A stretch of DNA of 32,000 nucleotides, taken from the NCBI GenBank assembly GCA_031256725.1, contig JAIRQE010000024.1, forward strand, positions 1 through 32,000. Reading direction: 5' to 3'. Origin of the DNA: Propionibacteriaceae bacterium. GTDB lineage: Bacteria > Actinomycetota > Actinomycetes > Propionibacteriales > Propionibacteriaceae. Under the pieces are notes generated by a model that was not told the DNA's origin, ran no database searches, and saw only the letters and a list, made by a program, of their open reading frames with translations. This document shows, one piece after another, positions 1-32,000 of this stretch. Both the position numbers and the translations under genes were made by a program. Each line of letters opens with the position of its first letter. The stretch's first letter is position 1.

Positions 1-2
1 CC

Positions 3-335
3 CTCCAAGGACACACCAGTTGGGTCCGAGGGTGCGCCATCAGCGCCGACGGACAAACAATAGTCACCGCCTCCACTGATGGGACAGCCCGAACATGGAA
101 CCCAGACGGCGAGACACTCTTGGAGATTCAACACGCCACAACTACACGGATCTGGCTTGACTCGGACACCGAGACTCTACAGATTGACGGTCCAGATTGG
201 CCCCACTGGCAACTCGTCAGCTCTGATCCGAATCAGCCAAACCAACTTGGATCCACTATTGCCCACTACGGCCCCCGAGCCCATGAACTTCTGGCTAACG
301 CTGGTTACTATAACTTTGCTCCTTATGTCAGTTGA
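3..335 (+). CDS. WD40-repeat protein, C-terminal fragment (5' end outside the window)
   Basis: The frame is open from the window edge to TGA at 333-335. Translation starts LQGHTSWVRGCAISADGQTIVTASTDGTARTWN, a typical WD40 blade (GH...SxDG...TxSxDxTxRxW). ORF-track entry 120..335 is the same frame. Confidence 0.6.
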   Translation, partial: LQGHTSWVRGCAISADGQTIVTASTDGTARTWNPDGETLLEIQHATTTRIWLDSDTETLQIDGPDWPHWQLVSSDPNQPNQLGSTIAHYGPRAHELLANAGYYNFAPYVS

Positions 336-570
336 ACGCGGGGATTAGGTTGTTATCATTATAGCGTTGAGAGAGCCAGGGCGAAACTTGAGTACTCCGT
401 GTTAGCAACGGCCTTTTGTACCCCGGAATTCACTATTGCTGAATCGCGCGCAGTCTACGAAGCCGTGTGGGGGATCTCCTATAACTCCACTTCGTGGGGT
501 GATCGCAAGTACGTGACTAAATTTCATGGTTGCTATACCAGTGTTCGTCCTTGAAGAGTAGAATTCTTCC

Positions 571-1572
571 ATGATTGACCTGTACCTCATTACGGGGGCA
601 GTCGGGCATTTGGGGAGCGCGCTGGCCCGGGTACTCGTGGGCGCCGGAAAGAGTGTACGAGGCTTTGATCGGGAGGGCTGTGGGCCCGTTCCCGAAGGTG
701 TGGAGATGTTCTTTGGGGATGTCACCGATCCTGAGACACTGGTTGATTTCCTGCACAAACCTGGGGAATCTACGAGGCTGATTCTTATTCATTGTGCTGG
801 AATTGTGTCGATTTCTAGTCGGTACGATCCGCGGGTTTATCAAGTCAATGTGGTGGGGACCCAGGTGGTACTCAACGCTGCCATTGAGGCGGGTGTGGAC
901 AGGTTTATTTATGTGAGTTCGGTACACGCAATCCCCGAGAAACCCCATGGTAACCTGATCGCAGAGGTCGACCACTTTGATCCTGATCAGGTCATTGGTG
1001 GTTACGCTAAAACCAAGGCCGAGGCTTCACAGTACGTCATTGATAGGGCTAGTCAGGCGGGACTTGAGTACGTGATCGTACACCCCTCAGGTCTGATGGG
1101 ACCCTACGACGATGGGCATGGTCACATCTCGGCGCTGATCATCGATTACTATCGCGGGCGCCTCACCTCAGGCGTGAACGGTGGCTACGATTTCGTCGAT
1201 GTACGGGATGTGGTTCAAGGCATCATTGCGGCTGCCCAATGTGGCCGAAGTGGTGAGTGCTATATCCTCTCCGGTCGGTACTATCGCGTCCGGGAACTTC
1301 TTGACATGGTTAGTGCCGTCACAGGTCGCAAACCAATACGCCACTTCCTTCCCATATGGTTCGTGAAAGCCACTGCCCCCTTCTCGGAGATCTACTACCG
1401 ACTTCGGAAAGTACCCCCGCTGTACACCTCGTACTCCATCTATACCCTGGAAAGCAATGCCAACTTCACCAACGAAAAGGCCGTACGCGACCTTGGATAC
1501 ACCGTACGCCCCCTGGAGGAAACCCTGCATGACACCGTAGATTGGTTCAGGGCCGAAGGACTCATCGTGTGA
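571..1572 (+). CDS. NAD(P)-dependent epimerase/dehydratase (extended SDR family)
   Basis: 333-aa ORF with an N-terminal Rossmann motif (ITGAVGHLGSALARVLVGAG) and a catalytic YxxxK (GGYAKTKAEAS). Length and layout fit dihydroflavonol-reductase-like SDRs. Confidence 0.85.
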   Translation: MIDLYLITGAVGHLGSALARVLVGAGKSVRGFDREGCGPVPEGVEMFFGDVTDPETLVDFLHKPGESTRLILIHCAGIVSISSRYDPRVYQVNVVGTQVVLNAAIEAGVDRFIYVSSVHAIPEKPHGNLIAEVDHFDPDQVIGGYAKTKAEASQYVIDRASQAGLEYVIVHPSGLMGPYDDGHGHISALIIDYYRGRLTSGVNGGYDFVDVRDVVQGIIAAAQCGRSGECYILSGRYYRVRELLDMVSAVTGRKPIRHFLPIWFVKATAPFSEIYYRLRKVPPLYTSYSIYTLESNANFTNEKAVRDLGYTVRPLEETLHDTVDWFRAEGLIV

Positions 1573-1812
1573 TTCCTCCCCCCTCAACTCCTTACATACC
1601 CGAGTCTTTCAAATTCGATAGCGTCCCCGCCCGGAGAGTAGAACCACGTCTACATCATTGGTTGGCCTGCTATCTTGAATCCCAGCAAGATAGGCATGGA
1701 TATGGACCATCATTCCTCCCACAAGCATCCATGACTGCGCTCATTTAAACCCTTTGTCGCGATAATGAAGACTCTGAAACTTGGGACTTCGACAGTCCTC
1801 GCCGCCGTCTCA

Positions 1813-1841
1813 TTGATTAGGCTTTCAGTTGGGAGTACAAT
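1813..1841 (+). promoter_or_regulatory. Candidate sigma70-type promoter for ssrA
   Basis: TTGATT (1813-1818), a 17-nt spacer, then TACAAT (1836-1841), about 31 nt upstream of the mature tmRNA 5' end. A leader removed by RNase P is expected. Confidence 0.4.
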
Positions 1842-1872
1842 GGTAAGGCTCAGCAGAGCACACAACTCAATA

Positions 1873-2240
1873 GGGGATGACTGGTTTCGACTTGGAACGG
1901 TAGTTCTAGGAGAAGCGGGCCGAGGACTCAGGGTTATCTCGTTAACGATCCTTGAAACCAATAAGTGCCAACGATGTTCGCACCAACTTCGCTCTTGCAG
2001 CCTGATCTGCAACCGAAGGGTCAGCCTAGAGGTGCCTTCCCTCTAGTACCTGGCCTCGTTTAGAAGGCTAACTTAGGTACCCTTGTCCTAGGGGTACCAT
2101 AGGACATTCATAGTGACTGGGCTTGTTCATGACGTGCAACCGAGAGCATGAAAGCCGAGAAATACGACAAGAGTAGCTGCGCCCGGAGAATGCCTAGTTC
2201 GCCTTTCGAGGACGGGGGTTCGACTCCCCCCATCTCCACT
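1873..2240 (+). ncRNA. ssrA: tmRNA (transfer-messenger RNA)
   Basis: The 5' GGGGATG (1873-1879) pairs with the 3' CATCTCC (2231-2237) to give a 7-bp acceptor stem with G3:U70, followed by discriminator A. The T-arm is GGGGG-TTCGACT-CCCCC (2214-2230). The internal tag reading frame GCC AAC GAT GTT CGC ACC AAC TTC GCT CTT GCA GCC TGA (1967-2005) encodes ANDVRTNFALAA*. Confidence 0.93.
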
Positions 2241-2373
2241 TAAAGTGTCTTATTCGAACACTTGCCGAAAATCAATTTTGAACACAAGGAAGCAAATTGG
2301 AGAAGGACAAACATACGGTTCTTTGCCTTTGATTGGGAGGGTTTCATGGAATGGCTGAAAGACAATCTACCCA

Positions 2374-2811
2374 TTGTGCTTAGGTACAGTGGTGGCTCTC
2401 GTGTCTGCCGTTATTTCGATAGTCAAAGCTTTAATAGAGCGCGATGGTAGCTCCAGGACATGGAAGTCGCTGGAAAAGTCGACAACTATTTATTGCAGTA
2501 TGCCTGATGACTTACCAGCAAAGTCCTTAGCTGCCGACATCGTCCACGCAGAAGCAACGAGAGTCAAAGATCGGCTAACCCGAAAGGTCAACTCTGGAAA
2601 CCTGAGTGCATTGATCTTTGTCTCCGTTGTGGGCGGCACTTTTTCATATTTGCTTGTGCTTTGGGCTACAAACGCTTCTCAAGTATTGTCAATTGTTGCG
2701 TGGATACTGTTCGGTCTTATCGCGCTCTTCACCCTCTTGATGGCCATAAGTGGATTTTCGCTTCTATATGCGCCAAACAAGAATTCCGATAAATCTAAAA
2801 CGAGGGAGTAG
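2374..2811 (+). CDS. Hypothetical membrane protein (N-terminus uncertain, possibly frameshifted)
   Basis: 145-aa ORF from TTG 2374 with hydrophobic segments (VVALVSAVISIV, LIFVSVVGGTFSYLLVLW, IVAWILFGLIALFTLLMAISGF). A much better start (GGGAGG 2335-2340, 5 nt, ATG 2346) lies in another frame and reads MEWLKDNLPIVL before diverging. Confidence 0.45.
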   Translation: MCLGTVVALVSAVISIVKALIERDGSSRTWKSLEKSTTIYCSMPDDLPAKSLAADIVHAEATRVKDRLTRKVNSGNLSALIFVSVVGGTFSYLLVLWATNASQVLSIVAWILFGLIALFTLLMAISGFSLLYAPNKNSDKSKTRE

Positions 2812-2858
2812 GGCCAGCTTGCATTGACGCGTACGGTTAGCCACCGTACACTTGAGTT

Positions 2859-3146
2859 ATGCCAACAGCCATGATACCCACTCGCGATGCTCGCCTTGAT
2901 CTGCGGATGACCGCAGATAATCGGGCTCTTATCAGTGAAGCCGCTCAGCTCAGTGGTACGAGTCTCACTGATTATGTGATGTCAGTTGTTGTTCGTGCTG
3001 CACGTCAGGATGTGCTGCAAGCCAGGGTGCTTCGACTTGATCCTGAAGCATGGGATGACTTCATGGTAGCACTTGACGAGTCAGATACCGATGCTATGGC
3101 TGTCCTGAGATCCCGCGTTACTCGTTGGGATTCAACAGCACCGTGA
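2859..3146 (+). CDS. DUF1778-family (TacA-like, RHH) type II antitoxin
   Basis: 95-aa product. RLDLRMTADNRALISEAAQLSGTSLTDYVMSVVVRAARQDV...PEAWDDFMVALD matches the DUF1778 pattern. Its TGA stop overlaps a GTG (GTGA at 3143-3146) that opens the GNAT toxin frame. Confidence 0.85.
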   Translation: MPTAMIPTRDARLDLRMTADNRALISEAAQLSGTSLTDYVMSVVVRAARQDVLQARVLRLDPEAWDDFMVALDESDTDAMAVLRSRVTRWDSTAP

Positions 3147-3618
3147 ACTTCCTAGAACCTCGTCGTATTCACCAAGGTGACCCAGTTGACAATTTCGACT
3201 GTGGTGTCCCGTCACTGAATGGTTGGTGCACCAGGCTCTTCGTAACGAGGTAAGCGGAGACTCACGAACCTATGTGTCCATTGATGCTGGCATCCCCCTC
3301 ATCGCCGGCTACTATTCACTTTCATCGTGGGCAGTTAGTCGTCAAGAATCGGGTGGTTGGCTCTCACGTAATGCCCCTGAACCTGTGTCGGTCATCCTGC
3401 TTGGAAGGCTCGCTGTGGATCAGACTTTTCGTGGTACGGGCCTGAGGAGTGACCTTCTCACTCATGCGATTCGTAATGCGAATGTTGCTGCGAGCCTTGT
3501 GGGTGCCCGAGCGCTTGTTGCCGAAGCCCTCGATGATCGTGCCGCACAGTTTTATCTTCATGCTGGACTCCGTCGTTCAGCGGTCAGAAGCGATCTTCTG
3601 TTCCTTCCACTGCGTTAG
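3143..3618 (+). pseudogene. GNAT-family acetyltransferase toxin (TacT-like), apparently frameshifted
   Basis: From GTG 3143 the frame reads VNFLEPRRIHQGDPVDNFDCGVPSLNGW, then stops. The long ORF (3223-3618, another frame) continues LVHQALRNE...LLGRLAVDQTFRGTGLRSDLL...ALVAEALDDRAAQFYLHAGL, the GNAT-toxin core. The span is 476 nt, one short of a multiple of 3. Confidence 0.75.
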
Positions 3619-3687
3619 ACGACTCATGGCAAACGCTTGAGTGACTGTTCTCAAATTATGGTCTTTAGCGACCGATAAATAAGACCT

Positions 3688-3925
3688 GACAAGGGATTTC
3701 GGTAAGGGCAAAAACGTTCTAATAATGCTCCATTTCCTCCACTCAATACGAAGCCAGGCCGCGCGCCTGGTTTTTGTATTGAACCGAACTGTGGACTCGA
3801 ATCCGAGAGAGTCCGAGCGTTGGGAGAAGGCCCAGTGGGCCTTCGAGTAGCGAGGCCCGAGAAAGCCCAATAGGGCTGACGAGGGGTGGCTTGCGAAGCA
3901 AGGCACGTCGAACCCCCATCCAGCT
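3688..3925. repeat. Repeated non-coding element, complete copy (5' module 3688-3800; ssrA-3'-like module about 3802-3925)
   Basis: 3688-3796 aligns by eye with 5136-5254 (for example gttctaataatgCTccatttccTccac against gttctaataatgTCccatttccCccac). 3842-3925 aligns with 8096-8182 (shared ttcgagtagcgaggccc...gacgagggg...tgcgaagcaaggc.cgtcgaa). Confidence 0.6.
3751..3778 (+). terminator. Candidate intrinsic terminator inside repeat copy 1
   Basis: Stem CCAGGC (3754-3759) / GCCTGG (3765-3770) with a 5-nt loop, followed by TTTTT (3771-3775). It lies about 135 nt after the GNAT gene stop. Confidence 0.4.
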
Positions 3926-4019
3926 AATTGTTTTTGGTTAGCATCGGTGGTTTTACGACCTGGGGTGAAAAGAATAATGAACTATAAGCCAAGTTGAATG
4001 AAGTTACCACTGATGGTGG

Positions 4020-4427
4020 TTGGTGCACAGTTTTTCGATCAAAGTGTGCATGATGATGTATTCTGTTCATATGAGTACGGCAGTGATGACATTGGCTCCT
4101 GAGGCTGTTCGGTCTTCGGCTTCGGGGGAGTCTGTGTGGGAGAAGGCGTTGATTGAGTTCATTCGAGAGGCGTCTGCGGAGGGTATGACTGTCGTGGTGA
4201 GTACGGAAGTCAGAATGATGACTCCGGACGAAGTCGCCCGTGGTTTAAATGTCTCTCGTTCCACGATTTCTCGGCGTATTGCTGACGGCGCTATCAAGTC
4301 CACAATGATTGGTAATCGCCACCATGTTCCTTATCGTGAGTTCCAGCGATTGTGGGAAGACTATATGGGTAGGGTTGTGGACGCCTCCATTGAGGATATT
4401 GAAGCCGAACTGTTTACCGATGAGTGA
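4020..4427 (+). CDS. Excisionase-family helix-turn-helix protein, putative antitoxin (start uncertain, 4020-4071)
   Basis: The C-terminal half MTPDEVARGLNVSRSTISRRIADGAIKSTMIGNRHHVPYREF fits the MerR/excisionase-type HTH. Its stop overlaps the next gene's start (ATGAGTGA at 4420-4427). Confidence 0.7.
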   Translation: MVHSFSIKVCMMMYSVHMSTAVMTLAPEAVRSSASGESVWEKALIEFIREASAEGMTVVVSTEVRMMTPDEVARGLNVSRSTISRRIADGAIKSTMIGNRHHVPYREFQRLWEDYMGRVVDASIEDIEAELFTDE

Positions 4428-5079
4428 GCAGTCTTCTTCTGGTTTCACCGTTTTTCTGGATGCCAATGTTCTTGTCAAACCGGTGACTCGCACTCTCATT
4501 ATGGCTTCAGCTAAGTCAAGTGGGTACGGGGTTCGCTGGAGCGCTTATGTGGAAAGTGAAGCCGTGCGGAACGCTCGATTGGGTCAGAAGAGCATTGTGG
4601 AAGTCCGAGGTTTGTCAGGTGATGAACTTTCCCCTTCAGGGATTAATCCTGATCGTTTTGATGGAACATCAGAAAAAGATCGTCAGGTTCTTGCAGATGC
4701 TGAGTCGGCTGGTTGCCTGTTCCTAGTCACTGAAGACGTGGACGATTTTGGGCTCTCAGATCTCGACTTGGTAGGGGTTGCCGCTGTGAATCCTGATCTG
4801 TTTCTATCGTTGTGCACGACAGCTGAGGGATACATTGAGGCATTGACCTTGATGACGTCGCGATTCAGGAACCCTGAGCATACTCTGGATCAACTTCATA
4901 GTCAGCTGGGGAAAGCCCATCCCTTGACTGTCGCAAAATACCAATTCCTGTTTTCGGTCGAGCCAATACAGTCAACTCATAATCAACCCAGGATCATGTA
5001 TCGTGGGACTCGATGTTTGGTGTGTCTTGGTACGAGATCTACTATCACTCAGGGACGTTGCCCCGACTGCACAGAGTAG
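4420..5079 (+). CDS. PIN-domain protein with C-terminal CxxC...CxxC zinc-ribbon, putative toxin
   Basis: From ATG 4420 it reads MSEQSSSGFTVFLDANVLVKP (first PIN acidic residue), later SEKDRQVLADAESAGCLFLVTEDVDDF (distal acidic residues). The C-terminus is RCLVCLGTRSTITQGRCPDCTE. It is translationally coupled to the upstream HTH gene. Confidence 0.75.
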   Translation: MSEQSSSGFTVFLDANVLVKPVTRTLIMASAKSSGYGVRWSAYVESEAVRNARLGQKSIVEVRGLSGDELSPSGINPDRFDGTSEKDRQVLADAESAGCLFLVTEDVDDFGLSDLDLVGVAAVNPDLFLSLCTTAEGYIEALTLMTSRFRNPEHTLDQLHSQLGKAHPLTVAKYQFLFSVEPIQSTHNQPRIMYRGTRCLVCLGTRSTITQGRCPDCTE

Positions 5080-5135
5080 GTAAACCTACCAGGATTCTCG
5101 CATAGTGGACTTCCATCTTTCATAGAAATTACTCT

Positions 5136-5254
5136 GACTAGGGATACTGGCATTGGCTGAAGTGTTCTAATAATGTCCCATTTCCCCCACAGAGGATTGA
5201 GCCGAGAGCAGCGAAAGCTTGCTCTTGTTGTCGAGGCGATTGAACTCTGTTGAC
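5136..5254. repeat. Repeated element, second copy of the 5' module only
   Basis: Aligns with 3688-3796. It contains a different hairpin at the equivalent position (GAGCAGC-GAAA-GCTTGCTC, 5207-5225) and the shared attgaac..ctgt.gac block (5239-5254). Confidence 0.55.
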
Positions 5255-5709
5255 GAAAGCCGCAGGCTTGAGGAACACCAAAGTTCGCTTATCCGAACAC
5301 CTGGCCTGGAAAGGACATCCGCATCGACGTGGTGTTCCAGGATTGAGGGATCGAGTTGTTGGTGGCGTTGCCAGTAGTCGGCTTGGAGTCTGGCTTCGGG
5401 GTCCATGATTGCGTCGTATGGGCCGGAGAAGTAGGGGCAGACATCACTGTTCTTTGAACGGGAGAACTCAATACTCATTCGTGCTCCGCACTGGCACCAT
5501 ATCAGTCCCGTGAGGTAGTGGGCTGCACATCGCTGTTTGGAGGACGGGTTCAAGGGGGCGCAGCCCCCTGGGTTGGCATTGAGATTGAGCAGAGAGATAT
5601 CGAAATGACCTGCTTGCTCATGATGAAAGAGATAGTCCACGAGCGAAGCTCGGGGCCATAAAGGCATGTACCGAAAAGGGGTACGACGATGACTCGGTAG
5701 AATCGCCAA
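5167..5709 (-). pseudogene. Possible remnant of a large serine recombinase (C-terminal zinc-ribbon region only)
   Basis: The 180-aa ORF has no resolvase catalytic domain. It does contain PLWPRASLVDYL...AAHYLTGLIWCQCGARMSIEF...CPYF, which resembles the W...L...Y.G and hxLxGLxxCxxCGxxM zinc-ribbon segment of large serine recombinases. Upstream it abuts an unrelated gene. Confidence 0.35.
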
Positions 5710-5725
5710 ATAGTGGAACGTCGGA

Positions 5726-6361
5726 TCAGTTGCTCAACGCAGGTGCCTTTCGTAAATACTCATTGCTTTCCACCTGTTCCAACATGAACCAGGCAAGGTC
5801 AGCCCGGGAGAGCGTATTGCGGAAAGAATCTCTGCCCAGGTATCCGGCTCGAACCTGTTTCGATAATGGTTTGTCAGTGAGTATTGAAGCGATCCTCACG
5901 AGCGTCCAGCCGCAACTAGAATCTCGAATCAGCTGACTGTATCTTACAATCTGCTCATAGCTCGTTGGCCTGCCTCGTCTTATCATGCCCCTTCTCAGCT
6001 TGGTGCGAAAGCTCTCAATATCAGAAATGTCTTGTGCGCTAGTTGTTGACAGTGCTATGAATCGAACGACACCGTACTCTTCCATGACGGATAGAATGTT
6101 CGCGATCCCGTCGCAGAGCTCCTCATCACCTTGTTTGCCCATGGGGCCAAGCGCACTGAGAACACAGTCGCATCCCTCGATTGCTATCCTCAATGATTGC
6201 CGACTATCCAACTTGCCTGCTTTTTTGGTCAAGCAAGGGCTTTCGGAGGAAATCCTGCTTGGATCGCGTGCATAGGCGACGACATCATATCCGCGCCCAA
6301 GCGATTGGCAGACAAGCTCTCGCCCCGTTCTTCCCGTTGCACCGAATATTGCCACCTTCAT
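5726..6361 (-). CDS. NAD(P)H-binding oxidoreductase (atypical SDR / NmrA-like)
   Basis: The 211-aa product starts MKVAIFGATGRTGRELVCQSLGRGYDVVAYARDP (GxxGxxG Rossmann motif). It is divergent from a TetR gene. Confidence 0.8.
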   Translation of the reverse strand: MKVAIFGATGRTGRELVCQSLGRGYDVVAYARDPSRISSESPCLTKKAGKLDSRQSLRIAIEGCDCVLSALGPMGKQGDEELCDGIANILSVMEEYGVVRFIALSTTSAQDISDIESFRTKLRRGMIRRGRPTSYEQIVRYSQLIRDSSCGWTLVRIASILTDKPLSKQVRAGYLGRDSFRNTLSRADLAWFMLEQVESNEYLRKAPALSN

Positions 6362-6503
6362 TCAGAACCTCCGTTTTTCGGCTGATAACTAGACAACGTG
6401 TTGTATAATCTAATCTACCTTGGCTTGCTGTCGGCATCAACCAACAGTATTTGATTATCTGTCGGATGATTCACAGAACAGGCACAGATAGAAAGGACGC
6501 TCC

Positions 6504-7115
6504 ATGAAAAAGCAGCCTGAAGTAACCCAAAAGACAAAGAGGGCTTTCATGGATGCCTTTTGTGAGCTGTATGTCCAAAAACCGATTGAGAGAATATCTA
6601 TCCAGGAGATAACAAACAGGGCGGGGTATAACCGCAGCTCCTTCTACCAGCACTTCTGCGATATCTATGAGCTGTTGGACTATCTGGAAAACTATGTGTT
6701 GGATTCCATGCTTGAAAAACTGCCTGCTGACAATGCTTGGCTGCAAGGGCTGCTTACGCCAGACAACGAGACGAATTTTTACCTGAAAACCCTGTTTGGC
6801 GAATTTGGAAGTAGCCACTTTATCGAACGGCTGAAGGCGAGTGTCCCGCTCGACTCCCATAAAACAAGCATTTCCAGCGATGATCCCTTGGCTCCCTATA
6901 TCATGGAGTTTCACCTCTCTACGGTGCTTTCGCTCATGAGACTTTGGTATCAAAGGGATCAGGACTTGTCGCAAGCAGAGCTGTCCGAATTGACTTATCG
7001 GTTATATATGGGAGGAACATCTGCACTAGCTGCTTTTGAGGCTCTTACCCACCAAAATCAAGGGCATCCTGGACGGATCGCGGCTGTGCGGCCAACTTCC
7101 GCGCCTGGGTGTTGA
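6504..7115 (+). CDS. TetR/AcrR-family transcriptional regulator
   Basis: The N-terminal HTH TKRAFMDAFCELYVQKPIERISIQEITNRAGYNRSSFYQHF is the TetR signature. The last ~25 aa (after YRLYMGG) look like a non-native extension. Confidence 0.8.
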   Translation: MKKQPEVTQKTKRAFMDAFCELYVQKPIERISIQEITNRAGYNRSSFYQHFCDIYELLDYLENYVLDSMLEKLPADNAWLQGLLTPDNETNFYLKTLFGEFGSSHFIERLKASVPLDSHKTSISSDDPLAPYIMEFHLSTVLSLMRLWYQRDQDLSQAELSELTYRLYMGGTSALAAFEALTHQNQGHPGRIAAVRPTSAPGC

Positions 7116-7281
7116 GATCACTCGAGGCCACATCAATATCACTTCGGGAGACGACGGTTTACAGGCCTACACTGATGTGAGTGTGACCGGTGGAGTGATT
7201 ACGGACGATGTAGCCGATGATGGGTTGAAGGCTGAGAAAATCATCTCCATTGGTCGAGCAGTCTTATCTTTATTAAGGTAG
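7036..7281 (+). pseudogene. Possible gene fragment (repeat-type secreted protein remnant)
   Basis: The short ORF reads INITSGDDGLQAYTDVSVTGGVITDDVADDGLKAEKIISI, which resembles the repetitive 'I.I.sgDDGi.a...v.I.GG.i' units of some Firmicutes surface proteins. No credible start or RBS, and it overlaps the TetR 3' end. Confidence 0.2.
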
Positions 7282-7358
7282 ATCCTCTCAATAAACTCAA
7301 ACAGAAAGATAACTGGGGTTCAATACAGCGTCTTATGAATAGCCATCTGAGAGATAGT

Positions 7359-7988
7359 ATGAAAAAAAGAGTATCCATAACACTTGCGGCGGTTTTATCT
7401 ATCATAATTGTATCTGGAGTGTTATTGTTTATAGTCAATAATACAATCAGTAATGTGTTTGACGAAATGTATCTGTCTGTTAAGGCCCCAAGATCTTCAG
7501 ACGCTAGCTTTTATTTTATGCGGGAGGTTGGAAGGCTAGCACAAGACCGCGCTCATGATAATTATGATTTTTATATGGGTGTATATAAAAATTCATTGAA
7601 TGAGGGGGAAAGTATCTCACTTTCGCTAAGTCTAGACACTGAGATCATTCGTGTCTGGGGTGGGATTGAAACTGAGAATAATTATCAAATATATTATACG
7701 TACGAATACAATTTCAAAACGAAAACCTTGGAAATCAAACCTGTGAGAATCTGGGCATACAACTCCGATAAGCTGGGTTTCGAAGAGCGCATTGACGATC
7801 CTACACAGATCTCCGCGTTTTTAAGGGAGCATAGTATCTCCCGAGCAGATCTAGAACGACACAGAGACTATTTTCTTTATGAAAAATTTTTAACCGACTG
7901 GACACAGGGCAACGGGGAGCATAGTTTGTTTTCGGCAGGAAATTACGGCAAGTTTACAATAATTGATAACACTCTGGAAGGTCTGTGA
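7359..7988 (+). CDS. Hypothetical N-terminally membrane-anchored protein (AT-rich, foreign-looking)
   Basis: From ATG 7359 it reads MKKRVSITLAAVLSIIIVSGVLLFIV, then a Y/N/E-rich soluble domain. Codon usage is visibly AT-richer than the flanking genes. Confidence 0.6.
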   Translation: MKKRVSITLAAVLSIIIVSGVLLFIVNNTISNVFDEMYLSVKAPRSSDASFYFMREVGRLAQDRAHDNYDFYMGVYKNSLNEGESISLSLSLDTEIIRVWGGIETENNYQIYYTYEYNFKTKTLEIKPVRIWAYNSDKLGFEERIDDPTQISAFLREHSISRADLERHRDYFLYEKFLTDWTQGNGEHSLFSAGNYGKFTIIDNTLEGL

Positions 7989-14039: not shown

Positions 14040-15774
14040 TTCGACAACCCCGAACAGGGTGAAGAACAACCGATCTCTGTGGAGTCGAATCCTCGGTGGT
14101 CTTCTCACCATTGGACTGATCATTTCAACCAGTTTTCTCCCCGGAGGAACTCCGAATTCTGCCCATGCTGAGGTCGATTCTGAAGCCAAAGTCACGGCCA
14201 TTACCCCAACCTCGGGACTCGTGGCAGGAGAGAACACTGTCACCATCACAGGCGAGGGATTCACCCAATCGCCTCGCTTCGTCACCGTGGACTATCTTCA
14301 ATTTGAGGAGAAAGGCGGAGCTTGGCCCACCATCAACACCAAGATTGAGATGACCTCAACAACCCGTCTCAACCTCGATTTCTCTATTCCTACTGACCTC
14401 TCCATCACCCATGTTGTCTTCTCATCGGGTGGATCATCAGAAATGAGGCTCTACATTGCTTCCCTCAATGCCTACTGGATGTATGGCTCAGGAACCATGA
14501 ACCTCGGCTATAAACCGATCGCTGATACCCCCACCAACACCCAGATCGGCAACGGATCCATTATCTGGAAGGGAAACACCCACGCGTACACACCATCTGG
14601 GTCAACTGGCTCATCGATCAAGATTGGTGGCGGAGCATCAGACAGTTTCAGCGGGAAGATCTTCGGCTTCAAGATTCACTCCGGGGCGAACGTAGCCCAG
14701 TTCATGGGCGTACCCACCTTTGATGCAAAGAACCAAGAATACGGGCTGCTGGATTCCGTCACCGGGGTCTTCTTGGGGAACTCTAACACCGGAGGCACGA
14801 TCACTGGCCCACCAGATTTCCAGCCACCATCACCTCCCCTAGCCTTCTATTTCACGAGTACGACAGACCCCGCGCAAAGCGCCGCGTGTACGAACATCAC
14901 CGTCGTGAACTCAACGACAGCGACCTGTGTCACACCATCATCGCCCTTGCGTCCAATCCGCTCAGGTATGGCCATAGTCTCCACCAAACCAGGGCCAGTG
15001 AACTCAGATTCAGTCACCTACGACTATCTGGGTGTGAAACCCACCATTTCTACGATCTCACCCGTGGAGGGCCCCATCAAAGGCGGTGGATCATGCGTGG
15101 TAACTGGACAGAATTTCGTCACACCTGTAGACAGCGCGGTAATCAACGGACTGGTCTTCATCGGCAACTTCGCAACATGGACAGAGAATGACCGCTCAGT
15201 TGTTGGGCTCTTCGACCCTAACTCGGGGCTTATGCAATCCTTCCCCTCGTCCCCAGATACTTGGGCAGTGATCAATGGGGCAAGGTACGACGCTCCCCCA
15301 ACGGAACTCTGGTTCGGCGACAAGAAGGCGACGGGAATCACGGTGAAAAACCTCACCACGTTGAACTGTGCCCAGATCCCAGCACATGATGCAGGGAACG
15401 CTGATCTCTCCCTCATTGTCGACGGTACACCCAGCGACCTCAAGAAAAACGGGTACACCTACCGCGCCCCTGGAGTATTGAAAGTCGAGAAACAGGGGTA
15501 CCTCTGCCCATCAGGCGTACAGGACCCCGAGCATCTATCCGAGTGCATTCTCATGGAAACAAATCACGCTATCATTAAAGGTGAGGCCATCGCATGGCTC
15601 TACTTGACAACCTATGTGGAGAAGAATACCAATGGTGACTCTGTGAACATTGGTGCCCCCGGACTCACGGATGTGGTGGTGACCGACGACAAAGAGGGCG
15701 AAGTCTGCAAGATCCCCAACCTCACAGTGAACGAACCCTACCCATGCATCGCTCGGGGAGTGCCAGGAATCTAA
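14032..15774 (+). CDS. Large secreted protein with IPT/TIG domains and a concanavalin/LamG-like lectin region (putative adhesin)
   Basis: AAAGGA lies 8 nt upstream of ATG 14032. The signal peptide is MANSTTPNRVKNNRSLWSRILGGLLTIGLIISTSFLPGGTPNSAHA-EV. IPT/TIG-like units are KVTAITPTSGLVAGENTVTITGEGF and KPTISTISPVEGPIKGGGSCVVTGQNF. The middle part ...SFSGKIFGFKIHSG... is LamG-like. Confidence 0.8.
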   Translation: MANSTTPNRVKNNRSLWSRILGGLLTIGLIISTSFLPGGTPNSAHAEVDSEAKVTAITPTSGLVAGENTVTITGEGFTQSPRFVTVDYLQFEEKGGAWPTINTKIEMTSTTRLNLDFSIPTDLSITHVVFSSGGSSEMRLYIASLNAYWMYGSGTMNLGYKPIADTPTNTQIGNGSIIWKGNTHAYTPSGSTGSSIKIGGGASDSFSGKIFGFKIHSGANVAQFMGVPTFDAKNQEYGLLDSVTGVFLGNSNTGGTITGPPDFQPPSPPLAFYFTSTTDPAQSAACTNITVVNSTTATCVTPSSPLRPIRSGMAIVSTKPGPVNSDSVTYDYLGVKPTISTISPVEGPIKGGGSCVVTGQNFVTPVDSAVINGLVFIGNFATWTENDRSVVGLFDPNSGLMQSFPSSPDTWAVINGARYDAPPTELWFGDKKATGITVKNLTTLNCAQIPAHDAGNADLSLIVDGTPSDLKKNGYTYRAPGVLKVEKQGYLCPSGVQDPEHLSECILMETNHAIIKGEAIAWLYLTTYVEKNTNGDSVNIGAPGLTDVVVTDDKEGEVCKIPNLTVNEPYPCIARGVPGI

Positions 15775-15930
15775 GCGAACTTGGGGTGACCTCGGATCGC
15801 TCCAAGCCCGTCTTCATGATTCACCAATACTCTCCCCGTTACTTTCGTGCTTTCCAGTAGGAGCCGAACGCGCTGAGCGGGGATCATTCGTGGGTTGCAT
15901 GCAGTATCATGAGCGCCTATGGGGAACATA

Positions 15931-16329
15931 ATGAACAAACATATCGAGCGTATGTTGAACCAGAAGACCGCGATGGTCGGGTCAGTGGCTGACGACAAGC
16001 CATGTATTAAAGCGATGCTGGTCGCACGCCGGGAAGGTAGCGCCATCTTCTACTTTGATTCTAATCACGGATCGCAGCGAGTAGCTCATTGGCGTCAGAA
16101 TCCTGCGGCGTGCCTCTACTTCACATCTGGCCCAATCTACCGTGGAGTCATGCTGACCGGCACCATGGAAATCATTGATGACATGGAGACCAAGAAGATC
16201 CACTGGACCCCCATGATGAAGAATATCTATCGAGGTGGGATCACTGATCCTGATTACTGCATCCTCAAGTTCACTGCCACAAGTGGACGCTACTACCACA
16301 TGTACGAATCAACCAACTTCGACCTCTAG
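15931..16329 (+). CDS. Pyridoxamine 5'-phosphate oxidase-family (general stress protein 26-like) protein
   Basis: MNKHIERMLNQKTAMVGSVADDKPCIKAML...YFDSNHGSQRVAHWRQNPAACLYF...MLTGTMEIIDD fits the PNPOx split-barrel pattern. An alternative ATG is at 15919. Confidence 0.75.
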   Translation: MNKHIERMLNQKTAMVGSVADDKPCIKAMLVARREGSAIFYFDSNHGSQRVAHWRQNPAACLYFTSGPIYRGVMLTGTMEIIDDMETKKIHWTPMMKNIYRGGITDPDYCILKFTATSGRYYHMYESTNFDL

Positions 16330-16434
16330 TACTGCTTCCTCTTGCCTTGATTTCGCCTCCAAAATGGAAGGTCACATTCTCAGCCTGAGAACGAAGACTA
16401 TCGACGAAATCGACATCGTTTATCCAAGCGATCT

Positions 16435-17193
16435 CTAGCTGCTGAGTACAATCCTCGTGAACAGCGAATCGAGTTCCTCCCATCCGGGGTTGGGTTCACC
16501 TGGAAGGGCTGCAATTCGAGAATCAAGAATTGGAAGAGTTGTCTCAATGTGCTGGTTGAGAGCCTCAATTCTGGGTACCTTCTTCTTCTCAGGAGTATTG
16601 ACTTTGGCCTCAAGCAGGGCCTCAGTGTTGGCCGTCAGATTGGCGTCGGCTTGCGCGGAAACTAGATCAGCAAAAAGAACTGGCGGTGGAGTCTTCCGAT
16701 CAAGTATCCATTGGCAAGCAAGAATAGGGCGCAAGACATACAGATACTTCTTGAGTGTGACAGTGTCCCCTCGAAGATGTTCACGATAGTTGCCTGCAGC
16801 CATACTGAAATAGTGGTGAAGTGCCGATTTTGCCTGAAAGTACAACGCACTCACCTCGCGTACCCACTCCCACTCAGTGGTGGTGCGATAGATGACTGGG
16901 GAGTTCATCCACTCGAATAGGGTCGGATTCGAGCCCCGCATTAACCTCAGGGTCTTATCAAGATCCCATCCATTAATATCAAGAACCTCATCTAATTGCC
17001 ACTCAATGACATCCCGTGTCTTTCCGAGTCGCCAGTAGAAATCTGGCTTACGTACATAGATAAAACGTACGTCATAATCACTGTCCGGGGAGGCAAAACC
17101 CCAAGCTCGCGAACCTGATTCAACAGCATGAAGGATACGGACCGACTCATTGGTCTCAATCTCTGTCAACTTCTCTGCAATAATTTCCAGCAT
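16435..17193 (-). CDS. Nucleotidyltransferase-domain protein (Pol-beta superfamily, PF10127/YcgL-like)
   Basis: 252 aa. ILHAVESGSRAWGFASPDSDYDVRFIYV carries the GS...D.D nucleotidyltransferase motif typical of this family. Confidence 0.8.
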   Translation of the reverse strand: MLEIIAEKLTEIETNESVRILHAVESGSRAWGFASPDSDYDVRFIYVRKPDFYWRLGKTRDVIEWQLDEVLDINGWDLDKTLRLMRGSNPTLFEWMNSPVIYRTTTEWEWVREVSALYFQAKSALHHYFSMAAGNYREHLRGDTVTLKKYLYVLRPILACQWILDRKTPPPVLFADLVSAQADANLTANTEALLEAKVNTPEKKKVPRIEALNQHIETTLPILDSRIAALPGEPNPGWEELDSLFTRIVLSS

Positions 17194-17444
17194 CTCTTTA
17201 GTCTAATAGCCCGCCCACCCACGAGAAGGTTCATGACGTTGTCTGGCAAAAGGTGATCTATGGAATCTGGGGCAACCAGTGACTCACCAAACCACGGTCC
17301 ATTATTGAGGCTGCACCCGAAGAACTCCAAGGACTTTACGAGGCAATCCTTCTCTCGTTGATACGTCCCCTGACACCTCCTCGCAGTGATGAGACATTGA
17401 GGGTGCAAGCAGTACCACCGAGTACACTTCCTCACGAGGTGCCC

Positions 17445-18251
17445 ATGGGAGTCACCCGGATTGGAATGAAGATGATTGTTGCCCCTATGACTGGCCCTTG
17501 GGCTGTACTCGTCTTGGTGATGGCTGTGACTGGAGTCACAATCCACTTCGTATTCCGCAAGCGTGAACGCGATGTCAGACGCCGAGCACTCCTCATCTTT
17601 GCGCTAGTCAACCTGGGGTTCTCCATCACCTTCCACCTGACTTATATGATCAGCCCACCACCTGAGGGCTTCCCAATCTTCCAGAATCTTCCCCTACATC
17701 TGTGTACCCTCATGAGTTGGTTGATGCCGTTCGCAGTGTGGTTCGACTGGCGGCCACTGCGGGCAGTCATCTTCTTCCCTGGCGCTCTCGCTGGGATGGC
17801 AGCATTGTTTTCTGCCGCCCCATCGTATTGGTACTATGGACTCTTTGACCTTCACACCTTCTTCTGGGTCAGCCATGGTTTCAACGCGGTCATCCCCTTC
17901 CTTCTAGCCTCCCTCCAGTTGTACCGGCCGAAGCTCATTGAGGCTGCTCTTGCTGCCTTGTACATCTTCATTGCTGCGCTGCTAATCCTCCCGATCACAC
18001 TGATCTTCCGGGCTTGGGTGGACCCTGGTACGAACTACTTCTATGTCTTCGACCCCGAGGGCGCTGTCGTCCTAGAGTTCTTCAAGAACCTCATCCCACT
18101 CCCAGTCATCTACCTGATCCCACTACTGATCGTGGCTATTCCCGTCATGATGGGCCAGTACGGAATCTACCGCCTAGCGAACCGAAGCCATCTCTCCAAA
18201 GAGACCTTGACCGAAACTATTGAAGCAACCGCCGACGCTACTTCCGCTTAG
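17445..18251 (+). CDS. Polytopic integral membrane protein (TIGR02206/YwaF-like)
   Basis: About 7 hydrophobic segments. LPLHLCTLMSWLMPFAVW is the conserved 'LPLHLC' motif of this family. Start uncertain (17445-17487); the 17358 extension is not membrane-like. Confidence 0.6.
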   Translation: MGVTRIGMKMIVAPMTGPWAVLVLVMAVTGVTIHFVFRKRERDVRRRALLIFALVNLGFSITFHLTYMISPPPEGFPIFQNLPLHLCTLMSWLMPFAVWFDWRPLRAVIFFPGALAGMAALFSAAPSYWYYGLFDLHTFFWVSHGFNAVIPFLLASLQLYRPKLIEAALAALYIFIAALLILPITLIFRAWVDPGTNYFYVFDPEGAVVLEFFKNLIPLPVIYLIPLLIVAIPVMMGQYGIYRLANRSHLSKETLTETIEATADATSA

Positions 18252-20277
18252 TGTACTCACTCAGGGATCTGGTACGGAGGAAACTCTCGCCCACTATGGC
18301 GTACACCTTCGCAGCCGTTTCTACCTCTGACAAGGGTACATACTCGTCGGGACTGTGGGCTTGGGTGAGGTCCCCAGGACCATAGACGGCTCCGGTGATT
18401 CCTTGTCGGGCGAGCAACTCCACCTCACAGTACCCACGGAATAAGGCCGATTCAGCAGTCGTACCTGTGACTTCATGGTGGGCGCGCTCTAAGCCCTCAG
18501 CGAGAGTGGAATCCTCACCAGCCTGCCATGGGGAGAAGGATTGCTCACACACGAGGTCGGCGTCGATGTCGTTATCTGCGCAGACTTTGGCGAAGATCCG
18601 ACGTACCTCGCTGATGACTTCCTCGATATCCTCGCCTGGGAAAACCTGCCGGTCGAAGGCGATCCGGCAGGTGTCTGGTACGAAGGTGACCCCCACTCCC
18701 CCTTCAATGACACCAAGATTCACGCTGGGATCATGAGGGAAACCAAGTGTGGCTCCAAGCCCGCGCAAGGACTCATGGTACTCCTGGAGTGCAGCCACGA
18801 TTGTGGTCATCTTCACGATGGCATTGTCACCACGTTCAGCCATTCCTGTATGCGATGAGCGCCCTCGTACGACCGCTGTGAACTCTGCCGCACCCTGCAA
18901 GGCCGAGGCCACCTGGAGCGAGGTTGGTTCGCCCACGATTGCCTGAGTGCAGTTCTTGAGGGTACCCGCGTTAATCAGCGCTTGGGTACCCTTGAACCAG
19001 ACTTCCTCATCAATGACTGCGGTGAGCATCAGGCTTCGGTGACGCGGTACCTCGGCTTTGACGATGGCTTCAATAGCGGCCACCATGGCGGCAAGACCGC
19101 CCTTCATGTCACAGGTTCCCCGGCCATAGACCTTGCCATCAATGATCTCCCCACCCAATGGGTCGGTTGTCCACAGGCCCAGATCCCCAATAGCAACCGT
19201 ATCGACATGCCCATTGAACAGCAGGCATTCCTCGGATTCCCCATGCAATACCGCCACAACATTCGGGCGACCAGGTTCGACCTCGTGAAGCTCCACATCA
19301 AGGCCACATCTGGCTAAACGCTCCGCGATCAACTGGGCCGCTTCCCCTTCCCGACCAGGCGGATTCTCGGAGTTGGCGCGTACCAAATCTGTGAGGAAGG
19401 TACCCAAGGCTTGGGAATCCACGAAGTCGGCTGCAGTACGAGGTTCAGTTGGGTGTACAGAACTTGGAAGTGGAGTACCAGAGGTCACCTTTGTGGCAGT
19501 CGCCTTGGTTGAAGGTACTCCCCGGATGGACTTCAACAGGTGGCTGGACAGTTCAATAAAACGGGGATGGGATTGCATCTCCAAACGCCGTGGCCGAGGA
19601 AGATCAACCTCAACTTGGGTGTGAATGCGACCGGGCCTCGGGGTCATGGTCATCACGCGGTCAGAGATGTACACCGCTTCTTCGATGTCGTGGGTGACGA
19701 AGAGTACGGTCAGACGATGGGTCTCCCAGACCTCAGTGAGAAGCTCCTGCATCTCGTGACGGGTCAGAGCATCCAGGGCACCGAAGGGCTCATCCATGAG
19801 CAGGATCTCTGGACGATAGCTCAGTGAACGGGCGAGGGCAACACGCTGCTGCATCCCACCAGAGAGTTGGGCGGGGTAATGATCCTCGAAACCTAGAAGA
19901 CCCACCAATTCCAGATGTTCACGGGCAACCTCACTACGTTGGGTAGCAGTAAGGGGTTCACCACGCAAGGCGAACTCGACATTTTTGCGGGCGGTCAGCC
20001 ATGGCAACAAGGTTGCATGTTGGAAGACCACTCCCCTGTCCCGACCAGGGCCAGTGACTGGTTCCCCGCTCACGATGACTTCACCAGTGGTGGGTTCAGT
20101 CAAACCAGCAATGATCGATAGGAGGGTGGATTTCCCGCAACCGGAGACACCCACCAGGGAGACAAACTCGTTCTCACCCAGGGTGAGATCAATCTCCTCA
20201 AGGGCGCTGACAGATCCGAATCTCTTTGACAGGGATCGAATTTCGACTCTGGGTGTGACAGGATTCGTGCTCATCAT
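18238..20277 (-). CDS. Fusion protein: NitT/TauT-family ABC transporter ATPase (N-terminal) plus M20 (ArgE/DapE/ACY1/CPG2) metallo-amidohydrolase (C-terminal)
   Basis: Residues 1 to about 255 carry Walker A GVSGCGKST, signature LSGGMQQRV and Walker B ILLMDEPFGALD. After a P/T/S-rich linker come the M20 motifs LLFNGHVDTV and GRGTCDMKGG, plus the dimerisation-lid region. It is a single uninterrupted 679-aa frame. Confidence 0.85.
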   Translation of the reverse strand: MMSTNPVTPRVEIRSLSKRFGSVSALEEIDLTLGENEFVSLVGVSGCGKSTLLSIIAGLTEPTTGEVIVSGEPVTGPGRDRGVVFQHATLLPWLTARKNVEFALRGEPLTATQRSEVAREHLELVGLLGFEDHYPAQLSGGMQQRVALARSLSYRPEILLMDEPFGALDALTRHEMQELLTEVWETHRLTVLFVTHDIEEAVYISDRVMTMTPRPGRIHTQVEVDLPRPRRLEMQSHPRFIELSSHLLKSIRGVPSTKATATKVTSGTPLPSSVHPTEPRTAADFVDSQALGTFLTDLVRANSENPPGREGEAAQLIAERLARCGLDVELHEVEPGRPNVVAVLHGESEECLLFNGHVDTVAIGDLGLWTTDPLGGEIIDGKVYGRGTCDMKGGLAAMVAAIEAIVKAEVPRHRSLMLTAVIDEEVWFKGTQALINAGTLKNCTQAIVGEPTSLQVASALQGAAEFTAVVRGRSSHTGMAERGDNAIVKMTTIVAALQEYHESLRGLGATLGFPHDPSVNLGVIEGGVGVTFVPDTCRIAFDRQVFPGEDIEEVISEVRRIFAKVCADNDIDADLVCEQSFSPWQAGEDSTLAEGLERAHHEVTGTTAESALFRGYCEVELLARQGITGAVYGPGDLTQAHSPDEYVPLSEVETAAKVYAIVGESFLRTRSLSEYTKRK

Positions 20278-21068
20278 CGTACCTTCTCGTAACGGAAAAG
20301 CATACGACCAATAGCCCTCATGATTTGGTCGAAGATCAACCCGAGGAGACCCAGGACCACCAGGTACCCGATGATGGTGTCTGTGGCGAAATAACGTTGG
20401 GCAACGGTGATTCGATACCCCATACCGCCACTGGCGGCGACCAGTTCAGCGACGACCAGCCAGGTCCAGGCCCATCCGAGGGTGATCCTCAAAGTGTCGA
20501 AGATCCGGGGCCACGCGGCGGGGAAAACGATCCTTGCGAGGATCTGGTGGCGTTTCATTCCCAGGGTTTCACCCAGGTGGATCATGGATTGGGGTACCTG
20601 ATGGACGGCATCGGTGATCATGAGCACCTGCTGGAAGAAGGTACCCATCCAGATGATGGCGAACTTCTGTGAATCACCTGTCCCCACCCAGAGGATCGAC
20701 AGTGGCACAAAGGCAACCACTGGCATATAACGGACAAAGTCGAAGAGAGGTTCCAACCCTGCTCGGATCCTTGCGGACATCCCCATGAAGGGGCCGATCG
20801 CCAGGGCCATCACAGTGGCGAGGAGGTACCCGATGGTGATCCGATAGACGGACAACCCAATGTCGCTCCACAGTTCACCATTCTTGGCTCTGACCACCAG
20901 GGAACCGATGACATCCCCAGGGCTGGGAAGGAACAGACTGGGAACAAGTCCGGCTGCGGTGACCGCAAACCAGACCAGCCCCAATACTGTGAAGGTTCCA
21001 AGTGTGATGACCAGATACTGACGTCTGGAGATCTTGGCCCGTACCCGGGAACCTCTGTTCGACACCAC
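20274..21068 (-). CDS. ABC transporter permease (NitT/TauT family)
   Basis: 264 aa with about 6 TM segments and the EAA-like loop LGETLGMKRHQILARIVFPAAWP. Its stop overlaps the ATPase start (ATGA). Confidence 0.85.
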   Translation of the reverse strand: MVSNRGSRVRAKISRRQYLVITLGTFTVLGLVWFAVTAAGLVPSLFLPSPGDVIGSLVVRAKNGELWSDIGLSVYRITIGYLLATVMALAIGPFMGMSARIRAGLEPLFDFVRYMPVVAFVPLSILWVGTGDSQKFAIIWMGTFFQQVLMITDAVHQVPQSMIHLGETLGMKRHQILARIVFPAAWPRIFDTLRITLGWAWTWLVVAELVAASGGMGYRITVAQRYFATDTIIGYLVVLGLLGLIFDQIMRAIGRMLFRYEKVR

Positions 21069-21073
21069 GTTCC

Positions 21074-22057
21074 TTAGCTGAGGTACTGTGCGTCGATCGC
21101 TTGATCAGGATCGGCAGAACCACTCAACAAACCAGCGGTGACTGCAACCTCTTTGACCGCAGGGAGGGTGGCCGTACGATACTCGCCATCCAACAAGCGC
21201 TGGTTGTCGGAGAGACTGTAGAAGATCACACCATCGAAGGCAGTGACAAGATCTGCAGGATCCTCACCAACACCACGGGCGATGATGGCGCGACCATCCT
21301 CAACATTGGCGTTGTAATAGTCAACGGCCTGACCCCAGGATGCGATGAGTGCCTTCACAGCATCAGCGTTCTCGGCAGCAAACTTGTCGGAAACCATCAA
21401 TACATCCGAGATGAGACCCTGCTTGGCGCTCGCATCATAGATGACATGCATGTCTGAGTTCTCAGCCAAGGCGGAGGTGATATAGGGCTCATAGGTCACT
21501 GCGGCAGGTACCTGACCAGCAATCACAGCAGCACCAGCATTAGCTGCACCCATGGGCACCTTCTCAATGTCAGTGATCGTCATCCCAGCCTCAGCCAGTG
21601 CATAGTTCAATAGGAGATCGGAGGTTGCGCCCTCTTCATAGGCGACCTTCTTGCCTTTCAGATCGGCGACTGTTGTGATCTCACTCGTGGTGATAATGGC
21701 ATCGGCCGATGTGGCAGCGTCCTCAAGAAGTACGATCTTGGCTTCGACTCCAGATTCGATCATCAGTAGCGCCCCATGGGAGGCAACATTGAGAGCATCA
21801 ACTCGGCCACCAGCCAAAGCAGCCAACATATCGGCATCAGCCTCGAAGTCGGTCAACGTAACATCCAACCCATTCTCGGCGAAGAAGCCCTTCTCTTGGG
21901 CAATGTACCAGGCTCCATATCCCAGCCATGGTTGAATAGCAATTGACACCTTCGTCAAGCCTTCATCCTCAGTCTTGTCATCAGCGGTAGTACATCCACC
22001 CATGAATCCAGTAGCCAAGAGAGCTAAAGAAATCAACATAACCTTGGGCATGCGCAT
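21074..22057 (-). CDS. ABC transporter substrate-binding lipoprotein (NMT1/THI5-like, NitT/TauT family)
   Basis: Lipobox LLATGFMGG-C. KVSIAIQPWLGYGAWYIAQEKGFFAENGLDVTLTDF is typical of NMT1/SsuA/TauA/ThiY-type binding proteins. Confidence 0.85.
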   Translation of the reverse strand: MRMPKVMLISLALLATGFMGGCTTADDKTEDEGLTKVSIAIQPWLGYGAWYIAQEKGFFAENGLDVTLTDFEADADMLAALAGGRVDALNVASHGALLMIESGVEAKIVLLEDAATSADAIITTSEITTVADLKGKKVAYEEGATSDLLLNYALAEAGMTITDIEKVPMGAANAGAAVIAGQVPAAVTYEPYITSALAENSDMHVIYDASAKQGLISDVLMVSDKFAAENADAVKALIASWGQAVDYYNANVEDGRAIIARGVGEDPADLVTAFDGVIFYSLSDNQRLLDGEYRTATLPAVKEVAVTAGLLSGSADPDQAIDAQYLS

Positions 22058-22220
22058 ATCGCGGCACCTTTCTTTGTAAGTTCAGGTGATAAACCTAGCT
22101 AAGTTATGTTACGAAACATTGACGATAGTGACGATGGTGAATTCCTCGTCCTGGGCTACCATGAGAACCTGGTTCAGTTTGCTCTGCACCCCACCATCCA
22201 TCTTGGAGGACATCGCTTTT

Positions 22221-23450
22221 ATGTTCGGTACACCTGAAGTCCTAGCTCCCGCCGGCAATCCGGAACGTTTGGATGCTGCCATTCGCTATGGCGCGAATGC
22301 GGTCTACCTTGCGGGAAGACAGTACGGTTTGCGCTCTGCTGCTGGGAACTTTGATGACGAGCAATTAGCTCAAGCAGTGAGTACTGCCCACGCACATGGG
22401 GTTCATGTCTACATCACCTGCAATACTCTTCCACGCGATGATGAGTTGGATGGACTCCCGGCGACCATGGAGTACTGGCAAGAGATCGGAGTCGACGCCA
22501 TCATTGTGGCTGACCTGGGGGTCTTGAACCTGGCCAAGCACCATGCACCTCAGTGCGCGATCCATATGTCCACACAAACTGGCATTGTCAATAGCCTCAC
22601 AGCGCGAGAGTTGCATGACATGGGGGCCTCCCGGGTGGTACTTGCTCGCGAGTTGTCCATGGACGAGATCGCCGGGATTCGCGAACGTACCCCGCCAGAA
22701 CTCGAACTGGAAGCCTTCGTACACGGGTCAATGTGTATGGCCGTCTCAGGGCGCTGCATGATGTCGGCTGCCATGACGAACCGTGACGCCAACCGCGGCA
22801 ATTGCACCCAGCCCTGTCGATGGAGTTACACCATCGTCGAAGAGAAACGTCCAGGGCAATACATGAGTGTCGAGGAGGATGCCTCCGGTACCTATATCTT
22901 TAACGCTGAGGACCTCAATATGGTTGAGCATCTGTCTGCCCTCACAAGAGCTGGGGTTACCTCCTTCAAAATCGAGGGACGCGCCAAATCACCCTTCTAT
23001 GTTGCCGTCATCACCAACGCCTATCGCGTGGCGGTCGACGGCCTAGTTGCCTCAGGTTTCGACCCAGACTACCGACCCGCCCCCTGGGTCATTGAGGAAC
23101 TCAACAAGGTCTCCCATCGCCCCTATGGCACAGGTTTCTTCTTCGGCCCACCTTCCCAGTCAACCAATTTCGGAGGGTACGTACGCGACTACTCTCTCGC
23201 CGCAGTTGTTGAAGGCTGGGCCGATGGGAGGTTGTACCTCACTCAGCGCAACAGATTCCTGGCAGGCCAAGCCTTGGAGGTGCTCCTGCCTGGGCGAGAA
23301 CCCGTGTGCTTGATGGCCGAGGATCTGCGTGACGGAGACGGCGAACCTATCGATGCTGCACGCCACCCCATGATGCCAGCCTCCATCCGCTCTGGTACGA
23401 GCCTGCCGCCGGGAAGTTTTGTACGTATGGAGATGGCGAAATCTCGATAG
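22221..23450 (+). CDS. Peptidase U32 family protein
   Basis: GGAGGA lies 10 nt upstream of ATG 22221. The product reads MFGTPEVLAPAGNPERLDAAIRYGANAVYLAG..., ...AIHMSTQ... and EAFVHGSMCMAVSGRCMMS, which is the U32 signature region. Confidence 0.85.
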   Translation: MFGTPEVLAPAGNPERLDAAIRYGANAVYLAGRQYGLRSAAGNFDDEQLAQAVSTAHAHGVHVYITCNTLPRDDELDGLPATMEYWQEIGVDAIIVADLGVLNLAKHHAPQCAIHMSTQTGIVNSLTARELHDMGASRVVLARELSMDEIAGIRERTPPELELEAFVHGSMCMAVSGRCMMSAAMTNRDANRGNCTQPCRWSYTIVEEKRPGQYMSVEEDASGTYIFNAEDLNMVEHLSALTRAGVTSFKIEGRAKSPFYVAVITNAYRVAVDGLVASGFDPDYRPAPWVIEELNKVSHRPYGTGFFFGPPSQSTNFGGYVRDYSLAAVVEGWADGRLYLTQRNRFLAGQALEVLLPGREPVCLMAEDLRDGDGEPIDAARHPMMPASIRSGTSLPPGSFVRMEMAKSR

Positions 23451-23535
23451 GATGAAGATGCGCAGTCCATGGGTACGCTTGAAGACGCGCAGGTCCATCG
23501 TGGAAAAGGATCGGATCACGAGCTAGTCTAAGATC

Positions 23536-32000: not shown

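Follow-up and report, generated by a model that had tools for sequence, protein, structure and literature searches.

Behind ssrA, the tmRNA gene of a Propionibacteriaceae bacterium, a non-coding element of about 240 nt occurs twice, and the question that it raises is whether it is a worn attachment site left by integration into ssrA, a structured RNA, or something of another kind. An initial annotation of the stretch analysed here (the window, 32,000 nt in all) had entertained the first two views together. We suggest, at a probability of about 0.6, that the 3' module of the element is the conserved distal end-piece of small, integrase-less islands lodged in the T-loop of tRNA and tmRNA genes in actinobacteria of the Propionibacteriales type. 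The best explanation of the window, for which the same figure covers the explanation as a whole, is that two decayed end-pieces mark islands stacked behind ssrA, one occupying 2240-3925 and the other 3926-8185 (Table 1).

Repeats and cargo behind ssrA

The repeats lie where the initial annotation had placed them: 3686-3742 matches 5134-5190 at 75% over 57 nt, the similarity of the 5' module pair reaching z=15 against shuffles, and the 3' module recurs as 3842-3886 against 8096-8140 (84%) and 3883-3912 against 8138-8167 (90%), or 84-90% over 75 nt overall. With a profile of the 3' module, these two copies (E=1e-39 and 1e-33) are the only matches in the window. Seen together with its relatives outside the window, the 3' module is a self-contained unit of ~145 nt, made up in order of L (an inverted target end), a core, and R (a direct target end).

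The interruption of copy 2 by ~2.8 kb was borne out as well, its likeness to copy 1 extending to ~5257 and resuming at 8062. The break falls between TTGACGAA (5250-5257), which ends 5' module copy 2 and is the start of an L of the copy 1 type, and GCGAACC (8048-8054), at the T-loop complement of L, and the inserted block brings a fuller inverted tmRNA-like end. We prefer to read the split as an insertion of 2.8 kb that came later and struck one specific point of the unit, the inverted T-loop. On one reading of the sequence at this joint, the block itself may have integrated in inverted orientation into L as a pseudo-target, bringing its own restoring fragment.

Table 1. Coordinates of ssrA, of the stacked islands behind it and of the parts of the two copies of the element
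Feature	Position	Strand	Basis
ssrA (tmRNA gene), proposed docking gene of the island array	1873-2239	+	ARAGORN; Rfam RF00023, 158.6 bits
Island 1 cargo	2240-3685	.	Pfam TacA1 and Acetyltransf_7; gene calls on the identical Logan contig L004
Membrane protein, island 1 cargo	2374-2811		
TacA antitoxin, island 1 cargo	2859-3146		Pfam TacA1
GNAT TacT-like toxin, island 1 cargo, apparently frameshifted	3223-3618		Pfam Acetyltransf_7
5' module copy 1	3686-3775	+	Repeat D1; similarity to copy 2, z=15
Unit copy 1, left edge L, truncated inverted T-loop/target copy TGTGGACTCGAA	3790-3801	+	Corresponds in position to the L of L001 and of L003
Unit copy 1, conserved core	3802-3907	+	Identity to L001 and L003; fold z=-3.8; covariation counts
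Copy 1 P1	3826-3832 with 3838-3844	+	
Copy 1 P2	3864-3868 with 3873-3877	+	
Copy 1 P3	3890-3894 with 3898-3902	+	
Unit copy 1, right edge R, decayed T-loop-to-3'-end fragment TCGAACCCCCATCCAGCT	3908-3925	+	Position of the exact tRNA fragments in L001 and L003
Island 2 cargo, toxin-antitoxin-like pair	4056-5079	+	TIGR01764, NF046100, HTH_17
Excisionase-family HTH protein, island 2	4056-4427		
PIN-domain protein, island 2	4420-5079		
5' module copy 2	5134-5257	+	Repeat and extended alignment to copy 1
2.8-kb block splitting copy 2; G+C lower, down to 0.38	5258-8030	.	
NAD(P)-binding protein, 2.8-kb block	5726-6361	-	
TetR regulator, 2.8-kb block	6504-7115		
TipC-family immunity protein, 2.8-kb block	7335-7988		
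Unit copy 2, left edge L, inverted tmRNA-like 3' end GGTGAATTATGGTGGGGGCGAACC	8031-8054	+	Best inverted window match to the ssrA 3' end; p=0.02
Unit copy 2, core; 5' half decayed, 3' half (8096-8162) well conserved	8055-8162	+	
Copy 2 P2	8118-8122 with 8127-8131	+	
Copy 2 P3	8145-8149 with 8153-8157	+	
Unit copy 2, right edge R TCGAATCGCGGGTGGAGCTCCAC	8163-8185	+	

Toxin-antitoxin pairs, a TetR regulator and an immunity gene are found among the cargo of the stacked islands. In the TacT-like gene of the first island (3143-3618), the GNAT frame that opens from a GTG overlapping the tacA stop ends after ~40 codons (FDCGVPSLNGW...), and the remaining GNAT domain lies in another frame, at 3223-3618, which fits a decaying island. 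The gene-proximal ends of the islands, when compared, had nothing in common and revealed no conserved proximal arm. Some ~8 kb past the array lies a gene of the RlaP nucleotidyltransferase family, which belongs to an RNA-repair pathway (16435-17193, minus strand; Pfam E=6e-88); at gathering thresholds, its surroundings yielded neither a tRNA-like Y RNA nor another Rfam family. Outside ssrA itself, the direct match to the ssrA 3' end that ranks highest in the window is TTCGCTCCCCCCAAGACTCCAC (23933-23954), which scores 14 against a shuffled maximum of 13.5 and sits ~300 nt upstream of tRNA-His within an unannotated 213-aa ORF; this resemblance is probably due to chance.

The 5' module of copy 1 runs through CTGACAAG, 22 nt, GTTCTAATAATG and CCATTTCCTCCAC to a terminator-like hairpin, CCAGGC-cgcgc-GCCTGG followed by T5 (3754-3775), which comes from direct reading of the sequence, the hairpin scan having listed only its minus-strand mirror and left the plus-strand form with T5 unscored. 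Copy 2 has a different hairpin, GAGAGCAGC-GAAA-GCTTGCTCT, where similarity to copy 1 continues, and a promoter-like CTGGCA-16-AATAAT at 5147-5174. Common to both modules is a C/U-rich stretch, CCATTTCC(T/C)CCAC, with a hairpin after it; read as RNA, CCAUUUCC(U/C)CCAC, this stretch resembles the anti-Shine-Dalgarno sequence (3686-3775, 5134-5230). Apart from the modules themselves, the window holds no complement to the module stretch CCAUUUCCUCCAC. The tail of the module was also considered as a further decayed ssrA fragment and set aside (p=0.03-0.3, not significant). Of the two copies of the unit outside the window, L001 lacks the 5' module and L003 has a marginally similar sequence; the module is a separable repeated piece that accompanies the end-piece and is dispensable to it. 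By its sequence it is a candidate small RNA or regulatory region, a short transcript being plausible.

Edges that follow the target gene

The outside copies come from a Propionibacteriaceae genome (L001, found in a 20-mer scan of one genome per species) and from a metagenome contig (L003, found in a gapped pattern scan of metagenomes). In L001, an intact tRNA-Met is followed by an insertion of 144 bp that comprises L, core and R and nothing more; R is an exact 22-nt direct repeat, GTTCAAGTCCCGCTCCCGCTAC, of the tRNA-Met sequence from T-loop to 3' end, at a spacing of 144. The same site is empty in relatives: among 14 RpmG-homologue loci drawn from related Propionibacteriaceae-type contigs, 13 contain tRNA-Met, in every case ~30 nt from rpmG and with no insert. 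No relative syntenic with the window locus turned up. In L003, an intact tRNA-Ala is followed by an island of 4.95 kb, a sequence like the 5' module, and then L, core and R. The island carries an MNT/HEPN toxin-antitoxin pair, a TetR regulator, an MFS transporter and a small HTH protein, and R is an exact copy, over 30 nt, of the tRNA-Ala sequence from T-loop to 3' end, TTCGAATCCCGTTAGCTCCAC, which extends into a duplicated flank that is 81% identical over 300 nt. In both loci, then, the last ~20 nt of the 3' module are a displaced gene fragment. This identity of R with the local target leads us to regard the 3' module as the junction on the distal side of islands whose integration takes place in the T-loop of tRNA-type genes.

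The left edge follows the target as well. In L001 and L003, L is an inverted, ~80% identical copy of the end of the neighbouring tRNA: GCGGAAGAGGGAGTTGAACCCGAGA aligns to the reverse complement of tRNA-Met, GCGGGAGCGGGACTTGAACCCGCGA, in the former, and GGATGTAATGGGATTTGAACCCG to GGAGCTAACGGGATTCGAACCCG in the latter. Scores of L against its own target are 17 (L001) and 15 (L003), both with p<0.0005 against shuffles, and the other targets score lower. In L001, the tRNA-Met 3' end and the L one base on form a near-perfect, loopless 22-bp hairpin (3897-3948), which Rfam microRNA-precursor models score below threshold, and which could disturb the tRNA's own folding or 3' processing.

In the window, both edges are worn. 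The L of copy 1 retains little beyond the T-loop complement and resembles the reverse complement of the ssrA T-arm, GGAGTCGAACCC, weakly (p=0.04), while its R shares with ssrA just CCCCCATC (p=0.06). The L of copy 2, at 8031-8054, is the top inverted match to the ssrA end in the window and yet stands at background level, and its R matches best the tRNA-Ala 3' end (p=0.002; resident ssrA p=0.43), being more like a 3' end of the tRNA-Ala or canonical tmRNA type than like the resident ssrA. Above window background, neither R fragment (TCGAACCCCCATCC, TCGAATCGCGGGTGGAGCTCCAC) matches the resident ssrA 3' end, and the window L and R match neither each other nor the resident ssrA. We regard the window copies as fossils that may have arisen at some other gene or in some other host. 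With four copies known, two of them decayed, the conclusions on L and R depend on the two outside loci.

Of the hallmarks of islands in tRNA or tmRNA genes, the displaced 3' fragment is present in L001 and L003 and decayed, not above background, in the window, and an integrase within the island is absent. No recombinase domain was found in window ORFs of at least 90 aa (to ~25.8 kb), in the main ORFs of L003 or in 8 kb of L001, where the insert of 144 bp is too short to encode one. An integrase-like ORF in a further locus (L015) proved to be a fragment within an unrelated toxin-antitoxin cluster.

The unit family is either rare or too variable for scans with exact words. Pattern scans of the genome collection, exact and gapped, yielded two matches, L001 and a chance one, and those of the metagenome collection yielded L003 as their single match. 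The chance match (L002 2716-2760, labelled Methylophaga) covers the end of a coding sequence and then GC-rich repeats such as GCGAACGAAGTGAGTGAG, has nothing else in common with the unit, and agrees with the number of 20-mer matches expected by chance in 1.2e12 bases. Four patterns run on viral contigs gave nothing real, six matches to the P1-hairpin pattern there all being coding sequence for E-K-A...A-F-E, and blastn against phage and plasmid collections gave nothing meaningful. Neither a unit nor an upstream tRNA was present at 22 loci with homologues of the MNT antitoxin, and homologues of the epimerase upstream of ssrA were 71% identical at most and lay in a locus that is not syntenic. 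Upstream of every MNT gene, the MNT/HEPN cassettes have one and the same sharp start, (A)CTGATAAG(A/G)TTG/GGCTT-ATG (L003 1853-2715, 6809-7563; L005-L022; L043-L045), a boundary that is an inverted-repeat operator overlapping the start codon, and the pair itself has the look of an independent mobile cassette.

A folded core and its possible roles

Despite their different target genes, copy 1, L001 and L003 share a core of ~100 nt with a mean identity of 84%. Its sense strand folds into a junction closed by the pairing of L with R, with three to four hairpins in the core: a CCC-GAGA-GGG hairpin, a 7-bp helix GAAGGCC/GGCCTTC with a variable loop, the 5-bp P2, and P3, built on the invariant TGCGAAGCA. 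Two linkers, GAGTAGCGAGGCCC and GACGA.GGGG, are invariant too, and the minimum-free-energy folds of L001 and L003 both contain the L:R pairing. Against shuffles, the fold reaches z=-5.9 in L001, -2.9 in L003 and -3.8 in copy 1; the core of copy 2 has no significant fold (z=+0.3). P2 appears as AGCCC/GGGCT, as GATCC/GGATC (L001) and as AGTCT/GGGTT, and the outer part of P3 as GUG/CAC, AAAG/CUUU and CGG/CCG. In the alignment of the four sequences, the named helices have 94.5% of their cells paired and five pairs altered on both sides, compared with 27-54% pairing in slid controls.

The earlier suspicion of a structured element is thus upheld as regards conserved structure, but through other helices than those proposed. 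The pairs GGCCC/GGGCT, TTCGA/TCGAA and GACG/CGTC are absent from the intact copies L001 and L003; GGGCT pairs instead with the adjacent AGCCC, in a hairpin that covaries, and the TCGAA of the supposed outer pair is the target T-loop. The change from G-C to G-U that had been taken as a sign of RNA is real, but it lies in the decayed copy 2, which has three G-U pairs and one C-A mismatch, and makes a weak argument. Likewise, the ~20 extra nt thought to stand in place of a T-loop are the conserved hairpin of the unit on TGCGAAGCA.

As to which strand folds, both do so almost equally well, and wobble pairs over all helices (about five favouring the plus strand, two the minus) are not decisive. The loops read GAGA, GGAA, GAAA and GAGA on the sense strand, plus a GAA inside TGCGAAGCA, and GNRA loops cap P2 in three of four copies and P0 in all three copies that retain it, on the sense strand only. 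This favours the sense strand as the folded strand, be it RNA or single-stranded DNA. Several other ideas fell away: the core is not palindromic, its two halves being unlike; a minus-strand pseudo-tRNA finds no echo in ARAGORN or the tRNA covariance model; and no TGG precedes L, as a primer-binding site of retroviral type would have it.

We posit that a recombinase supplied in trans uses the unit as its recombination site. In an integrated island, cargo follows the intact gene and the end-piece comes last; in it, L repeats the T-arm and the 3' acceptor strand of the gene in inverted form, the core of ~100 nt follows, and R is the displaced fragment. Strand exchange would take place where the 7-nt T-loop starts, at the foot of the last hairpin, so that nearly the whole site would remain at the far end of the island and ~21 nt would move to the gene-proximal side, rebuilding the gene. 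Pairing of L with R on the sense strand of the gene would let the folded unit present a double-stranded copy of the target end, with the core as a platform for the recombinase or an accessory factor; this presentation of the target by a hairpin is the favoured sub-model. In the window, the second island would have been split later by the 2.8-kb insertion at the T-loop complement of its inverted copy. The recombination-site role and its mechanism we infer, because four copies exist and no recombinase was found. What the sequences themselves show is the anatomy of the unit, the tracking of the target by L and R, the conserved structure and a site that is empty in relatives; the sequence examined has no recombinase gene. 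The geometry fits site-specific recombination, with an identity block starting from the T-loop, all conserved sequence on one side of the crossover, and stacking at one gene.

The folding evidence bears also on an unlikely reading that is nonetheless the most probable of the alternatives, in which the unit would itself be a gene for a structured non-coding RNA, read from the sense strand of the neighbouring gene and with an L:R helix imitating the acceptor and T stem of a tRNA. Enzymes of tRNA processing could then excise it from read-through transcripts, or it could act on the cargo, and its position at island borders would be secondary. The sense-strand GNRA and GAA loops, the compensatory changes in the hairpins and the strong fold z-scores all speak for such an RNA, as do the orientation of the unit, which is that of the tRNA or tmRNA gene in four of four copies, and the location of the L001 unit inside the tRNA-Met-rpmG transcription unit. 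However, Rfam 15 covariance models, even with E<=10 allowed, do not match the element in the window, in L001 or in L003, no conserved promoter came to light, and the terminator hairpin with T5 of copy 1 lies just upstream. A tRNA-like helix, moreover, gives by itself no reason to copy a particular neighbouring gene, and the R of L003, running into 300 nt of duplicated flank, is a signature left at the level of DNA.

It is very unlikely that the unit is a miniature transposable element, moved by a transposase in trans, whose terminal inverted repeats happen to be like tRNA ends. L and R are indeed inverted repeats of 22-27 nt around a short body, and L001 offers a solo 144-bp copy at a site empty in relatives. 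Yet the repeats vary with the local gene, which a transposase binding its own ends would not tolerate; R is an exact end of the host gene; the duplication in L003 spans 300 nt and is not a short target-site duplication; and no transposase gene was found.

Weakest is the reading in which the last 100 nt of ssrA were duplicated and diverged to give the whole 3' module, brought by the island as a long attachment identity block, which we consider highly improbable and largely refuted: the element does lie directly downstream of ssrA, and the core of copy 1 has one marginal match to it (GGAGAAGGCCCAGTGGGCC-TTCGAG against 2184-2210; z 3.3, reached in 2/500 shuffles), but the cores of copy 2, L001 and L003 do not exceed shuffles against ssrA, the unit profile reaches E=2.9 only, the tmRNA covariance model has no match to the element at E<=10 in 3500-8400, and the core is not a worn ssrA end, since the same core flanks tRNA-Met and tRNA-Ala fragments. 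The series of ordered blocks said to be shared with ssrA 2140-2239 was not recovered, the best alignment of copy 1 being this different block. Of the attachment-relic view, what survives is a link between relics of island borders and the 3' end of a gene of the tRNA type; what does not is the derivation of their body from a diverged ssrA end. We hence rank the module for a trans-acting recombinase first, followed by an independent structured RNA, a miniature transposon and an ssrA duplicate.

Comparison with known systems

Islands in tRNA and tmRNA genes are a main route of gene gain in bacteria, and their attachment sites are normally seen as an integrase-specific arm combined with a short copy of the target. 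Islander-type islands, which use tyrosine integrases, have the same plan as the present loci: an intact gene with a direct, displaced 3' fragment, a block of identity from the T-loop to the end of the gene, and tandem stacking at one gene (PMC4383910). Unlike these, the present islands lack an integrase and measure only 0.14-5 kb, and the present unit has a conserved, hairpin-rich arm of ~100 nt common to three target genes, beyond which lies the target end in inverted copy, and no conserved gene-proximal arm. In Ms6, a mycobacteriophage and thus a phage of actinobacteria, strand exchange by the integrase occurs in the T-loop of tRNA-Ala, and the enzyme can be retargeted through the attP core alone (PMC1762012), so that a conserved arm with a swappable core has a precedent; as in Ms6 attP, the core can change while the rest of the site stays constant (PMC1762012). 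No such precedent exists for the inverted copy of the target, for hairpins that covary or for a missing proximal arm; taken together, the three recall sites that act as folded single strands, integron attC and CTX attP(+). The role of L likewise has no precedent, as a classical double-stranded attP needs no inverted copy of its core 100 bp away.

Serial integration at one tRNA or tmRNA gene, in which older elements are displaced outward and partial copies of the gene remain along with degraded cargo, is also known from the tycheposons of Prochlorococcus (10.1101/2020.12.28.424599) and the ssrA-island arrays of Dehalococcoides (PMC3146451), with partial tRNAs marking the remnants. Those elements, unlike the present islands, carry their own recombinases, and the portions of the two texts that were searched describe no conserved structured end-piece or inverted target copy. 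The features of RNA-guided transposon nucleases and recombinases are absent too: in the scanned ORFs there are no genes of the TnpB/IscB (omega RNA) or IS110 (bridge RNA) kind, and no Rfam family matched. The design of the unit matches no described attachment site or RNA family that we found.

One conserved, structured arm serves three target genes and is joined by an inverted copy of whichever gene is its neighbour. If that inverted copy is functional, target choice would reside in a hairpin that mimics the target and not in the recombinase, which would explain hopping between tRNA genes and could be reprogrammed. Even if it is not, the unit is a marker for tiny integrase-less islands that are missed by software keyed to integrases, and it accounts for the repeat architecture behind ssrA.

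The attC sites of integrons and attP(+) of the CTX phage are recombination sites that act as single-stranded hairpins: folding of an imperfect inverted repeat restores a duplex site, nearly all of which remains on the far side of the cassette. The present unit differs from them in several respects. Its ends (GTTGAAC/GTTCAAG, or tRNA-specific) do not fit the GTTRRRY and RYYYAAC boxes of attC, and no IntI or Xer gene of a dif-like XerCD or integron context was found in the ORFs scanned; its middle part conserves primary sequence, whereas attC conserves structure only; its stem copies the end of a tRNA gene; its host is Gram-positive and of high G+C; and a single-stranded stage is suggested by analogy only. 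We nevertheless entertain, as a quite unlikely extension of the trans-recombinase reading, an actinobacterial cassette-capture system analogous and unrelated to integrons, in which a folded, target-mimicking module would let a recombinase in trans dock small, integrase-less cassettes serially in the T-loop; its stem would restore, as a duplex, the end of the tRNA or tmRNA gene from the T-loop on, and the stem sequence, not the protein, would choose the target. As in attC and CTX attP(+), an imperfect inverted repeat, able to rebuild a duplex by hairpin formation (L:R in the L001 and L003 folds), encloses a variable or structured middle with the crossover at its extreme end, and, as in integron cassettes, the cargoes are small, integrase-less, rich in toxin-antitoxin genes and stacked at a fixed docking site.

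Follow-up and report, generated by a model that had tools for sequence, protein, structure and literature searches.

In Bacillus, the NitT/TauT-type importer ThiXYZ, whose binding protein ThiY has the NMT1/THI5 fold, is paired with the M20 deacylase YlmB, which acts on the imported amide. The locus described here, from a 32,000-nucleotide stretch of Propionibacteriaceae DNA (the window), resembles this system in all three respects, but the ThiXYZ and YlmB proteins are separate whereas here the ATPase and the M20 hydrolase are fused. Further differences are that thiamine regulates the Bacillus system while neither the window nor any of 17 related loci yields a TPP riboswitch, that ThiY is a remote relative of the substrate-binding protein (SBP) at this locus, and that the partner TenA is not found in the window or in related gene tables. 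A hydrolase covalently fused to an ABC transporter, with cargo processed during transport, is known from the PCATs, which are exporters with a C39 cysteine peptidase fused to the transmembrane subunit that cleaves leader peptides. Here the transporter is instead an importer, and a metallo-amidohydrolase is borne by the ATPase.

The importers SsuABC and TauABC share the three-component organization and give the top family scores for each of the three transporter parts; however, only the SBP reaches a cut-off (that of a subfamily, and marginally), no desulfonating enzymes are seen nearby, and SsuABC/TauABC have no amidohydrolase partner. The hydrolase has the fold, dimerization lid, metal ligands, catalytic glutamate and subfamily score of the ArgE/DapE enzymes (TIGR01910), but it falls into a separate group of orthologues that is always transporter-associated. 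In the NaaABB'CC' and NaaS system (PMC4334477), the amidohydrolase that cleaves a small N-acylated compound is encoded beside the ABC importer that takes it up; unlike this fusion, that system consists of separate proteins and comprises two permeases, two ATPases and a dedicated metallochaperone. In the cyanobacterial nitrate and bicarbonate importers, the ATPases NrtC and CmpC carry a whole extra C-terminal domain, according to two reports (PMC10945777, PMC13287603). That domain is a binding-protein-related, ligand-binding regulatory module, whereas the one present here is an entire metallo-amidohydrolase whose predicted active site is intact.

Organization of the Locus

The ORF calls place three genes on the minus strand. 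The SBP gene (21074..22057, 327 amino acids) is followed after 5 nucleotides by a TauC/SsuC-like permease gene (20274..21068, 264 amino acids), and the permease stop and the ATPase start overlap in an ATGA read directly from the sequence. The third gene (18238..20277) is a single ORF of 679 amino acids encoding an ATPase, a linker and an M20 domain. An earlier note had described an ABC importer operon ending in an ATPase-M20 fusion, and the ORFs are exactly as it gave them, with both domains complete in Pfam and NCBIfam.

The promoter probably sits in the divergent intergenic region at 22058..22220 (assigned to neither strand), which extends from the SBP start to the likely ATG start of a divergently transcribed U32 peptidase gene adjoining it on the far side. 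A Shine-Dalgarno-like AAAGAAAGG precedes the ATG in this region. A promoter scan of the upstream region gives nothing exceeding shuffle expectation, and the sole upstream feature common to 10 related loci, read by eye, is a -10-like hexamer ∼35-45 nucleotides ahead of the start codon.

Occurrence of the Fusion

The Logan contig SRR14710887_49237 is 100% identical to positions 17149-25818 of the window, fusion included; across 19400-19550, where the earlier note had called for the fusion to be confirmed, it matches the reading frame base for base. The same in-frame fusion, which the note had suggested looking for in other genomes, is present on 12 further distinct contigs at 62-75% identity, and the linkers of these fused relatives (22-48 amino acids) are of unrelated sequence and unalignable. 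The identical contig and the 12 others, in which the metal ligands never vary although the linkers defy alignment, show that the fusion is no assembly artefact.

The fused genes form a single clade in a quick neighbor-joining distance tree, calculated without support values, with unfused actinobacterial loci (L003, L013, L014, L015 and L022) as the sister group. Most of the clade comes from termite-gut genome bins, and those carriers that have names are actinobacterial bins from the termite gut. The order SBP, permease, ATPase, M20 occurs unfused in Propionibacteriaceae, Desulfosarcina and Sporolactobacillus, and in Cohnella with hisD inserted. Recurrence of this four-gene order in sister Actinobacteria and three other lineages argues that transporter and hydrolase are functionally coupled, and the "Rosetta-stone" logic put forward in the note therefore holds, since all four functions are found side by side in genes of their own.

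Domain Structure of the Fusion Protein

The NitT/TauT-type ATPase domain (19492..20277, minus strand) spans residues 1-262 of the fusion protein, with Pfam ABC_tran (PF00005) at residues 26-165 (E 2.3e-31). The motifs are complete and in order, comprising Walker A (residues 43-51), the Q-loop (84-93), the signature LSGGMQQR (138-145), Walker B (158-165), the D-loop (166-169) and the H-loop (194-197); their columns are invariant in an alignment of 11 fused proteins. The nearest NCBIfam models are nitrate, taurine, SaoA and sulfonate ATPases, with scores against cut-off of 256.4 versus 291.8 bits for ntrCD, 239.5 versus 357 for TauB, 238.1 versus 360 for SaoA and 218.5 versus 395 for SsuB. With the cut-offs of all named members missed, the domain is assignable from its sequence to the NitT/TauT group only, and no named specificity is predicted.

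A P/T/S-rich linker, GVPSTKATATKVTSGTPLPSSVHPTEPRTAA (19429..19521, minus strand; residues 253-283, roughly 30 residues), connects the two domains and has no counterpart in unfused relatives. The AlphaFold (AF2) model is of low confidence across most of residues 232-277, with pLDDT below 50 at residues 232-259 and 271-277, and with a mean pLDDT of 65 it is too poor for testing the geometry of an M20 dimer beneath the transporter.

The M20 domain (18241..19425, minus strand; residues 285-679) falls in the ArgE/DapE subfamily, scoring 279.9 bits against a cut-off of 217.6 for TIGR01910 (ArgE/DapE family, peptidase M20A) over model positions 3-373 of 373. Pfam Peptidase_M20 covers residues 353-660 (E 1e-29), and M20_dimer, the dimerization lid, covers residues 459-567. 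The motifs NGHVDTV and GRGTCDMKGG are located at residues 355-361 and 385-394. The earlier note had made its case depend on the metal ligands being present on alignment, and alignment of the sequence with Haemophilus influenzae DapE (PDB code 5vo3) and Escherichia coli ArgE (PDB code 7rsf) places all of the metal and catalytic residues at His-357, Asp-390, Glu-424/Glu-425, Glu-450 and His-641. These are unchanged in 11 fused homologues. The best 25 NCBIfam matches include no YlmB-named model.

The SBP has the NMT1/THI5-like fold (Pfam NMT1, 2.6e-24; NMT1_2, 1.6e-21) and is probably a lipoprotein, judging from its N terminus, MRMPKVMLISLALLATGFMGGC. The permease is matched by Pfam BPD_transp_1 (2.8e-23).

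Candidate Substrates and Alternative Readings

On balance, we consider it likely that the operon encodes a self-contained import-and-cleave module, fused once from an older operon, with an N-acyl solute for which the histidine family is favored over the thiamine-breakdown product formylaminopyrimidine (FAMP). The histidine lead comes from gene neighborhoods outside Actinobacteria, where a Histidinol_dh gene adjoins the orthologous M20 gene in five lineages; in a Pfam census of 125 neighbors this amounts to 6 of the 16 non-redundant loci. The Cohnella neighbor has a canonical HisD loop, and the remaining HisD-like neighbors retain D-Y and E..H residues of the HisD type. The loops of the neighbors read GGYPL, GLHPL, GRYPL or GTAAY. 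The hallmark of HpsN is a G-R-Y-A/S-H loop ending in the sulfonate-binding histidine, with a lysine after the metal-binding aspartate (PMC11382572). An HpsN-type sulfonate dehydrogenase identity was rejected for the HisD-like neighbors, which lack the equivalents of His-126 and Lys-353 and have D-Y, not D-K. In Sporolactobacillus a true HutH gene lies directly upstream of the SBP gene, and in Clostridia HAL-like genes, whose products are closest to histidine ammonia-lyase structures, are found ∼2.5-6.7 kb from the HisD-like gene.

These gene neighborhoods of M20 orthologues weakly suggest that the substrate is a compound of the imidazole or histidine family carrying an N-acyl group. The loci concerned are from Firmicutes and other phyla, with M20 proteins 45-56% identical to that of the window and binding proteins, where present, 32-45% identical. 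No hisD or HAL neighbor occurs at any actinobacterial locus examined, fused or unfused, and no N-acyl-histidinol metabolite is described in the searchable literature. Also counter to the histidine lead, the SBP, permease and ATPase all score best against sulfonate and taurine families.

Those scores are the basis of a second reading, which we regard as rather unlikely, that an N-acylated sulfonate (N-acetyltaurine- or N-acyl-cysteate-like) is taken up and deacylated as a source of sulfur, carbon or nitrogen. The SBP reaches 167.5 bits against the 163.5-bit cut-off of NCBIfam SsuA_fam (TIGR01728), and its best solved relatives are SsuA (PDB code 2x26; 66 bits, E 3e-17), 3qsl and 3e4r. The permease is nearest TauC (151 bits; SaoP, 146 bits; both under cut-off) and the ATPase is close to TauB, SsuB and SaoA. 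The pairing of a bacterial amidohydrolase with an ABC transporter is moreover known for N-acetyltaurine from NaaS and NaaABB'CC' (PMC4334477). However, the equivalog cut-offs are all missed by a wide margin, the Naa transporter with its two permeases and two ATPases differs in architecture, and the HisD-like neighbors are without the residues that define HpsN. Neither the gene tables and family scans for these loci nor the families displayed by the census include desulfonation genes, and SsuD/TauD-type enzymes are likewise not seen among the ORFs of the window or in the gene tables of related loci.

The earlier note had proposed thiamine-pyrimidine salvage, with FAMP imported as by ThiXYZ and deformylated by the fused M20 domain as by YlmB, a reading that now appears very unlikely. 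The precedent draws on the same protein families, its binding protein being NMT1-like, its ABC system of the NitT/TauT type and its deacylase an M20 enzyme, and THI5/THI13 and ThiY are among the remote PDB matches of the SBP. Outside Actinobacteria, orthologous M20 genes also adjoin three other transporter families, which include SSS and NCS1, to which the predicted pyrimidine transporters ThiV and CytX belong. Against this, ThiY (PDB code 3ix1) ranks last among the nine PDB matches to the SBP (23.8 bits, E 2e-4, compared with 3e-17 for SsuA). By these matches the SBP is nearest SsuA and is not supported as a ThiY orthologue. The TPP riboswitch scan that had been suggested for 22058-22220 gives no match in 21900-22400 even at E ≤ 10, where the only Rfam matches are chance ones to snoRNAs, and none in the whole window at the gathering threshold. 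The 17 related loci, also without this riboswitch, include Bacillales and Clostridia, in which thiamine genes are usually under riboswitch control. The 5' leader of ∼35-45 nucleotides suggested by the -10-like hexamer would in any case be too short for the aptamer. No tenA or thi genes are seen among the annotated ORFs of the window, in the gene tables of related contigs or among the 25 commonest Pfam families of the 125 neighbors, where HisD-like and HAL-like genes are the recurrent neighbors instead. The imported substrate is thus probably not FAMP, and the fallback offered in the note, uptake of another N-acylated compound, remains as the reading that fits.

Two further readings deny the M20 domain a role in cleaving the imported solute, and each is highly improbable. 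In one a DapE or ArgE with its usual biosynthetic role was joined by accident to a neighboring transporter gene in a meaningless pairing, for which it may be said that DapE- and ArgE-named proteins top the PDB matches of the domain and that adjacent-gene fusion can be neutral; but the domain misses every DapE/ArgE equivalog cut-off in NCBIfam (AcOrn-deacetyl, 206 versus 297.7; PRK08651.1-2, 195.3 versus 381; PRK08588, 193.1 versus 289), in distant phyla the M20 gene comes after these transporter genes as a separate gene, and fused proteins that have diverged to 62% identity still have both domains whole. The 44-member orthologue group to which the domain belongs has in addition 21 specific residues of its own, including the acidic replacements Glu-465, Glu-618 and Glu-620 and the loss of an arginine (Gln-544) compared with the next clade. 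In the other reading the domain is non-catalytic and serves in dimerization or ligand sensing, as C-terminal regulatory domains commonly do in importer ATPases (MalK, MetN) and as the fused ligand-binding domain does in NrtC/CmpC of the same NitT/TauT family, but the five metal ligands and the catalytic glutamate are invariant in every fused homologue and 85 positions are invariant across the orthologue group. Invariance of the ligands and the glutamate argues that the active site is retained, and a sensing role may exist on top of catalysis.

Proposed Mechanism

In the import-and-cleave module that we favor, the NMT1/SsuA-fold lipoprotein would hand a small solute with an amide bond to a dimer of the TauC-like permease, energized by two copies of the NitT/TauT-type ATPase. 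Each ATPase would tether, via the flexible linker of ∼30 residues, a di-metal amidohydrolase of the ArgE/DapE subfamily that is predicted to be catalytically competent. ABC importers have two ATPase subunits and ArgE/DapE enzymes are dimers through the lid domain, so one M20 dimer may be placed under each transporter. The N-acyl compound would be hydrolyzed on emergence to a free amine and a carboxylic acid. Because motor and amidohydrolase are genuinely fused and the fusion is conserved, cleavage of the imported amide probably takes place at the transporter itself, and the fusion would fix enzyme and transporter at a 1:1 ratio and may keep uncleaved solute in the cytoplasm low. A single origin is envisaged, in which an older operon of four genes lost the stop codon that separated its neighboring ATPase and M20 genes, with the fusion then retained through divergence to 62% identity.

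A bolder and unlikely version has the M20 dimer clasping the ATPase dimer at the C terminus, so that its occupancy gates ATP hydrolysis, in a system that salvages an N-acylated histidine- or histidinol-type metabolite. If true, an ABC system would here show a form of group translocation or of product-feedback control, with gating by substrate or product occupancy of the hydrolase, and no ABC importer with catalysis built in would have been described before it. It would also imply a so-far undescribed N-acylated histidine/histidinol-type metabolite exchanged in gut communities, with the divergent GxYPL histidinol-dehydrogenase paralogues forming the second step of the pathway in Firmicutes.

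The gene tables of related contigs show that the flanking genes vary from locus to locus, and the cassette is therefore taken to be autonomous.

An importer ATPase carrying a complete amidohydrolase

Three tightly packed ORFs on the reverse strand of the window (18238-22057) encode an ABC importer with a full amidohydrolase joined to its ATPase, a rare architecture. The substrate-binding protein (21074-22057, 327 amino acids) has a lipoprotein-like N terminus (…LLATGFMGGC) and matches Pfam NMT1/NMT1_2, the permease (20274-21068, 264 amino acids) matches BPD_transp_1, and the 679-amino acid fusion (18238-20277) is composed of ABC_tran (residues 26-165) and Peptidase_M20 (residues 353-660) with M20_dimer at residues 459-567. 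The binding protein and permease genes are 5 nt apart, and the stop codon of the permease overlaps the start of the fusion gene in an ATGA. All six ABC motifs are found in order in the ATPase domain, the linker occupies residues 253-283 (sequence GVPSTKATATKVTSGTPLPSSVHPTEPRTAA), and in an alignment to solved DapE and ArgE structures, H357, D390, E424/E425, E450, and H641 fall at the motifs for metal binding and catalysis. The earlier note had described a three-gene operon ending in one uninterrupted frame in which two complete domains are joined by a P/T/S-rich linker, and it is right in every particular.

The C-terminal half of the fusion scores 279.9 bits to the ArgE/DapE subfamily model TIGR01910 of NCBIfam, compared with a cut-off of 217.6, and reaches none of the equivalog cut-offs for DapE or ArgE. 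The nearest NCBIfam models to the N-terminal half are the nitrate, taurine, SaoA, and sulfonate ATPases, with scores below all their cut-offs, and the binding protein lies narrowly above the SsuA_fam cut-off (167.5 versus 163.5). An AlphaFold2 model of the full fusion from an 11-sequence alignment has a mean pLDDT of 65 and a pTM of 0.58, values that allow neither a comparison of folds nor a judgment of domain packing.

Distribution and origin of the fusion

In the Logan assembly of run SRR14710887, an 8670-bp contig matches window positions 17149-25818 with 100% identity and so covers the whole operon, reproducing the frame across the fusion junction. A search of 5.8 billion proteins returned 11 full- or near-full-length fused homologues with 62-75% identity on separate contigs; the source names, where given, are bins of Propionibacteriaceae, Bifidobacteriaceae, and Micrococcales. 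Isolate labels of the Nt197P3bin90 type are those of termite-gut MAG sets in the literature (PMC7024585). At the DNA level, which was checked for all loci retrieved, the ATPase and M20 parts share one stop-free frame in the window and 12 further distinct loci. Catalytic and ABC motifs do not vary among the fused homologues, and the linkers of the fused genes are 22-48 amino acids long and mutually unalignable. In one of the 12, on a Micrococcales-labeled termite-gut contig (L088:8001-9146, the same contig as L164:10001-11989), the fused gene has a later, premature stop within the M20 part and is called as a 487-amino acid product and a 138-amino acid M20 fragment; the gene is a pseudogene unless the stop is a sequencing error.

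In four actinobacterial loci (L003, L013, L015, and L022), gene content and order are as in the window, except that a stop separates the ATPase from the M20 gene. A neighbor-joining tree of the M20 domains, drawn without support values, places all the fused genes in one clade, and its sister consists of these four unfused loci and L014, a contig that starts at the M20 gene. This topology suggests that the fusion happened once and long ago. Among 1.84 billion representative proteins clustered at 50% identity, a single one (P0002) spans both domains in one stretch, and the best 150 matches contain no other fusion of this kind. The fusion is confined to one clade, the named members of which are termite-gut bins.

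Conservation of the cassette

The order binding protein-permease-ATPase-M20 is present with separate genes in L021, a Desulfosarcina MAG, in three species of Sporolactobacillus (L025-L027), and, with one gene inserted, in Cohnella (L024). Both domains of the fusion are intact, and the fusion and the pairing of transporter with hydrolase are conserved, the latter being kept far beyond the fused clade. The fusion and the conserved unfused operon together form a firm functional link between this M20 orthologue group and solute uptake. The genes flanking the cassette vary between loci, showing that it is an autonomous unit, and several copies adjoin tRNA genes of differing identities. The locations of the cassette suggest variable, possibly mobile, regions. 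In L005 it is flanked on both sides, by tRNA-Arg and tRNA-Pro, and in L164 toxin-antitoxin and defense-type genes lie all around it. The G+C content of window positions 18001-21000 is 0.565-0.572 compared with about 0.50-0.54 in the flanks on either side, which is compatible with horizontal acquisition.

The M20 orthologue group and its neighbors

When GTDB species genomes and JGI metagenomes were scanned with an M20 alignment, a sharply bounded orthologue group emerged that has 44-72% identity to the window, the next relatives having ≤39%. The domains of the group (n = 44) have 85 near-invariant positions in common, 21 of them group-specific; among these 21 are three acidic residues and a Gln that replaces an Arg of the next clade, a pattern that would be compatible with a basic rather than a dicarboxylate substrate. 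The group is uncharacterized and spans at least four phyla, and the transporters linked to it fall into four families. An ABC system is not the invariable neighbor of the M20 gene outside Actinobacteria; the other adjoining transporters are an SSS symporter (MctP/PanF-like), a GPH/MFS_2 symporter, and an NCS1 permease. This group offers a tractable, testable handle in the search for a new route of salvage or catabolism.

The commonest companions of M20 outside Actinobacteria are Histidinol_dh genes, present in 6 of the 16 non-redundant loci and in five lineages. The Cohnella copy lies within the operon and has the canonical HisD loop (GTAAY); in the Clostridia, Formimonas, and Sporolactobacillus copies the loop is GGYPL, GLHPL, or GRYPL, compared with the GSAPL type in HisD and GRY[AS]H in HpsN. 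All of these neighbors retain the HisD-type Asp-Tyr and Glu…His residues, and all lack His126 and Lys353, which bind sulfonate in HpsN (PMC11382572); one scores about equally against the Brucella HisD and HpsN structures. Without this sulfonate-binding His and Lys, an HpsN/DHPS or cysteinolate reading of these neighbors is rejected. The copies with the GxYPL-type loop (L010:8528-9799, L012:8510-9781, L009:1153-2430, L020:6560-7828, and L025:18279-19610; also L026, L027, and L090-L093) are regarded as an uncharacterized HisD-like subfamily, the members of which are always near an M20 orthologue and a transporter. This unstudied subfamily supplies candidate partners in such a route.

A true HutH gene (660 bits versus a cut-off of 539) is located directly upstream of the binding protein gene in Sporolactobacillus, and two clostridial groups have HAL-like genes at about 2.5-6.7 kb from the HisD-like gene. 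The HAL-like products score 274-291 bits to histidine ammonia-lyases compared with 148-154 to ergothionase, and an ergothionase reading is rejected.

Further genes recur around the M20 orthologues. In two distant Firmicutes (L012:363-5778 and L020:12505-19528), a PrdR-like sigma-54 activator and a BCCT betaine-type transporter lie beside the HisD-like/M20 module; these are followed in Clostridium by a HAL-like lyase and in Formimonas by an MttB-like methyltransferase and a 553-amino acid M20-like protein. Such loci may encode a quaternary-amine (histidine-betaine?) pathway. In L096:8001-13483 and L097, the genes after the M20 orthologue encode a DUF2889-like protein, an NCS1 permease, YqeC, and a MobA-like protein. 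Such genes are accessory to selenium-dependent molybdenum hydroxylases and hint at a tie of this lineage to N-heterocycle or purine degradation. A D-isomer-specific 2-hydroxyacid dehydrogenase is found near the M20 orthologue in four lineages (L016:1412-2413, L019:4653-5705, L027:18621-19634, and L028:4223-5224); of these contigs, L016 belongs to the fused clade.

Candidate substrates

A histidine-family N-acyl compound is ranked first by us as the imported substrate, an N-acyl sulfonate second, and the thiamine pyrimidine FAMP a distant third. The histidine-family compound is suggested by the HisD-like, HutH, and HAL-like genes near orthologous M20 genes outside Actinobacteria; however, HisD and HAL neighbors occur in no actinobacterial locus, fused or unfused, and the binding proteins of the HisD- and HutH-linked ABC cassettes are just 32-35% identical to that of the window. 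N-acyl-histidinol is absent from the searchable literature, and searches for a HisD, M20, and ABC cluster or for enzyme-fused importer ATPases returned nothing pertinent. An N-acyl sulfonate would agree with the best-family scores of all three transporter parts, although these are without any desulfonation partner. The Naa transporter of N-acetyltaurine was considered as a homologue and rejected, its architecture being different.

FAMP salvage was one of the possibilities raised in the earlier note, with the Bacillus ThiXYZ transporter (ThiY being NMT1/THI5-like) and the M20 deformylase YlmB as precedent. The solved relatives of the binding protein are, in order, SsuA (3e-17), 3qsl, 3e4r, TauA, THI13/THI5, and last of all ThiY (2e-4). 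Thiamine genes of Bacillales and Clostridia are usually under riboswitch control. An Rfam search over the whole window returned a tmRNA and tRNA only and no TPP riboswitch, a permissive scan of 21900-22400 upstream of the operon gave chance snoRNA matches only, and 17 related loci, Bacillales and Clostridia included, contain neither a TPP riboswitch nor a T-box. No thi or tenA gene is present among the annotated ORFs of the window, in the gene tables of related contigs, or among the commonest families of 125 neighbors surveyed. On balance the thiamine reading is without support, and the remainder of that interpretation, the fusion and the transporter-hydrolase coupling, holds. Pantothenate catabolism, considered from the PanF-like symporter and 2-hydroxyacid dehydrogenase neighbors, leaves the HisD and HAL neighbors unexplained.

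Proposed coupling of import and hydrolysis

ArgE/DapE enzymes need a lid-mediated dimer, and two fusion chains per transporter would bring together two M20 protomers that could form one. Hydrolysis at the permease exit would keep free substrate low and fix the stoichiometry. The fusion establishes co-localization of the two activities, and any mechanistic coupling beyond that would be putative. ABC importer ATPases with regulatory C-terminal domains are known, and NrtC and CmpC of the same ATPase family illustrate that large C-terminal additions are tolerated, although theirs are regulatory and not catalytic; a limited literature search found no description of an importer ATPase bearing a complete catabolic enzyme. 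Because the two domains of the fusion, like the binding protein, are soluble and open to assay, the hypothesis is directly testable.

Upstream region and surroundings

A promoter and terminator scan of 17800-22500 gave nothing above shuffle expectation. The 220 nt upstream of the binding protein gene were compared in 10 loci, where a -10-like hexamer is the sole common feature and a small palindrome of the window (22092-22105) is not conserved. The divergent U32 peptidase gene (22086-23450, forward strand) begins as a mechanical ORF at GTG 22086, 28 nt from the start of the binding protein gene; an ATG at 22221 agrees with the Pfam match and with the 409-amino acid product called on the identical Logan contig, and leaves an intergenic region of 163 nt.

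The window flanks of the operon are unrelated and encode a TMEM164-family membrane protein, RlaP, a PNPOx-like protein, the U32 peptidase, a tRNA-His, a KDPG aldolase, and an Opp system. The tRNA-His(GTG) gene (24259-24334, forward strand) is located 2.2 kb from the operon and was rejected as a hint to the substrate; its position is probably a coincidence, because the tRNAs adjoining other cassette copies are Ile, Arg, Pro, Gly, Val, and Met. The tmRNA gene (1873-2241, forward strand) encodes the tag peptide ANDVRTNFALAA. A run of same-strand ORFs at 10414-15774 (forward strand), mostly without Pfam matches, includes an S26 signal-peptidase-like protein (12679-13251) and a 614-amino acid TIG-domain protein (13930-15774), and may be a surface-structure assembly locus.
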